This document shows, in pieces, positions 1 through 64,000 of a stretch of DNA of 64,000 nt. The notes beneath the pieces are model-generated. The model was not told the DNA's origin, ran no database searches, and saw only the letters and a program-made list of their open reading frames with translations. A program made the translations under genes and the position numbers. This DNA is from Holophagales bacterium (GTDB lineage Bacteria > Acidobacteriota > Thermoanaerobaculia > Multivoradales > UBA5704), in contig JANMTS010000065.1 of NCBI GenBank assembly GCA_031390755.1, forward strand, positions 3,205 through 67,204, read 5' to 3'. Each line of letters opens with the position of its first letter. Positions within the stretch are counted from its first letter, which is position 1.

Positions 1-15
1 GGCCATGGCTCGGGG

Positions 16-345
16 TCAGCCCCTCATCGGCATCGAGAATGCACTGGTGCCCGGTCTATCCGCCTGCCCCTGGAAGAAGGCGATCGTGTCGCTGACAGCC
101 TGCTGAGCGCGCGCAGCGTCCGGTGAGACCCAATGGTAGTAGGCGATCTGGTTGGCGTGCCGCTCAGCCTTCTGGTTGGGAGTCCCGCCGGTGCTGTTGA
201 TCACCCCCGGAAAAGGCACGCTGCACTGGCCCGCCGCCGTGCATTTGAGATCGGGCAGCGGATAGGCGGAATGGAACTGGACGGTGTTGGCTCCGAGCGC
301 CTTGTTGAGCTGCTCCGCGCCCTGGACCGATGAATCGTCTCTCAT
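16..345 (-). CDS. hypothetical protein (109 aa), distal gene of the minus-strand operon
   Basis: ATG at 345 preceded by GAGGAG SD; inside ORF 16..399; no recognised motif. Confidence 0.65.
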   Translation of the reverse strand: MRDDSSVQGAEQLNKALGANTVQFHSAYPLPDLKCTAAGQCSVPFPGVINSTGGTPNQKAERHANQIAYYHWVSPDAARAQQAVSDTIAFFQGQADRPGTSAFSMPMRG

Positions 346-447
346 GGTTTCTCCTCTCGAAAATCTGAATCGTTTACTTTTGCTTGAGCCTGCCGCCACC
401 TGGCGCCTGATGACCAGGCGCCAGGTGAGTCTTGTGCGGGAGGGTCG

Positions 448-921
448 TTACTTGGCGCCGCTGCCCAGGCCCAGCTCCTTGGCATGCTCGAGGACCGCCA
501 GGCAGATGTTGAAGGCGTACTGGGCATCATGGGATTCGGTCTCGGTCGGAAAGATCGTCTCGCCCGCCTTCGGAGCAGCCGGGCCCGGGCCGTACCCCTG
601 CTGGTTGAACCAGCCCGGATCCTGCTGGGCGATCGTCTGGAGGGCGGACTGGAAGTCGGTGATGTGCATGGCCGTCTGGCCATACAAGGGCATCAGGTCG
701 GGAGGCTTGGGCGTTCCATAGCGCTTGTAGATGAGCTGATAGAAGGGGTTTTTCTGTTCCGGCGGTGGGTAGTTCGTCCAGGGATCCTTGCAGCAGGTTC
801 CCCAGGGATCGGCGGCTTCATCGATGACGTAGCCGGGTGTCACCAGATTCGTGGCGTTGCTGCGGGTTCCGGCCGGTAGCGTGAAGCCGACGGGGATGTA
901 CTGGGCCTGAGGTGCGGACAT
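448..921 (-). CDS. hypothetical protein (157 aa)
   Basis: AAGGAG SD upstream of ATG; normal composition; co-oriented with the operon. Confidence 0.7.
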   Translation of the reverse strand: MSAPQAQYIPVGFTLPAGTRSNATNLVTPGYVIDEAADPWGTCCKDPWTNYPPPEQKNPFYQLIYKRYGTPKPPDLMPLYGQTAMHITDFQSALQTIAQQDPGWFNQQGYGPGPAAPKAGETIFPTETESHDAQYAFNICLAVLEHAKELGLGSGAK

Positions 922-981
922 TTTCGTCTCCTTTGTGCGCCAGGGAACGGCGCTAGTTAGTTCCTGTCCCCAGGACAGGAA

Positions 982-2007
982 CTAGTTAATAAGGTTGCAG
1001 TTGACGTTGTTGACGTTGTTGGCGTCGCAGGTGACCTGCGGCACGTTCTGGCCGTCCGACACGACCGAGATGCTGCCGTCGCTCTGCGTGAGGTATTGGG
1101 CGTTGGTGTGGGGATCGTCCCAGTAGGCGCCCTCGTCACCGCACTGGAGTGGGTGGTTCTGAGCGTTGAAGAGGAAGCCGGAGGCGTCGTACTCGTCGAC
1201 CGCGGTGCAGCGGGGGTGGAAGTAGCGCTCGCCGGCGCTGTAGACGACGATCCTCGGCTGGAAGACCTGGGGCCACAGGAAGCTGTTGCTGCCTTCGGAT
1301 TCCGAGCCGTGATGGGGGGCGCTGAGGAGGGTCGTGGCCAGGGCGTTGATGTTTGCCCGGTAGTTGTACAGGATGCTTGCCAGGCTCTCGGCCGTGGCGT
1401 CGCCGGTCATCGTGGCGGAGAAGGCTCCGAGGTCGATCCGCAGGACCATGCTCTTGGCGTTGGTGCCGTTGCCCGCATTGACTGTCAGAAGATGAGTCAT
1501 GGCATTGCCGCAGGCGAGCCCGGCCACGGGCTGGGTGTTGTTGGACGCCCCCTGGTTGAAGACGTTGATCGGCACACCCGCCCGCTGTTGCGCTGTCAGC
1601 CATTCCTGGAAGTTGACGTTGTAGTCCGCCTGGACCGCCCCCAGCCAGATGGAGGTCGCGTTGACGTTGCCCATGATCGAGGTGATGTAGTTGTAGTGGT
1701 CGCCGTCCGGGTGGCTCACGACCACCTTCGGCGGGCGGCCGTAAAGGTTGAGGATGGTGTGGACGAGTTGCACGGCCTGGGCGCGGGTGAGCCCGTTGTC
1801 GCCGCGCCCGCTCGACCCGCAGTCGTACAGGATGGGCGCGGTCTGCATCGGATCGCCCGGGCACTCGACGACGGTGCAGAGGCCGGCTCCGGTGTTGACG
1901 AAGGTGATCCGGATGCTGCCCTGGGGCTTGTTGTTGGGCGGCTGGGCACTGGCGGGCAGGGCGGCCAGGGCAACGAGGATGATCAGGACCACGGTGGGTT
2001 TGGACAT
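982..2007 (-). CDS. secreted ComEC/Rec2-like MBL-fold metallohydrolase
   Basis: Signal peptide MSKPTVVLIILVALAALPASA; motifs YDCGS, SHPDGDH, TGDA, APHHGS; AAGGAG SD before ATG 2007. Confidence 0.8.
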   Translation of the reverse strand: MSKPTVVLIILVALAALPASAQPPNNKPQGSIRITFVNTGAGLCTVVECPGDPMQTAPILYDCGSSGRGDNGLTRAQAVQLVHTILNLYGRPPKVVVSHPDGDHYNYITSIMGNVNATSIWLGAVQADYNVNFQEWLTAQQRAGVPINVFNQGASNNTQPVAGLACGNAMTHLLTVNAGNGTNAKSMVLRIDLGAFSATMTGDATAESLASILYNYRANINALATTLLSAPHHGSESEGSNSFLWPQVFQPRIVVYSAGERYFHPRCTAVDEYDASGFLFNAQNHPLQCGDEGAYWDDPHTNAQYLTQSDGSISVVSDGQNVPQVTCDANNVNNVNCNLIN

Positions 2008-2041
2008 GGGCTTGTCTCCTTGAGAAGGTGAGATTTCCAAC

Positions 2042-2710
2042 TCAACGGCGCAGGCCTTCGCCCAGTCCGAAGGTGCCGGGTGCGGCAGGCGCGGCGATGG
2101 CGATGACGTCCGCCGTCGCCTTGATCAGGTAGTAGACGTAGAGGTTCAGCGGCCGGGTCTCGGCGCCGAAGCAACCGGTGCTGGCGGCATCTCCCGCCTC
2201 GCAGACCACGGCGGTGGTGGTGGACTGGGTGGTGGACTGCACACCCTCCGCCTCGCCGGGCTGGAAGGTGCCGGGTACTGTGCCAGGGGTGTACTGGTGC
2301 TCGTGCTCCTGGAACTGGCTCGTTTGCAGGGAGCCGACCTGGTTGCCGGTGTTCCCTTGTCCGCCCGGTCCGGAGCCGGTGCGTTGGGCGGCGGCCGGAT
2401 CGTTGGGCGACTGGCGATCGCCGTTGACGCCGCGCAGGAACACGCCGCGGTAGTCCGGCAGACAGAACTGGCCGTTCTTCTGGTTGCCGTAAGCGTTGCC
2501 GAGCACGACGGCCAGGACGGGGTACTGCGAAACCGGGACGGTGCCGCCGTCGCAGACCAGCCACCCCTGGGCGGCCAGGATCTGCCGGCGCGCCGGAGCC
2601 TGCTGAGCGTCCTCGTCGATGAGGCCGGCGTAGGCGACGACGGTGCCCACCGGCACGCCGGCGGGGATCATCGGAGCCGGCAGAAAGGGCGAGAAGATCG
2701 AGGGGTTCAT
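2042..2710 (-). CDS. phage tail collar domain protein
   Basis: PVGTVVAYAG...GWLVCDG...YPVL..VLG..YG...FCLPDYRGVFLRG and C-terminal ETRPLNLYVYYLIK; ATGA overlap with the upstream gene's stop. Confidence 0.85.
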   Translation of the reverse strand: MNPSIFSPFLPAPMIPAGVPVGTVVAYAGLIDEDAQQAPARRQILAAQGWLVCDGGTVPVSQYPVLAVVLGNAYGNQKNGQFCLPDYRGVFLRGVNGDRQSPNDPAAAQRTGSGPGGQGNTGNQVGSLQTSQFQEHEHQYTPGTVPGTFQPGEAEGVQSTTQSTTTAVVCEAGDAASTGCFGAETRPLNLYVYYLIKATADVIAIAAPAAPGTFGLGEGLRR

Positions 2711-5688
2711 GGCGTCGTCTCCAGGGGACAGGGGAACGTGGGGAGCTCGCCGCCGGGCTGGAGGACGAGCATGGAGGTCGGAACCTCGACCTGCCAGGCC
2801 GCGGCGCGGTCGCCGGGCACAGGACACGGAGCCTCGAGGTCGGCGAGCACGGGCAGGTCCGCCTCGGCGGCCGGCGCAGCGAACAGGGCGCCCGGCCAGG
2901 GCAGGCCGAAATGCAGGTAGAAGAGGACGGCCGCCGCGAAGCCCGGCCGCGCCGGCACCAGCACCCGGGCCGAACGGGCTTGCAAGAAACTGTCGAACAG
3001 GCCGTCGGCCTCGGTGTAGAGCAGGGCCTGGCCCGGCCAGCCGGGAGTGGGTCCGCACGGCTCCTCGGGCGGCGGCAAGGTTTGGAAGGCGTACGTCATC
3101 TCATCCCACGCGAAGGCGCGCTCGAAGAGGTCCGGGTAGGGCGGCTCAGGCGGCGGAGGAACGGGAGCGGGAGCCCGGCGGCTTCCAAGGATCTGGAAGG
3201 CGCGGAGCCGGAGCTGCCGCCGTTCGATCCGCCGCCGGCCCGCGTCGCAGTCCGCGCCGATGCGCGCCCGCACCTCCGCCTCGTAGAGCTCCCGGGCACG
3301 GAGATAGCCGGCCATGAGCGCGTCGTAGGTGCGGATCTGCCAGGCCTGCATCAGGCTGCTGCCGGCCGGCAGGCCGCAGGCCAGCGCCACCGTGGCCGAG
3401 AACCAGGTTGCGGTCGAGAGCAGGGCGGCGGGGAGCTTCCCAGTCGCTCCCATCAGGCTGAGGTCCGTCTGGCCCTGCACCGGCTGGAACGGCCCCTGCA
3501 GGTACGTGAAGGGATCGGCCAGGGCCGGACAGGAAGCGGTGGTGCCGCCAGTACCTCCAGTACCTCCAGTACCTCCAGTACCGCCGCCGGTACCGGCCGG
3601 GGGTGGGGGCGTCTTGAGCACGCCGGGGATCCCGGTGGCCGGAGCCGGGGCATGGGAGAACTGCGCCGTTCCGACGTAGCCCACCAGGTTGTCCGACGCG
3701 TCGCCGAGCAGGTATCGGACCGTGCCCGCGGTCACGCTGTAGCCCTCCGGTATCTCCAGATCGGCCTGGAAGAGCGGCGGCTGGGACTGGAAGCCGCGGA
3801 TCAGACTGATCTCCGACGGCGGAGGCGGCAGGACCTCGATCCGGTAGAGGCTCGCCGGCAACCCGTAGTTGTCCGGCGTCACGTCCTGCCACGAGGAGAT
3901 CTTGAAATCCTCGAGCGGCTTCGGGCTGGCCAGGGAGACGCCGGTCTGGATCTGGAGCAGAAGGTTCGCGGCGGGGTCGGCGAGCTCGAATTCGACCACC
4001 AGGCGTTTGCCTGCGTCCCGCACGGCCAGCTCGTAGATCTTGTGCAGCCAGCGGTAGATCCCGGTCAGCCGGCCCGTCCCTGACCGGTTGTCGATGTCCC
4101 GGGCGTCGACCCGTTCCTCCTCGCGGAGGCGGCGGCGGACGCGCAGCTCGGTCACCGTGCGGGCCACGCGGGAGGCGGCGCGGCGGGTGAGCGACTCGGC
4201 GAGCCGGCGGGCCTCGCGGTCCGAGCGCTTCTGGACGCCGTCCGAGCCCTGCCAGCTTCCGGCGAGGGTCATCTGCGTGCCGCTGTAGGTCTGGCTCAGG
4301 TTGTTGAACTGGCGGCACAGCGCCTCGGTGGCGACTACGTCCTCCAATTCGTTGCGCAGGTCGGAGAGGCTGAGGCGCTCCTCCTGCTCGTCGCGGCCGG
4401 TGGCGTCCGCCGTCTCCGTCTGGTCGATCTCCTCGCGCCGGGTCAGCTCGCGGGCGGAAAACTGCAGGCGCTCGCGTTCCATGACGTTGACCACGTGCGC
4501 GACCTCGCCCAGGCCGTACCCCGTCAGGCATTGACAGACGAGCTTGAGGTCGCCGACGCCCAGGGCTTTCATCCAACCGGGTTCCGGAGACGGTGGAGAT
4601 GGAGGGGACGGCGGGGACGGCGGGGAAGTCGGCTCCACCTGGCAGGCCGGCTCCACCGGCACGACCCCGGGCGGCAGGAGCACCGTGGCGCCCAGGGCTT
4701 CTTCGCGGGCCCGCTGCGTCATGAGAGGCTGGGGCGGGCTTTCGAGCCTCTCCCGCTGCACCTCGCGCAGGAAGCCGTCGACCTGAAGCACCTCGATCAG
4801 GCCGTCCGGGAGGCCTGGCGGAGCGGCGGCGCCGAGGGCGACGGCGAAGAGGGACTGCCAGGCCCTCTGCTCGATCCCCTTCAGGTAGGCGCTCTCCAGG
4901 TAGGCATCGACGGGGCCGGCGCCGAAGGCGAACAGAAAGGTATCCACCGTCTGCGCCACCTCGTCGAGGCTCACCTCGCCTTGCAGGCCGCGGATCTGGC
5001 TCACCAGGAGGGGGTACGCCGAAGCCGGGGTATCGAGGCTGGCGAGGCTCTGAATGAAAGCCGGGTCCTGGGCGGCAAACTTCGCGGCGGCGGCGATCAT
5101 CTGCGGCCAGCCGCCGGGCTCCGCCTGCAGCTTCGCCAGCTCCTGGTAGAAGGGCAGCTCCTCCGGATGGAGGAGGGTCACGAAGCCGGGAAGCGGACCG
5201 CCCGGGAGCGGCGGCGCCGGTGGCCGCACCGAGAGGATGCGTAGCAGCTCCTGCGGGCAGGCCGGGTTCTGGATGATCGAGCCGGCGGGCTTCCAGCCGC
5301 GGCCGGGTGCGTTCTCCTCAACCTCTCCAGGCTCGTCCTGGATGGTTGATGAGGACGGCCGCTGCCAACGGGCGATCTCCTCCCGGAACGACCCGTAGGC
5401 GCTGACCGGCAGGTCGCCGCCGAGGACGAGCTGGCCGTCCTCGGCGGTGAGCTCGATCTTCCCTGGCCGGTTGCCGGCCGGGGGGACCGTGAAGGTCCAT
5501 CGCGGGAGGCGCTCGGTGAGCTGGGCCGAGCTCGTCCAGTAGATCCGGCCCTGCGGGTCGAGGTAGTCCATGTGTACCAGAACCTTTTCGGAGCTCGCCC
5601 GCCAGCGCACGTCGAGGCTGTTGCCACGCGGGTCGTGGAGCGTGCGCTGGCCGGTGGGGCTGTCGGCGACGGTGGCGTCAGGGCTCAC
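2707..5688 (-). CDS. large uncharacterised protein (993 aa), possibly toxin-like
   Basis: Long ORF with AAGGAG SD before GTG; conserved-looking core GVGDLKLV..GEVAHVVNV..TGIYRWLHKIY..GKRLVVEF; Pro/Gly linkers. Confidence 0.75.
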   Translation of the reverse strand: MSPDATVADSPTGQRTLHDPRGNSLDVRWRASSEKVLVHMDYLDPQGRIYWTSSAQLTERLPRWTFTVPPAGNRPGKIELTAEDGQLVLGGDLPVSAYGSFREEIARWQRPSSSTIQDEPGEVEENAPGRGWKPAGSIIQNPACPQELLRILSVRPPAPPLPGGPLPGFVTLLHPEELPFYQELAKLQAEPGGWPQMIAAAAKFAAQDPAFIQSLASLDTPASAYPLLVSQIRGLQGEVSLDEVAQTVDTFLFAFGAGPVDAYLESAYLKGIEQRAWQSLFAVALGAAAPPGLPDGLIEVLQVDGFLREVQRERLESPPQPLMTQRAREEALGATVLLPPGVVPVEPACQVEPTSPPSPPSPPSPPSPEPGWMKALGVGDLKLVCQCLTGYGLGEVAHVVNVMERERLQFSARELTRREEIDQTETADATGRDEQEERLSLSDLRNELEDVVATEALCRQFNNLSQTYSGTQMTLAGSWQGSDGVQKRSDREARRLAESLTRRAASRVARTVTELRVRRRLREEERVDARDIDNRSGTGRLTGIYRWLHKIYELAVRDAGKRLVVEFELADPAANLLLQIQTGVSLASPKPLEDFKISSWQDVTPDNYGLPASLYRIEVLPPPPSEISLIRGFQSQPPLFQADLEIPEGYSVTAGTVRYLLGDASDNLVGYVGTAQFSHAPAPATGIPGVLKTPPPPAGTGGGTGGTGGTGGTGGTTASCPALADPFTYLQGPFQPVQGQTDLSLMGATGKLPAALLSTATWFSATVALACGLPAGSSLMQAWQIRTYDALMAGYLRARELYEAEVRARIGADCDAGRRRIERRQLRLRAFQILGSRRAPAPVPPPPEPPYPDLFERAFAWDEMTYAFQTLPPPEEPCGPTPGWPGQALLYTEADGLFDSFLQARSARVLVPARPGFAAAVLFYLHFGLPWPGALFAAPAAEADLPVLADLEAPCPVPGDRAAAWQVEVPTSMLVLQPGGELPTFPCPLETTP

Positions 5689-5709
5689 GGGCGGCTCCTT
5701 TGCCGGCTC

Positions 5710-6915
5710 TCAGGAGCCGAGAGCGGTGATCGAGGAGATGACCAGCTTCTGTGCGGCATCCAGAGTGCCCTGGATGACCACACCCGTCGCGGTGAATTTC
5801 AGGACCGCCGGCATGGACGGCGGCAGCGTGTCCACGAGATCCTTCGCCTGCGGCTGTTGCGGATTGGATTGGTCGACGAGCCGGTTCATGAGCGCGGCGA
5901 GAAGGAAGGCCGTGTTGTCAGCCTGGAGATCCTGGGCGGTGATGTTCCAGACGTAGGTCCCGCTCACGAGCTGGAAGCTGGAGCCCGATATCGGCGGTGG
6001 CGCACCGCCTACCACGAACACCCCGTTGGGCCCTCTCAACTGGCCGCCGGAGAAGGTGCGCTGGATCGCGCCGCCCTGCGGGTTGACCACGAACACCGCG
6101 CCGGCCACGAAGTCGGCCATCACCACCATGCCGTCGGCCTGGAGCGCGATCTCGCGCGGGCCGAGGAACTGCGGCTGCTTGGAGATCGTCTGGCAGGCGC
6201 CGTTCACGGCGTTCACCTGGAGGATCTGGCCGCCGGTCTCGTCGCTCACGTAGAAGTTGCCGTTGCCGGCGATGGCGATCCCGTTGGCCCGCTGGAGCTG
6301 GGGGCAGAGGAACGTCATCTGGGTACAGTCGGCGAGGTTGACCTGCACGATCCGGCTGCGGTTCTCCACATCGCCGGTCTGCGGGTCGCGGGGCGGCTGG
6401 TTGCCCGGTGCCGCGCCGTAGTCCGCGACCAGCAAGGTCGCCGCGGTCGCCGCAGTCGCCGCGGTCGCCGCGATACTGCGCGGCGCCTGGAGGACCACGC
6501 TCGGGCAGATCGTCTGCGCCACGCCGGATGCGGGGTCGATGCCGGCGATCCGGCCGGTGCTGCCGAGCGTGATGTAGATCCGGGGCGCCTGGCCCGAAGC
6601 GGACAGCGCAAGGCCGTAGGGCTCCTGGATAAGCGAAGCGTTGTAGGTGCGCACCAGGCTACCGGTCGCGGGGTCGATCACGGAGACCGTGCCCGAGCCT
6701 TCGCTCACGACCTCGATGTTGCCCTGGGCGTCGACGGCGACGCTGCGCGGGACGTCGAGCCCGCTGAAGACCACGGTCTGCTCGCCATGTCCGTCGATCA
6801 GGACTACGGACATGGCGATCGCGTCGGCCACGAGGATGTCGCCCGGCTGCAGAGTAACCGCCCGGAGCGGAATGGCGAGCGCGGCGAGGATGAGAAAAGC
6901 GACAGGTCTGCGCAT
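5710..6915 (-). CDS. secreted NHL/beta-propeller repeat protein
   Basis: Signal peptide; repeats PRSVAVD, PYGLAL, ANGIAI, PREIAL, PNGVFV. Confidence 0.8.
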   Translation of the reverse strand: MRRPVAFLILAALAIPLRAVTLQPGDILVADAIAMSVVLIDGHGEQTVVFSGLDVPRSVAVDAQGNIEVVSEGSGTVSVIDPATGSLVRTYNASLIQEPYGLALSASGQAPRIYITLGSTGRIAGIDPASGVAQTICPSVVLQAPRSIAATAATAATAATLLVADYGAAPGNQPPRDPQTGDVENRSRIVQVNLADCTQMTFLCPQLQRANGIAIAGNGNFYVSDETGGQILQVNAVNGACQTISKQPQFLGPREIALQADGMVVMADFVAGAVFVVNPQGGAIQRTFSGGQLRGPNGVFVVGGAPPPISGSSFQLVSGTYVWNITAQDLQADNTAFLLAALMNRLVDQSNPQQPQAKDLVDTLPPSMPAVLKFTATGVVIQGTLDAAQKLVISSITALGS

Positions 6916-6948
6916 GGGAAAACCTTCCTTTCGGAAATTGAGGTGGCC

Positions 6949-7632
6949 TCAGAGTGCGGTCGAGGGGGCCGAGGGTGGATCGAACAGCAGCACGTCGGCG
7001 CTGCTCAGGCCGCCGGGCCGCAGCCAGCGGATGTTCACGTTCGGGACTCCTGCCGGCACCATGTACCGCTGGCTCGAGGCGGTCTGAACGCTTTCCATCG
7101 GAACCACGTAGGAGAATTCTTCCGAAAACTGGTTCAGCCCCTTGTTTCCCGGAACGGCCGGCATGAGGTAGAGCGTGGGGGTGAGCTCGAAGGTTGTCGT
7201 GCCGCCCAGGTTGAGGCCTTTCTGGATGGCGATCGGCTTTCCGTCGATGAACCAGAGAACGGAGAGCCGGATCGTCGGATCCGTGTCGTTGCGTACGGCC
7301 ACCTGCTTCGCGCTCGGAGGCGTTTCGCTGCCCGAGAGCTGAAGAGCCGGCCCCTGGCTGTCGCTGTTGGTGGCCAGGTAGAGCTGGTTGGGCCTGACGT
7401 CCACGAGGGGAGAGCGGCAGAGCGATTCTTCGTGCTCCACCGCGAGCTGAAGCTGGTCGGCGAGCCGGAACCGCTGGCTGCCGCCGTTCGCCGAAGGGTT
7501 GAGAACCTGCCAGGCCGAAAGGAAGAAATCCGTGTTCAGCCGGTCGGCGGCAGGCATCCTGTACACGAGCACGGACTGCCCCGTGTTGCGGGTGAGCAGA
7601 TTGGTCAGCTTGAAATTGACGATGCCGGGCAT
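6949..7632 (-). CDS. uncharacterised beta-rich protein (RhiA-like), paralog 2
   Basis: Clear paralog of 7703..8344 (AW..LNPSANGG, RPGG.S..DVL.FDPPSA); AGGAG SD. Confidence 0.75.
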   Translation of the reverse strand: MPGIVNFKLTNLLTRNTGQSVLVYRMPAADRLNTDFFLSAWQVLNPSANGGSQRFRLADQLQLAVEHEESLCRSPLVDVRPNQLYLATNSDSQGPALQLSGSETPPSAKQVAVRNDTDPTIRLSVLWFIDGKPIAIQKGLNLGGTTTFELTPTLYLMPAVPGNKGLNQFSEEFSYVVPMESVQTASSQRYMVPAGVPNVNIRWLRPGGLSSADVLLFDPPSAPSTAL

Positions 7633-7702
7633 TGTCTGGCTCCTGCGCGTAGCGCCTGGAAACGGAGAGCCGCCCCGGTTGGGGCGGCTCCTGGGTCACC
7701 GC

Positions 7703-8344
7703 TCAGAAACTGGCGGCGGACGGCGGATCGAACGTCAGCACGTCCGAGCCGGACATGCCGCCCGGCCGCGACCAGGTCATGTTCACCTGGGTCACGCCCT
7801 GGGGGATGATGTATTTGACCTCGCTGGAGAACTCCTGCAGGCGCCAGTTGAAGCCGGTGCGAGTGGGGATGGCCACCTTGAAGAACAGCGTCGGGTTGAG
7901 CTGGAACGTCTGCGTCGTCCCGAGATTGAACCCGCCCTGGGACACGATGGCGCTGCCGTTCACGGACCAGATGTTGTTGAGCAGGGTGGCCGGATCGGTC
8001 TGGTTGCTCACGGCCACCAGCTTCGAGCTCGGCGGCGGCGTGGCGAGCATCTTGAGCACCGGCCCCTGGAAGTCCTCATTGGTCGCAACCCAGGACTGGT
8101 TCGGCAGCACCTCGACGGAGGAGGAGGTGCTCAGGGTGGCCTGGTCCTGCACCGCGAGCTGGATCGAGTCCTGAAAAGTGAAAGGCTGGTGGCCGCCGTT
8201 GGCGGAGGGGTTCAGGATCTTCCAGGCGTTGAAATTGTAGTCCTCGGCGTCGGTCGCATTCGTGGGGGTGAGGAAGACCAGGATGCGCTGGCCGGTGTTC
8301 TCGGTGACCTGGTTGGTGACCGTGAAGTCGCAGTTGATGGGCAT
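7703..8344 (-). CDS. uncharacterised beta-rich protein (RhiA-like), paralog 1; first gene of the operon
   Basis: AAGGAG SD; alternating beta-strand pattern; paralog immediately downstream. Confidence 0.75.
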   Translation of the reverse strand: MPINCDFTVTNQVTENTGQRILVFLTPTNATDAEDYNFNAWKILNPSANGGHQPFTFQDSIQLAVQDQATLSTSSSVEVLPNQSWVATNEDFQGPVLKMLATPPPSSKLVAVSNQTDPATLLNNIWSVNGSAIVSQGGFNLGTTQTFQLNPTLFFKVAIPTRTGFNWRLQEFSSEVKYIIPQGVTQVNMTWSRPGGMSGSDVLTFDPPSAASF

Positions 8345-8410
8345 GTCATTCTCCTTTGTTTAAAAACGTTTTTGATTTGGTGGATTGTGGGTTCTGTCAA
8401 GGGCCACATC

Positions 8411-8425
8411 TCAAGAAGCGTGCCA
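8411..8425 (-). promoter_or_regulatory. putative sigma54 (-24/-12) promoter for the minus-strand operon
   Basis: TGGCACGCTTCTTGA on the minus strand (GG-N10-GA, near consensus TGGCACNNNNNTTGC), ~65 bp upstream of the ATG at 8344. Confidence 0.6.
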
Positions 8426-8487
8426 GCACGGCGAAGCCACGCAGCGGGCGTTTTCGCGGCTGCGCAGCACCGTCCTGCGCCGCCCGA

Positions 8488-8524
8488 GACCGTCCGGACG
8501 GTCGGCGTTGACCGTCGGACGGTC
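8488..8524. promoter_or_regulatory. tandem palindromes, candidate activator-binding sites (UAS)
   Basis: Perfect 16-bp palindrome GACCGTCCGGACGGTC (8488-8503) and 15-bp GACCGTCGGACGGTC (8510-8524), between two sigma54 promoters. Confidence 0.6.
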
Positions 8525-8567
8525 GTGCTGAGGTCGATCTGGGAAGCGCTGAGCTACGGAGCTGAGG

Positions 8568-8583
8568 TGGCACGCACCGTGCT
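8568..8583 (+). promoter_or_regulatory. putative sigma54 promoter for the DP-EP-like gene
   Basis: TGGCACGCACCGTGCT, GG-N10-GC. Confidence 0.65.
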
Positions 8584-8647
8584 GTTTACGTGTCCAGCAC
8601 AGCTCGAACGGGCGACGGGTTGTGAACCAGCGGAAAGGAGATCTGTC

Positions 8648-9046
8648 ATGCTAGGCACGATGGTCAACATTTATCAGGTGAAGGTGTTTTTCAACGGCAA
8701 GAACAAGCAGTTTGTCTTCGCGGGTGATATGAAATATGGGGGGGAAGGCCGCCCCTTTCTCAAGATTTCTCCGGGCATCCACGCGATCGTCTTCACGCTG
8801 GCAACGGTTCCGGATCCGGAGAATCCGGCTGAGGCGAGTTTTTCTGACAACCCCATCGTCGGGTATGTCAGCGACATTATCTTGTCGTCCACCGTTGCCA
8901 AATCCCGCTGTGCCCTGGTCGTCTCGAACCTTGGCGGCCACGTCGGCACGCACGGCTTCACAGTGAACGTGATCTACGACGGCCAGTGCATCCAGTCTGA
9001 CGATCCGACGATCATCACCGATCCGCCGGTGGAGGAGGGGGGGTAG
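8648..9046 (+). CDS. small beta protein, DP-EP family-like
   Basis: AAGGAG SD before ATG 8648; C-terminal SDDPTIITDPP motif. Confidence 0.65.
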   Translation: MLGTMVNIYQVKVFFNGKNKQFVFAGDMKYGGEGRPFLKISPGIHAIVFTLATVPDPENPAEASFSDNPIVGYVSDIILSSTVAKSRCALVVSNLGGHVGTHGFTVNVIYDGQCIQSDDPTIITDPPVEEGG

Positions 9047-11689
9047 CCGCGCGCTCTTCGGCGGCGTCGAGCAGGGTGCGCCAGGCCGGTGTACCGCGCA
9101 GGGAATCGAAAAAAGGAAGGGCGAACGAGCGCCGGTCGACGCCGCCGGAGACGGCACGCTCGGCGCTCGCCTGGGCGGACGCCCGATCGCCGATCAGCGC
9201 GTAGACCAGCGCCGCCTCGTAGGCGACCTGCGGGTCGTCGGGCGCGGCCGCGGTCGCCCGCTGGACCGCGGCCGCAGCTTCGGGCGCCCGGCCGAGATGG
9301 GCGAGCGCCTGGGCCTTGACCGAGAGGGTCTGCCAGAAGCCGGGGGCCGGATCCTGCTCCGCCAGCTCGACAACGCGAGCGTACAGGGCGGCGGCTTCGT
9401 GGCGGCGGCCCGCGAGGGTCAAGGCATCGGCGAGGTTGAGGGCGGCCGACGCGTTTTTGGGCGCCAGCGCATAGGCCTCTTCGAGGCTCGCGGCTGCGCC
9501 CTTCCAGTCGCCCAGGAGCATCTGGGCGAGGCCGAGGTTGGAGAGCTCGGTGAAGCCGCGTCGACGGAGGAGAAGCTCGGTGTAGAGCTCGGCGGCGCGG
9601 GCCGGGCTGCCCGATTGGAGCTCGAGCCGGGCCAGCAGCCTTTCGCCGCCGAGATAGCCGGGAAGCCGGCGCAGTAGATCCTCGAGCGTCGACCGGGCGG
9701 CGTCGACCTCGCCCTGGCGCAGCTCCATCTTGGCGAGATCCATCAGGAAGCTGGCCGCCGGACGCCGGTCAACCACCTCGCGCAGGAGCTCCAGCGCGCG
9801 CCGGCCTTCGTTTCGCGCTTCCGCCAGAACGGCACGCCGGTGGAGGGCTCGGATGTCGCCGGGCATCAGCCGGTCCAGCTCTCCGGCCGCCGCTTCAGCC
9901 TGATCCAGGCGGTCCGATTCCAGGGCGACCTCGAACAAAACTCCGTACAGCAGGGTATCCCCTGGGGCCAGGTTGCGGGCCTGCTCGATCAGGGCCAGGG
10001 ACCGCTCGAGGTCCACGGCTTCGCGCGTCTCGAAAAAGCGGCGGCCCGTCAAGCGGGCTTCCAGGAGGTAGGCGTCGACGAAGAGGGGCGAGCCGGCGCG
10101 GATCTCCGCCAGCTCGGCCATGAGCGGCGCCAGGTCGGCGGGCCTCTCCTCGATCCAGCGGCGCTGGAGCGCGACGAAGCGGGCATAGTCCTCCGCGCGG
10201 ACGCTCAACTCCCGGGTTCCGCGGCGGGGAGAAAATCCCGCGTAGGCAGCTTTCAGGTAGGTGTCGGGCGCGGTCGACAACGACCGCGGGTTGTCCGCCG
10301 GGATCTCGAAGCTCTGCACGTCGAGGAGCTGGCCGTCGGCCCCCCGCTGCCGGCGCAACGTCGCCAGACATTGCCTCGCGGCGCAGTCAAGGGTGGAGGT
10401 GACGACCTCGTCCGCGGCGTGGACCTGGGCCAGCCTCTGGGCGGTCGCGACCCCTTCGGTGGGGTCCGCAGGGAGAGCGACGACGCCTTCGAGGGAGGAG
10501 AGGGACCGCAGGAGAGCGCCATGGAGAGCGGCGGCGGCCAGGCGCTCGGGTCCGTCGTCCGCCGCCGCCGTACCGGCGCCGATCTCGGGCCGCGCCACCA
10601 CGACGTAGAGCGGCTCGCGCGCCGGCAGGCCGGGGCGGATCAGCAAGGCAGCGGCCGTGAGCGCGGCGAGCGCCAGCATGGCGGCGGCCACGGGCGCGAG
10701 CCGGAACGGGCGTCCAGCCGTGGTGTACGAACCGAGGGTCGGCTCGCGATCGGGGTCTGGTGCCGTCGATGCCGTCGATGCCGTCGACGCCGTCGACGGG
10801 CGGAGACCCGGCTGGGCTGCGGCGGCCTGCGGCAGTGTTCCCTCCGCCACCGACGCTTCGATCCGATGCAGGAAATCTGTCGCGCTCGCCGGCCGGCGGG
10901 CGGGGTCTTTCTCGAGGAGCGAGTCGATCAGCTCCGACAGCGCCGCGGGGACCGCCGGTTCGACCTCGTGGGCGGGCGGTTGCTGATAGGTACACACGCG
11001 CGTCATCGTGGCGACGGGCGTCGGTTGCTGGAACGGCGAGACCGCGGTCGCCGCCTCGTAGAGCAGGGTGCCCAGGGAGAAGAGGTCGGCCCGCGGGTCG
11101 AGCTCGAGGCCGTTGGCCTGCTCCGGCGACATGGCCCGGTAGGTGCCGACGATGCCGGCGGTCAGCCCGAGGGTCTCTCCGGTGCCGGGAGCTTCCGGGA
11201 GGTAGAGCTTGGCGAGGCCGAAGTCCAGAACCTTGGCGCTGCCGCCGGTCAGAAGGACGTTCTCCGCCTTGAGATCGCGATGGAGCAGGCCCTGCTCGTG
11301 CGCGGCGGCAAGCGCGCCCGAGACGTCCCTGGCGAGCGCGACGACCTCGGCCGGAGGCAGGGGGCCGTGGCGCAGCCGCTCGGCGAGCGTCGGCCCGTCG
11401 ACATACTGCATGACGATCCAGTCGCCGTCCCCGGTTTCCAGGAGGTCGTAGATCTGGACGATCGCGGCATGGTCGAGGCGGGCGATCGACCGGGCTTCGC
11501 GGCGGACGCGCTCGCGCCGGCGGCTGTCGCCCGCCACCTCCGGCAGAAGGTGTTTCAAGGCCACCCGGCGGCGCAGCCGTTCGTCCCACGCGGCGTAGAC
11601 GATCCCCATGCCGCCCTGGCCGAGCCGGCGTTCGAGGCGATAGGGACCGATCCGGTCGGGCATCGTCGGCTGGGAGCTGGTCATCGGCC

Positions 11690-11693
<4 letters not shown>
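9015..11693 (-). CDS. membrane Ser/Thr protein kinase with C-terminal TPR domain
   Basis: LGQGGMG, VALK, HRDLKAEN, DFG, MSPEQ; one TM helix; TPR-like repeats. Confidence 0.92.
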
Positions 11694-13321
<1,628 letters not shown>

Positions 13322-13546
13322 GATGAGAGGTCATTCTACGCCCGCGCCGGGTGCCGGGCGACATGGAGTCCCTGGGCGTGACGCCGTGCCGCACGCCGGG
13401 AATCGGCCAGCGGCGCCCCGATTGGCTAATATAATCCGGTGCCGCCAGGGCAGGTCGCCGAGTTGCACGATCCAAATCTCATGGTTCTCGGCAACGAGCG
13501 GGTCACAATCAGCAGCCCCGTTTACTCGGCGACCACATTCTCTTTT

Positions 13547-13764
13547 GCCCCGAAGGGGCCTTGGGATAAAGCCTGGCATTTCAATGCCAGGTAGTTCCCC
13601 GATTTCACCCCTCAAGTCCCGAAGGGACGCAGGGATCACAGCCCCCTGCCACCGGTCGCCAAGGCCTCCTCCGTCCCGGCGTCCCTTCGGGACTTGAGGG
13701 GGGCGTTGACGTCATGTTTCCTGGCAATCAATTGCCAGGCTCTATTCCGGCGCCCCTTCGGGGC
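13547..13764. repeat. nested inverted-repeat REP/MITE-like element
   Basis: GCCCCGAAGGGGC..CCTGGCATTTCAATGCCAGG..CCCCTCAAGTCCCGAAGGGACGC mirrored by GCGTCCCTTCGGGACTTGAGGGG..CCTGGCAATCAATTGCCAGG..GCCCCTTCGGGGC. Confidence 0.75.
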
Positions 13765-14468
13765 TCCTTGCCGCCAGTCGGCGCCGTCTCCACCTTCCCC
13801 CGGTGCTGGAGCCACCGGGCGAACAGCCAGCAGGCCAGCGCCCAGACGCCGCCCGCGGTCCAGCCGGCCAGGACGTCGGTGGGCCAGTGGACTCCCAGGT
13901 AGACGCGGCTGATTCCGACCATCAGGGTGAGCAGGGCGGCGACGGCGAGGAGGAAGACCTTGACGCGGCGCCTCGACTGCATCCGGGCCAGCAGGGCTCC
14001 CAGGGTCAGGTAGGTCGCCGCGGACATCATGGAATGGCCGCTGGGGAAGCTGGACGTATAGACGTAGGAGCCGTGGGGGACCAGATCCGGCCGCGGGCGC
14101 TGGAAGCCGTGTTTCAGGAGGGTGCTTCCGACGAAGGCGCCTCCCACGGCGAGCAGCACGAGCACGGCCGCGCGTCTCTTGCCGTCGAGCCAGAGGTAAG
14201 CGCTCACCGCCGCGGTGAGGAGCGCCAGGACCCCGACTCCTCCCAGGGCGGTGAAGTCGCGCTCCGTCTCCTCCAGCCAGCGCGGCCCCAGGGGGTCCGA
14301 TCGGTCCTGCGGGTTGCGCAGCGCGAGGAGGATCGCCTCGTCGATCCGGCGCGTCTCGCCCTCCCGGACCTCGTCGGCGAGCTCGGCGAAGAGCCAGATC
14401 CCCCCGGCGACCAGAATGAGCGTGAGGACCGGCACCAGCTCGATCCTGAAAAACGGTGGTTTTTTCAT
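13728..14468 (-). CDS. PAP2 family membrane phosphatase
   Basis: K..FQRPRP, SFPSGH, SRVYLGVHWPTDVLAG. Confidence 0.93.
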   Translation of the reverse strand: MKKPPFFRIELVPVLTLILVAGGIWLFAELADEVREGETRRIDEAILLALRNPQDRSDPLGPRWLEETERDFTALGGVGVLALLTAAVSAYLWLDGKRRAAVLVLLAVGGAFVGSTLLKHGFQRPRPDLVPHGSYVYTSSFPSGHSMMSAATYLTLGALLARMQSRRRVKVFLLAVAALLTLMVGISRVYLGVHWPTDVLAGWTAGGVWALACWLFARWLQHRGKVETAPTGGKEPRRGAGIEPGN

Positions 14469-14532
14469 CCTCGTCCTCCCTGGCAGCCTGCGCGGCAGGA
14501 GCGCATGACGCCGAACGCGCCACGTTGATGAC

Positions 14533-14593
14533 TGTAGGGGCAGGCCTTGTGCCTGCCCTCAGCGGTAGGGCAACCACAAGGGTTGCCCCTACA
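14533..14593. repeat. GTAG-type REP doublet
   Basis: TGTAGGGGCAGGCCTTGTGCCTGCCC...GGGCAACCACAAGGGTTGCCCCTACA; related half element at ~25010-25038. Confidence 0.7.
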
Positions 14594-14680
14594 GCGTTCT
14601 GCCCTGGCAGATCCCGGACCGGGAGCATGACACGCCCTCGGATATGCCGTCTCTGGCAGACTGATATACTCCATAAGGCC

Positions 14681-16051
14681 ATGGCCGCTCTTACGACTCC
14701 TCCCCGCCGCCGGATGGCGGTTCTCGCCGCGCCGATCCTCGTTCTCGCCTGCCTGACGCCGCTCTTCGGTTTTGCCGCGCCCGCGAAACCCGCGCAGCCC
14801 CCGCAGCCCCGGCAGGACGCCGAGCGTCTCGTGATGCGGGCGCGTGTCAAGTCGATCATCCATCCGATCTCCTCCGAGATGATCGTCGACGCCGTGCGCG
14901 CGGCCGACGCCGCGGGCGCCGCGGCGCTCGTGATCGAGTTGGACACCGCCGGCGGCCTGATGACCTCGACGCGGGACATCACCACCGCCATCCTCGGCGC
15001 GCGGACGCCCGTCGTGGTCTACGTCGCGCCGAGCGGCGCGCAGGCCGCCTCCGCCGGCTTCTTCATCCTGATGTCGGCCGACATCGCGGCCATGGCGCCG
15101 GGCACGAACAGCGGCGCGGCCCACCCGGTGGGCTCGGGCGGCGAGGACATCGACGGCACGATGGGCAAGAAGGTGGAGGAGGACGCCTCGGCGAACATCC
15201 GCTCCATGGCGAAGCGCAACGGCCGCAATGTCGAGCTGGCGCAGGCGGCGGTGCTCCAGAGCCGCTCGTTCACCGCCGACGAGGCGCTCGAAGGCAAGCT
15301 CCTCGACCTGATCGCCCCCGACTTCGACAAGCTGCTGGTGGCCCTCGACGGCCGGACGGTCAAGCGCGGGGAGGGCGTCGTGACGCTGCGCACGCGCGGC
15401 GCGAAGGTGGAGGAGATCGAGCTGTCGCCGCTGCGCAAGATCCTGGCCGTGATCGCCCAGCCGGACATCGCGATGATCCTGCTCACGCTGGGCGGCCTCG
15501 GCCTCTACTTCGAGTTCATGAACCCGGGCGCGATCGCGCCCGGCGTGATCGGCGGGATCTGCCTGATCCTGGGCTTCTTCGCCCTTTCGGTGCTGCCCGT
15601 CGACTTCGCCGGCCTGGCGCTGCTGGCGCTCGCCATGATCCTGTTCATCGCGGAGATCAAGATCGTCAGCCACGGCGTGCTGGCGATCGGCGGCACGGTC
15701 GCCATGGTGCTCGGCGCCCTGATGCTCTTCAAGACGCCGGAGCCGGCGCTACGCGTCAGCCTGGAGGTGATCGTGAGCCTGGCAATCTTCTCTCTGGCGG
15801 TGGTGGCGTTCCTGACGTTCATGGTGTTGCGGGCGCGGCAGGCGCCGGTCCGCACGGGCATGGAAGGGCTGGTGGGCGAGATCGGCACGGCCCGCTCCGG
15901 GCTCTCTCCGCGCGGCAAGGTCTTCGTGCATGGAGAGATCTGGGACGCGGTCTCCGACGAGCCCGTGGCCGCGGGCGAGCCGGTCGAGGTGGCCGCCGTC
16001 CGCAATCTGACCCTGGCGGTGCGCCCGCATCGCCGGCAACCGTCGGTCTGA
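14681..16051 (+). CDS. nfeD: NfeD family membrane-bound serine protease
   Basis: LDTAGG, AASAG, GAAHPV, TM region, C-terminal GKVFVHGEIW; next to a slipin gene; start uncertain. Confidence 0.9.
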   Translation: MAALTTPPRRRMAVLAAPILVLACLTPLFGFAAPAKPAQPPQPRQDAERLVMRARVKSIIHPISSEMIVDAVRAADAAGAAALVIELDTAGGLMTSTRDITTAILGARTPVVVYVAPSGAQAASAGFFILMSADIAAMAPGTNSGAAHPVGSGGEDIDGTMGKKVEEDASANIRSMAKRNGRNVELAQAAVLQSRSFTADEALEGKLLDLIAPDFDKLLVALDGRTVKRGEGVVTLRTRGAKVEEIELSPLRKILAVIAQPDIAMILLTLGGLGLYFEFMNPGAIAPGVIGGICLILGFFALSVLPVDFAGLALLALAMILFIAEIKIVSHGVLAIGGTVAMVLGALMLFKTPEPALRVSLEVIVSLAIFSLAVVAFLTFMVLRARQAPVRTGMEGLVGEIGTARSGLSPRGKVFVHGEIWDAVSDEPVAAGEPVEVAAVRNLTLAVRPHRRQPSV

Positions 16052-16072
16052 GTTGGTACGAAAGGAATCGCA

Positions 16073-16840
16073 ATGGAAGGAAGCCTGTTCTTCGGAATCG
16101 GTCTGGTCGTCGTCCTCGGGCTGTTCCTGTTCTCACGCTGGGTCAACGTCCTCAACGAATACGAGCGCGCCGTCACCTTCTGGCTCGGCCGCCTGGGGCA
16201 GACGCCCAAGGGACCGGGCCTCGTCCTAATCTTCTGGCCCTTCGAGAAGATGATCAAGGTGTCGCTGCGGACCGTGGTGCTGGACGTGCCGCCGCAGGAC
16301 ATCATCACGCGGGACAACGTGTCCGTGAAGGTCAACGCGGTGGTCTACTTCCGCGTCGTCGATCCGGGCCGGGCGATCGTGGAAGTGGAGAACTACCTCT
16401 ACGCCACCAGCCAGCTCGCCCAGACCACCCTGCGCTCGGTCCTGGGCCAGGCGGACATGGACGAGCTGCTCTCCGAGCGCGAGAAGCTCAACGACCAGCT
16501 CCAGGCGATCATCGACCGCCAGACCGATCCCTGGGGCATCAAGGTTTCCATGGTCGAGCTCAAGCACGTCGACCTGCCGACCGAGATGCAGCGGGCCATG
16601 GCGCGCCAGGCTGAGGCCGAGCGGGAAAAACGCGCTAAGATCATTCACGCGGCGGGTGAGCTGGAAGCCTCGGTCAAGCTGGCCGAAGCGGCCGAGATCA
16701 TCGGCAAGCACCCGGTGACGCTGCAGCTGCGCTACCTGCAGACGCTCACCGAAATCTCGGCGGAGAAGAACTCGACGATCCTGTTCCCCTTGCCGATCGA
16801 CTTGATCAAGGCCTTCCTCGACCGCAAGGATAGCCAGTGA
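16073..16840 (+). CDS. slipin/stomatin (SPFH) family protein
   Basis: [46 protein letters not shown]. Confidence 0.95.
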
Positions 16841-16856
16841 CGGAGCGCCTCACCAC

Positions 16857-17612
16857 GTGACGAATTCCCACGAGCCCAGCTATTACGAGATCGCGCTGAC
16901 CAACCGGCAGGTGGTCGTCGCCTTCGTGATCCTGTTGATCTGCCTGGTGTCCGCGTTCTTCTCCGGCCTGTGGATCGGCCGGGAGAGCGCGGCCCGGGCG
17001 CAGAGCCAGATGGCGCGCAACGCTCCTCCGGAGTCGGTCCAGCCCGAGGAGGGCCAGGCCCTGGAGGAGTTCCGCTTCTTCGAGGACGACCAGACCCCGG
17101 CCGGCGCCGGGTCCGCGAGAGACGCCGCGGCGCAGGACGCCGATCCGGTGGAGACGCCCCGGACGGACACGACGCTGGTCGAGGACTTCGGCGGCTCCGA
17201 CTCGGAACAGGGAGCCGGCGACGCGAAAGACGTGGAGCCGGCCGACCGAGACATCGTCGAGGCGACGCCCCGGCCCGTGCCCACCCCCTCGCCGACGCCG
17301 ACACCCGCGACGCCCCGGCCGACCCCCGCTCCGACTCCGGCGCGGCCCCGGGCCGCGGCTCCGGCAGAGCCCCGGCTCGCGGCTGGCCAGGTCGTCATCC
17401 AGGTCTTCTCCACGGCCGACCTCCCCCAGGCGGAGAGCGTGCAGGGCCGGCTGAGCAAGGGCGGCCACAAGGCCTATCTCTCGCCCGTGCAGGTGGGCGG
17501 ACGCACCATGTACCGCGTGCGCATCGGACCGTTCGACTCCCGCGACAAGGCGCAGACGGTCGCCGAGCAGGTTCGGAAAGGCTACAAGCTCGACACCTGG
17601 GTCACCGAGTGA
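16857..17612 (+). CDS. SPOR domain protein (DedD/FtsN-like)
   Basis: N-terminal TM helix, Pro/Thr linker, C-terminal YRVRIGPF. Confidence 0.88.
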   Translation: MTNSHEPSYYEIALTNRQVVVAFVILLICLVSAFFSGLWIGRESAARAQSQMARNAPPESVQPEEGQALEEFRFFEDDQTPAGAGSARDAAAQDADPVETPRTDTTLVEDFGGSDSEQGAGDAKDVEPADRDIVEATPRPVPTPSPTPTPATPRPTPAPTPARPRAAAPAEPRLAAGQVVIQVFSTADLPQAESVQGRLSKGGHKAYLSPVQVGGRTMYRVRIGPFDSRDKAQTVAEQVRKGYKLDTWVTE

Positions 17613-19147
17613 AGTGGGTGAAATGGGGGCTCGCGGCGGGCGCCGGCATCCTGTGGGCGCTCCAGTTCGGCCGTGAGCCCGGCATCATCGCGCCCTGGAT
17701 CGCTCTCGCGCCGCTCCTCTTCCTGTTCTCCAGGACCCAGGCCTCCGGACGCCTCGCCTTCGTGGCCGGCTTCGCGGCCTGGATGACCGGCCTCTCCTGG
17801 GTCGTCCCCACGCTCATCACCTTCGGCGGCATGTCCAGGCTGGTCGCCATTCTCCTGGCCGGTCTCCTGGCCGCGTATCTCGCGAGCTTCGACGCGGTCT
17901 TCGGCTGGCTCGGCGGCAAGGCCTGGCGGCGCTGGCCCTGGCTGCGCCTGCTGGTGGTGCCGTCGCTCTGGGTCGCGCTCGAATGGCTGCGGACGTATCT
18001 CTTCGGCGGATTCCCCTGGAACCTCGCCGCGTACGCCTGGGTCGACGTGCCCGGCGCCCTGCCGCTGTCGGCCTGGGTGGGGCCGTACGGCATCTCGTTC
18101 CTGGTGGTGCTGGCGAACGCCGGCGTGGCCGCGACTGTGGAACAGTACCGCAGCCCGCGCCGCTGGATGCCGCTGGCCGTGGCCTGGACGGTGCCGCTCC
18201 TTCTCCTCCCCCTGGCCGGCCGCTGGAGCTTCCGCCAGAGCCTGGAGGATGTCCACGACGCCGTCCAGTCCGGCGAGCCCGGCCGCCCGGTGCGCCTGAT
18301 CCAGCCCAACATCCCGAACCTGATGGGGTACGACCCGGTCGTCGTCCTTCAGGGCTACAACCGGCTGCTCGACGCCTCGGTCAAGGCCTGCCGGCCGGGC
18401 GCGCTGGTGGTCTGGCCCGAGAGCGCGGCCTGGCCGTTCCTCTTCGTGCAGAACGAGCAGCTCCAGGCCGACCTGCAGCACCTGTCGAGCCTGGGATGCA
18501 CGGTGCTGTTCAACTCCAGCCATCCGGTCGAGGGGAGCTTCTACAACTCGGCGTACCTGCTGACGCCCGAGGGCACGCTCCACCGCTACGACAAGCGGCA
18601 TCTGGTGCCGTTCGGGGAATACGTCCCCTTCCGCGGCCTCTTCTCCTGGATGGACAAGCTGGCCCGCAACGCCGGGGAGTTCCGCCCGGCGGACCGCCTG
18701 GAGATCCTGCCCTGGGACGGGGAGAAGATCGGCATGGCCATCTGTTACGAGGTGGTCTACCCGGACGAGGTGGCCGAGTTGACGAAGCAGGGCGCCACGA
18801 TCCTCGTCACGGTCACGAACGACGCCTGGTACGGCGACACCTGGGCGCCCTGGCAGCACTACCGGGCAGCCCGCTTCCGCGCCGCCGAGAACCGCCGGCC
18901 GCTGCTGCGGGCGGCGATCACGGGCGTGTCCGCGGTCATCGGGCCGGACGGCTCGGTCTGGTCGCAGCTCGGGGTGTTCAAGGAGGGAACGCTCTCGGCG
19001 AGCGTCCTGGGCCGCAAGGGGCTCACCCCCTACGCCCGGCTGCCGTGGCTGTTCCCGTTCCTGGCCTCGCTCGTCTCGGCAGCCTCCCTGGTTGCGCTAT
19101 ATTTTCGTTCCAAGACGGTTGGTTCCAAGAAGGAGACCCGGTCATGA
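17609..19147 (+). CDS. lnt: apolipoprotein N-acyltransferase
   Basis: FGGFPW, VWPE, YDKRHLVPFGEY, ICYE, TNDAWYG; GTG start overlapping the upstream stop. Confidence 0.95.
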   Translation: MKWVKWGLAAGAGILWALQFGREPGIIAPWIALAPLLFLFSRTQASGRLAFVAGFAAWMTGLSWVVPTLITFGGMSRLVAILLAGLLAAYLASFDAVFGWLGGKAWRRWPWLRLLVVPSLWVALEWLRTYLFGGFPWNLAAYAWVDVPGALPLSAWVGPYGISFLVVLANAGVAATVEQYRSPRRWMPLAVAWTVPLLLLPLAGRWSFRQSLEDVHDAVQSGEPGRPVRLIQPNIPNLMGYDPVVVLQGYNRLLDASVKACRPGALVVWPESAAWPFLFVQNEQLQADLQHLSSLGCTVLFNSSHPVEGSFYNSAYLLTPEGTLHRYDKRHLVPFGEYVPFRGLFSWMDKLARNAGEFRPADRLEILPWDGEKIGMAICYEVVYPDEVAELTKQGATILVTVTNDAWYGDTWAPWQHYRAARFRAAENRRPLLRAAITGVSAVIGPDGSVWSQLGVFKEGTLSASVLGRKGLTPYARLPWLFPFLASLVSAASLVALYFRSKTVGSKKETRS

Positions 19148-20263
19148 TCGCTTCCGACGCCCAGACGCGTATCGATAGCCTCGCAGAGCAACTCACCAAC
19201 CTCCGGGGGTATCTTTGAGGACACCGGCTTAGAAAAAGAGCTGTGGGACATCGACCGGCAGATGCAGGAGCCGGGCTTCTGGGACGACCCCACCCGTAAC
19301 GCTTCCCTGATGAAACAGCGCCGCGGTCTCGAGAAGCGCCTCGAAACCCTGAAGGCGCTGCGCTCCGACGCCGACGAGCTGGCCACCTGGCGCGAGCTGC
19401 TCGACGAGAGCGAGGTCGACGAGGAGATGGTCCGCTTCCTCGACCGGTTGAAGGTCGACCTGGACCGCCTGGAGCTGGAGCTCAAGCTCTCCGGTCCGGA
19501 CGACGACAAGTACGCCATCCTGGCCATCCACCCCGGAGCCGGCGGCACCGAGTCGCAGGACTGGGCCGAGATGATCCTGCGCATGTATCTGCGCTGGGGC
19601 GAGCAGCACGGCTTCCAGGTGGAGCTGATGGAGCGCCAGGACGGCGACGAGGCCGGGATCAAGAGCGCCACGGTCGCGGTGCGCGGCGAGAACGCCTACG
19701 GTTACCTCAAGAGCGAGGCCGGCGTGCATCGCCTGGTGCGGATCAGCCCCTACGACTTCCAGGGCCGGCGCCACACCTCGTTCGCCTCGGTGGACGTCTT
19801 CCCGGAGGTGGACGACGACATCGCGATCGAGGTGGCGGACAAGGATCTCCGGATCGACACCTACCGCTCGTCGGGCGCCGGCGGTCAGCACGTCAACAAG
19901 ACCGAGTCGGCGGTTCGCATCACGCACATGCCCAGCGGCATCGTGGTGGCCTGCCAGAACGAGCGCAGCCAGATCAAGAACCGGGCGATGGCGATGAAGG
20001 TTCTCCGGTCGCGCCTCTACGACCGCGAGGTCCAGCGGCGCCAGAAGGAGCAGGACGAGCGCGAGGGGTTGAAGATGGACAACTCCTGGGGCAGCCAGAT
20101 CCGGAGCTACGTCCTCCATCCGTACCGCATGGTGAAGGACCACCGCACCGGCGCCGAGGTGGGCGACGCGAACCGCGTCCTGGACGGCGGCGTCGATCCG
20201 TTCATCGAGGCCTTCCTCAGGGGGCAGATGGCGGTGCCGGGGAAAGATGACCTGGCGCTGTAG
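19144..20263 (+). CDS. prfB: peptide chain release factor 2, programmed +1 frameshift at 19213-19219
   Basis: 24-codon ORF ending GGGGG TAT CTT TGA; +1 frame contains GAGGTESQDW, SPY, GGQ. Confidence 0.96.
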
Positions 20264-20272
20264 GGGCCGGGG

Positions 20273-21886
20273 GTGAGGGTCCGCCTCGACTACGTCTCCC
20301 CGCTGCCGCCGGTCCGGTCGGGGATCGCCGACTACAGCGTCGACCTCCTGCCGTTCCTGGCCGAGCGCGCCGATGTCCGGCTGATCCGCCTGCCGGGTCA
20401 GCCGGTGGCTCCCGAGGTCGAGTCGGCGTGGCCGATGGCTCCGGCGGAGGCGACCGGGACGGACAATCGTCTGCCTCTCTACCAGATGGGCAACAACCGC
20501 TACCACGAGGGGGTGCGGGATCTGGCGCTCCGCATCCCCGGTGTGCTCACCCTGCACGATGTGGTGCTGCATCACCTGCTTCTCGACGTCACCCTCGGGC
20601 GCGGCGACTTCTATCCTTATAAGGATCTGCTCACCCGGGACCACGGCTGGGTCGGCACGGCCGCGGCCCTCGCCAAGCGCTGGAACGCCTACGGCTCCGC
20701 GCCGGTGTTCTCGCTGCCGGCGCACCGCGGTCTGCTGCGGCGCCAGCGGGGCGTGCTCGTCCACAGCGAATGGGCTGCGGACGTGATCCGCGAGGAAGAC
20801 CCGGAGATCCGCGTGCGGGCGATCCCCATGGGGATTCCGCTGCCTCCGGCCGTCGACGAAGAGGCCGGCCGCCGGCTCCGCGTCCGGTTCGGCCTTCCCG
20901 TGGACAAGCCGGTGCTCGGCTCGTTCGGATTCCAGACTCCTATCAAGAGGACGTCCGTAGCTGTTCAGGCGCTGGCCTGTTCCGGGCTCGAAGACGCCCA
21001 CCTGCTGGTCGTGGGGGAGTCCTCGACGGGGCTGGACCTGATGGACGAGGCCCGCCGGATCGGTGTGGGAGACCGGGTCCACGTGCTCGGCTTCGTCACC
21101 TTCGAAGAGCTGGAAGCTTCGATCGCGGCGGTCGACCTCTGCCTCAACCTCCGGTATCCGACGGCGGGGGAGACCTCGGCGTCGCTGCTGCGGGTGCTGG
21201 CCGGCGGCCGGCCGGCCGTGGTCTCCGACTACGCCCAGTTCGCCGACCTGCCGCGCGAGGTCGTGGTGCGCGTCCCGCTCTCCGGCGAGGAAGAGCCGGC
21301 GGAGCTGGCCGGCATGGTCCGCGCGCTGCTCGCCGAGCCCGGACGCCTGAAGGCCATGGGCGAGGCGGCGCGGGAGCACGTCCGGCTGCGCCATGCTCCG
21401 GCGCTCTCCGCGAGCGCCGTCGTCGATGCCTGCGAGGAGTGGCTCGAGCTGCCTCCGCCCGGCGATCTTCCGGCCGCCGGGCCGGACGTGCCGCCGCCCA
21501 GCAGCCTGGCCTGGGGACGGCTCGACGGCGAGGTGACGGTGGAAGGCGCCGAGATGCCCTGGCCGGAAGGGGAGCGGCGGCGACTCCGCATCCGCCTGCG
21601 CAACTCCGGCTTCGCCCGCTGGATCGCCGGAGACCGCGGTCCTGGCGGCGTGGCCTTGGTCCTCAAGATGTTCACGGCCGAAGATGCGGACGGACTGACC
21701 GCGGATCTGCTCGCGGACCGGCCCTGGCTGCCGCTGCCGCGCGACCTGGCTCCGGGCGAGGAGGCGTGGATCGAGACCGAGCTCCGCCGGCCGCCGGGCT
21801 TCGCGCACCTGTGGATCGAGCCGCACCTGTTTGGAGGCTTCGGGCTGTCCAAGCTCGGCGGGCCGCGATGGGAGATGCGCCTTTGA
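20273..21886 (+). CDS. GT4 family glycosyltransferase with C-terminal extension
   Basis: SPLPPVRSGIADYS, NLRYPTAGETSA. Confidence 0.88.
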   Translation: MRVRLDYVSPLPPVRSGIADYSVDLLPFLAERADVRLIRLPGQPVAPEVESAWPMAPAEATGTDNRLPLYQMGNNRYHEGVRDLALRIPGVLTLHDVVLHHLLLDVTLGRGDFYPYKDLLTRDHGWVGTAAALAKRWNAYGSAPVFSLPAHRGLLRRQRGVLVHSEWAADVIREEDPEIRVRAIPMGIPLPPAVDEEAGRRLRVRFGLPVDKPVLGSFGFQTPIKRTSVAVQALACSGLEDAHLLVVGESSTGLDLMDEARRIGVGDRVHVLGFVTFEELEASIAAVDLCLNLRYPTAGETSASLLRVLAGGRPAVVSDYAQFADLPREVVVRVPLSGEEEPAELAGMVRALLAEPGRLKAMGEAAREHVRLRHAPALSASAVVDACEEWLELPPPGDLPAAGPDVPPPSSLAWGRLDGEVTVEGAEMPWPEGERRRLRIRLRNSGFARWIAGDRGPGGVALVLKMFTAEDADGLTADLLADRPWLPLPRDLAPGEEAWIETELRRPPGFAHLWIEPHLFGGFGLSKLGGPRWEMRL

Positions 21887-23580
21887 AATTCCTTGCGCCC
21901 CTGAAGGACACATACGGCTGGCTGGTCCTCGGCGCCCTCCTCTTCGCGCTGCTGGTCTCTACCCTCGTGAACGACCGCACCGCGCGTCCTCCCGACGAAG
22001 GCGAGGAGCCGACCTACGCGCTCCAGGCTTCCAGCCTCGCCTGGGATTTCGACCTGCTCTACTCGCAGCAGGACTATCGCCGCTATGTGGATCAGTGGGG
22101 AGTACGCCCGCGGGGCATCGACCTCGAAAGCCGCGACGGCGGCCGGACCCAGGTCTTCGCCCGGCCGTTCCATCACGCGCTGCTCGCCGTCCCCTTCGTG
22201 CGGGTCATGCCGTACCGCGGCCTCCGGGTTGCGAACGTTCTGCTTCTGGCCGCCGCCGCGTTCCTCACCGCCCGCACGCTGGCCCGACGCCAGGGGATGT
22301 CTGCGTCCGGAGTGGGGACTGCCGGCTCCGGCTCCGCCGCGCCGCTCTGGGTGGCCGCCTTCGTGTTCGCCTCGGCGGCCTTTTCCTATGTGTTCCTGGC
22401 GACGGCCGACGTCTTCCTGCTCGCGGTGACAGCCATCGGATTCTCCCTCGTCTTCTCCGACGGCCCTGCTCTGGCCCTGTCGTCGATGTACCAGGGGACG
22501 TCGGGATGGGCGTGGAGAACGTTCGGCCGATGGGCTGCGATTGGCGCGCTGCTGGCGATTCCGGGAACCTACCGGCTGCCCTATCTGCTGCTCCTGATTC
22601 CGGCTGCGATCGCGCTGAACCGGTCGCCGTCGATCCGGCGCCAGCCCGCCTGGCTCGGCCTGCTCGCGGGGGCGCTGGCGCTCTTCGCGCTCACCGCCTT
22701 CGTCCAGATCGCGGCCGGAGCGGAGCCCTTCTGGGCCATGGCGGCCCGCAAGCCGCTGCTCGATCCGGCTCTGCTCGGCTGGAACGCCTGGTACTTCCTG
22801 GCGGGGAGGAACGTGGGCCTGCTGCCGTACTTCCTGCCGGTTCTGCTGGCCTTCTCGGCCTATCGCAAGGACCAGGGCCGCTGGGCGCTGCTGGCCGCGG
22901 CCGGGCTGGCGTCGCTCGGCTTCCTGCTGCTGCGGCCCTACGACTTCGCGGGCGTTGCAGGAACCGTGGGCAACCGGCTGTTCCTCCCCCTGTACGCCGC
23001 GCTCTGGTTCCTGCCGTTTCCGGTCCGGCCGCTCCGGGCCTCCTGGGCGTTGGTCACGGCGGCGCTGGCGGCTCCGCTCCTGTTTCCGCTCTGGATGAGC
23101 CCGGCCACGCCTCACCCGGTCCCGGCCCGGATCGCGGACTGGCTCCCCTACGAGGCCACGCAGCAGGATCTGCCCGGCGAGTGGATGATCCACGACGGCA
23201 TCCGGGTCAAGCCGATCAGCTCCAACCTCTGGCGGGCGGAGACGGGGAGCGATCTGCGGATCGCCGGAGCCGAGACCGGCCATCTGGTCGTGGCCAGCCT
23301 CGAGCCTCTGCGCGGGCTCACCCTGGACTTCGACCGCAACGCGCCGTCCCGCCTCATTGCGAACGGCTCGGAGCTGCGGCCGACGATCCTGCGCGCCGAC
23401 GGCTCGGTCTCCTTCGACGTCGCCCTCGGCTCGTCCCGGACCCACCCCATGGGATGGACGGGCGGCGAGCATCACATCTACGAAGTCAGCTTCCGCCTGC
23501 CGGAGGCCCCGGCGAAGCCGATCGGCTTCCGCATCCGGGCCTCCCAGGATCTGATAGAAATACAGAAGAGCCGAGGATGA
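21883..23580 (+). CDS. polytopic membrane protein, possible GT-C glycosyltransferase
   Basis: TTG overlapping the GT4 stop; many TM helices; acidic motif (DEGEEPTY) after the first TM. Confidence 0.65.
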   Translation: MKFLAPLKDTYGWLVLGALLFALLVSTLVNDRTARPPDEGEEPTYALQASSLAWDFDLLYSQQDYRRYVDQWGVRPRGIDLESRDGGRTQVFARPFHHALLAVPFVRVMPYRGLRVANVLLLAAAAFLTARTLARRQGMSASGVGTAGSGSAAPLWVAAFVFASAAFSYVFLATADVFLLAVTAIGFSLVFSDGPALALSSMYQGTSGWAWRTFGRWAAIGALLAIPGTYRLPYLLLLIPAAIALNRSPSIRRQPAWLGLLAGALALFALTAFVQIAAGAEPFWAMAARKPLLDPALLGWNAWYFLAGRNVGLLPYFLPVLLAFSAYRKDQGRWALLAAAGLASLGFLLLRPYDFAGVAGTVGNRLFLPLYAALWFLPFPVRPLRASWALVTAALAAPLLFPLWMSPATPHPVPARIADWLPYEATQQDLPGEWMIHDGIRVKPISSNLWRAETGSDLRIAGAETGHLVVASLEPLRGLTLDFDRNAPSRLIANGSELRPTILRADGSVSFDVALGSSRTHPMGWTGGEHHIYEVSFRLPEAPAKPIGFRIRASQDLIEIQKSRG

Positions 23581-24170
23581 CCATGGACGAGCGCCGCAGC
23601 TGGATCGCGGAGATCCGGGACCGACTTTCCTCGCCGCCGCCCCGGCGACTGGCGATGAACGACCTGCGCCAGGCCTCGGTGCTGGTGCCTCTCTATGTGG
23701 ACGCAGGCGAGCTCTGGACCGTCCTCACCAAGCGCTCCGACACCCTGACCAGCCACCGCAGCCAGATCGCCTTTCCGGGCGGCGTCCACGAGATCAAGGA
23801 AGACCCCTGGGCCGCGGCCCTGCGCGAAACCCAGGAAGAGATCGGCTTCGATCCCAAGTCCATCCTTCGCCTCGGCGAGCTCGACGAGGGGGATACGCCG
23901 ACCGGTTTCCGCGTCGTCCCCTGCGTCGGCGCCATTCGCTTCCCCTATGACACCACGCCGAACGCGGGCGAGATCTCCGAGGTCTTCGGCATTCCTCTGA
24001 GCGCCTTCACGAACCCAAAGATGGTGGAGGAGCGCCCGGTCGCGGTCAACGGCGTCGAGCGCCTGCTGCGCGTCTACCACGTGGGCAACCGGCAGATCTG
24101 GGGCCTGACCGCGCGCATTCTGCAGAACCTGCTGATCCGGCTCGGCCTGGAGCCGGACACGGAGAATTGA
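23577..24170 (+). CDS. Nudix hydrolase, CoA pyrophosphatase family
   Basis: LTKRS..L..H..QIAFPGG...ALRETQEEIG; IWGLTA. Confidence 0.9.
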   Translation: MTMDERRSWIAEIRDRLSSPPPRRLAMNDLRQASVLVPLYVDAGELWTVLTKRSDTLTSHRSQIAFPGGVHEIKEDPWAAALRETQEEIGFDPKSILRLGELDEGDTPTGFRVVPCVGAIRFPYDTTPNAGEISEVFGIPLSAFTNPKMVEERPVAVNGVERLLRVYHVGNRQIWGLTARILQNLLIRLGLEPDTEN

Positions 24171-24177
24171 GAGAGAC

Positions 24178-24963
24178 GTGACCCCGCAAGACGAGCCTCT
24201 GAGCGAGGTGGGTGCCTTGACGGATACCTCCCTTGCCGCGCCCGGCGTCTCATCCGAGCCTGAGCCCGAGACCTCTTCGAGCAACGCCAGGGCCGTCCTT
24301 CTCCTGAGCGCCCTGGCCACGCTCCTCGTCTACAGCGTCCCCGTTCTGGGCCGCTTCCTGGCCCGGCCCCTGCTCCTCCTGTCGACGCTCGCCCACGAGA
24401 TGGGTCATGGCGTGACCGCGGTGCTGATCGGCGGCGGATTCCAGCGCATGATGATCTGGCCGAACGGCTCGGGGCTGGCGCAGATCGACACCACCGGTTT
24501 CGGCCGCATCCGCGAGGGGCTCTCCCTGGCCGGAGGGCTGGTCGGGCCGGCCGTGGCCTCGGCGGTCTGCTTCTACCTGGGAAGGACCGGCCGGGGCGCC
24601 CGCGCCTGCCTGATCGGGCTGGGGCTGTTGCTGCTCGTAGTGGAAGTCTTCCTGGTGAGAAACCTCTTCGGTTTCGCCTTCGTAGGAATGGTCGTGATCA
24701 CGTGCTTCCTGGCCACCCGGCTCTCTGCCGAAGCGAGGCGGCTCACCGTGGTCTTCGTCGGAGTCCAGCTCGCCCTGAGCGTGTTTTCCCGGGCCGACTA
24801 CCTCTTCACGCCCGCGGCGGTGAACCCGTCCGGAACCTTTCCTTCGGACGTGATGAGGATGCAGCAGGCGCTGTTCCTGCCGTACTGGTTCTGGGGGGCG
24901 CTGTGCGGCGGCGTGTCCGTCGCCGTGCTGATCTGGGGCGTGCGGCTCTTCTGGCGGAAGTGA
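24178..24963 (+). CDS. M50(B) family membrane metallopeptidase
   Basis: AHEMGH motif, multiple TM helices, SD-containing C-terminal loop. Confidence 0.85.
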   Translation: MTPQDEPLSEVGALTDTSLAAPGVSSEPEPETSSSNARAVLLLSALATLLVYSVPVLGRFLARPLLLLSTLAHEMGHGVTAVLIGGGFQRMMIWPNGSGLAQIDTTGFGRIREGLSLAGGLVGPAVASAVCFYLGRTGRGARACLIGLGLLLLVVEVFLVRNLFGFAFVGMVVITCFLATRLSAEARRLTVVFVGVQLALSVFSRADYLFTPAAVNPSGTFPSDVMRMQQALFLPYWFWGALCGGVSVAVLIWGVRLFWRK

Positions 24964-25038
24964 GCTCTGCTACGGCACCGCGGTGGTGCCACGAACCTAT
25001 CCCGCCCGCCCAGGGCGGCCACAAGGGCCGCCCCTACA

Positions 25039-25340
25039 TTAGGTCGCCACAAAGTAAGCTTCTTTGTGACCTAGTAAGTTTACCTTGTGACGACATAACC
25101 TTAAATGTGACGACGAATCCTTGTCTGTTACGAGATAACCTTATACCGGGGCGAGATAAGCTTGTCTGTGACGAAATAATCTTATCTGTGACAACGTAAT
25201 CCTACCTTGCGGCGACCTAACCTTATTTCGCCTCATATAACCTTATGTCGCCTCAGATAAGTTGACTTCGTCACGGGATAAGGTTATTCTGCGGCGAGTT
25301 GAGTTTATCTGTGACGAAATAAGCTTCTTTGAGACGAAAG
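25039..25340. repeat. degenerate ~20.4-bp periodic array, about 14 units
   Basis: Units start at 25055, 25075, 25096, 25116, 25136, 25157, 25177, 25197, 25218, 25238, 25258, 25279, ~25300, 25320; consensus ~TAASCTTRTCTGTGACGARA; AT-rich. Confidence 0.8.
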
Positions 25341-25350
25341 GAAGTTATCC

Positions 25351-25848
25351 ATGCCGTCCAAACTGTCGATTGCCGAGGCTGTTGCCGACCTGGAAGCGCA
25401 GATCGTCGATCTGGAGGCGAAGGAGTCGTACCACGCCGAGCAGGAGACTCTCCACCGCGAGCAGAGATCCGCCGTCGCGGAAACCCTGGCCGGCATCCGG
25501 GCCAAATACGAGGCCTTCCGTACCGCCGCCTCGGAGATCGGGGAGGTCGTCCGGGAACACCGCCCCGCGCCTCCGAGACCCGCCCCCGCTCTGGAAGACG
25601 CCGATGTCCGCACGACCGCCAGCAAACTGACCGCCGTGGTCATCTCCGTGAAGCGGGAGGAGGACACCTTCACCGCCTCGTCGCTCGCGGACGAGCTGAA
25701 CCGCCGCTACCCCAGGCGCCTCGGCCACGAGGTCGACCGCCGAGCCGTCTCCATGGCCCTCCGCCGGCTGATGCAGGATGGGTATGTGCAGGAGGTGGAG
25801 GCCGGCCGGCCGTTCCACGAGGCGGTGTATTCGCGGCGGGTGGGGTAG
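25351..25848 (+). CDS. coiled-coil plus probable winged-helix DNA-binding protein
   Basis: N-terminal heptads; C-terminal FTASSLADEL..AVSMALRRLMQDGYVQEV wHTH-like pattern; AAAGGA SD. Confidence 0.7.
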   Translation: MPSKLSIAEAVADLEAQIVDLEAKESYHAEQETLHREQRSAVAETLAGIRAKYEAFRTAASEIGEVVREHRPAPPRPAPALEDADVRTTASKLTAVVISVKREEDTFTASSLADELNRRYPRRLGHEVDRRAVSMALRRLMQDGYVQEVEAGRPFHEAVYSRRVG

Positions 25849-26143
25849 GGGCGGCTGGACTGAGGGTTGTACACTTGTGTGCGGAAGGAGACCCCCATGG
25901 CACCCAATCTCCACGCCTCCGGCGATCTCAATCGAGACATGGTCCTCCATGCCTACGGCAGATCTACCCTGAGCTCAAGGTTCAGTTCGGAGTCCGGCAA
26001 CTCGGCCTGTCCGGCTCGTTCGCGAGCTCGCCAGGAAGCGGTGCTAGACTTTCTCCAGGTCTCTCTGCCGTCATCGTTCGCCCGCCTTCGTTCGCTGGGC
26101 CGTGTCTCGAAGTGGGGGCATGACAAGAGTCTGGAGGTTTGCC

Positions 26144-27652
26144 ATGCCTGGATCAGTCCGCCGTCTGTCGTTCCTCGCCCTGCTCGGCGCCGCCCTGCTG
26201 ACTGCCGGAGCCGGTTCCGCCGAAGAGGCGCCCTACTCCCGCAGCGAGTGGAAGAAGTCCATGAAGGGGATCGCCCTGTTCTCGGGCGAGATCGATCCCG
26301 AGGTTCCCTTGCCTCCCGAGGCGTTCAGCGCTCCGGCTCTCGCTCCCCGGAAGGGCGGCGGGCGGCCGGCCTGGGTCCGGGTCAGCCGGGACATCCTGGC
26401 TCCAGACTCCGGGAGCCGGGGGCAGGCCGAGACGCAGACCGAGCCGTTCCTCGCCATCGATCCCAAGAAGGACGCGAACCTGCTGGCCGGCTATCAGGAG
26501 GGGCGGTTCGAGAATGGCGGCGCCCGCGTGCTCACGTTCGCGGTGTCGAAGAATTCCGGGCGGACCTGGACCGAGGGGATCGTTCCGGGACTGACCCGGG
26601 TCGACGGCGGGGCGTTCCAACGGGCGTCCGATCCCTGGGTCTCCTATGGGCCGGACGGCCGGGCCTACTACGCGTCGCTGCTGTTCAACGAGACCGATCC
26701 CGACAATGGCATCTTCGTGTCCGCCTCGGCCGACGGCGGCAAGACGTGGGGGCCGCCCGTGGAGGTCCACCGCGGCGGCGCGAACGAGTTCGACGACAAG
26801 CAGGCTCTGGTGGTCGACACCCGCTCCGACAGCCCGTTCCGCGGCCGCGTCTATGTGGGGTGGGACACGGTCCTGAACGACGGCAACGCGGTTCTCCGCG
26901 TCTCCTGGTCGGGCGACGGCGGCCAGTCCTATTCGCCTTCGGCGGTCCTCCACCGGACTGGCGCGAACCTGGGCATCATCCCGCTGGTCGGTCCCGGCGG
27001 CGTGCTGCATGCGGTCTGGTTCCACGGCGACAACGCCCGCGGCCCCTACTCGATCCTGAGCGCGCGCTCGGAGGACGGCGGCGCGACCTGGTCGTCGCCG
27101 GTGCAGGTGGCCGCGGTCGCGGGCGCCGGAGTGCCGAACCTGCGCACGGGAGGAGTTCCGGCGGCGGCGATCGATCCCCGGAACGGAAGGCTCTACGTGG
27201 TCTGGCCGGACGACGTGTTCACCCAGGGAGTCGACCAGATCCTGATGACGGTTTCGGACGACAACGGGCAGACCTGGAGCGCGGCCCGGGTCGTCTCCGA
27301 CGGTCCCGCCGACGCGCCGAGCTTCACGCCGGCCGTGGCCGTGGGGCCGACCGGCCGCGTGGCGATCTCCTACTACTCCCTGCGCAACGATCCGGACCGG
27401 CTGTTCCTGGTGGATCACTACATCGCGCTGTCCGCCAACGGCGAGAGCTTCGCCGCAGCCCGGCGGTCGACGAAGGCGCCCTTCGACGCCCGCTTCGCGG
27501 CGTTCGCCTCGGGGGCGTTCTTCCTGGGCGACTACCAGGGGCTCGTGGTGGGGAAGAAGCTGGTCCACGGCCTGTGGATCGGCACCGTGGAGGCGTCGAA
27601 GATCGACCCGCCGGCCCGCCAGTCGGACGCGGTCGTGATCTCGATCCGGTAG
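26144..27652 (+). CDS. secreted BNR/Asp-box repeat (sialidase-like) beta-propeller
   Basis: Signal peptide; SKNSGRTW, SADGGKTW, SGDGGQSY, SEDGGATW, SDDNGQTW; FLGDY. Confidence 0.88.
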   Translation: MPGSVRRLSFLALLGAALLTAGAGSAEEAPYSRSEWKKSMKGIALFSGEIDPEVPLPPEAFSAPALAPRKGGGRPAWVRVSRDILAPDSGSRGQAETQTEPFLAIDPKKDANLLAGYQEGRFENGGARVLTFAVSKNSGRTWTEGIVPGLTRVDGGAFQRASDPWVSYGPDGRAYYASLLFNETDPDNGIFVSASADGGKTWGPPVEVHRGGANEFDDKQALVVDTRSDSPFRGRVYVGWDTVLNDGNAVLRVSWSGDGGQSYSPSAVLHRTGANLGIIPLVGPGGVLHAVWFHGDNARGPYSILSARSEDGGATWSSPVQVAAVAGAGVPNLRTGGVPAAAIDPRNGRLYVVWPDDVFTQGVDQILMTVSDDNGQTWSAARVVSDGPADAPSFTPAVAVGPTGRVAISYYSLRNDPDRLFLVDHYIALSANGESFAAARRSTKAPFDARFAAFASGAFFLGDYQGLVVGKKLVHGLWIGTVEASKIDPPARQSDAVVISIR

Positions 27653-27666
27653 CGGGGGAGTCGAAG

Positions 27667-27789
27667 TCAAAGACCTCGAAGGAGGGGCAGGAACTGGAGC
27701 GCAGAGGAGCCGTCGCCGCGGACGCGAAGGTGGGCGACCGGCTCGTTGTACAGCAGGACTGCGAAGGCCTGATTCCCGTGCACTGTCAT
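27667..27789 (-). pseudogene. truncated HipA N-terminal-like remnant (40 aa)
   Basis: ATG overlaps the DUF262 stop (ATGA); MTVHGNQAFAVLLYNEPVAHLRVRGDGSSALQFLP resembles the HipA N-terminal domain, then a stop. Confidence 0.4.
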
Positions 27790-29432
27790 GGTTGCGTGGA
27801 ATCGTCGGCGAGATACTCCAGCGAAGGCCGGTCGTTCTCCCCCCAGCGCGCTCGCCGCGCCACGAGCTCGGAGACGAGGAGCCGCACGTGAGCTGCTCGC
27901 GCTTCGAGAGCCGCTTTCGAATCACCGGCGCGCAGGGCACGCCTTGCATCGCTGTCGAAGCCGTGGGACTCCAGGGCGTCGTCCGAGGCCTCGGCCAGAA
28001 TCGTTTCCCAGCTCACGTCATTCGATTCGCGGGGAGGGTGCAGGAGCCGCGCAGCGACGGTTTTTCCTGCCGCCGGCACGCTGTTCATCTTCGGTGTCCA
28101 GACAGGCAGCCGGCCGGCCTTCACCGCGCCGAAGAGCTCGTTGATGTCGACGGCCAGCTCAAGCTCGAGCGGGTCGGCCCGGACCAGCCGCTGCGGCTGC
28201 AAGGCCGCGAGAGCGGCAAGCTCGATCCTGGTTGCGGCGGTTGCCGGACGATAGGGGCTCAGATCCAGATCGACGCGCGAGGGCGGGGGGATTGAAGGGA
28301 CAAGCGCCAGGAGCCGTTGCACGGAACCCTCCTCATCGTCGGCCACGAGGGCGCGATAGTTCTTCCGCACATAAGGCACGCTCTCTCCCCGATGGGCCTG
28401 ACTGACGGCGCCCCGCCAGACCCACCGCGCGAGCAGCAGCTCGGACCGCTCTCTCGGCTTCGGAAACAGATGGTAGAACCGGGCGAGCACGGCCAGCGGC
28501 AGGCCATAGGGCAACACTTCATAGTGCGGGATCTCCGCGACTCCGCGCAGAAGCTCGATGGCCTTGCGAAGCGCCGGCAGAAGCTCGGTGAACGTGTCCT
28601 TCAGCGCACCCGGCTCCCGGAAGCTTCCTTTGAGCGACTGCGTTGCGTCAATGCCCCGGATCGCGAGGGCTGCCTTGTGCAGCCACGGATCCGAGACGAT
28701 GCCGAACCGCACGGCATTGTGCAGCTCGGTCGCGAGCGTGGCGAAGGTCGCCGGCGTCTCTCCCTCCAACCCTGCATGGAGAGCCTGGAACACGTCCTTG
28801 CCCCTCATGCGCTTGCCTGACGTGTTGGCGCGGTCGAAAACGGCCCGCAGCGCGCGCTCGTCGGTACTGTCGACGACGTACCCGACGATCTCGTACTCGC
28901 GCATCCTGCGGGCGACCTCATGGGCCTGCCGCTGCTTCGTCACATCCAGGCGAGACTGGGCCAGCCAGATCCCCAGATCGGCAGCGTCGACAAGCCGGTT
29001 GACAGGCACCCACTCAGGGCGCTCGCTGCTGGCCGGAGGCGCATGAACGAATTCCTCGCGGGCGAGGTCGTAGTAGAACGCGAAGGGGCTGGCCGGCTGG
29101 AGCGGATCCGGATGCAGGAGCGTTCCGGTCAGAGAGGTGATGCGCTGCTGTCCGTCAACCACCCACCAGGCATCCGGGTTCGCCTCCACCTCCGCGGTCC
29201 ATGGACCGAGCACGATCCTTGCTGGAGGTGCCGGGCGCCGCCAGAACAGAAACACACCAGCGGGAAATCCACGGAGGACACTGTCGAGAAGGAGCTGATG
29301 GTCGTTCTGTCCCCACATCAGGGGACGCTGGAAGGAAGGGATGCGGATGCGCCCGGAGCGTACGAGCTCCAGTAGCTTCTGCACGGTCAGTCGCACGCCC
29401 TCGGGACGTTGGGCAAGGGTGATACCCACCAT
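27786..29432 (-). CDS. DUF262 (GmrSD N-terminal-like) domain protein
   Basis: IPSFQRPLMW, VVDGQQRITSL, FDRANTSG. Confidence 0.88.
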   Translation of the reverse strand: MVGITLAQRPEGVRLTVQKLLELVRSGRIRIPSFQRPLMWGQNDHQLLLDSVLRGFPAGVFLFWRRPAPPARIVLGPWTAEVEANPDAWWVVDGQQRITSLTGTLLHPDPLQPASPFAFYYDLAREEFVHAPPASSERPEWVPVNRLVDAADLGIWLAQSRLDVTKQRQAHEVARRMREYEIVGYVVDSTDERALRAVFDRANTSGKRMRGKDVFQALHAGLEGETPATFATLATELHNAVRFGIVSDPWLHKAALAIRGIDATQSLKGSFREPGALKDTFTELLPALRKAIELLRGVAEIPHYEVLPYGLPLAVLARFYHLFPKPRERSELLLARWVWRGAVSQAHRGESVPYVRKNYRALVADDEEGSVQRLLALVPSIPPPSRVDLDLSPYRPATAATRIELAALAALQPQRLVRADPLELELAVDINELFGAVKAGRLPVWTPKMNSVPAAGKTVAARLLHPPRESNDVSWETILAEASDDALESHGFDSDARRALRAGDSKAALEARAAHVRLLVSELVARRARWGENDRPSLEYLADDSTQP

Positions 29433-29524
29433 GGTCTCGAATGCCGCTCAGGGCGACGCTATGTCCTTTCCCAATTCAATCCTCGTTGGTCGATCCAACG
29501 ATCCAGACTAACATGCCTGCTACC

Positions 29525-29974
29525 TCAGCCAGTCCTGGGCGCCATCCCCGCCAGCCGCCGGAACGGCTCGCGCAGCGAGTCCGGCGTGCGGCAGACGCGG
29601 CCGGTGGCCTTCTCGACCCAGATGTGGTCGGTGGTACCGGTAACGAGGAGGTCGTCTCCCTTGCGGACCTCGTAGGCGAAGGTCAGGCCCCGCGAGCCGA
29701 GGCGCTCTCCCCAGCAGACGACGCGCACGGCGTCGCCGTAGCGGGCCGGCTTGCGGTAGGAGACCTGGACTCCCGTGACTATCAGGAAGTAGCCCATGGC
29801 CTCGACGTCGGCGTAGTGGAAGCCGGAGAGCGCACAGAGGCGGGTGCGGGCGACCTCGAACCAGACGATGTAGTTGGCGTGGTGGACGACGCCCATCTGG
29901 TCGGTCTCGGCGTAGCGGACCTCGATCGGGGTCTCGCAGCGGACGGGGCTGGCGGGGGAGGGCTCGGGCGTCAT
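29525..29974 (-). CDS. acyl-CoA thioesterase (YbgC/4HBT family)
   Basis: VRYAETDQMGVVHHANYIVWFEVAR. Confidence 0.92.
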   Translation of the reverse strand: MTPEPSPASPVRCETPIEVRYAETDQMGVVHHANYIVWFEVARTRLCALSGFHYADVEAMGYFLIVTGVQVSYRKPARYGDAVRVVCWGERLGSRGLTFAYEVRKGDDLLVTGTTDHIWVEKATGRVCRTPDSLREPFRRLAGMAPRTG

Positions 29975-30126
29975 GGCTTCCTCTCGGTCTCCTTTCCTGC
30001 GGGCGTCCGGCGGGCGCGGACCGGGCCGTCGGCCGTTGGACACCGGCGGATTGTATGTCATGCTTCAGCGGCCGGCCCGAGGGCCGGCTCTCCGTTTTCA
30101 AGGGCCATCAGGAGGCGCACAGACCG

Positions 30127-30639
30127 ATGCCGATCCATCCCTTTCAGGGCGTGTCCCCCAGGCTCGGAGCCCGGGTCTGGGTGGCTCCGGGGGCGTATGT
30201 CGTGGGCGACGTGGAGCTCGGGGACGACGTGTCGTTCTGGTTCCACACCGTGGCTCGCGGCGACGTGAATTCGATCCGCATCGGCGCGCGGACGAACATC
30301 CAGGACGGTACGGTGCTCCACGTGGCCGGCGATTTTCCGCTGGTGATCGGCGCGGGGGTGGTGGTCGGGCACAGCGCCGTGGTCCACGGCTGCACGGTGG
30401 AGGACGGCGTGCTGATCGGCATCGGCTCGCGCATCCTGGACGGCGCGGTGATCGAGCGGGGCGCGATGGTCGGCGCCGGCGCGGTCGTGGCGCCCGGGCA
30501 CCGGATCCCGGCCGGGCAGCTCGCGCTGGGCATTCCGGCGCGGCCGGTGCGGTCCCTCACGGAGCAGGAGACGCGGCATATCGCCGAGACGGCGGACCGC
30601 TACGCGGCGCTGAAAGAACACTATCGTCATCTTGGATGA
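30127..30639 (+). CDS. gamma carbonic anhydrase family (YrdA-like)
   Basis: RGDVNSIRIG..TNIQDGTVLH..GH..VHGC; hexapeptide repeats. Confidence 0.92.
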   Translation: MPIHPFQGVSPRLGARVWVAPGAYVVGDVELGDDVSFWFHTVARGDVNSIRIGARTNIQDGTVLHVAGDFPLVIGAGVVVGHSAVVHGCTVEDGVLIGIGSRILDGAVIERGAMVGAGAVVAPGHRIPAGQLALGIPARPVRSLTEQETRHIAETADRYAALKEHYRHLG

Positions 30640-30657
30640 AGCGAGGGCGAACGAGGC

Positions 30658-32445
30658 ATGGCTGGACAGGAAACTCTGAAGCGGCGGGGCGCGGGCACGG
30701 TCACGGTCGAGGACGTGGGCAGCCGCGTGCTGCTCAAGGCCTGGGTGCAGCGGCGCCGGGACCACGGCGCCGTCATCTTCCTCAATCTGCGCGACCGCAG
30801 CGGCGTGCTCCAGGTCGTCGTGTCGCCTGAATTCCAGCCCGAGGTCGCCCAGGCGCTCGCTACGGTGCGCAACGAGTGGGTCGTCGAGATCGAAGGCGAA
30901 GTGGCCCGCCGCACGCCGGAGAACGTGAACAAGGACATGCCGACCGGCGAGGTCGAGGTTCTGGCGCGGCGCGGCGAGATCCTGGCGCGCTCCGAGCCGC
31001 TGCCCTTCGCGCTGGACGGCAAGATCGAGGCCTCCGACGAAACCCGCCTGCGCTACCGCTACCTCGACCTGCGCCGGCCCGAGATTCAGCGCAACTTCCT
31101 GCTGCGCGACAAGGTCACGATGGAGATCCGCCGCTACTTCCACGAGAAGGATTTCGTGGACGTGGAGACGCCGATCCTCACCCGGTCGACCCCCGAGGGC
31201 GCGCGCGACTTCCTGGTCCCCTCGCGGGCCCACAAGGGGAGCTTCTACGCGCTGCCGCAGTCGCCGCAGCTCTTCAAGCAGATCCTCATGGTGGCCGGGA
31301 TGGAACGCTATATTCAGATCGCGCGCTGCTTCCGCGACGAGGCCCTGCGCGCCGACCGCCAGCTCGAATTCACCCAGATCGACCTGGAGATGTCCTTCCC
31401 GACCGAGGAGGAGATCTTCGAGCTGATCGAGGGGCTGTTCCAGCGCATCTTCCCGCTCGGCGGCATTCCACTGCCGGTGCCGTTCCCGCGGATGACCTAC
31501 GCCGAGGCCATGACGCGCTACGGCAGCGACCGGCCGGACCTGCGGTACGGGATGGAGATCGCCGACCTCACCGGCCTGCTTGCGAACAGCGGCTTCCGCG
31601 GCTTCCAGGAGACGGCGGCGAAGGGCGGCGCGATCCGCGGCTTCGCGGTGCCGGGAGCGGCCGGCGCGGCCGAGGCCAGCCGCAAGGACGTGGACGGCTG
31701 GGTGGAGATCGCCCGGCGGAGCGGCGCGGCCGGCGTATTGACGCTGCGGCGCAGGAACGGCGAGTTGGTCTTCCAGGTGAAGAACGCGCTGACCCAGGCC
31801 GAGCTCGAAGGCGCGGCCCAGGCGCTGGGCCTTGAGGAGGGCGGGCTCGCGCTGATCGTGGCGGCGCCCGCGTCCGTGGCCGCGAACGCCCTGGGGACGC
31901 TGCGCCAGGAGCTGGCGAAGCAGTACAAGCAGATCCCGGCGGACAAGCATGCATTCCTCTGGGTGACCGAGTTCCCGACGGTCGAGTGGAGCGAGGAGGA
32001 GGGCCGGTGGTTCGCGATGCACCATCCGTTCACCAGCCCCGACCCGCGCGACCTGGAGCGGCTGGAGAGCGATCCGGGCTCCGTCCGGGCACGCGCCTAC
32101 GACGTGGTGATGGACGGCATCGAGCTGGGCGGCGGATCGATCCGCATGCACGACCCCGAGCTGCAGCAGCGGATGTTCCGGCTGCTGGGCATCAACGCCG
32201 AGGAGGCCGAGGCCCGCTTCGGGTTCTTCCTCGAAGCGCTGCGCTACGGCGCGCCTCCGCACGGCGGCATCGCGCTCGGCCTGGACCGGATGGTGATGCT
32301 GCTCGCCGGCTCGAGCACGATCCGCGACGTGATCGCCTTCCCGAAGACCGCCTCGGCCACGGACCTGATGATGGACGCGCCCTCCGAGGTGGACGGGAAG
32401 CAGCTCGACGAGCTGGGGATCGGTCTGGTGAAGGGAGAGAAGTGA
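30658..32445 (+). CDS. aspS: aspartate--tRNA ligase (probably non-discriminating)
   Basis: [40 protein letters not shown]. Confidence 0.97.
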
Positions 32446-32446
32446 G

Positions 32447-32619
32447 GGCCTCACCCCCGACCCCTCTCCCGGTCCGCCCGAGTCCACCCGCCCCGGGGGA
32501 GGGGCGCCCCCACACGCCCCAGAAGCAGGCCCAAAAGCAGGAAGAAAGAGCAGGTCTCCCCCACTCCCGGGGCGGGCGTGCTTGGGCGGACCGGGAGAGG
32601 GGGCCGGGGGGTGAGGGCC
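32447..32619. repeat. CCCTCTCCC-type REP-like inverted repeat
   Basis: GGCCTCACCCCCGACCCCTCTCCCGGTCCGCCC paired with GGGCGGACCGGGAGAGGGGGCCGGGGGGTGAGGGCC. Confidence 0.7.
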
Positions 32620-32620
32620 G

Positions 32621-33745
32621 ATGTTCCACTCCCTGACTTTGCGCCACCCGACCGGCTCCACCCCCGTGCTCGTCGGGGACGACGCCCTTGCGTCCTCGGT
32701 GGAAACGATCACGGAGTGGCTGGCGGGGCGGACGGTCTTCCTGGTCAGCACGCCGCGGGTGCTCGGGCTGCACGGCGAGCGGCTGGAGCCGCTGCGGCAG
32801 GCGGCGGGGCGGTGGGAGATCCTGGAGGTGGAGGAGGGGGAGCCGGCCAAGACCGTGGAGTCGGCCGGGCGGCTCTGGGATGCGATGCTGGCGGCCGGCG
32901 GCAAGCGCGACAGCCGGGTGATTGCGTTCGGCGGCGGCAGCGTCGGCGACCTCGCGGGGTTCGCGGCGGGCTGCTTCCTGCGTGGCATCGAGTTTCTTCA
33001 GATCCCCACGACTCTCCTGGCCCAGGTGGACGCGGCCCTCGGCGGCAAGACCGGTGTCGACCTGGCCGGCGGCAAGAACACGGTCGGCCTCTTCCATCAT
33101 CCGGCCTTCGTGATCTGCGACACCTCGTTCCTGACGACGCTGCCCCGCGAGGAGCTGCGCTCCGGCCTCGTCGAGGTCATCAAGATGGCGGCGCTTCTCG
33201 ATCCCGATCTGCTCGAACGGGTGGAGCAGGGGCTCGACGCCCTGTTGGCGGGCGACCCGGTGGCGCTCGGTCCGGTCGTGACTGCCGCAGCCGCCGCGAA
33301 GATCCGGGTGGTGGAGCGCGACCCGACCGAGCAGGGCGACCGCAAGCTGCTCAACTTCGGCCACACGCTCGGCCACGCCGTGGAGACGGCCGGCGCCTAC
33401 GCCGGGCTCCGGCATGGGGAGGCGGTGGCCTACGGCATCCTGTTCGCGGGGCGGCTCGCCGTCCGGCAAGGGCTCGATCCGGGCCTGCCGGAACGGCTGC
33501 GGACTCTCCTGGAGCGGCTCGGCCTGCCGCCGCTGCCCCCCCGGGTCGAGGTCGGGGCGGAGGAGCTGATCTCCCACATGGCCCGGGACAAGAAGGCGCG
33601 GGAGTCGGGGCTGGTCTGGGTCCTGCCGGCGGGGCTCGGGGAGGGCCGGATGGTCGAGGGGATCGGCATGGATGCGGTGCGGGAGGAGCTCGTTCCATTC
33701 CTGCGTGCGCCGTTCGCTCGGCTTGACATCCCACATCGAGTATAA
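32621..33745 (+). CDS. aroB: 3-dehydroquinate synthase
   Basis: GGGSVGDLAGF, IPTTLLAQVDAALGGKTG, LNFGHTLGHA, HGEAV. Confidence 0.96.
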   Translation: MFHSLTLRHPTGSTPVLVGDDALASSVETITEWLAGRTVFLVSTPRVLGLHGERLEPLRQAAGRWEILEVEEGEPAKTVESAGRLWDAMLAAGGKRDSRVIAFGGGSVGDLAGFAAGCFLRGIEFLQIPTTLLAQVDAALGGKTGVDLAGGKNTVGLFHHPAFVICDTSFLTTLPREELRSGLVEVIKMAALLDPDLLERVEQGLDALLAGDPVALGPVVTAAAAAKIRVVERDPTEQGDRKLLNFGHTLGHAVETAGAYAGLRHGEAVAYGILFAGRLAVRQGLDPGLPERLRTLLERLGLPPLPPRVEVGAEELISHMARDKKARESGLVWVLPAGLGEGRMVEGIGMDAVREELVPFLRAPFARLDIPHRV

Positions 33746-33754
33746 TTTCGCTGG

Positions 33755-35551
33755 ATGTCTCCGAGCCCCAAGCCCTCCATGACGACGCCACGCCGAAGCT
33801 TTCTCCGCCGCCTGAAGCTGCGGCATGCGCTTCTGCTGGCGCTGCTGCTGTCCGGCATCATCCCGCTCGCGGTCAGCAGCTTCCTGCTCATCCAGAAGAA
33901 TCAGCAGGTGCTGCGCGACGCCGAGCGCGACTATCTCATCCGCAAGGCCGGCGCGCTGGCGAAGGAGGTCAGCGCCTATCTGCTGGCGGCGCAGCGGCCG
34001 TTGAAGGAGCTGGGCAACGGCATCCTCATCGCTCCGGGCCCGCCGCTGATGGCCGACCGCCTGCGCGAGCCCTGGGTGACCGCCCACCTCCAGCGGTTCG
34101 TGCGCGAGAGCGAGGGACTGCTGGCCCTGCGGGTCGTGGACGGCAACGGCGGCGGCCCGCTGCTCGCGCCGGGGAACCTGGGGGCTCCGAGCCGCGAAGC
34201 GCTCGACCGCGCGTTCCAGGACGTGATCGGGCAGCGCTCGTCCAATCCCCTCTACCGATTCGTGGACATGGGCAAGAAGGGCGAGACCCTGGCCGTGCTG
34301 CTCGCGATTCCGCTCACCGGCGTAGACGGCCAGAAGTTGGTGGTCGAGTCTCTGCTGCGCTTCCAGCCGCTGGAGCAGGGGCTCCGGGGCGAGGTGAACC
34401 GGGACGTGGGCGTCTTCCTGGTCGACCGGCAGGGGCGCATCCTGTGGTCCGAGGGCGGCGACCCGGCCATGGTGGAGGCCCTCAAGAGGACCGTGCTGCC
34501 GCTCTTCGTGCAGCGGCCGGCGAGCCTGACCCAGGAGTACGAGGTGGAATCCGCCGACGGGGTCAAGGAAGTCCTGGCCCAGGTCAGCGCCGTGGAGGCG
34601 AGCGGCTGGGGCGTGATCGTCCAGAAGCCGCTGTCCGAGGCGTTCGCCGCGGTGGACCGGATGATCTTCCAGACCGTGCTCTCGACGCTGCTGCTCGCCG
34701 TCCTCGCCATGATCTTCGCCTACCTCACGGCGCGCCGCGTGTCGCATCCGATCCAGCGGCTGGCGCAGACCAGCCACGAGATCGCGGCCGGCAAGTTCGG
34801 TGGCCAGATCGACACCAAGGGCCTGACCTTCGAGTTCGCCGACCTCGCGGACGACTTCAACCAGATGAGCGGCCACGTCGAGCGCTACGTGCAGCAGCTC
34901 CGCCAGGCCGCGCAGGCGAACCGCGAGCTGTTCATCGGCAACATGCGCGCCTTCGTGGCCGCGATCGACGCCAAGGACCCCTACACGCGCGGCCACTCCG
35001 AGCGCGTCGCCCAGTACAGCCGCACCATCGCGCGCTTCCTGCAGCTCCCGGAAGAGGTCCAGCACAAGGTCTGGATCAGCGGGCTTCTCCACGACGTCGG
35101 CAAGATCGGCGTCGAGGATCTGGTTCTCCGCAAGGAGGGCAAGCTCACCGCCGAGGAGTTCGAGCAGATGAAGATGCACACGGTGATCGGCCACGACATC
35201 ATGACGCCGATCGAGCAGCTCAAGGAGATGGTGCCGGGCATCCGTTCGCATCACGAGGCCTGGAACGGCCGGGGCTACCCGGACGGGCTCAAGGGCGAGC
35301 AGATCCCGCTGTTCGGCCGGATCATCGGCGTCGCCGACACGTTCGACGCCATCACCACGAACCGTCCGTACCAGCAGGCCTACAGCCTGGAGTACGCGGT
35401 CGAGACCATCAAGAAGCTCACCGGCAGCCGCTTCGACGCGAAGATCGTGACCGCCTTCCTGCGCGCCTTCGAGGCGGGAGAGATCCGGCCGCGGCCGGCG
35501 CGCACCGAGACTCTGGCCGGTCCCGTGCGCGCGGCCGCCGGTTCCCGGTGA
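33755..35551 (+). CDS. HD-GYP phosphodiesterase with periplasmic sensor and HAMP domain
   Basis: Two TM helices, HAMP, GHSERV, LHDVGKIG, HHEAWNGRGYPDGL. Confidence 0.92.
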   Translation: MSPSPKPSMTTPRRSFLRRLKLRHALLLALLLSGIIPLAVSSFLLIQKNQQVLRDAERDYLIRKAGALAKEVSAYLLAAQRPLKELGNGILIAPGPPLMADRLREPWVTAHLQRFVRESEGLLALRVVDGNGGGPLLAPGNLGAPSREALDRAFQDVIGQRSSNPLYRFVDMGKKGETLAVLLAIPLTGVDGQKLVVESLLRFQPLEQGLRGEVNRDVGVFLVDRQGRILWSEGGDPAMVEALKRTVLPLFVQRPASLTQEYEVESADGVKEVLAQVSAVEASGWGVIVQKPLSEAFAAVDRMIFQTVLSTLLLAVLAMIFAYLTARRVSHPIQRLAQTSHEIAAGKFGGQIDTKGLTFEFADLADDFNQMSGHVERYVQQLRQAAQANRELFIGNMRAFVAAIDAKDPYTRGHSERVAQYSRTIARFLQLPEEVQHKVWISGLLHDVGKIGVEDLVLRKEGKLTAEEFEQMKMHTVIGHDIMTPIEQLKEMVPGIRSHHEAWNGRGYPDGLKGEQIPLFGRIIGVADTFDAITTNRPYQQAYSLEYAVETIKKLTGSRFDAKIVTAFLRAFEAGEIRPRPARTETLAGPVRAAAGSR

Positions 35552-35629
35552 GGATTGCGTTGGATACCGCGCCCGATTCTTTGGGTCAATTTTTTCGGGA
35601 TCAATTTTTTCGGGATAGAATCACGCCCG

Positions 35630-35992
35630 ATGTTTGAACACGTTCTCGCCAACCTGCTGGACACCAACAAGGATGCCCTGGGCGCCCTCTTCCTCGACGG
35701 GAGCGGCGAGACCGTGGATCTCGCCTGCGCGGACTTCAGCGCGTACGAGATGAAGATCATCGGCGCGTACCTGGGCATCTACCTGCGGCGCTTCGAACGC
35801 CTTCTCGACGGCATGGGCCTCGGGGAGATGAAGATCGTCCACATCGAGAAGCGCGGCCTCCACATCTACATGGTCCCGATGCCGGACCAGTACTGCCTGG
35901 CGCTGGTGCAGAGGCACCCGTCGCTCGTGGCCCAGGCCCGCAAGAGCCTCGGCGTGGCGGTCGAGACGCTCAACCAGGAGCTGTTCGGGTAG
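35630..35992 (+). CDS. roadblock/LC7 domain-like protein
   Basis: 120 aa; ALGALFLDGSGETV pattern. Confidence 0.7.
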   Translation: MFEHVLANLLDTNKDALGALFLDGSGETVDLACADFSAYEMKIIGAYLGIYLRRFERLLDGMGLGEMKIVHIEKRGLHIYMVPMPDQYCLALVQRHPSLVAQARKSLGVAVETLNQELFG

Positions 35993-36003
35993 GCGATCCA
36001 GAG

Positions 36004-36993
36004 ATGGCTGACGAAACGAAGAAGCTCGACATCCTGGAGCTGGCGCCCGAGACTCCGGCGCCCCGGGAAGACGACGAGCAGCAGGCCAACTTCTGGGGGA
36101 AGCTCAAGCGCGGCCTGTTCATGACCCACACCGAGATTCTCGACAAGGTGTCGTCCGCCGTGAAAGGCGAGACGGTGCTCGACGAGAAGACGCTCGAGTA
36201 TCTGGAAGAGGTTCTGATCGGCGCGGACATGGGCGTCGAGACCTCCCTCAGCCTGGTGGAAGGGGTCCGCCGGAATGCGCTCAAGGAGCAGACCACCAGC
36301 GCCACCCGGCTGCGCAAGATCCTGTCGGACGAGATCGCCGATCTCCTGTTCCAGGCGCCGCGCCCCCGCCTGCTCGGCAAGGGCCCGGTGCTGACGCTAG
36401 TGGTCGGGGTCAACGGCGTCGGCAAGACCACCTCGATCGCCAAGCTCGCGAAGCGCTCCCTGCAGCAGGGCAACCGGACGATGCTCGCCGCGGGCGACAC
36501 CTTCCGGGCCGCGGCCATCGAGCAGCTCGCTCTCTGGGGTGAGCGGCTCGGCGTCGAGGTCGTGCGCCAGGGCCAGGGCGCCGATCCGGGCGCCGTGGTC
36601 TACGACGCGATCCACGCCGCCAAGGCGCGGAAGATCGACAACCTGATCGTCGACACCGCCGGCCGCCTCCACACCAAGGACCACCTGATGGCCGAGCTGA
36701 GCAAGGTCCGCCGGGTGATCGACCGCGAGGCCGCGGACTGGCAGAAGCAGACCATCCTGGTGCTCGACGCCACCACCGGACAGAACGCCCTCGCCCAGGC
36801 GCGCACCTTCCAGCAGGTGGTGCCGATCGACGGCGTGCTCCTCGCCAAGCTCGACGGCACGGCCAAGGGCGGCATGGTGGTCGCCATCGCCAAGGAGCTG
36901 CGCCTGCCCGTCCTCTATCTCGGGGTGGGCGAGAAGGCCGACGACCTGGTGGATTTCCGTCCCCGGGAGTTCGCGTCTGCTCTCGTCGGCTGA
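36004..36993 (+). CDS. ftsY: signal recognition particle receptor
   Basis: GVNGVGKTT, DTFRAAA, DTAGRL, DATTGQN, KLDGTAKGG. Confidence 0.97.
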   Translation: MADETKKLDILELAPETPAPREDDEQQANFWGKLKRGLFMTHTEILDKVSSAVKGETVLDEKTLEYLEEVLIGADMGVETSLSLVEGVRRNALKEQTTSATRLRKILSDEIADLLFQAPRPRLLGKGPVLTLVVGVNGVGKTTSIAKLAKRSLQQGNRTMLAAGDTFRAAAIEQLALWGERLGVEVVRQGQGADPGAVVYDAIHAAKARKIDNLIVDTAGRLHTKDHLMAELSKVRRVIDREAADWQKQTILVLDATTGQNALAQARTFQQVVPIDGVLLAKLDGTAKGGMVVAIAKELRLPVLYLGVGEKADDLVDFRPREFASALVG

Positions 36994-38137
36994 CGCCGCC
37001 TCGGCGGCCCCTTCCGCCGCCGACAGCCAGTATCTCCGGCGCGCTCTCCTCCTCGCCGCCCGCGGGCGGTATCGAACCTCTCCCAATCCGATGGTCGGCG
37101 CCGTTGTGGTTCGCGACGGTCAGATCGTCGGCCGCGGCTGGCACCGGCAGGTCGGCGGCCCGCACGCGGAGATCGAGGCGCTCCGCGCCGCGGGAGACGC
37201 GGCCCGCGGCGCCACCCTCTACGTCACCCTGGAGCCCTGCAACCATCACGGCCGCACGCCGCCCTGCGTCGACGCGGTCCTGGAAGCGGGGATCGCCCGG
37301 GTCGTCGCCTGCCACCGCGACCCGAACCGGGTGGCCGCCGGCGGGTTCGAGCGTCTGCGAGCGGCCGGCGTGGAGGTCGAGCACGGGGGTTCGGCGCGGT
37401 TGGAGCGCCTGGCTCGCGACGCCGTCCGCCTGAACCTGCGCTTCCTGATCCCGGCGGTCCACGGCCGGCCCGAGGTCACCCTGAAGTGGGCGATGAGCCT
37501 GGACGGCCGGATCGCCACGGCCACCGGCGAGAGCCAGTGGATCTCGTCGCCGGCCGGCCGGCGCTGGGGCCTCGCGCTGCGGGAAGAGCACGACGCCATC
37601 CTGGTCGGCATCGGGACCGTCCTCGCCGACAATCCCCGGCTCGACCGGCGGCTCGGTCTGGCGGGCAGACCCAATCTGCGCGTGATCCTCGACCGGCGCC
37701 TCCGCACGCCGCCGGGAGCGCGGCTCTTCCAGGTCGACGGTCCGGTGCTGATATACACTGAGGCCGCCGCCCGGGATCGCTGGACGGCCCTCGAAGAGCG
37801 GGGCGCCCGGATCGTGGCACTGCCCTCGGTCGAGCCCGCCGCGGTGCTCTCCGATCTCTACGAACGCGGGGTGCGTAGCGTCCTGGTCGAGGGCGGCGGC
37901 GAGGTTCACGCGAGCTTCGCGGAGTCGGGGCTCTTCGACCGGGTCGGCGTGGACTGCGCGCCGCTCCTGATCGGCGGCCGATCCGCTCCCGGCCCGCTGG
38001 GCGGCGAGGGCTTCGCCTCGCTGGCCAACGCGGCACGACTGGAAGACTTCGAGGTGCGCCGCCGGGGCGGCGACCTCCTCCTCACGGGGTATCGCAAAGG
38101 GTGTTTACCGGCATTGTTAGCGAGCGTGGGCGCCTGA
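36977..38137 (+). CDS. ribD: bifunctional riboflavin deaminase/reductase; start probably non-canonical (CTG 36977)
   Basis: HAE, TLEPC..HGRTPPC, SLDGRIA, VEGGG; conserved N-terminal YLRRALLLAARG..TSPNP lies in frame upstream of ATG 37091. Confidence 0.93.
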   Translation: MLSSADAASAAPSAADSQYLRRALLLAARGRYRTSPNPMVGAVVVRDGQIVGRGWHRQVGGPHAEIEALRAAGDAARGATLYVTLEPCNHHGRTPPCVDAVLEAGIARVVACHRDPNRVAAGGFERLRAAGVEVEHGGSARLERLARDAVRLNLRFLIPAVHGRPEVTLKWAMSLDGRIATATGESQWISSPAGRRWGLALREEHDAILVGIGTVLADNPRLDRRLGLAGRPNLRVILDRRLRTPPGARLFQVDGPVLIYTEAAARDRWTALEERGARIVALPSVEPAAVLSDLYERGVRSVLVEGGGEVHASFAESGLFDRVGVDCAPLLIGGRSAPGPLGGEGFASLANAARLEDFEVRRRGGDLLLTGYRKGCLPALLASVGA

Positions 38138-38745
38138 TCGGCGACCCGGAGCCTTCGGGCCAGGGCGGCGTCCGTCTGGTCCTCTCCCACACACCGGAGT
38201 TGGGCCGGCGCCTGGAGATCGGCGCGAGCCTGGCCGTCTCCGGCGTCTGCCTCACGATCACTGAATTGGTGGGCGAGCCTCCCGTCCGATCCAGGGTCGA
38301 GCTGTCGCCCGAGACCCTGGACCGCACCAACCTGGGCGGGTTGCGGGATGGGCGAGAGGTGAACCTGGAGCCCGCTCTCCGCATGGGCGACGCCCTCGGC
38401 GGGCACATGGTCCAGGGCCACGTCGACGGCACCGCGCTCGTCGTGGACCGGCAGGATCTCACGGAGCACCGGGTGCTCGCGTTCTCGATCCCGCCCGAGG
38501 TCTCGCCGTTCCTGGTGGAGAAGGGCTCGGTGACGGTGGACGGCGTGAGCCTGACCGTGTCCGCCCTGCGTGCCGACCGCTTCGAGGTGGCCTTGATCCC
38601 CCACACGCTGGAGGTGACGACCCTCTCCGGCCTGAGCCCGGGCGACCGGGTCAACCTGGAGGTGGACGTCATCGGGAAGTACATCCACCGCATGCTCGCC
38701 GCCCGGGGCCTGGTACCTGAGGCGGAGGCGCGGGAGGCTCCCTAG
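38101..38745 (+). CDS. ribE: riboflavin synthase (alpha chain)
   Basis: MFTGIV, GVCLT, GGHMVQGHVDG, KGSVTVDGVSLT. Confidence 0.96.
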   Translation: MFTGIVSERGRLIGDPEPSGQGGVRLVLSHTPELGRRLEIGASLAVSGVCLTITELVGEPPVRSRVELSPETLDRTNLGGLRDGREVNLEPALRMGDALGGHMVQGHVDGTALVVDRQDLTEHRVLAFSIPPEVSPFLVEKGSVTVDGVSLTVSALRADRFEVALIPHTLEVTTLSGLSPGDRVNLEVDVIGKYIHRMLAARGLVPEAEAREAP

Positions 38746-39788
38746 TGGCATCCACCGCCGAGCCGGCGCCTTCGCGGTCGCCGCAGGACACGGTCGCTAC
38801 GCGCCCGGGCAAGCCCGCATCGCAGCTTCCCGAGCCCGGCCGCTTCTGGGTGCGCTACCTCCCCAAGAGCTGGGAGACGCCCGACCGTCCCTGGATCCAT
38901 CTGGCGACCGCCCGGCTGGGCGAGTGGGCGCGGCGTCCGGCGTCGCGTACTGGCGCCGTGGAGGCATTGCCGGACATCCCGCTCGACGACGTCCTCTACG
39001 TGCCGCCCGTGCCGTCGAAGCGCGGCCCGGCCCGCGACGAGTTGGCCACGGCCCGCCTCGTTCACGGTACTCCTGTGCTGGTCCAGCTCTTCCCGGGCGA
39101 GGAGCCGAAGATCCCGTCCGTCCAGGGCGTCACCTTCGTGTTCGACCTCCTTTCCGTGTTGATGGAAGGCGACCTGGGCCGTCTCGACCGGCTGCCGACC
39201 GGGGCGTCCGCGGTCTGGCCGCTGATCGCGGGGCTCACCGACGACCCGTCGCTCTGGGACGAAGGCTGCCGCCGCCTCGCGCTGGCCGGCGCGCGGTGCG
39301 TGCAGGCGATCACGCCGCTCCTGGTGCCCGCCGACCGGCACCGGCTCCTCAACGAGCTCGAAGGGCGCGACGATCTCTTCGACGCCCTGTTCCACCGCGA
39401 GCCGCCGCCGGAGCGCGACTTCGCCCGCGCCGCGCATCGCCACGGCCTTGAGCCGTATCTGGCCCGGCCGCTGCCGCGCGCCCCCATCCTCGGCCGGGAG
39501 AACCGCCGGATCGGGGAGGTGCTCGCCCTGGCCGCGGAGCTCTGGCTCCGCCTGGACCGGCCGGTGGAGCAGGGGCAGGCGTTCTACCGCGCGGCCCGCT
39601 GGGTGGACGAGACCCGCTACGACCTGGACGCGCTGGCCCACGAGGGCAACCTCGCGGTCATCAAGGCCTTCGACGAGGCGAGCCTGGCGGTGGTGGCGGA
39701 CGTGGTGGAGACCGGGGAGTCCGAGCTGCTCGCCGGGCTTCTCGCCGACTATGTGGCCCCGAAGGGGCAGGAGGAAGGGACTCGATGA
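38745..39788 (+). CDS. hypothetical protein with degenerate radical-SAM-like segment and C-terminal HhH (PolX N-terminal-like) domain
   Basis: [15 protein letters not shown] and N..IGEVL..AFYRAA..VETGES patterns; no CxxxCxxC. Confidence 0.6.
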
Positions 39789-40816
39789 TCGATCTGCGCT
39801 CGGACACCGTAACCCGCCCGGACGACGAGATGCGCCGCGCCATGGCCGAGGCCGAGGTCGGCGACGACGTCTACGGCGAAGACCCGACGGTGTCGAAGCT
39901 GGAAGAGGAAGCCGCGGCCGCCCTGGGTTTCGAGGCCGCGCTCTTCGTGCCCTCCGGAACCATGGGCAACCAGATCGCCCTGCGCCTCCACGGCCGGCCC
40001 GGCGACGAGGTCATCTGCGACGCGCTGTGCCACATCTTCCGCTTCGAGATGGGCGGCATGGCCGCGCTGTCCGGCCTGATGCCGCGCGTCCTGGCTTCCC
40101 CGCGGGGGCTGCTCGATCCCGCGGCGGTCGAGGCGGTGATCGACCGCGACCCGACCTTCCACGCCCGGACCGGCGTGCTCGCAGTCGAGAACACCCACAA
40201 CATCGCGGGCGGCGTGCTCTACGACCGGCCGCGGCTGGACGCGCTCCTCGCCGTGGCGAAGCGCCACTCGCTGCCCGTCCACCTCGACGGCGCCCGCATC
40301 TTCAACGCCGCCGCGGCCCTGGGGACGACGGCGGCGGCCCTGGCCGCGGGCTTCGACTCGGTGATGTTCTGTCTGTCGAAGGGGCTCGGCGCGCCGGTGG
40401 GCTCGATGCTCTGCGGCTCCCGGGGCTTCATTCACGAGGCGCGGCGGATGAGGAAGATGTTCGGCGGCGGCATGCGTCAGGCCGGCATCCTCGCCGCGGC
40501 AGGGCTGATCGCCCTGCGCAAGGGGCCGGGCCGCCTGGACGAAGATCACGAGAACGCCCGCCGGCTGGCGGCGGGGCTGCAGGGCATTTCGGGCTTCGAG
40601 GTCGATCCGGCCCCGCAGACCAACATCGTGCTCTGCCGGGTGGGAGAAGAGCAGGGCCGCTCCGACCCCTTCCTAGCGCGTCTGGCGAAGGCCGGAACCC
40701 TGGCGAGCCACGTCTCCGCGGACGAAATCCGCTTCGTGACCCACCGCGACGTCTCGACCGCCGAGGTGGACGCCGCGGTCGGGATCGTCAGAAGTCAGAC
40801 GGTGATTCCCGCCTGA
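39785..40816 (+). CDS. ltaE: low-specificity L-threonine aldolase
   Basis: [36 protein letters not shown]. Confidence 0.95.
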
Positions 40817-40831
40817 AGGTCCTGAATTTCT

Positions 40832-40872
40832 CCCTCTCCCCCGGAACGGGGGAGAGGGCCGGGGAGAGGGGG
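40832..40872. repeat. REP-like hairpin between convergent genes (possible terminator role)
   Basis: CCCTCTCCCCCG-GAA-CGGGGGAGAGGG; same family as 32447-32619. Confidence 0.6.
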
Positions 40873-40886
40873 GATGGGATCAACCG

Positions 40887-41264
40887 TCAACCGACTCTTG
40901 CGATGAAATCGATCTCCACCAGCGCCGCCTTCGGCAGCGCCGCGACCTGCACCGTCGAGCGGGCCGGCCGGTGGTCGCCCATCGCCTCCGCATAGATCGC
41001 GTTCAGCTTGGGGAAATCCCCCAGGTCGGTGACGTAGACCGTCGCCTTCACGACGTCCGAGAACGTGCAGCCGGCGCTGGCCAGAACCTGCTTCAGATTT
41101 TCAAACACCCTCCTGGCCTGGGCCTCGAAGCCGCCGTCCACCAGCTCGCCGGTGGCGGGATCGATCGCCACCTGTCCGGACGTATAGAGCCAGCCGTCGA
41201 TCATCACGGCCTGCGAGTAGGGGCCGATGGCCTTGGGGGCGTAGTCGGTGTGAAGGAATTGCAT
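40887..41264 (-). CDS. ridA: RidA family enamine/imine deaminase
   Basis: APKAIGPYSQA, SGQ, PARSTVQVAALP, VEI. Confidence 0.93.
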   Translation of the reverse strand: MQFLHTDYAPKAIGPYSQAVMIDGWLYTSGQVAIDPATGELVDGGFEAQARRVFENLKQVLASAGCTFSDVVKATVYVTDLGDFPKLNAIYAEAMGDHRPARSTVQVAALPKAALVEIDFIARVG

Positions 41265-41290
41265 CGCTCTCGGATCTCCGCAGAAGAAAG

Positions 41291-41866
41291 TCAGGAAGGG
41301 GACGACGGTTCCGTTTCAGAATCAGGAGTCTCGACGACTCCAATGTAGGGAAGGTTGCGGTAGCGCTCGTCGAAGTCGAGGCCGTAGCCGACCACGAAGA
41401 GGTTCTCGATCTCGAAGCCGCGGTATTCGATGGGCACCTCGACCTCGCGGCGCGAAACCTTGTCGAGCAGCGCGCAGAGCCGCACGCTCCGGGCGCCCCG
41501 GAACTTGAGCAGCGAGAGCACCGTGCGCAGCGTGTGGCCCGTGTCCACGATGTCCTCGATGAGCAGGACATCCTTGTCGCGCAGGGGCAGGTCCACATCC
41601 TTGCGGATGCGGACCTCGTCCGAGGTCGTGCCGCTGCCGTAGCTCGACGTCTGGAAGAAATCGATGCGGACCGGGACCGTGACCTGCTTGAGCAGGTCCG
41701 TCATGAAGAAGACCGACCCCTTGAGCACGCCGATGACGATCAGATCGTCGTCGCCTGCCGCTTTGTCCGCATAGTCCCGATTGATGTCCGCCGCCAGCGC
41801 CGCGACGCGGCGCTCGAGGTCTTCCCGGGAGATCAGGACGCGGACGTTTTCCTTTCCCATCGCCAT
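41291..41866 (-). CDS. hpt: hypoxanthine phosphoribosyltransferase
   Basis: GVLKGS, LIEDIVDTGHTL, FVVGYGLD..ERYRNLPYIG. Confidence 0.96.
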   Translation of the reverse strand: MAMGKENVRVLISREDLERRVAALAADINRDYADKAAGDDDLIVIGVLKGSVFFMTDLLKQVTVPVRIDFFQTSSYGSGTTSDEVRIRKDVDLPLRDKDVLLIEDIVDTGHTLRTVLSLLKFRGARSVRLCALLDKVSRREVEVPIEYRGFEIENLFVVGYGLDFDERYRNLPYIGVVETPDSETEPSSPS

Positions 41867-41910
41867 GGCGTAATATCCTCGAATCTTCCACGAATGGATT
41901 GGAATGAACA

Positions 41911-43506
41911 ATGGCGACCGTCCAGGAGCTGAACACCCTTCACCGCCGCTACTCCGATACCTCTCACCGGTTCCGGGCGGGCTGGACGTTCCACCAGTTT
42001 CTCCAGAGCCTCGGGAAAAGCCTTCTTCATCGGGTGGAAGATCCGTACTCCGCCGATTTCCAGGATCTCTACACCGGGCTGAAGGAGATCTCGCAGAGCC
42101 TCAACGCCTCGGAAACGGACCGGATCCGGACCCGGCTCGAGCTCATCGAACGGCGGCTCGCCGACCTCCTGGACGCGCTCGACGCGGAGGATAGCAGAGT
42201 CCCTCCCGACTTGCTGCGGCAGTTCTTTCGCCGCGTGCGGTCGTACGACGAGAAGATTCTCACGCAGCTCGTCAAGTTCTACCTGTACATGCAGAAGGAC
42301 GACGACTGGGACGACGACCGCCTCGACAAGGTCGACTTCCTGCTGGCCCGGCTGAGCGAGGAGGAGGACGAGCGCGGCGGCGACCCCCGGCTGGGCGACT
42401 ACCGCCGGCTGGCCGAGATCTTTCACGGCCTGTGGGCGCAGCTCGACGCGGCGCCGCCGGACGAGGCCGATCTGCGCGCCCGGAAGTCCGCCGTCGAAGC
42501 CATCCGCGCCGAGGCCGGCCAGACCGAGAGCCTCGAGGAGCTGAACGAGTCGACCCTGATCCGCCGCTACCGCGACCTCAAGCACAACCTCGGGAGCCTC
42601 TACTTCCATCCCGACCTGCTGCTGGCGATCCAGGAAACCAACCTGGCCTTCAAGAACCGCATCAACAAGCTCTACCGCCAGGAAGAGCAGCGCATCGTCG
42701 CCGAGTACCAGCGGGTGTTCGAGCTGGAGCGCGAGATGTCGTCGGACAACCAGCTCGACCAGGAGCTGTCCGAGTTCCGCGAGGCCATCGAGAAGTTCGA
42801 GAAGCAGCTCCAGCGCGAGGAGTTCAAGCTGGAGGACATCGCCTCGATCCGCCAGCGGGTGCGCGACATCATGCCGCGCCTGACCGCGGCGGCCCGCGAA
42901 GAGGCCGAAGAGCCGCCGAGCGGGACGGTGCGCATTCCTCCTGACATGCCGACCGGCGAGTTCTTCCTCGCCGGCTCGGGCGAGGCCGCCCGCGCGCACC
43001 TGGGCGACCTGGAGGACGTGCTCGGCGAGCCGTTCCGCCGTCTGGCCAAAGCCCTCCACGACACCAGCCAGGAGCTGCAGCCGGAGCGCATCGTCCTGCT
43101 GCCCGACATCTTTCCCCTGCGCCTGGAGCCGCGCGAGGTGGTCGCGTTCCGCCGCCGCTACGGCCGCCGGGAGCACGACCGCGAGCTGGAGCAGTTCCTC
43201 CTCGAAGCCGCGGCGCTGCGCATCCGGATCAACGAGGAGGCGCAGGAGATCACCAGCATCATGGACGAGACCTCCGTCACCGGGGAATCGCCCTCCTACG
43301 CCCGCGCCCGCTTGACCTCGCGCGCCGCGGACGAGTACCTGTGGCGTTTCAACCACATGCTCAGCCGGACGGTGCTCACGGGCGACGCCGCCGAATCGCG
43401 GCAGATCGAGGTTCTGCGCATGCGCCTGATGCGCGACTATTCGGGCCTCTGGCTGCTGGCCTACAAGCCGTTCTTCAGCCGCCGTCCCGGCATGACCCTG
43501 ATGTAG
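41911..43506 (+). CDS. uncharacterised all-helical/coiled-coil protein (531 aa)
   Basis: Long ORF with host-like codon usage; no motif recognised. Confidence 0.8.
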   Translation: MATVQELNTLHRRYSDTSHRFRAGWTFHQFLQSLGKSLLHRVEDPYSADFQDLYTGLKEISQSLNASETDRIRTRLELIERRLADLLDALDAEDSRVPPDLLRQFFRRVRSYDEKILTQLVKFYLYMQKDDDWDDDRLDKVDFLLARLSEEEDERGGDPRLGDYRRLAEIFHGLWAQLDAAPPDEADLRARKSAVEAIRAEAGQTESLEELNESTLIRRYRDLKHNLGSLYFHPDLLLAIQETNLAFKNRINKLYRQEEQRIVAEYQRVFELEREMSSDNQLDQELSEFREAIEKFEKQLQREEFKLEDIASIRQRVRDIMPRLTAAAREEAEEPPSGTVRIPPDMPTGEFFLAGSGEAARAHLGDLEDVLGEPFRRLAKALHDTSQELQPERIVLLPDIFPLRLEPREVVAFRRRYGRREHDRELEQFLLEAAALRIRINEEAQEITSIMDETSVTGESPSYARARLTSRAADEYLWRFNHMLSRTVLTGDAAESRQIEVLRMRLMRDYSGLWLLAYKPFFSRRPGMTLM

Positions 43507-43541
43507 GGCAGGCCGGGACCGGCGACCCCGTTACCCCGGTG

Positions 43542-44639
43542 ATGCCCTTCACGCTCCTCGACGCCTCGTCCGGTGCCGGGCTGGAGGCCTTCCTTCGCCT
43601 GCCGGCCCAGGTCTACCGGGACGATCCCGGCTACAACGCTCCCACCCGCAAGGACGTCCTTGCCAGCTTGTTCCGGCCCGCGTTCGCCGGCTCCCAGAAG
43701 GCCTGGGTCGCTGTCGAAGCCGGCTGGCCGCGGGCGCGGATCGTGGCCCGTCTCTCTCCTGTTCTTCGCGATCCCGAAGGCCGGCCGTACGGAATGCTCG
43801 GTTTCTTCGAGGCTCTGCCTGACGCTGAAGACGCGGTGGGCCAGCTCTTCGAGGAGTCGATCGGCTGGCTCCGGCAGGCCGGCGCGGGCGAGGTGATCGG
43901 CCCGATGGACGGCGACACCTGGCACAAGCACCGGCTGAGCGTCGGACCCTGGGACGATCCGCCGTTCCTGCTGGAGCCCTACAATCCTCCGGGCTACCCA
44001 GAGATGTGGGAGGCGAACGGCTTCGAGGTGCTGGAGACCTACGCCTCGAAGCGGGTGGAGCCGGCCGTCGTCGCGGCCCATCTGGAGCCTGGACGGCAGA
44101 CCGCGCTCTCGGCCGGCTACCGGCTGCGCCGCCTCGACGCGGGCCGCTTCGAGGACGAGCTGCGGCGGATCTATCAGATGTCCCGGACCGTCTTCGCCCG
44201 GAACTTCCTCTACACGGAGATCTCCGAGCCCGAGTTCCTGGGCCTCTACGCCGGAGCCCGCCGGCTGATCGATTCGGACCTCATCTGGTTCGCCCGGGCT
44301 CCGGACGGCGAGGATGCCGGCTTCCTCTTCGCCTACCCGGACCGTTTTCGGGCGGTCGCCGCGCTTCGCGGCCGGAGAGACCCGATCGCGCTGCTCCGAT
44401 ATCTCGCTCGCCGCAACGATGTGGAGGCCGTGAACGTGAAGACGATCGGCGTTCTGCCGGAGCACCGCCGGTCCGGCCTCGGCGCCGCGCTCATGGCTCA
44501 GGGTCATCTCATGGCGATGGAGAAGGGATACCGGCTGGCCAATCACTGCCTCTATCGGGAGGGCAATCCTTCCGGCGAGATGGACGGCGGAACCGGACGC
44601 CTGCTGCGGCGCTATCACCTGTACAGGCTCCGGCCATGA
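43542..44639 (+). CDS. GNAT family N-acyltransferase (YghO-like)
   Basis: GFFE, IGPM, PYNPPGY, IGVLPEHRRSGLGAAL. Confidence 0.82.
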   Translation: MPFTLLDASSGAGLEAFLRLPAQVYRDDPGYNAPTRKDVLASLFRPAFAGSQKAWVAVEAGWPRARIVARLSPVLRDPEGRPYGMLGFFEALPDAEDAVGQLFEESIGWLRQAGAGEVIGPMDGDTWHKHRLSVGPWDDPPFLLEPYNPPGYPEMWEANGFEVLETYASKRVEPAVVAAHLEPGRQTALSAGYRLRRLDAGRFEDELRRIYQMSRTVFARNFLYTEISEPEFLGLYAGARRLIDSDLIWFARAPDGEDAGFLFAYPDRFRAVAALRGRRDPIALLRYLARRNDVEAVNVKTIGVLPEHRRSGLGAALMAQGHLMAMEKGYRLANHCLYREGNPSGEMDGGTGRLLRRYHLYRLRP

Positions 44640-46252
44640 AATCGCCAGCGCACAACGTCCTCTCCATCCTCGCGGAGAACGCCCGGCGCTGGCCGGACCG
44701 GCCGGCGCTGATCCTCAAGGACACGTCCATCTCCTTCGCCGGCTTGCGGGAGCGCACGGACCGAGCCTCCGCCGGGCTGCGGAGCCAGGGGCTGCGGCCG
44801 GGCGACCGGGCGATCGTCATGATCCCCATGTCCATCGACCTCTACGTGGCGATGCTCGCGCTGCTCGACCTGGGAGCCGTCGCGGTCTTCGTAGACCCCT
44901 GGATCGGCTGGAAGCAGATTGCGGCTTTCGCAGCGTTCGCGGAGCCCCGGGCCTACCTGGGCATCCCCCGCAGTCATGTCCTGAGACTGTTCTCGGGCCG
45001 CCTGCGCTCGATCCCGATCACCGTCACCACGGGCGGGCGGCTCGGCCCGCTGCCGGCGCGGCGCACCCTGTCCGAGATCGAGGAGCCGCCGGGCGACGGC
45101 GACGTTCACGCGGCCGGGCTGGACGATCCCGCGCTCATCACCTTTACCAGCGGCTCCAGCGGCGAGCCCAAGGGAGCGAACCGGACCCACCGCTTCCTGC
45201 TCGCCCAGCACGGCGCGCTGTCCGCCGAGTTTCCCAGCCGGGACGGCGACGTGGACATGCCGATGTTCCCGGTGTTCGCGCTCAACAACCTGGCGGTCGG
45301 CGTCCCCTCCGTGGTGCCGGCCATGGACTTCCGCCGCGTCGACCAGGTGGACGCCCGGATCCTGCTCGGCCAGATGCGCGACCACGGCGTCACCACCTGC
45401 ACGGCTTCGTCCCCGTTCTTCGACCGCATCGCCGCCTCTATAGAAAGGACGGGCGACCGGCCCGCCCTGCGGCGCATCCTGACCGGCGGCGCCCCGGTCT
45501 CCGACGCCCAACTCGCCGCCTGGGGTAAGGCGCTGCCCGAGACCGAGATCTTCGTCGCCTACGGCTCGACCGAGGCCGAGCCCGTCGCGCACCTGAGCGC
45601 CGAGGAGAGGCTGGCCGCGGTCAGCGACGTCCGCCCCGACAGCCCCGGATTCTGCGCCGGCCGCCCCATCGAGCGAATTCGAGCCAAGGTCATCCGCATT
45701 CACGATGGACCGGTGGAGCTAGGACCGGACGGCTGGGAGGGCTGGGAGCTGCCGCAGGGAGAGATCGGAGAGCTCGTCGTGACCGGCGAGCACGTCTGCC
45801 GCGACTACTACCGCAATCCGGGCGCCGTGAAAGAGAACAAGATTTTCGGACCATCAGGGGCTGTCTGGCACCGGATGGGAGACACCGGCTATCTTGACGG
45901 CCAGGGCCGGTTCTGGATCGCCGGCCGCGTCCATTCAACCGTCCGTCGCGGAGACGCTCTCGTTCATCCCCAACTCGTCGAGCAGGCCGCCTGCGCCGGC
46001 GATTCCCGCCTCCTCCGGGCCGCCGCCGTGGGGCTGCCCGACTCCGAGCTGGGGCAGAAGGTCGTGCTGGTCCTCCAGGTTCGGAAGGACGCGGACCGGG
46101 CCGGGCTGGAGCAGGACATCAAGGCCCGCCTCGCCGCAGCCGGGCAGCCCGCCGACGAGATCCGCTTCACCTCCGAGCCCCTCCCGGTCGACCCCCGCCA
46201 CAACAGCAAGATCGACTACGGCAAGCTCCGCTCCTCTCTTCAGCGCTCCTGA
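44636..46252 (+). CDS. adenylate-forming enzyme, OleC-like
   Basis: FTSGSSGEPKG, YGSTEAEP, HRMGDTG, PVDPRHNSKID. Confidence 0.85.
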   Translation: MKSPAHNVLSILAENARRWPDRPALILKDTSISFAGLRERTDRASAGLRSQGLRPGDRAIVMIPMSIDLYVAMLALLDLGAVAVFVDPWIGWKQIAAFAAFAEPRAYLGIPRSHVLRLFSGRLRSIPITVTTGGRLGPLPARRTLSEIEEPPGDGDVHAAGLDDPALITFTSGSSGEPKGANRTHRFLLAQHGALSAEFPSRDGDVDMPMFPVFALNNLAVGVPSVVPAMDFRRVDQVDARILLGQMRDHGVTTCTASSPFFDRIAASIERTGDRPALRRILTGGAPVSDAQLAAWGKALPETEIFVAYGSTEAEPVAHLSAEERLAAVSDVRPDSPGFCAGRPIERIRAKVIRIHDGPVELGPDGWEGWELPQGEIGELVVTGEHVCRDYYRNPGAVKENKIFGPSGAVWHRMGDTGYLDGQGRFWIAGRVHSTVRRGDALVHPQLVEQAACAGDSRLLRAAAVGLPDSELGQKVVLVLQVRKDADRAGLEQDIKARLAAAGQPADEIRFTSEPLPVDPRHNSKIDYGKLRSSLQRS

Positions 46253-46292
46253 CCCGGATCTTGCAAGACTGAGTCACTCCGGTGACGAAGTC

Positions 46293-46322
46293 TTGACAAG
46301 GACTAATACTCATGAGTAGCAT
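46293..46322 (+). promoter_or_regulatory. sigma70-type promoter of nadABC, overlapped by an imperfect NadQ-like box (46306-46322)
   Basis: TTGACA-N18-TAGCAT; ATACTCA-TGA-GTAGCAT. Confidence 0.6.
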
Positions 46323-46365
46323 AAGTTCCAAGGCCGGCCTCCCCGGCCTTTCTTCATACCGTGAA

Positions 46366-46384
46366 TATGCTCAGGCTGAGCATA
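46366..46384. promoter_or_regulatory. NadQ-like operator palindrome
   Basis: TATGCTCA-GGC-TGAGCATA just upstream of the nadA RBS; fits ATRCTCA-N3-TGAGYAT. Confidence 0.7.
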
Positions 46385-46397
46385 GGGGGAATGTCGA

Positions 46398-47456
46398 ATG
46401 AGCCTGCTGGATTCCTCGAACGCCGCACCGGCCCTGGAGTACACCCCTGCCGTCGCCCATGCCACCGCCGCGATCCGCGAGCGGGTTGAGTCCGTGATCC
46501 CGGCCCTGGAATGGCCGGTCCATGCGCCGTACATCGCCGCCATCAACGAGCTGAAGCGGCAGCGCAACGCTGTCATTCTGGCGCACAACTATCAGACGCC
46601 CGAGATCTTCCATGGCGTGGCCGACTACGTCGGCGACTCGCTGGGCCTCGCCCAGCAGGGCGCGAAGACCGACGCCGACGTGATCGTCCTCGCGGGCGTC
46701 CACTTCATGGCGGAGACCGCCAAGATCCTGTCGCCCGAGAAGACCATCCTGACCCCGGACCCGCTGGCCGGCTGCTCGCTCGCCGCCTCGATCACGGGCG
46801 CGGACATCCGTCTGCTGCGCGAGCGCTATCCCGGCGTGCCGGTGGTGACCTACGTCAACACCTCGGCCGACGTGAAGGCCGAAACCGACATCTGCTGCAC
46901 CTCGGCCAACGCCGTGGCCATCGTCGAGTCGCTCGGCGTCGACCGCGTGATCTTCCTGCCCGACGAATTCCTGGGCAAGTGGGTGGCCACGCAGACGGAC
47001 GTCCAGCTCATCCTCTGGAAGGGTCATTGCGAGGTCCACGAGCGCTTCACCGGCGAGGATCTGCGGCAGTACCGGCAGGCCTACGGTGGGCAGGCGGTCG
47101 GCCAGGGCGACATCCAGATCCTGGCCCACCCGGAGTGCCCGCCGGAGGTGCTCGCCGAGGCCGATTTCGTCGGCTCCACCGCGGCCATGATCCGCTACGT
47201 GGGCGACAACCGGCCGCGCCGGGTGGTGATGATCACCGAGTGCTCGATGAGCGACAACGTCTCCGTGGAGTTCCCGGACGTCGAGTTCGTGCGGCCCTGC
47301 CAGCTCTGCCCGCACATGAAGAGGATCACGCTGCCGAAGATCCTCCACTCGCTGCAGACGATGCAGCACGAGGTTCTCGTCGACCCGGAGATCGGGCGGC
47401 GGGCGAAGTTGGCGCTGGACCGGATGCTCGCGGTCGGCCGCCGGGAGGGCAAGTGA
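46398..47456 (+). CDS. nadA: quinolinate synthase
   Basis: [40 protein letters not shown]. Confidence 0.97.
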
Positions 47457-49111
47457 ACGCGCCCCGCAGGATCGGAAACGTGGAGGAGCTTCCTGAGGTC
47501 ATGACCTCGGACGTGCTCGTCGTCGGAACGGGCGCCGCGGGCCTGACCGCGGCCCTCGGCTGCGCGCCGCTCAGCGTCACCGTCCTCACCAAGACGACGC
47601 TCGTCAGCGGCTCCAGCCCCTGGGCGCAGGGAGGCGTCGCCGCGGCCATGGGCACGGACGACACGCCGTCGCTCCACGCCGCCGACACCCTCGTCGCCGG
47701 AGCCGGGCTGTCCGACCCGGACGCCGTGAAGTTGCTGACCGGCGAGGGGCCGGAGCGCGTCCAGGCCCTGCTGAACATGGGAGCCCGCTTCGACCGCGAC
47801 GCCGCGGGCGATCTCTCGTTCGGCCGCGAGGCCGCGCACAGCCGCCGCCGTATCCTGCACGCCAAGGACGCCACCGGCTCGGAGATCGTCCGCACCCTGG
47901 CCGAAGCCGTCCACCACGCGCCCGAGGTTCACGTGCTGGAGCGCACCTTCGCGGTCGACCTCGTGGTCGAGGACGGCCGGGCGGTGGGCGTGGTCGCCCT
48001 CCATGAGGACGGTCGCCGCGTGCTCCATCTGGCGAACGCCGTCGTGCTCGCCACCGGCGGCCCGGGCCAGCTCTATCTCCACACCACCAATCCGCGCGAG
48101 GCCACGGGCGACGGCCTGGCCATGGCCGCGCGGGCCGGCGTCCGGCTCGTCGACCTCGAGTTCGTGCAGTTCCATCCCACCGCGCTCGCCGTCGAGACCG
48201 GGAGCGCGCCCATGCCGCTGCTCACCGAGGCGCTGCGGGGCGAGGGCGCCATCCTGATCGACGACCGCGGCGTCCGCTTCATGGGCGAGGAGCACCCGGA
48301 CCTGGAGCTCGCGCCGCGCGATGTCGTGGCGCGGGCCATCTGGCGCCGCCTGATGGACGGGAGGAAGATCTTCCTGGACGCCCGCGAGGCCGTGGGCGAG
48401 GCCTTTCCCGAGCACTTTCCGACCGTGTTCGAGCTCTGCCGGCAGCACGGCCTCGACCCGCGCGTCGAGCCGATGCCCGTGGCGCCGGCCGCCCACTACC
48501 ACATGGGAGGCATCGCGGTGGACGGCTACGGCCGCTCCTCGCTGCCCGGCCTCTGGGCGTGCGGCGAGGTCTCCTCGACCGGCGTCCACGGCGCCAACCG
48601 GCTGGCGAGCAACTCGCTCCTGGAGGCGCTCGTGTTCGGCGTCCGTGTGGCGGAAGACCTCAGGGAGAAGCTCGCCAAGCCCGGCCTTTCCAATCCCGGA
48701 AAAACTTCGGGCCGGCGTGTCCCCACCGTCCCGATCATCCCGGCGGGCACTTCGCGGGACGCGGAGACCCAACTCGCCGTCCGCCGCCTGATGTGGGAGA
48801 AGGTCGGCGTCGTGCGCGACGAGGCGGGCCTGACCGAATCCCTGGCCGGTCTGAAGGCCCTGGCCGACGCCGATCCCGAGATGGCGGGGGAGGCGCGCAA
48901 CCTTCTCTGCGTGGCGCGGCTCGTGACGGCGGCGGCCCTCGCCAGGCACGAGAGCCGGGGCGGCCACTACCGCTCCGACTTCCCGCAGACCGATCCCGAG
49001 TGGCAGCACCACCTCTTCGTGACCGCGGGACCGGATGGAGGCGCCGTGGTCGAGGAGAGCGAAGGAACCGGAGTCGCGGAGCCGCGACTGGCCGTGGCGG
49101 GAGCGCGATGA
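47453..49111 (+). CDS. nadB: L-aspartate oxidase
   Basis: [45 protein letters not shown]. Confidence 0.96.
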
Positions 49112-49986
49112 TGGCGAGCTTGGACAAGACCTTGCCCAGGATCGCCTCGTTGCCCCCCCTCCTCTACGAGCCGCTCGTCCGGCGCGCCCTGGAGGAGGAT
49201 CTCGGCCGGGCCGGCGACCTCACCAGCGACGCGATCCTCCCGCCGGATCTCCAGGCCGAGGCCGTGATCGTCGCCCGCAAGGAGGGCCGGATCGCGGGGC
49301 TGACCGCCTCCGCGTCCGCCTTCCACATTCTCGATCCCACCGTCGAGGTTGAGGTTCTCTCCGGCGACGGCCGGGACGCCGAAGCGGGGGAGACCCTGGC
49401 CGTGGTGCGAGGCCCGGCGCGCTCGATCCTCACCGGAGAGCGCACGGCCCTGAACCTCCTGGGCCGACTCTGCGGCGTGGCCACCACCACCCGCAACCTC
49501 GTCGCCCTGGTCGCCGAGCACGGCACGCGCATCGTCTGCACCCGCAAGACCACCCCGGGCCTGCGAGCCCTGGAGAAGTACGCCGTCAAGGCGGGAGGCG
49601 GCAGCAATCACCGCTTCGGCCTCGACGACGCCGTGCTGATCAAGGACAACCACGTGGCCCTGGCCGGAGGCGTCCGCCCCGCGGTGGAGCGCGCCCGCGC
49701 CTACGTTGGCCACCTCGTGAAGATCGAGCTGGAGGTCGACTCCCTCGCCCAGCTCCGCGAAGCCCTGGACCTGGGCGTCGACATCGTCCTGCTCGACAAC
49801 ATGTCTCTCGAAACCCTGAGAGAGGCCGTGAGCCTCGCCAAGGGCAAGGCCCTCACCGAGGCCTCGGGAGGCATCACCCCCCAGACCGCCCCCGCGGTCG
49901 CCGCCACCGGAGTCGACATGATCTCCGTCGGCTGGCTCACCCACAGCTCGCCCTCGCTCGACGTCGCGCTCGACGTCCGCCTCTGA
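49108..49986 (+). CDS. nadC: nicotinate-nucleotide diphosphorylase (carboxylating)
   Basis: ERTALN, TRKTTPG, HRFGLDD, IKDNH, LLDNM, EASGG. Confidence 0.97.
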   Translation: MMASLDKTLPRIASLPPLLYEPLVRRALEEDLGRAGDLTSDAILPPDLQAEAVIVARKEGRIAGLTASASAFHILDPTVEVEVLSGDGRDAEAGETLAVVRGPARSILTGERTALNLLGRLCGVATTTRNLVALVAEHGTRIVCTRKTTPGLRALEKYAVKAGGGSNHRFGLDDAVLIKDNHVALAGGVRPAVERARAYVGHLVKIELEVDSLAQLREALDLGVDIVLLDNMSLETLREAVSLAKGKALTEASGGITPQTAPAVAATGVDMISVGWLTHSSPSLDVALDVRL

Positions 49987-50007
49987 CCGTCCGCTGGAAG
50001 AGCCCCG

Positions 50008-50033
50008 CTGGGAGCGCCGGCATCCTGCCGGCT
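50008..50033. repeat. short REP-like hairpin between convergent genes
   Basis: CTGGGAGCGCCGGCATCCTGCCGGC. Confidence 0.45.
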
Positions 50034-50040
50034 CTCCTCG

Positions 50041-51027
50041 TCAGCGGTTGCAGTCGGGTGCCGGCGAACCCTTCTTCAGGACGACGCTGCTTCCCGGCAC
50101 GGGTTTGCCTTGATCGTCGAAAAAGCCCACGGTCAGGGTTTCCTGGTCCGCTTCGAGCACGGTGAACCCGTGCATGCTCTTGGCCCATTGCCTGCACGTT
50201 GAGGTTTTCAACGGCCGCAGTTTCGTGCCGCCGCCGCCGGAGACGAAGAACCAGACTCCGCCCTCCGGCTTGAGCGCCTCCAGGTCGTGGTCGTGCCCGG
50301 CAATGTAGACATCGACCTTGTTCTGCTTGAGAACCTCCAGGATTGTGCCCTTCACCTCGGGAATCACCCCCTGATCCCCGCCATGTTTGCCGTTGGTGTA
50401 GATCGGATGATGTCCATAGACCACCTTCCAGGTGGCTTTGCTGGCGGCGAGAGACTCTTTCAACCACTTCATCTGGGCTGGAACGGAAGGCTGCCCCTTC
50501 GCAATGGGATCGGTATCGATGGCGAAGAACTGCACCGGCCCGGCGACATACGTGTAGTACGGCTTCGGCAGGCACCAGGTCTGGCTCAGGGACGAGCGTT
50601 TCATTTCGGCGGGCGGGCTCGCTGCATCGTAGTAATCATGATTTCCGAGGGTTGCATAGACCCGGATGCCGAGATCGGAGTACAGGTTCTCCCAGTCGGT
50701 CTGCCAGCGTGGATGAGTGTCAGAATTCAGCCCATTCTCGTAAAAGTTGTCTCCCAGGGTGATGCCGAAGTCATACGGCTTCTGCGCCTCCATCCCGGTC
50801 GCGACCCTCTGCTGGGGCGCTTTCCCGGTCCCGAAGTCGCCAAACGCCAGAACTCTCAGCGTGCCGGAGACGGGAATCTCGGGGATGCCGGGTCCGGCCT
50901 GCATCAGTTGCGGGCAGATGTCGCCGGGGACAGGGGGACCAGCGGTTGCCAGAGTCCTGGACTCGGAACCGGACGAGCCGCAGGACGCGAGCAGGACTGC
51001 GAGAACAGTCAGCACGAGCTTTCTCAT
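50041..51027 (-). CDS. lipoprotein metallophosphoesterase (purple acid phosphatase-like)
   Basis: Lipobox LAS-C; GDFG, GDNFY, GNHD, GHH, GHDH. Confidence 0.9.
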   Translation of the reverse strand: MRKLVLTVLAVLLASCGSSGSESRTLATAGPPVPGDICPQLMQAGPGIPEIPVSGTLRVLAFGDFGTGKAPQQRVATGMEAQKPYDFGITLGDNFYENGLNSDTHPRWQTDWENLYSDLGIRVYATLGNHDYYDAASPPAEMKRSSLSQTWCLPKPYYTYVAGPVQFFAIDTDPIAKGQPSVPAQMKWLKESLAASKATWKVVYGHHPIYTNGKHGGDQGVIPEVKGTILEVLKQNKVDVYIAGHDHDLEALKPEGGVWFFVSGGGGTKLRPLKTSTCRQWAKSMHGFTVLEADQETLTVGFFDDQGKPVPGSSVVLKKGSPAPDCNR

Positions 51028-51226
51028 GGACAGAAACCTCCTTGGGCCAGGTAGACGGACAACATCCGCCGAGTCCCTTCCGTTGAGTCGACCTTCAGGG
51101 TTTTGACCACCAATCAGGTTCGGCGCGGATACCATAGGCTGTCCTCCCGGCCGATGGCAACGTGCATTCCGCGTCCTGCCGGGAGAAGCAGCTCCATTCG
51201 GCCATTCAACTCCATCCGAGGTGACC

Positions 51227-51811
51227 ATGGACGTAGACAAGGCGATTGAGACCCAGCTCAAGAACATCCAGACGAAGACCGGGAAGTCGCTGGACGAGCT
51301 GTTCGGCCTGATCCGGCAGACCGGACTCCAGAAGCACGGCGAGATGCGCGACTGGCTCAAGACGAACCTGGGCCTGGGGCACGGGGATGCCAACACCCTC
51401 GTCCACGCCTACACGAAGGCTAGCATCGCCGGCACCGCCGCCGCGGCACCGGCCGGGGACACGGCGCCCTCCGCCGACGTGCTGGACGAGATCTACTCGG
51501 GACCGAAAGCGGCTCTCCGTCCGATCCACGACCGGCTCATGGCCGAGATCAATGCCTTTGGCCCCTTCGAAATCGCCCCCAAGAAGGGCTACGTCAGCCT
51601 GCGCCGCAAGAAGCAGTTTGCGATGATCGGACCGGCCACGAAGACCCGCGTCGAGGTCGGCCTGAACATGAAGGGCGTCGACGGAACCTCCCGCCTTCTG
51701 GCCCAGCCCGCCGGAGGCATGTGCCAGTACAAGGTGAACGTCACCGGCGCCGCCGAGGTGGACCCCGAGCTGATCGCCTGGATCCGGCAGGCGTATGAGG
51801 GAGCCGGGTAG
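51227..51811 (+). CDS. DUF4287/DUF5655 domain protein
   Basis: NIQTKTGKSLDE..KHGE...WLK...GLGHGDAN; PKKGYVSLRRKKQFA. Confidence 0.85.
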   Translation: MDVDKAIETQLKNIQTKTGKSLDELFGLIRQTGLQKHGEMRDWLKTNLGLGHGDANTLVHAYTKASIAGTAAAAPAGDTAPSADVLDEIYSGPKAALRPIHDRLMAEINAFGPFEIAPKKGYVSLRRKKQFAMIGPATKTRVEVGLNMKGVDGTSRLLAQPAGGMCQYKVNVTGAAEVDPELIAWIRQAYEGAG

Positions 51812-52053
51812 GGGGGCTTCGCAGGGCCGGGGAAAGGGGCTTTCCCCCGATCCGGCATCAACCCGGAAGAATTCGGCGTGAACGCGAAAGCATCCGTCGT
51901 GAACGCGGAAGCGTCTCGCCGGACTGCCATTCCAGAAGGAAACGGCATCCGGGAAAGATGGAACGGCCGCCCCGTCAGGCGGGATACGGCTCAGGCAAAA
52001 GGAACGAGATCTTGGGGGAGTGGGACGAGCCCCAGGGTATCGCACCGGCCCGT

Positions 52054-52305
52054 CATTCCATCCGCCCGGGCCTCCATACCTTCTGGAATCACCGCCATGC
52101 CTTTTGGAATGGCGCCTCGGGTATCGACCCGAGCGGCCATTCCATCGGGTATGGCTCCCATTCCCGTTTCCCGAGCCCCCATACCTTTTGGGATGGGCGC
52201 CATTCCATCGGGAATGGCGCCTCGGGTAAAGGGGATGGCCGTCCGGGAATCGGGGATGACGGTCATTCCATCGGGAATAGACGTTCATCCATCGGGGATG
52301 GGAGC
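52054..52305. repeat. 21-bp periodic degenerate array (12 units, fading to ~51850)
   Basis: Consensus CATTCCATCGGGAATGGCGCC in exact 21-bp register (e.g. 52054, 52138, 52201, 52264). Confidence 0.8.
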
Positions 52306-52543
52306 GCTAGAATGCGGTACGACACCCGTTCCCGAAGGGAGCGACAGCGCCATGATCCGAGGTGGGAGGGGGGGGCCACCGACTTCGGTCGCCGCGGTTG
52401 TCGACGATCCGAACTGAGCGTTTCGCCCCCCAGCCGGCTCTCTCGGTCCCTTTGTGTTTCCGCCGCCAGGAATCTTTCCTCGGGCAGTTTGCGGCGATCG
52501 GGCATCTTTACTCGCTTTCCGCAAGTATGAGAGGATCGCCGCC

Positions 52544-53464
52544 ATGCCCTCCATGGCGCACGAAATCCTCGTGGATCTGTTCAAGAACCGTCCTTCGCTC
52601 GCCGCCGAGATCCTGGTCGAGGTGCTCGGGGTGTCGCTTCCGGACTACACCGAAGCCCGCATCGTCTCGGCTGACCTGAGCGAGATCCAACCGGCCGAGT
52701 ACCGCGCCGATGCCGTGGTCGTGCTTCTGGACGGTGACGTCTCTGTCCGCGTGATCATCGTCGAGGTCCAACTGGCGCCGGACCCTCGAAAGCGGATGAG
52801 CTGGCCTGCCTATGTGACGGTCTCCCGGGCCATTCACGGCTGCCCGGCGACCCTCCTCGTCGTCGCGCCGGACCCGGTCGTCGCCGGATGGTGTGCGGAA
52901 GCTATCGAAACCGGCACTCCCGGCTTTGTGCTGCGTCCGCCCGTCCTGCGGCGCACCGCTGTGCCGGTCGTGACGGACCTCGCGGAGGCGTCCCGCCGTC
53001 CCGAGCTCGGCGTGCTCTCGGTCATGGCGCACGGCGATTCCGAGCAGGGAGCGACGATCGCCGCAGCGGTGTTGCCCGCGATTCGGGATCTCGATGAGGA
53101 CCGGGCGAGGTTCTACTACGACCTCGTATACAATTCCATGAACGACGCGGCCCGCCGCGCGTTGGAGGAGACGATGAAGGGTTACGAATACCAGAGCGAT
53201 TTCGCGAAGAAGTACGTTGCCCAGGGGCGCAACGAGGGACGCAACGAAGGGCTTACGGAAGGGCTTACGGAAGGACTTACCAAGGGCCGCACCCAAGAGG
53301 CGGCGCGCAATCTTCTGGCGGTCCTTCGGGTTCGCGGGATCGCGGTTCCGGACACGGTCCGCGAGCGCATCCTGGCCCAGAAGGATCCGGAGCGACTGGA
53401 GCGCTGGCTGGAGAAGGCCGCGGTGGCGTCTTCGGTCGCCGCGGTTCTCGACGATCCGAACTGA
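52544..53464 (+). CDS. Rpn-like PD-(D/E)XK nuclease family protein, intact copy, with internal SD+ATG at 53164-53176
   Basis: HEILVDLFKNRP, EYRADAVV..VEVQL catalytic-type motif, EGRxEG repeats, C-terminal LERWLEKA. Confidence 0.8.
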   Translation: MPSMAHEILVDLFKNRPSLAAEILVEVLGVSLPDYTEARIVSADLSEIQPAEYRADAVVVLLDGDVSVRVIIVEVQLAPDPRKRMSWPAYVTVSRAIHGCPATLLVVAPDPVVAGWCAEAIETGTPGFVLRPPVLRRTAVPVVTDLAEASRRPELGVLSVMAHGDSEQGATIAAAVLPAIRDLDEDRARFYYDLVYNSMNDAARRALEETMKGYEYQSDFAKKYVAQGRNEGRNEGLTEGLTEGLTKGRTQEAARNLLAVLRVRGIAVPDTVRERILAQKDPERLERWLEKAAVASSVAAVLDDPN

Positions 53465-53590
53465 GCGTTTCGACCTCCAGCCGGCTCTCTCGGCCCCTTT
53501 GTGTTTCCGCCGCCGGGAATCTTTCCTCGGGAGGCTTGCGAGAATCGGGCATCTTTACTCGCTTTCCGCAAGTATGGGAAGATGGCCGCT

Positions 53591-53914
53591 ATGCCCTCCA
53601 TGGCGCACGAAATCCTCGTGGATCTCTTCAAGAACCGCCCTTCGCTCGCCGCCGAGATCCTGGCCGAGGTGCTCGGGGTGTCGCTTCCGGACTACACGGA
53701 AGCCCGCATCGTCTCGGCTGACCTGAGCGAGATCCAACCCGCCGAGTACCGCGCCGATGCCGTGGTCGTGCTTCTGGACGGTGAGGTCTCCGTCCGCGTG
53801 ATCATCGTCGAGGTCCAACTGGCGCCGGACCCTCGAAAGCGGATGAGCTGGCCTGCCTATGTGACGGTCTCCCGGGCCCTTCACGGCTGCCCGGCGCGTT
53901 GGAGGAGACGATGA
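53591..53914 (+). pseudogene. N-terminal fragment of Rpn-like copy 2 (310-bp internal deletion)
   Basis: Near-identical to 52544-52849, then joined to the equivalent of 53160; frameshifted, stop overlaps the next ATG. Confidence 0.8.
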
Positions 53915-54189
53915 AGGGTTACGAATACCAGAGCGATTTCGCGAAGAAGTACGTTGCCCAGGGGCGCACCGAGGGACGTAACGAGGGACGTAACGAGGGA
54001 CGCGCAGAGGGACGCACCGAAGAGGCGGCGCGCAATCTTCTGACGGTTCTTCGGGTTCGCGGGATCGCGGTTCCGGACGCCGTGCGCGAGCGCATCCTGG
54101 CCCAGAAGGATCCGGAGCGCTTGGAGCGCTGGCTGGAGAAGGCCGCCGTGGCGTCTTCGGTTGCCGCGGTTCTCGACGATCCGAACTGA
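53911..54189 (+). CDS. stand-alone C-terminal Rpn cassette (RpnS-like, 92 aa)
   Basis: GGAGGAG SD then ATG; intact ORF MKGYEYQSDF...LDDPN. Confidence 0.7.
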   Translation: MKGYEYQSDFAKKYVAQGRTEGRNEGRNEGRAEGRTEEAARNLLTVLRVRGIAVPDAVRERILAQKDPERLERWLEKAAVASSVAAVLDDPN

Positions 54190-54315
54190 GCGTTTCGCCC
54201 CCCAGCAGGCTCTCTCGGCCCCTTTGTGTTTCCGCCGCCAGGAATCTTTCCTCGGGAGGCTTGCGAGAATCGGGCATCTTTACTCGCTTTCCGCAAGTAT
54301 GGGAAGATGGCCGCC

Positions 54316-54720
54316 ATGCCCTCCATGGCGCACGAAATCCTCGTGGATCTGTTCAAGAACCGCCCTTCGCTCGCCGCCGAGATCCTGGCCGAGGTGCTCG
54401 GGGTGTCGCTTCCGGAATACACGGAAGCCCGCATCGTCTCGGCCGACCTGAGCGAGATCCAACCCGCCGAGTACCGCGCCGATGCCGTGGTCGTGCTTCT
54501 GGACGGTGAGGTCTCTGTCCGCGTGATCATCGTCGAGGTCCAACTGGCGCCGGACCCTCGAAAGCGGATGAGCTGGCCTGCCTATGTGACGGTCTCCCGG
54601 GCCCTTCACGGCGGCCCGCCGCGCGTTGGAGGAGACGATGAAGGGTTACGAATACCAGAGCGATTTCGCGAAGAAATACGTTGCCCAGGGTCGCACCGAG
54701 GGACGCACCGAGGGACGTAA
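54316..54720 (+). pseudogene. N-terminal fragment of Rpn-like copy 3 (308-bp internal deletion)
   Basis: Near-identical to 52544-52840, then joined to the equivalent of 53149; frameshifted. Confidence 0.8.
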
Positions 54721-54928
54721 CGAGGGACGTAACGAGGGACGCGCAGAGGGACGCACCGAAGAGGCGGCGCGCAATCTTCTGACGGTTCTTCGGGTTCGCG
54801 GGATCGCGGTTCCGGACGCCGTCCGCGAGCGCATCCTGGCCCAGAAGGATCCGGAGCGGCTGGAGCGCTGGCTGGAGAAGGCCGCCGTGGCGTCTTCGGT
54901 CGCCGCGGTACTCGACGATCCGAACTGA
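54638..54928 (+). CDS. stand-alone C-terminal Rpn cassette (RpnS-like, 96 aa)
   Basis: GGAGGAG SD then ATG; intact ORF with one more EGRx repeat than copy 2. Confidence 0.7.
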   Translation: MKGYEYQSDFAKKYVAQGRTEGRTEGRNEGRNEGRAEGRTEEAARNLLTVLRVRGIAVPDAVRERILAQKDPERLERWLEKAAVASSVAAVLDDPN

Positions 54929-55054
54929 GCGTTTCGACCCCCCCTCGGCTCTCCTGAGCGCATCGTCAACGTACACTGCGTTCAGGCCGACCAGCCCCGG
55001 CCAAGAAGGGCCTAAAGCCTCCGCGGTCACGAAGGTAGGTCGGGTTCCTCGTTC

Positions 55055-55452
55055 TCGTTCACGCCCATACGAAGGCCTCGACAGCCACCGCGGCACCGGC
55101 CGGGGACGCGGCGCCCTCCGCCGACGTGCTGGACGAGATATACGCCGGCCCCAAGGCCGCTCTCCGTCCGATCCACGACCGGCTCATGGCCGAGATCGAC
55201 GCCTTCGGTCCGTTCGAGGTCGCTCCCAAGAAGGGTCAGCCTGCGGCGGAAGAAGAGTTCGCGATGATCGGACCGGCCACGAAGACGCGCGTCGAAGTCG
55301 GGCTGAACATGAAGGGCGTCGAAGGAACCTCCCGTCTCCTGGCCCAAGCCGCGGGAGGCATGTGCCAGTACAAGGTGAACGTCACGGACGCCAGCGAGGT
55401 CGACTCGGAGCTGATCGCCTGGATACGGCAGGCGTACGAGGGAGCCGGATAG
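55055..55452 (+). pseudogene. 5'-truncated duplicate of the DUF5655 gene
   Basis: Highly similar to ~51398-51811; N-terminus missing; compensating 5-nt and 1-nt deletions scramble the KKGYVSLRRKKQF motif. Confidence 0.8.
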
Positions 55453-55540
55453 ACCAGCCTCGCGACAGCGGCATACCGGGCGCCCTAAAAAGTGACGTGA
55501 AGTCGTTACCAATTTTGGCCAAGATCCCACGGATAAGGGA

Positions 55541-56548
55541 CTACTTCGCCACTGCCAGGATCCGTTCGATCGCCTTGGAGTCCGCCGGCAGCAGGCCGGC
55601 GGCGGGGAGGCGGGGGACCAGCTTCGCCCAGCGCGGCTCGCGGGCGAACACGTCCTTGAACAGCGGCAAGGCCTTGTCCTCCTGGCCCGCCACGAAGAGC
55701 GTGACCGCCTGCCAGAAGGGCAGCTCCGCGATCTCCGGCGCCATCGCCGTCGCCTTCGTGTAGTGGCCGAGCGCCGCCGCGAAGTCGTTCTTCGCCACGG
55801 CCTCGTCGCCCAGGTTCATCTCCTGATACGCCCGATGGAGTCCGAGCAGCCGCCGCAGCTCGATCAGCGGCGCGGGGTTGTCGTCCACCCGCAGATCGAC
55901 GATGCCGTCGTTCCAGGGCTCGCCGCTCGACCTGCCCTTCACCACGATCAGCGCCGCGCTCTGGCGCCCGCGGATGTCGCCGCCCTCGGCCTCGGCCGCG
56001 TCGAGCGCGGCGAGCAGGCGGTCCGCGAGATCGCCCTTGGCGGCTTCGAACGCGCGCGCCATGGCCGGCCAGACCGTCGCCTTGTCCATCAGGTTCGCCT
56101 GCACGGAATACCCGCCGGAATAGCCGCCGCCGGTCTGGTGGCCGGCCGCCGCAATGCACTTCGGACCGGTCCACGCCGCGGCGCGCCCCTGCGCGTCCAC
56201 CATCGCCACCTGCCGCACGTCCTTCTGGGGATCCTGGGCCAGCAGCAGGTCCAGCGCCTCCTGCGCGGACTTGCCCTTCCGCATCAGCTCCAGACCCTTC
56301 GGGCCGTAGTCCACCTTCACGAACGACTGCGTGGCCACGGCTCCGACCCCGGCCTCGGCCCAGGGCACGCTCGGCCCCACCTGGAACCAGTGGCTCTGGA
56401 CCGCCACGCCGAAGTCGCCCGTCGCCGGATCGCGGGCCACGATGGAGTAGGTGTGCGCGAGGGGATCGGACGCCTCGGCGCCCGTCGAGGTCAGCAGGAT
56501 CAGGACGATCAGGGCGGTGAGCCAGGTGGAGCGGGGCATGCGGGCCAT
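55541..56548 (-). CDS. DUF1028 (Ntn-hydrolase-like) protein with C-terminal TPR
   Basis: Signal peptide; TYSIVARDP..FGVAVQS, GAVATQS, GGDIRGRQSAAL, DLRVDD. Confidence 0.9.
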   Translation of the reverse strand: MARMPRSTWLTALIVLILLTSTGAEASDPLAHTYSIVARDPATGDFGVAVQSHWFQVGPSVPWAEAGVGAVATQSFVKVDYGPKGLELMRKGKSAQEALDLLLAQDPQKDVRQVAMVDAQGRAAAWTGPKCIAAAGHQTGGGYSGGYSVQANLMDKATVWPAMARAFEAAKGDLADRLLAALDAAEAEGGDIRGRQSAALIVVKGRSSGEPWNDGIVDLRVDDNPAPLIELRRLLGLHRAYQEMNLGDEAVAKNDFAAALGHYTKATAMAPEIAELPFWQAVTLFVAGQEDKALPLFKDVFAREPRWAKLVPRLPAAGLLPADSKAIERILAVAK

Positions 56549-56773
56549 GGGTCTCTTCCTCTCGGTTCCGTGTGGGATTCCGGTCGACGGTTGCGGGAGC
56601 GTTTCAGAAAATCCGCGGCGTAGCAACCGCCAGATGCGGCCGAAGATGCGGACAGATTGGCGCAGATGTTGGCACCAAAGGCCTTCCCGGCTTATGATTC
56701 CTTGGCTATCGGGAAAAAGTCGGCTCAGGCTCGCGGGTGGTCCGCGCTAGGTCCGCTTCCCAGCGTACGCTCA

Positions 56774-57823
56774 ATGGCTCTCGACGCTTCCAATCGCCGG
56801 CAGCAAGGCCGGACCCTCTCGCCGCGCGCGCTCGGCGCCGCCATCGGCATCGGCGGCAGCCTCGCCGGGGGCCTCCTCGGGTTGGCCTCGTTCACCGCGC
56901 TCGGGCGGGAATCCCCCATCCCCGGCATCGTCCTGGGGACGTGCCTGCTCCTGGCCTGGGGGCTTGCCGTGGCCTTCGGCATGGCCGCCGCCGCCCGGCA
57001 GCGCGCCTCCCGGAGCGGCGAGGAACGCCGCCGTCTCGAAGCCGAGCTGGCCGAGCTGACGGAGCGCGCCCGCCTCGCCGACTCCCTGAGCCGCGAGGTC
57101 AACGACTACCGGCGGCTCTTCGAAACCGCCGACCCGGTTCCGCCCAGGACCGCTTCCCCAATACGGAACGAAATACCTGCCGCGCCGGACGGGATGGCGC
57201 CCAGGGGGGTGCCGGCGGCCGCCGTCGCGACCCCGAAGATGCCGGTGCCGCGGCCCGCAGCCAGGCCGCCGCTGGAGGATTCCGGCTCCCACGCGCTCCG
57301 CGATCCGCTCACCGGCCTCTTCCATCACCGGTACTTCGAGTCCTGCCTCGGGCGCGAGATCCACCGCATGGAGCGGCGCAACATGAGCCTCGGCATCCTC
57401 CTGCTGGAGGTCGACGCCTTCGACGCCTTCCAGAAGGCCGAGGGCCAGGAGAACGCTGAGACCCTGCTCCGCACCCTGGCCGAGCTGCTGAAGCGCCGGG
57501 TGCGCGGCGGCGACGTCGCCTGCTACAACGGCCAGGGGGAGTTCGGGCTGCTGCTGCCGGAAGCCCCCCTCGAAGGCGTCCGCGCCCGCGCCGAGCAGCT
57601 CCGCGCCGCGGTCAAGGAGCTGCGCGCCCGCGGCGGCGACGACGCTCCGGCCAGCTTCACCCTGTCGCTCGGCGTCGCCGCCTACCCGGACAGCGGCCTC
57701 GCCTTCGACAAGATCCAGCGCGCCCTGCGCAGCGCCCTGGAGCAGTCCCGCCGGGAGGGCGGCGACCGCGTCTCCATCGCCCCCGCGGCCGTGCTCGACC
57801 GCCGCCTGATGCTTCCGGACTGA
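56774..57823 (+). CDS. membrane protein with degenerate GGDEF domain
   Basis: Two TM helices, coiled coil, DPLTGL, RGGD I-site, GQGEF in place of GG(D/E)EF; start uncertain. Confidence 0.82.
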   Translation: MALDASNRRQQGRTLSPRALGAAIGIGGSLAGGLLGLASFTALGRESPIPGIVLGTCLLLAWGLAVAFGMAAAARQRASRSGEERRRLEAELAELTERARLADSLSREVNDYRRLFETADPVPPRTASPIRNEIPAAPDGMAPRGVPAAAVATPKMPVPRPAARPPLEDSGSHALRDPLTGLFHHRYFESCLGREIHRMERRNMSLGILLLEVDAFDAFQKAEGQENAETLLRTLAELLKRRVRGGDVACYNGQGEFGLLLPEAPLEGVRARAEQLRAAVKELRARGGDDAPASFTLSLGVAAYPDSGLAFDKIQRALRSALEQSRREGGDRVSIAPAAVLDRRLMLPD

Positions 57824-57844
57824 GCTCTGGCGCCCTCGCCCCGC

Positions 57845-59335
57845 ATGCCAGGCCGAATCCCCATCACGCCCTGGCTTACCCCCTTGAAGGCCGTCGGCCT
57901 GCTCGGCGGCATCGCCGCCTTCCTGCTGCTCGCGTTCCTCGACACTCCCCTGCGCCACGACCCCGAGTGGGGGAGCCGGCCGGCGTTCGCCGCCGCGGGG
58001 GCCGCGCTCATGGCCATCTGGTGGCTCACCGAGGCGCTGCCGATCTACGTCACGGCCTGCGTGCCGCTGGTGCTCTTCCCGCTCACCGGCATCTTCGGCC
58101 CGAGCCTCGGCACCAACGTCCGCGAGAGCGTGCTGCCGTACCTCGACCCCTACATCTTTCTGTTCGCCGGGGGCATGGGCATCGCCGCGGCCATGCAGCA
58201 GTGGAACCTCCACCGCCGCATCGCCCTGGGCATCATGGACCGCATCGGCAGCGATCCCCGGCGGCTCCTGGCGGGCACGCTCTGCGCCACCGCCTTCATC
58301 TCGATGTGGATCTCCAACACCGCCACCGCCGCGATGATGATGCCCATAGGCCTCGCCATCATGCTCCAGGTCGAGGACCAGCGCGGCACCGGCCGGCTCC
58401 GGCACTACGGCATGGCCATCATGCTGGCCATCGCCTACGGCGCCAACGTCGGCGGCATCGCCACCAAGATCGGCACGGCGCCCAACGCCCAGTTCTCCGG
58501 CTTCATGGAGAGGCTGGACATCCCGGTCACCTTTCTCCAGTTCATGGCCGTGGGGCTGCCGTTCGTTCTCTTCTTCCTGCCGATCGTCTGGTGGATGCTC
58601 TGGCGGATCGGGCGCAAGGAGGGGCTGACGGGCGAGATCGGCGCCGACGCCATCTCGGGCGAGCTGACCCGCCTGGGGCCGGTGCGGACCCCGGAGCGGA
58701 TCGTCCTCGGCGTGTTCCTGGTCACCGCCGGCCTGTGGATCGCGGGCAAGGTGATCACCGAATTCCTGAAGCCGCGCTTCGACTTCAACCTGACCTCCGC
58801 CCACGTGGAGGGCGGCATCGCCATGCTCGCGGCCCTGCTCCTCCTGCTCTGGCGGACGAACGGGCGGCAGGTGCTGGGCTTCAAGGCGCTGGCGGGCGTG
58901 CCGTGGGAGACGCTGCTGCTGCTGGGCGGCGGCTTCGCCATGGCCGCGGCCATCCAGAAGAGCGGTCTGTCCGACTTCCTCGGTGCCCAGCTCCTGGTGA
59001 TCCGCGGCCTGCCGCCGTTCGGCCAGGTGCTGCTCGCGAGCGTGGCCGTCGTCGCGCTCTCGGCCGTGGCGTCGAACACCGCCACCATCGCCGTCATGCT
59101 CGTGGTGCTCAAGGACGCGGTCGCGCCCGAGGTCATGACCACGACGCTCTTCGCGGCGACGCTCGCCTGTTCCTGCGACTTCGCCCTGCCGGTCGGCACC
59201 CCGCCGAACGCCATCGTCTTCGGCAGCGGCTACGTGAGCATCCCGCGCATGGCGAGGACCGGCGTCGTCCTCGATCTCATCGCCGCCGTCCTCGCCGCGG
59301 TCTGGTGCTGGTTCGTCGTGCGGCTCGTGCTCTAG
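57845..59335 (+). CDS. DASS/SLC13 family sodium-coupled anion symporter
   Basis: WWLTEALP, SMWISNTAT, IGTAPN, ASNTAT, LPVGTPPNAIVFGSG. Confidence 0.93.
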   Translation: MPGRIPITPWLTPLKAVGLLGGIAAFLLLAFLDTPLRHDPEWGSRPAFAAAGAALMAIWWLTEALPIYVTACVPLVLFPLTGIFGPSLGTNVRESVLPYLDPYIFLFAGGMGIAAAMQQWNLHRRIALGIMDRIGSDPRRLLAGTLCATAFISMWISNTATAAMMMPIGLAIMLQVEDQRGTGRLRHYGMAIMLAIAYGANVGGIATKIGTAPNAQFSGFMERLDIPVTFLQFMAVGLPFVLFFLPIVWWMLWRIGRKEGLTGEIGADAISGELTRLGPVRTPERIVLGVFLVTAGLWIAGKVITEFLKPRFDFNLTSAHVEGGIAMLAALLLLLWRTNGRQVLGFKALAGVPWETLLLLGGGFAMAAAIQKSGLSDFLGAQLLVIRGLPPFGQVLLASVAVVALSAVASNTATIAVMLVVLKDAVAPEVMTTTLFAATLACSCDFALPVGTPPNAIVFGSGYVSIPRMARTGVVLDLIAAVLAAVWCWFVVRLVL

Positions 59336-59366
59336 ATCCCCCTGGACACCGGCCTGCCGGAGCGGC

Positions 59367-61829
59367 TCAGCGGACCGTGATCCGGCTGGAGACGCCGAAC
59401 GTCCGGGGCTCGTTGACCAGGTAGCCGACGCGGGCGCGCGTGCCGCGCTCCTGATCGAGGGCGAGCCGGGCGTGCTCGTCGAAAAGGTTGTTGACGAACA
59501 CCGTGAAGTCCCACTTCCCGTTCAGGAACCCGAGGCGGAGGTTGGCGTTGTCGTACGCCGGCAGCTCGGGGTTGAAGGTGAACGTGTCCCGGGTGAGCGG
59601 TCCGCCGATCGTGTTGGCGCCGAAGGAATTCAGGTTCACGAGGCCGAAGCCCGCCGCCTGGTCGCCGATCTGGGTGAAGCGCGAGCCGATGTATTGATAG
59701 CTGCCGGTCAGATAGCCCAGCCAGCTCTCCTGCACAGCCCATTGATAGGTGGCCGTGGCCGCGGCCTGGAATTCGGGGACGGTCGGCAGCCGGTTGCCGG
59801 ACTCGATCCCGGCGACGACCAGCACGTTGCCGGCGGGATCGGTCGAGGTGAGCGTGGAGCGCAGCTCCGACTTGCCATAGTTGGCCGACACGGCGAAGTC
59901 GAAGCTGTCGCTGGGCGAGGCCGCCCACTCGAGCTCGATGCCGGTGCTCCGCGCCTTGGGGACGTTGAAGACCACGCGTGACGAGCAGGTGCCGGCGGTC
60001 ACGGTCGCCTGAAGGTTCTCGATGTCCATGTAGTAGGCCGAGACGTTGAACCGCCCGCGGCCGCCGCGCAGCGTCGACTTGGTGCCGACCTCGTAGTTCC
60101 AGATCTCCTCGTCCTCCCACGAGTCGTGGCCGCCGAAGGTCCGCAGATCCTGGGGGGTGCAGAGCGGCACGTTGAGCGGATCGTTGATGCCGCCGAGGCG
60201 GAACCCCTTCGACACCTGGGCGTTCAGCTTGGTGCCTTCCTTGACGTCGAGGCTCGCGATGAGGCGCGGCGCGAATCCGGTCGCGGAGGTCGAGCCCGCG
60301 TTCGTTCCGGCCTCGGCGAAGATGCCGTCGAAGGTCTGGGTCCGGTCCTCCTGGAAGTCGTAGTAGCGCAGGCCGCCGGTCAGGTCCAGGCGGCTGTTGA
60401 CGGCCCACGTGGCTTCGCCGAACACCGCGAGCTGATCCATTTCGTAGCTCAGGTCGGAGAAGTAGAGGACGTCGCGCTTAGCTCCGAATTGTCCCGCGGT
60501 GGGGATGCCCGTCAGCGCCTCGAAGCCGGAGATGAGCACCTCCTGGCCGTAGTCGCGCTCCTGGTTGCTGTAGAAGACTCCGGTCAGCCACTGCAGCCGG
60601 TCCCGCCCGCCGGCGAGGCGAAGCTCCTGGGTCCAGACGCTCGAGGTCGTCGCATCGGTGAGCGGTGCGTCGAGGGTGTAGACGTTCTCCGGCAGGCCGA
60701 TGGAGCCGCCGGTGATGCTCGCGCCCAGGGCCGTGGCGTCGCGAACCACGAGGATGTCGCGATCGGTGTAGGCGGTGATCGAGGTCAGCGCCGTGCCGCC
60801 GAAGTCGTAGCCGATGTTGAGGTCGGCGAGGAGAAACTCGTCGGTGAACGGCTCCTTGAGCTGGGTGAGCTGCTCGCGCTCGCCCAGGTCGAACGTCGGC
60901 CGCGTGGTCGTGTAGGGATTGGCGAGGATGTTGAAGGCGTCCTCGCGGTTCCACCCGTCCATCTTGATCTCCTGGTAGAGGACTCGCGGAGTGATCGACA
61001 GCCGATCGTTCGGCTCCATGCGCAGCGCCACGCGGGCGCCGTTGCGGTCGCCGCCGTTGACGTCCTCCTCGACGCTCCGGTCCGGCTGGACGGCGTCGAC
61101 GAAACCGGCGTAGGTGGTGTGGAAGGCGGTGATCCGCAAGGCGGTCGTGTCGCCGAGCGGCGTGTTGAAAGCCACCTTGGCGCTGCCGCCGAGCTCGTTG
61201 TTGACGGTCAGATCGGCCACGGTCTCGTGCTCGCCGAGCGTGGGCTGGTTGGAGATGTACCGCATCGTGCCCGAGGCCGAGCCCGCGCCGAACAGGGTGC
61301 CCTGCGGACCGCGCAGCACCTCGACGCGCGACATGTCGAAGAGGTCGAGGTCCGGCGTGAACAGCGAGAGCGAGATGCCGGAATCGTCGAGGTAGACGCC
61401 CACCTGCTCCTTGACGCCCGGCTGGTCCCGCACGATCTGTCCGGAGGAGACACCGCGGATGGCGACCTGGCTCTGGCCGGGGCCGAGGTTCTGCACGGTG
61501 AAGCCCGGCGTGGTCTGCGCGATCCCCTCGAGGGACTCGACGCCCTGCTTGCGCAGATCCTCCTCGGTGGGCGCCGCCACCGAGAACGGCACGTCCTGGA
61601 CCTTCTCCTCGCGCAGCTGCGCCGTGACGGTGATCTCCTCGGTGATCCTCTCTTCCAGAGGCGGGCTCGCGCGCTCCTCCGCGATGTCGCCCTGTTCCGC
61701 GGCCGGCGGCGGCTCCTGGGCCGTCCCGGGGCGGGCCGCGAGCCCCGGAACCAGGATCAGGAAGGCGAGTCCGACACAACCGAAAACACTCCGGCGACAC
61801 TGAAAGGCGTCCCCATGGCTGGCCTTCAT
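59367..61829 (-). CDS. TonB-dependent receptor
   Basis: EEITVTAQLREE..QDVP, IRG, RVEVLRGPQGTLFG, C-terminal NNLFD..PRTFGV; GAGGAGG SD. Confidence 0.93.
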   Translation of the reverse strand: MKASHGDAFQCRRSVFGCVGLAFLILVPGLAARPGTAQEPPPAAEQGDIAEERASPPLEERITEEITVTAQLREEKVQDVPFSVAAPTEEDLRKQGVESLEGIAQTTPGFTVQNLGPGQSQVAIRGVSSGQIVRDQPGVKEQVGVYLDDSGISLSLFTPDLDLFDMSRVEVLRGPQGTLFGAGSASGTMRYISNQPTLGEHETVADLTVNNELGGSAKVAFNTPLGDTTALRITAFHTTYAGFVDAVQPDRSVEEDVNGGDRNGARVALRMEPNDRLSITPRVLYQEIKMDGWNREDAFNILANPYTTTRPTFDLGEREQLTQLKEPFTDEFLLADLNIGYDFGGTALTSITAYTDRDILVVRDATALGASITGGSIGLPENVYTLDAPLTDATTSSVWTQELRLAGGRDRLQWLTGVFYSNQERDYGQEVLISGFEALTGIPTAGQFGAKRDVLYFSDLSYEMDQLAVFGEATWAVNSRLDLTGGLRYYDFQEDRTQTFDGIFAEAGTNAGSTSATGFAPRLIASLDVKEGTKLNAQVSKGFRLGGINDPLNVPLCTPQDLRTFGGHDSWEDEEIWNYEVGTKSTLRGGRGRFNVSAYYMDIENLQATVTAGTCSSRVVFNVPKARSTGIELEWAASPSDSFDFAVSANYGKSELRSTLTSTDPAGNVLVVAGIESGNRLPTVPEFQAAATATYQWAVQESWLGYLTGSYQYIGSRFTQIGDQAAGFGLVNLNSFGANTIGGPLTRDTFTFNPELPAYDNANLRLGFLNGKWDFTVFVNNLFDEHARLALDQERGTRARVGYLVNEPRTFGVSSRITVR

Positions 61830-61964
61830 GAGACCTCCTCGACGAGAGAATCGGCAGCGCAGGATTGCGCAGCGGCGAAAGTTCATGAAGTCTACTTCCT
61901 TCGCGGCCCTTGCGAGAGTCCCGCCTTGATTCGTTAGGATAGAGGTTTCCAAGGAGAGAGATTC

Positions 61965-62471
61965 ATGAAGATTCGACGTCTGGTTTCGATCCTGCCGGCG
62001 CTCGCCCTGTGCGCCAGCGCCGCCGCTGCCAGCGGAGACAACGGCGGCAACGGCGGCAACGGCTTCAGCGGCACCTACATCGCGACGTTGCCCGAGCGGG
62101 CAGAAATCCTCCAGCTCCACCGCGACGGCACCGCCGAGATCACCCTGTCCGACCAGGTCACCTCGGGGGCCGGAGGCTTCACCTTCAGCGACAGCTTCGG
62201 GTCGTGGAAGATCACCGGCGCGCGCACGCTCACGGCGCGCTTCGTGAACCTGAACTTCGACGTGACCGGACCGGCCGCCACCTACTCGGGCGCCGCGGTG
62301 GTGGACTACACCCTCCAGTTCGCCGGCAACTTCCGCACCTTCCACGCGAGCTGCAGCGGCAGGATCTATCCCACCGGCTCGGACCCCTTCGCGCCGGGCT
62401 CGGTGCCCGTCACCACCTTCGACTGCGCCTATCTCGACGGCTTTTCCTACCGGCGCGTGCCGCTCGACTGA
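61965..62471 (+). CDS. secreted hypothetical beta-rich protein
   Basis: AAGGAG SD; signal peptide; two Cys; beta-strand pattern. Confidence 0.75.
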   Translation: MKIRRLVSILPALALCASAAAASGDNGGNGGNGFSGTYIATLPERAEILQLHRDGTAEITLSDQVTSGAGGFTFSDSFGSWKITGARTLTARFVNLNFDVTGPAATYSGAAVVDYTLQFAGNFRTFHASCSGRIYPTGSDPFAPGSVPVTTFDCAYLDGFSYRRVPLD

Positions 62472-63010
62472 CGCGCCGCCGCCCCCGGCGATCCTCCCCG
62501 GCGATCCTCCCCGGTAATACTCGGCCGGGGAGGCGCCGATTCCGGCGTGGCCGCCGCCGGATCGGCGTGGCCGCCGCCGGATCGAGGCTTGCGCCAGATC
62601 AGGCCGGGGAGCTGGTGGGCGACGGTGCCGGCGATCCACAGCGCCGACGCGGTCAGGTGGACGATCACCCAGATCCTGCGCCAGTCGTCGTCGACCGCGG
62701 TCTGGAGGAGGTAGCCCGAGGCCACCATCGGCACCAGGGTGAGCGCCATCGAGAGCCCTGTCCGCCTGCCGGACGCGATGCCGCGGCGCCAGTGGGACCA
62801 GATGTGGCGCTGCCAGATCAGTCCGACCGCGAACACGAGGGCCGGCGCGGCGAGCACGTGGAGATGCTGCACCTGCGGCTGCCACGGGTGGTTGACCACC
62901 GCGTAGGGGTCCGCGGGGCGGGCCAGATAGAGCATCCAGGCGTAGATCAACCCCGTGCCGCCGACCAGCACGTTCGAGGTGTGCATCCACCAGGCCTCGA
63001 AGCGGCTCAC
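62447..63010 (-). CDS. His-containing 4-TM membrane protein (DUF4405/cytochrome b-like)
   Basis: Four hydrophobic segments with His residues (HLH, VH, AH); coupled to the FMN-binding gene. Confidence 0.65.
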   Translation of the reverse strand: MSRFEAWWMHTSNVLVGGTGLIYAWMLYLARPADPYAVVNHPWQPQVQHLHVLAAPALVFAVGLIWQRHIWSHWRRGIASGRRTGLSMALTLVPMVASGYLLQTAVDDDWRRIWVIVHLTASALWIAGTVAHQLPGLIWRKPRSGGGHADPAAATPESAPPRPSITGEDRRGGSPGAAARQSSGTRR

Positions 63011-63549
63011 CGCGCCGGCGCCTCCGCCGCGATCACCTGGTGCAGCGCGAGAACCCGGCGCACCGCCGACGCCGTGGCCCGCGCGGTCAGCGTGGCGCCG
63101 GTCACCGGGTGGACGCCGGCCTTGAGCGCCAGCTCGCGGTCGAGCCGGCGGTTGCGGAACTGCTCATACCAGTTGCCCCGCGGCAGGTACTCCTCCGGCT
63201 CGCGGAAGGAGAGCACCTCGACGCGGGCCACCCGGCCCTGCGGATCGACCACCACCAGGAGCGTTTCGGGCAGCGTGCGCACGCGGTGGGTGTCGAAGTA
63301 CGCCGTGCCCACCAGCCGGCCCTCCCGCCGGGCCTCGTGGAAGGTCACGAGCGCGCTCGCCACCTCCACGCCGGAAAGCTGCTTCGCCTTCGCCACCTGC
63401 GCGGGCGTGAGATAGGCGGTCCGCCGCGTGACCTCGCACCCGGAGAAGGCGAGCCTCAGGGCCTCGTCCACGGTCAGGAAGACCTTGGCCGAGGCTCCGG
63501 CCCTCCCTCCGAGCAGCAGCAGCACGAGCAGCACGGCCGTCCGGCGCAT
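63007..63549 (-). CDS. FMN-binding (flavinylated) periplasmic protein
   Basis: Signal peptide; VTGATLT flavinylation motif; FREPEEY. Confidence 0.85.
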   Translation of the reverse strand: MRRTAVLLVLLLLGGRAGASAKVFLTVDEALRLAFSGCEVTRRTAYLTPAQVAKAKQLSGVEVASALVTFHEARREGRLVGTAYFDTHRVRTLPETLLVVVDPQGRVARVEVLSFREPEEYLPRGNWYEQFRNRRLDRELALKAGVHPVTGATLTARATASAVRRVLALHQVIAAEAPAR

Positions 63550-63550
63550 C

Positions 63551-64000
63551 CTAGAAGATCCAGCCCAGCAGCACGTTGAGCTGGTCGGTCCCCGTCCCGG
63601 CCTCGTTGTCGTAATCCTGGAGGTCGATCTTGAGGACGATCGGATCGATCGGCTTGTAGGCCACTCCGAGCGTGACGACCTCGACGTCGGTGGACGGGCT
63701 TGCCGCAAACCCTGCCGGCACCCGGTCCTGGGTGTTGTACGTCTCCCAGCGGCCATAGGGAATCAACGCCTGCTCGCCGCCCCGGCCGGCCAGCAGGTCG
63801 TAGCCGAGCTGGACATACCGGCCCGAGAGCCGTTCGCCCACCGACTGGCTGCCGGTCAGCTTGAGCGCCTGGTTGAGCGCGGTCACGTCGTCGAGCTCCG
63901 CCTGCACTCCCAGGGCGCGCACTTCCAGACCGCGCCACCGCCATTCCACATGGCCCTCCAGGATCTGCGTGCCCACGCCGATCGAGGAGCCGGCCGCCGA
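63551..64000 (-). CDS. outer-membrane porin-like protein, C-terminal part (runs off the window)
   Basis: Amphipathic beta strands ending LGWIF; upstream of the FMN-binding gene. Confidence 0.7.
   Translation of the reverse strand, partial: SAAGSSIGVGTQILEGHVEWRWRGLEVRALGVQAELDDVTALNQALKLTGSQSVGERLSGRYVQLGYDLLAGRGGEQALIPYGRWETYNTQDRVPAGFAASPSTDVEVVTLGVAYKPIDPIVLKIDLQDYDNEAGTGTDQLNVLLGWIF

Follow-up and report, generated by a model that had tools for sequence, protein, structure and literature searches.

Introduction

The closest described systems are the Rpn proteins of enterobacteria, which are toxic anti-phage nucleases inhibited by RpnS, a C-terminal product translated internally from the same gene (Zhong et al. 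2023, PMC10400941; commentary in PMC10400984); a preliminary description of the locus studied here had summarised them in these terms, in agreement with that source. The same report describes tandem rpn arrays formed by direct duplication, and second, separate RpnS genes downstream of a long gene: ypaA, or rpnESs, after rpnE, and rpnCSs after rpnC (PMC10400941). Variation of a four-residue repeat is reported there to set the specificity between the long (L) and small (S) products, in that the repeat number of S must match that of L. Zhong et al. (PMC10400941) also speculate that RpnL itself may drive recombination of the repeats, and pose the origin of stand-alone RpnS as an open question.

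Here we describe an array in a window of 64,000 nt, the whole stretch of DNA that was analysed, from contig JANMTS010000065.1 of GCA_031390755.1 (Holophagales bacterium, an uncultured acidobacterium). Like the Rpn genes of E. coli and others, as that report presents them, the family found here has many paralogs per genome and a patchy distribution.

Results

Architecture of the array

The array spans 52381-54943 and begins with a 37-nt remnant of a gene tail, followed by a single intact gene of 306 aa and two tandem duplicates (Table 1). The four unit ends (52417, 53464, 54189 and 54928), the conserved 126-bp spacer that occurs three times between stop and ATG, the single intact unit with its internal GGAGGAG-ATG, and the tetrapeptide repeat strings of the three units are exactly as the preliminary description gave them; ORFs and alignment also bear out that units 2 and 3 have lost the middle of the gene but kept the SD, the ATG and the small ORF. 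Its count of four tandem units, however, holds for three, since the left-most is only the end of a coding sequence.

Table 1. Features of the array (positions in the window)
Feature	Position	Strand	Basis
Tail remnant: final 37 nt, stop included, of an upstream unit that is otherwise gone	52381..52417	+	aligns with units 1-3 at their 3' ends
Spacer 1, 126 nt; presumed terminator plus promoter/5' region of unit 1	52418..52543	+	
Unit 1: intact 306-aa Rpn-like long protein (RpnL-like)	52544..53464	+	ORF, homologs, AF2, hhalign
Direct repeat, left copy ACGGCTGCCCGGCG; start of both deletions	52836..52849	+	sequence, alignment
Direct repeat, right copy ACGCGGCCCGCCGCG, just 5' of SD; end of both deletions	53145..53159	+	
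Internal GGAGGAG (53164-53170) and ATG (53174-53176, Met211)	53164..53176	+	sequence
Unit 1 internal ORF, 96-aa putative RpnS-like product	53174..53464	+	
Spacer 2, 126 nt	53465..53590	+	alignment
Unit 2 stub ORF, 107 aa: residues 1-102, then 5 codons in a shifted frame	53591..53914	+	
Unit 2 S-only ORF, 92 aa, four repeats RTEG RNEG RNEG RAEG	53911..54189	+	
Spacer 3, 126 nt	54190..54315	+	alignment
Unit 3 stub ORF, 134 aa: ~99 native residues, then shifted frame	54316..54720	+	
Unit 3 S-only ORF, 96 aa, five repeats RTEG RTEG RNEG RNEG RAEG	54638..54928	+	
15 nt matching the spacer start, right array end	54929..54943	+	alignment

The units lie 1047, 725 and 739 nt apart, with 93-94% identity across 300 nt (repeat families D1 and D2), and the unit repeats (>700 nt, 93-97% identity) are far above chance. 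The homology extends 15 nt beyond the last stop. The three spacers are mutually 89-96% identical, and units 2 and 3 are 96-99% alike over the segments compared. Relative to unit 1, the S ORFs are 88-91% identical as protein, and at the DNA level the stubs are 97% and the spacers 89-91% identical.

A complete ORF is present in unit 1 only; its repeats, RNEG RNEG LTEG LTEG LTKG at 53228-53287, appear as 12-nt tandem repeats in the DNA. Units 2 and 3 retain GTTGGAGGAGACGATG as in unit 1, together with intact small ORFs. The stub of unit 2 matches query residues 1-102 at 97% and its TGA overlaps the small-ORF ATG (ATGA), and that of unit 3 matches residues 1-101 at 95%, its shifted frame crossing the small-ORF start.

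Upstream of unit 1, a weak terminator-like hairpin is located in spacer 1 (52433-52447), but such hairpins are not significant (5 sites versus 2.9 +/- 1.6 in shuffles), and the promoter scan found no sigma-70 consensus. An upstream tail remnant is absent from 32 of the 36 distinct full-length copies at the fetched loci; the remaining 4 all lie within two tandem arrays, this one and that of genome G074. No defence-island setting was seen, a trait that is a tendency of the family and not a requirement. The neighbours have metabolic, transport and signalling functions (AMP-binding enzyme, FAD-binding oxidoreductase, QPRTase, metallophosphoesterase, DUF4287/DUF5655, DUF1028, GGDEF, transporter and TonB receptor).

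The deletions in units 2 and 3

Both duplicates have lost residues ~103-205, and in both cases out of frame: unit 2 by a deletion of 310 nt with its junction at 53896|53897, and unit 3 by one of 308 nt with its junction at about 54611-54613. Because the crossover points differ inside one imperfect direct repeat (ACGGCTGCCCGGCG / ACGCGGCCCGCCGCG), two independent deletion events are the simplest explanation. The 5' truncation of a further paralog of this genome, on contig C94, also falls at the left copy of the repeat, and three breakpoints of the genome lie within the same ~20 nt.

Family and fold of the long protein

The unit 1 protein has 1617 homologs. Among the matches listed, 119 of 120 cover it over 99-100% and one over 93%, with lengths of 290-330 aa; 4 of these 120 bear the JGI name 'predicted transposase YdaD'. 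Curated models do not recognise it. Pfam had no family at E<=0.01, and relaxing the threshold to E<=10 brought up Yae1_N and Cnd1 alone, which are below the cut-off; the NCBIfam Rpn model did not match, the sole hits in that collection being weak ones to FliH (19 bits against a cut-off of 192); and PADLOC reported no match at the locus. Among 48 family members, PF04754 matches 0 and PF14261 (DUF4351) matches 2 (best E 1.3e-8), the window protein not being one of them. The same genome carries 6 canonical PF04754 genes above the cut-off.

An alignment of the window protein with 47 of 150 listed representatives, full-length and chosen by eye, was compared by hhalign with an alignment of all six canonical PF04754 (+DUF4351) paralogs of the genome. 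The profiles matched at 97.9% (E 3.2e-13) over 295 columns, with the D and E-F-Q of canonical Rpn aligned and the C-terminus placed on the DUF4351-bearing tails. The AF2 model (pLDDT 93.5) consists of a PD-(D/E)XK N-domain, a helical middle, a repeat helix and C-terminal helices. In a structure search, residues 1-~140 best matched NucS (2vld; Z 8.4, rmsd 3.1, 102 aligned), followed by the PD-(D/E)XK nucleases 1y88 (Z 7.0), 8em1 (Z 6.7) and 2ixs (Z 6.2), although a Z below 8 can reflect a common arrangement. H6, D56, E74 and Q76 are invariant in 48/48.

The unit 1 gene is thus Rpn-like only in the sense of remote homology, and it probably encodes a toxic DNA-cutting enzyme. The designation 'Rpn-like nuclease' in the preliminary description survives as far as this homology and the PD-(D/E)XK fold go, but not as membership of a curated family. 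As in canonical Rpn, an N-terminal PD-(D/E)XK domain with D...E-x-Q is present and the profile-profile match runs over the full length; in contrast to canonical Rpn, the protein escapes PF04754, PF14261 and the NCBIfam Rpn models and belongs to a separate large clade, found mostly in Thermoanaerobaculia-type Acidobacteriota and numbering 5452 clusters at 50% identity.

The internal start and the small protein

The GGAGGAG lies 3 nt before the ATG at 53174. The internal start is conserved: Met211 is found in 38 of 48 distant homologs and replaced by Val in 5 more, and it is the sole conserved internal Met (the N-terminal Met occurs in 36/48). Moreover, 47 of the 120 best short homologs begin exactly at this residue. 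Most S starts of relatives, among the matches listed, are preceded by a GGAGG-containing context; the SD overlaps conserved Leu-Glu codons, and its conservation is therefore not independent evidence. None of the RNA runs searched contains this stretch. The rpn genes described by Zhong et al. (2023, PMC10400941) likewise have an SD and ATG within them and hypervariable four-residue repeats in the C-terminal helical domain. In the small ORF, the first repeat starts at residue 19, compared with 8-20 residues after the internal Met in the Rpn proteins of that report, and homolog lengths change in 4-aa steps.

Five S regions of this genome have 5, 4, 5, 2 and 10 repeats, and the intact L genes have five (window locus) and two (contig C107). 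The repeat number of unit 3 equals that of the intact gene, and the four-repeat S of unit 2 is left without a cognate L in the genome under the repeat-matching rule as published (PMC10400941).

The model of the small protein (pLDDT 73.7) has a long helix at 9-53 followed by three short helices; in the RpnS/DUF4351-type domain (PDB 7TH0, RpnA-S dimer), three helices form a bundle and the first of them is long. Foldseek against the PDB returned nothing at E<=0.001 for this model, 7TH0 not being listed. A complex of the unit 1 long protein with the unit 3 small protein was predicted at 0.68 (runs 0.68, 0.68 and 0.70), the best of three controls reaching 0.00. Of 80 solved complexes, 58 reach the mark used, as do 2 of 110 mismatched pairs; this benchmark is only rough here because we used our own alignments. 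At least 90% of the contacts agree between runs, the partner has a pLDDT of at least 80, and the predicted interface pairs the repeat helices in register (L220-264/282-294 with S10-54/72-84). Such a score supports binding without demonstrating it; close cousins pass too, and the pass may reflect likeness since a similar dimer, RpnA-S (PDB 7TH0), has been solved.

Divergence of the small ORFs

All 7 substitutions that separate the small ORFs of units 2 and 3 are synonymous. The comparison covers 92 codons, with 69 synonymous and 207 non-synonymous sites, and such an outcome has p of about 6e-5 if a quarter of changes are assumed to be synonymous. Five of the 7 differences are private to one unit, and those private to unit 2 are 4:0 synonymous to non-synonymous. 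The pattern amounts to 7 sites, and two strain alleles standing as units 2 and 3 would give the same one.

At the codon level, this comparison indicates purifying selection on both small ORFs. It agrees with the suggestion that the two truncated units keep RpnS-like ORFs, putatively expressible and with unequal repeat numbers.

Similar layouts in relatives

Among 92 family genomes, an S-domain query gave 231 matches in 59 and an N-domain query 121 matches in 44. The survey for similar arrays that the preliminary description had proposed does find them. A long gene followed by one or more S-only genes occurs in G037:C36, G060:C11, G041:C321 and G021:C529. In G060:C11, two S regions share one frame, the L and two S lying on a 2.07-Mb contig, and the downstream S genes of G041 and G021 are orthologous with dN/dS 0.44. 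Internally deleted forms that retain S were seen in G071:C73 and G002:C718, and G074:C12 carries five tandem copies, all intact, on a 1.24-Mb contig.

Discussion

We conclude, with a probability of roughly 0.6, that unit 1 is a working Rpn-type two-in-one toxin-antitoxin gene and that units 2 and 3 are selected stand-alone antitoxins. Unit 1 would represent a divergent acidobacterial branch of Rpn, unseen by current family models. Its full-length, RpnL-like product is presumably a PD-(D/E)XK DNA endonuclease with D56 and E74-x-Q76 as catalytic residues and is expected to be toxic, and the last 96 residues may also be translated separately from the internal GGAGGAG-ATG. This RpnS-like protein would pair with the long protein, the long repeat helix of one against that of the other, and the pairing may restrain, and so neutralise, the nuclease. 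A role in phage defence is conceivable.

As for the array, tandem duplication of the gene would have come first. Slippage or recombination at the 14-15-nt GC-rich direct repeat could then have removed about 310 nt from two copies, taking away the helical middle domain along with the fourth strand of the core, shifting the frame and thereby disarming the toxin, whereas the upstream region, SD, ATG and small ORF would have survived. Since the toxin is disarmed and the signals for S are kept, units 2 and 3 look like antitoxin genes of the RpnSs type, comparable to ypaA after rpnE; selection may maintain them, and their probable effect is to enlarge the antitoxin pool or to buffer it.

The likeness to RpnSs, as Zhong et al. 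(2023, PMC10400941) describe it, includes the position downstream on the same strand, the derivation by duplication, the same Met start and a repeat number that can differ from that of the long gene. Unlike the single RpnSs of that description, the window has two S-only units, each with the 126-nt upstream spacer and an N-terminal stub of ~100 residues; in unit 2 the stub stop overlaps the S start, and the intermediate of duplication followed by microhomology deletion is still visible. The units are head-to-tail, without inverted repeats or target-site duplications, as in the rpn arrays reported there, but only one full gene is left. That such a locus amplifies and diversifies the antitoxin, as was proposed for it, is therefore already known for rpn (PMC10400941). 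With an equal arrangement described in E. coli, the array is a clear new example and not a new type of system.

A rather unlikely, though serious, alternative is plain decay, in which units 2 and 3 are dying, functionless duplicates whose ORFs stay open because the deletions are recent and stops are rare in GC-rich DNA. The frame shift in both deletions would fit, as would the four-repeat S of unit 2 without a four-repeat long partner in the genome and the 0 matches elsewhere to the exact deletion junctions. Broken copies are also common in this bacterial family, with C-terminal pieces starting anywhere from residue ~78 to ~215, frameshifts and in-frame stops. Decay, however, does not predict differences that are 7 synonymous to 0 non-synonymous, 5 of them private, nor two independent deletions that both end a few bases 5' of the SD. 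Four other genomes also have intact, diverged S-only genes following their long genes, one pair being conserved between two species.

It is distinctly improbable, but worth stating, that the S cassettes were selected for repeat numbers that either depart from the number in the resident nuclease or match it, as a repertoire of stand-alone antidotes. If so, the repertoire would disarm related RpnL toxins from plasmids or phages, or donate DNA that re-tunes L/S specificity, and the GC-rich repeat flanking the nuclease core would make 'toxin-disarming' deletions recurrent.

Orphan toxin-tip and immunity arrays are found in CDI, Rhs and bacteriocin loci, and pilS holds a store of silent cassettes. 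The window resembles them in having tandem partial copies after a complete gene, with a variable module that differs, and the S units could by analogy be a reservoir of C-termini recombined into the intact gene, or orphan immunity or anti-addiction genes; we give this little credence. Both sides of the variable repeats do have homology (67 nt at 97-100% before them, about 165 nt after them), the repeat number varies across the five S regions, the four- and ten-repeat S copies have no resident partner, and Zhong et al. (PMC10400941) speculate that RpnL may promote such recombination. Unlike in the CDI, Rhs and bacteriocin loci, however, the copies carry the antidote or oligomerisation portion of a putative intracellular toxin, not a delivered tip plus immunity. 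A segment-wise identity scan for mosaicism gave nothing clear and is confounded by the repeats; no conversion tract was found, most of the differences between the cassettes are private, and the LTEG/LTKG-type repeats of unit 1 are absent from both. Because each cassette keeps its upstream region, SD and ATG, in contrast to silent stores, the cassettes look expressed. With only two of them, each having its own start signals, the library of swappable C-termini, or orphan-immunity array, of the preliminary description finds no support.

That a short-read metagenome assembler threaded paralogs or strain alleles into a false tandem is very unlikely. The best-matching runs are metagenomic and their contigs here (37-268 nt) do not span the array; several pieces have other letters or two possible places, units 2 and 3 are nearly alike, and the genome is metagenome-derived (185 contigs, 4% contamination). 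Against this, assemblers usually collapse repeats and do not expand them, and the comparable arrays of G074 and G060 lie on long contigs. A 196-nt X2 contig (53319-53514, 0 differences) joins unit 1 to the unit 2 spacer, carrying the unit-1-specific positions 53324, 53354, 53356, 53395-96 and 53422 as well as the unit-2-spacer-specific 53473 and 53476, and a 268-nt X1 contig (54871-55100, 0 differences) joins the end of unit 3 to the unique right flank. The unit 2 deletion junction is crossed by shorter pieces (57-76 nt, from X2, X3 and X5), their right side of 27 nt falling short of the 31-nt rule. The check for misassembly covers the unit 1/unit 2 and unit 3/right-flank joins in independent contigs, none of which spans the array.

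The locus reveals no new mechanism. If units 2 and 3 are indeed selected stand-alone antitoxins, it would be a snapshot of how stand-alone RpnS originates: tandem duplication, deletion of the core between short direct repeats, and selection of the antidote ORF. The clade it belongs to is a very large Rpn-like one, with thousands of clusters and many copies per genome in Thermoanaerobaculia-type bacteria, and surveys of Rpn probably undercount since the Pfam, NCBIfam and PADLOC models miss it. One genome offers two intact long genes alongside five S variants (2, 4, 5, 5 and 10 repeats), a panel that is suited to testing repeat number as the rule of L/S specificity.

Organization of the array

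We examined the array by reading positions 51000-56000, by ORF listing, by repeat finding and by alignment of the three units (A1), and the layout given in the preliminary description holds nearly to the base. The spacer of 126 nt is present three times with a stop codon ending right before each copy (52417, 53464 and 54189), a fourth stop codon ends at 54928, and the unit starts are 1047, 725 and 739 nt apart. Only unit 1 is complete and encodes the long, RpnL-like protein (L); the SD-ATG context GTTGGAGGAGACGATG is unaltered in units 2 and 3, which retain the small, RpnS-like ORFs (S). The four-residue repeats likewise read as had been claimed, namely RNEG-RNEG-LTEG-LTEG-LTKG in unit 1, RTEG-RNEG-RNEG-RAEG in unit 2 and RTEG-RTEG-RNEG-RNEG-RAEG in unit 3. 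No Rfam match was obtained at the gathering threshold across 51000-56000 and no sigma-70 promoter site across 51800-55500, and terminator-like sites near the array are no commoner than in shuffled sequence.

Features of the array and its surroundings (window positions) and of comparable loci (contig or locus positions)
Feature	Position	Size	Remarks
Complete DUF4287+DUF5655 gene	51227-51811		one side of array and palindrome cluster
Its duplicated 3' part	51434-51822		
Partial second copy	55081-55463		other side of array
REP-like palindrome cluster	51840-52380		directly upstream of array; 21-nt periodicity
Perfect palindrome	52196-52221		GGCGCCATTCC-ATCG-GGAATGGCGCC
Remnant of earlier copy	52381-52417	37 nt	final part only
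Spacer, copy 1	52418-52543	126 nt	
Unit 1 long gene	ATG 52544	306 aa	complete
Direct repeat, left	52836-52849		ACGGCTGCCCGGCG
Direct repeat, right	53145-53159		ACGCGGCCCGCCGCG
Spacer, copy 2	53465-53590	126 nt	
Unit 2 small ORF	53911-54189	92 aa	intact
Spacer, copy 3	54190-54315	126 nt	
Unit 3 small ORF	54638-54928	96 aa	intact
Right end of homology	54943		15 nt beyond last stop
Source genome, G000:C94:75984-79451 (L003)	1500-2199		third Rpn-like copy
G074:C12 (L040)	664500-672500		five intact tandem copies on 1.24-Mb contig; 3 to 8 repeats, counted to RTEE unit
G037:C36		88 aa	S-only gene 72 nt past long gene's stop; own GGAGG-ATG
G060:C11 (L049)	843200-846500; 748-1296, minus strand	183 aa	intact long gene, then two S units in one frame
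G041:C321, G021:C529			orthologous S-only gene 31 nt past long gene's stop; dN/dS 0.44
G071:C73			core-deleted, keeps S; residues 40-123 joined to 216-306
G002:C718			core-deleted, keeps S; residues 1-45 joined to 203-306

Origin of the core-deleted units

The middle of the gene is missing from unit 2 (310 nt) and unit 3 (308 nt), and both deletions are bounded by the same imperfect direct repeat. Unit 2 has its crossover at the repeat's end and unit 3 close to the repeat's start, and because the two points differ, two independent deletions are the simplest explanation. A frameshift results in each case: the unit 2 stub is 107 aa long, its TGA overlapping the ATG of the small ORF (ATGA), and the unit 3 stub continues out of frame up to 54720. 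The deleted-form junction pattern matched neither metagenome contigs nor genome contigs, a search from which the source genome's own records were possibly left out.

A third Rpn-like copy, on contig C94 of the source genome, lacks the first ~97 residues. Its SD-ATG is retained, as is a small ORF of 116 aa that carries ten repeats. The deletions of units 2 and 3 have their left ends within ~20 nt, and the breakpoint of the C94 copy falls in this stretch too, placing three breakpoints at one GC-rich motif in this genome. The right-hand breakpoints in relatives cluster just upstream of the internal Met; this clustering was not taken as evidence, because it is mild, the loci were hand-picked and thus biased, and tblastn ends are fuzzy.

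With regard to the surroundings, the partial DUF4287+DUF5655 copy is 88% identical to the complete gene and covers residues 57-194 at 80% amino acid identity, with a small indel near 55235-55255; a direct duplication of ~390 nt of a host gene flanks the locus. With as many as 3 mismatches allowed, the palindrome pattern occurs at 8 sites in the source genome versus 0 for the reversed control; two of these sites are on the array's contig, and the contigs that carry the other six lack any Rpn or Rpn-like match. Six of the ten same-genus genomes that have a DUF1028 ortholog were compared, and in the 2-9 kb beside it Rpn-like, DUF4287/5655, phosphoesterase and QPRTase genes are found in none of the six. 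An empty site was not definable.

Putative internal start and state of the small ORFs

The internal Met211 is present in 38 of the 48 aligned relatives (A2), and a further 5 have Val in its place. No other internal Met is conserved, and Met211 is about as conserved as the N-terminal Met (36/48). GGAGG upstream of it is widespread in the relatives' copies and was not counted as separate evidence because it overlaps conserved Leu-Glu codons. We infer that translation also starts at Met211. None of the sequencing runs listed as containing the stretch is an RNA run.

The small ORFs of units 2 and 3 differ at 7 positions over 92 aligned codons, all synonymous, in a comparison comprising 69 synonymous and 207 non-synonymous sites. 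The chance of this outcome is ~6e-5 if a quarter of random changes are synonymous, and ~2e-3 at a generous 40%. The stubs of the two units, with 3 synonymous changes and 1 non-synonymous change, are uninformative. Plain decay, in which units 2 and 3 would be broken copies and nothing more, is compatible with the shifted frames of the stubs; set beside the intact and synonymously diverging small ORFs, it appears rather unlikely.

Four of the seven changes lie on the side of unit 2 and three on that of unit 3. Five are private to one unit, and import from other paralogs of the source genome is therefore unlikely. A mosaic origin of the S regions was first suggestive in segment-wise identity and a dS scan (0.26-0.29 in S versus 0.05-0.07 in the stub) and was dropped because misaligned repeat codons inflate the contrast. 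The store of swappable C-termini that the preliminary description had raised would suit the differing repeats of the units; given the private changes, we regard such a cassette store as very improbable.

The public runs that best cover the stretch are metagenomes of one study, with contigs of 37-268 nt over it. None spans the whole array, and 51900-52327, 54468-54574 and 54682-54788 have no cover. A 196-nt contig of run X2 joins unit-1-specific bases to unit-2-specific spacer bases with no differences, and a 268-nt contig of X1 joins the unit 3 end to the right flank. The unit 2 deletion junction is crossed by contigs of X2, X3 and X5 (57-76 nt) that extend only 27 nt to one side of it; as this is less than the 31-nt rule demands, the support is partial. 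Considering these joins against the gaps in cover, we find it highly doubtful that the array is an artefact of misassembly.

Protein family and fold

Scans of the long and small proteins yielded no meaningful family. The long protein matches no Pfam family at E<=0.01, and relaxing the limit to E<=10 adds just Yae1_N and Cnd1, both sub-threshold; NCBIfam gives only faint FliH matches, and the Yae1_N and FliH matches were dismissed since they derive from the repeat helix. A PADLOC scan of these proteins returned nothing, and phmmer and profile searches of PDB sequences returned nothing relevant. Among 8000 candidates scored, 1617 proteins reach E<=0.001 against the long protein; the top 120 share 73-88% identity with it and measure 290-330 aa, with lengths stepping by four residues. 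They come from Thermoanaerobaculia or Acidobacteria where the organism is named, and in four cases carry the JGI name 'predicted transposase YdaD'. In A2, which comprises the window protein and 47 full-length sequences chosen by eye from 150 listed representatives, H6, D56, E74, Q76, W87, Y90, V106 and W288 are invariant. DUF4351 (PF14261) is matched by 2 of the 48 members (best E 1.3e-8) and PF04754 by none.

The source genome also contains six canonical PF04754 genes over the cut-off (A3; loci L058-L063 on contigs C166, C98, C104 and C76), with DUF4351-type tails and EGRQ/EGRE/EGLQ four-residue repeats that vary in number. The genome thus contains two separate families of the Rpn type. The A3 profile matches that of A2 end to end (97.9% probability, E 3.2e-13, 295 columns), with the Asp and Glu-x-Gln in register. 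The designation 'Rpn-like' is therefore right as remote homology, and does not hold as membership of the Pfam family as now defined.

The AlphaFold2 model of the long protein is confident (pLDDT 93.5, pTM 0.76). Foldseek against the PDB yielded only weak nuclease rows for the whole model, none at E<=0.001, and no match for the S model, 7TH0 not being recovered. A Foldseek-independent structure search groups residues 1-~140 with PD-(D/E)XK nucleases at modest Z values: NucS (2vld; Z 8.4, rmsd 3.1, 102 aligned), AF1548 (7.0), PaqCI (6.7), and SdaI, R.BspD6I, McrC and Can2 (5.8-6.2).

Comparable loci in relatives

Of 92 genomes in the bacterial family, 64 have a match to the long protein. A search with only the S part yields 231 matches, spread over 59 of the genomes, and one with residues 1-102 yields 121 over 44; these figures are matches and not copy numbers. 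By hand count, open frames below 200 aa hold 39 of the 150 listed S rows, several at contig ends. Short homologs (52-168 aa) number 1200 at E<=0.001; among the best 120, 47 begin exactly at the internal Met, with lengths of 80, 84, 88 ... 116 aa except one of 134 aa, and 18 more begin 1-4 residues earlier.

The survey of relatives for similar arrays, which the preliminary description had called for, covered 18 regions picked by eye from match lists; loci of interest in G074, G037, G060, G041, G021, G071 and G002 are given in the table. The G074 copies alternate two repeat types, LSEG-LAKG-RTEGn and RTEG-LTEG-LTKG-RTEGn, with differing repeat numbers, a pattern that points to duplication of a super-unit of two genes; the frame of the first copy continues beyond the usual stop. 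In G060 the second S unit has its own ATG, and the joint frame would represent either one tandem S-S protein or a nested pair of small genes. The source genome (98.7% complete, 4.0% contamination) has two intact long genes that are 95% identical: the gene at this locus carries five repeats, and that on contig C107 carries two. It also has three S-capable remnants, namely units 2 and 3 and the C94 copy.

Interpretation

According to the passages on RpnS in Zhong et al. 2023 (PMC10400941) and in the Koonin commentary on it (PMC10400984), translation from within rpn genes yields a small protein, RpnS, which blocks the toxic nuclease RpnL; the four-residue repeats begin 8-20 residues past the internal Met, and their number must match between L and S. 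The same passages describe a separately encoded second RpnS (RpnSs) downstream of rpnE (ypaA) and rpnC, and raise the origin of such copies as a question. Full-text searches brought up no subsequent paper that deals with arrays of S-only units. Such arrays may be shown in the supplements to Zhong et al. (SI Fig. S1B, Dataset S1).

Complex prediction for the unit 1 long protein with the unit 3 small protein gave 0.68, versus 0.00 for the best of three controls; 58 of 80 solved complexes attain the score mark, as do 2 of 110 mismatched pairs, counts that are rough since the alignments were our own. At least 90% of contacts are shared between the runs, the partner pLDDT is at least 80, and the predicted interface sets L220-264 against S10-54 in register, repeat helix against repeat helix. 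The result shows likeness, because the RpnA-S dimer has been solved (7TH0) and close cousins also pass, and it cannot distinguish a four-repeat from a five-repeat partner.

Given the published RpnS and RpnSs precedents, the present locus is therefore a further example of the Rpn kind, with the intermediate steps clearly visible. Our tentative best reading, with a probability of about 60%, takes the S-only units to be spare antidote genes of the RpnSs type that arose via duplication and microhomology deletion; the anatomy and homology parts of this reading are much firmer than its putative functional part. The clade to which the long protein belongs, with 5452 clusters at 50% identity reaching E<=0.001, is missed by PF04754, the NCBIfam Rpn model and PADLOC v2. 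The clade could warrant a family model of its own, and surveys of Rpn proteins may undercount them for this reason.
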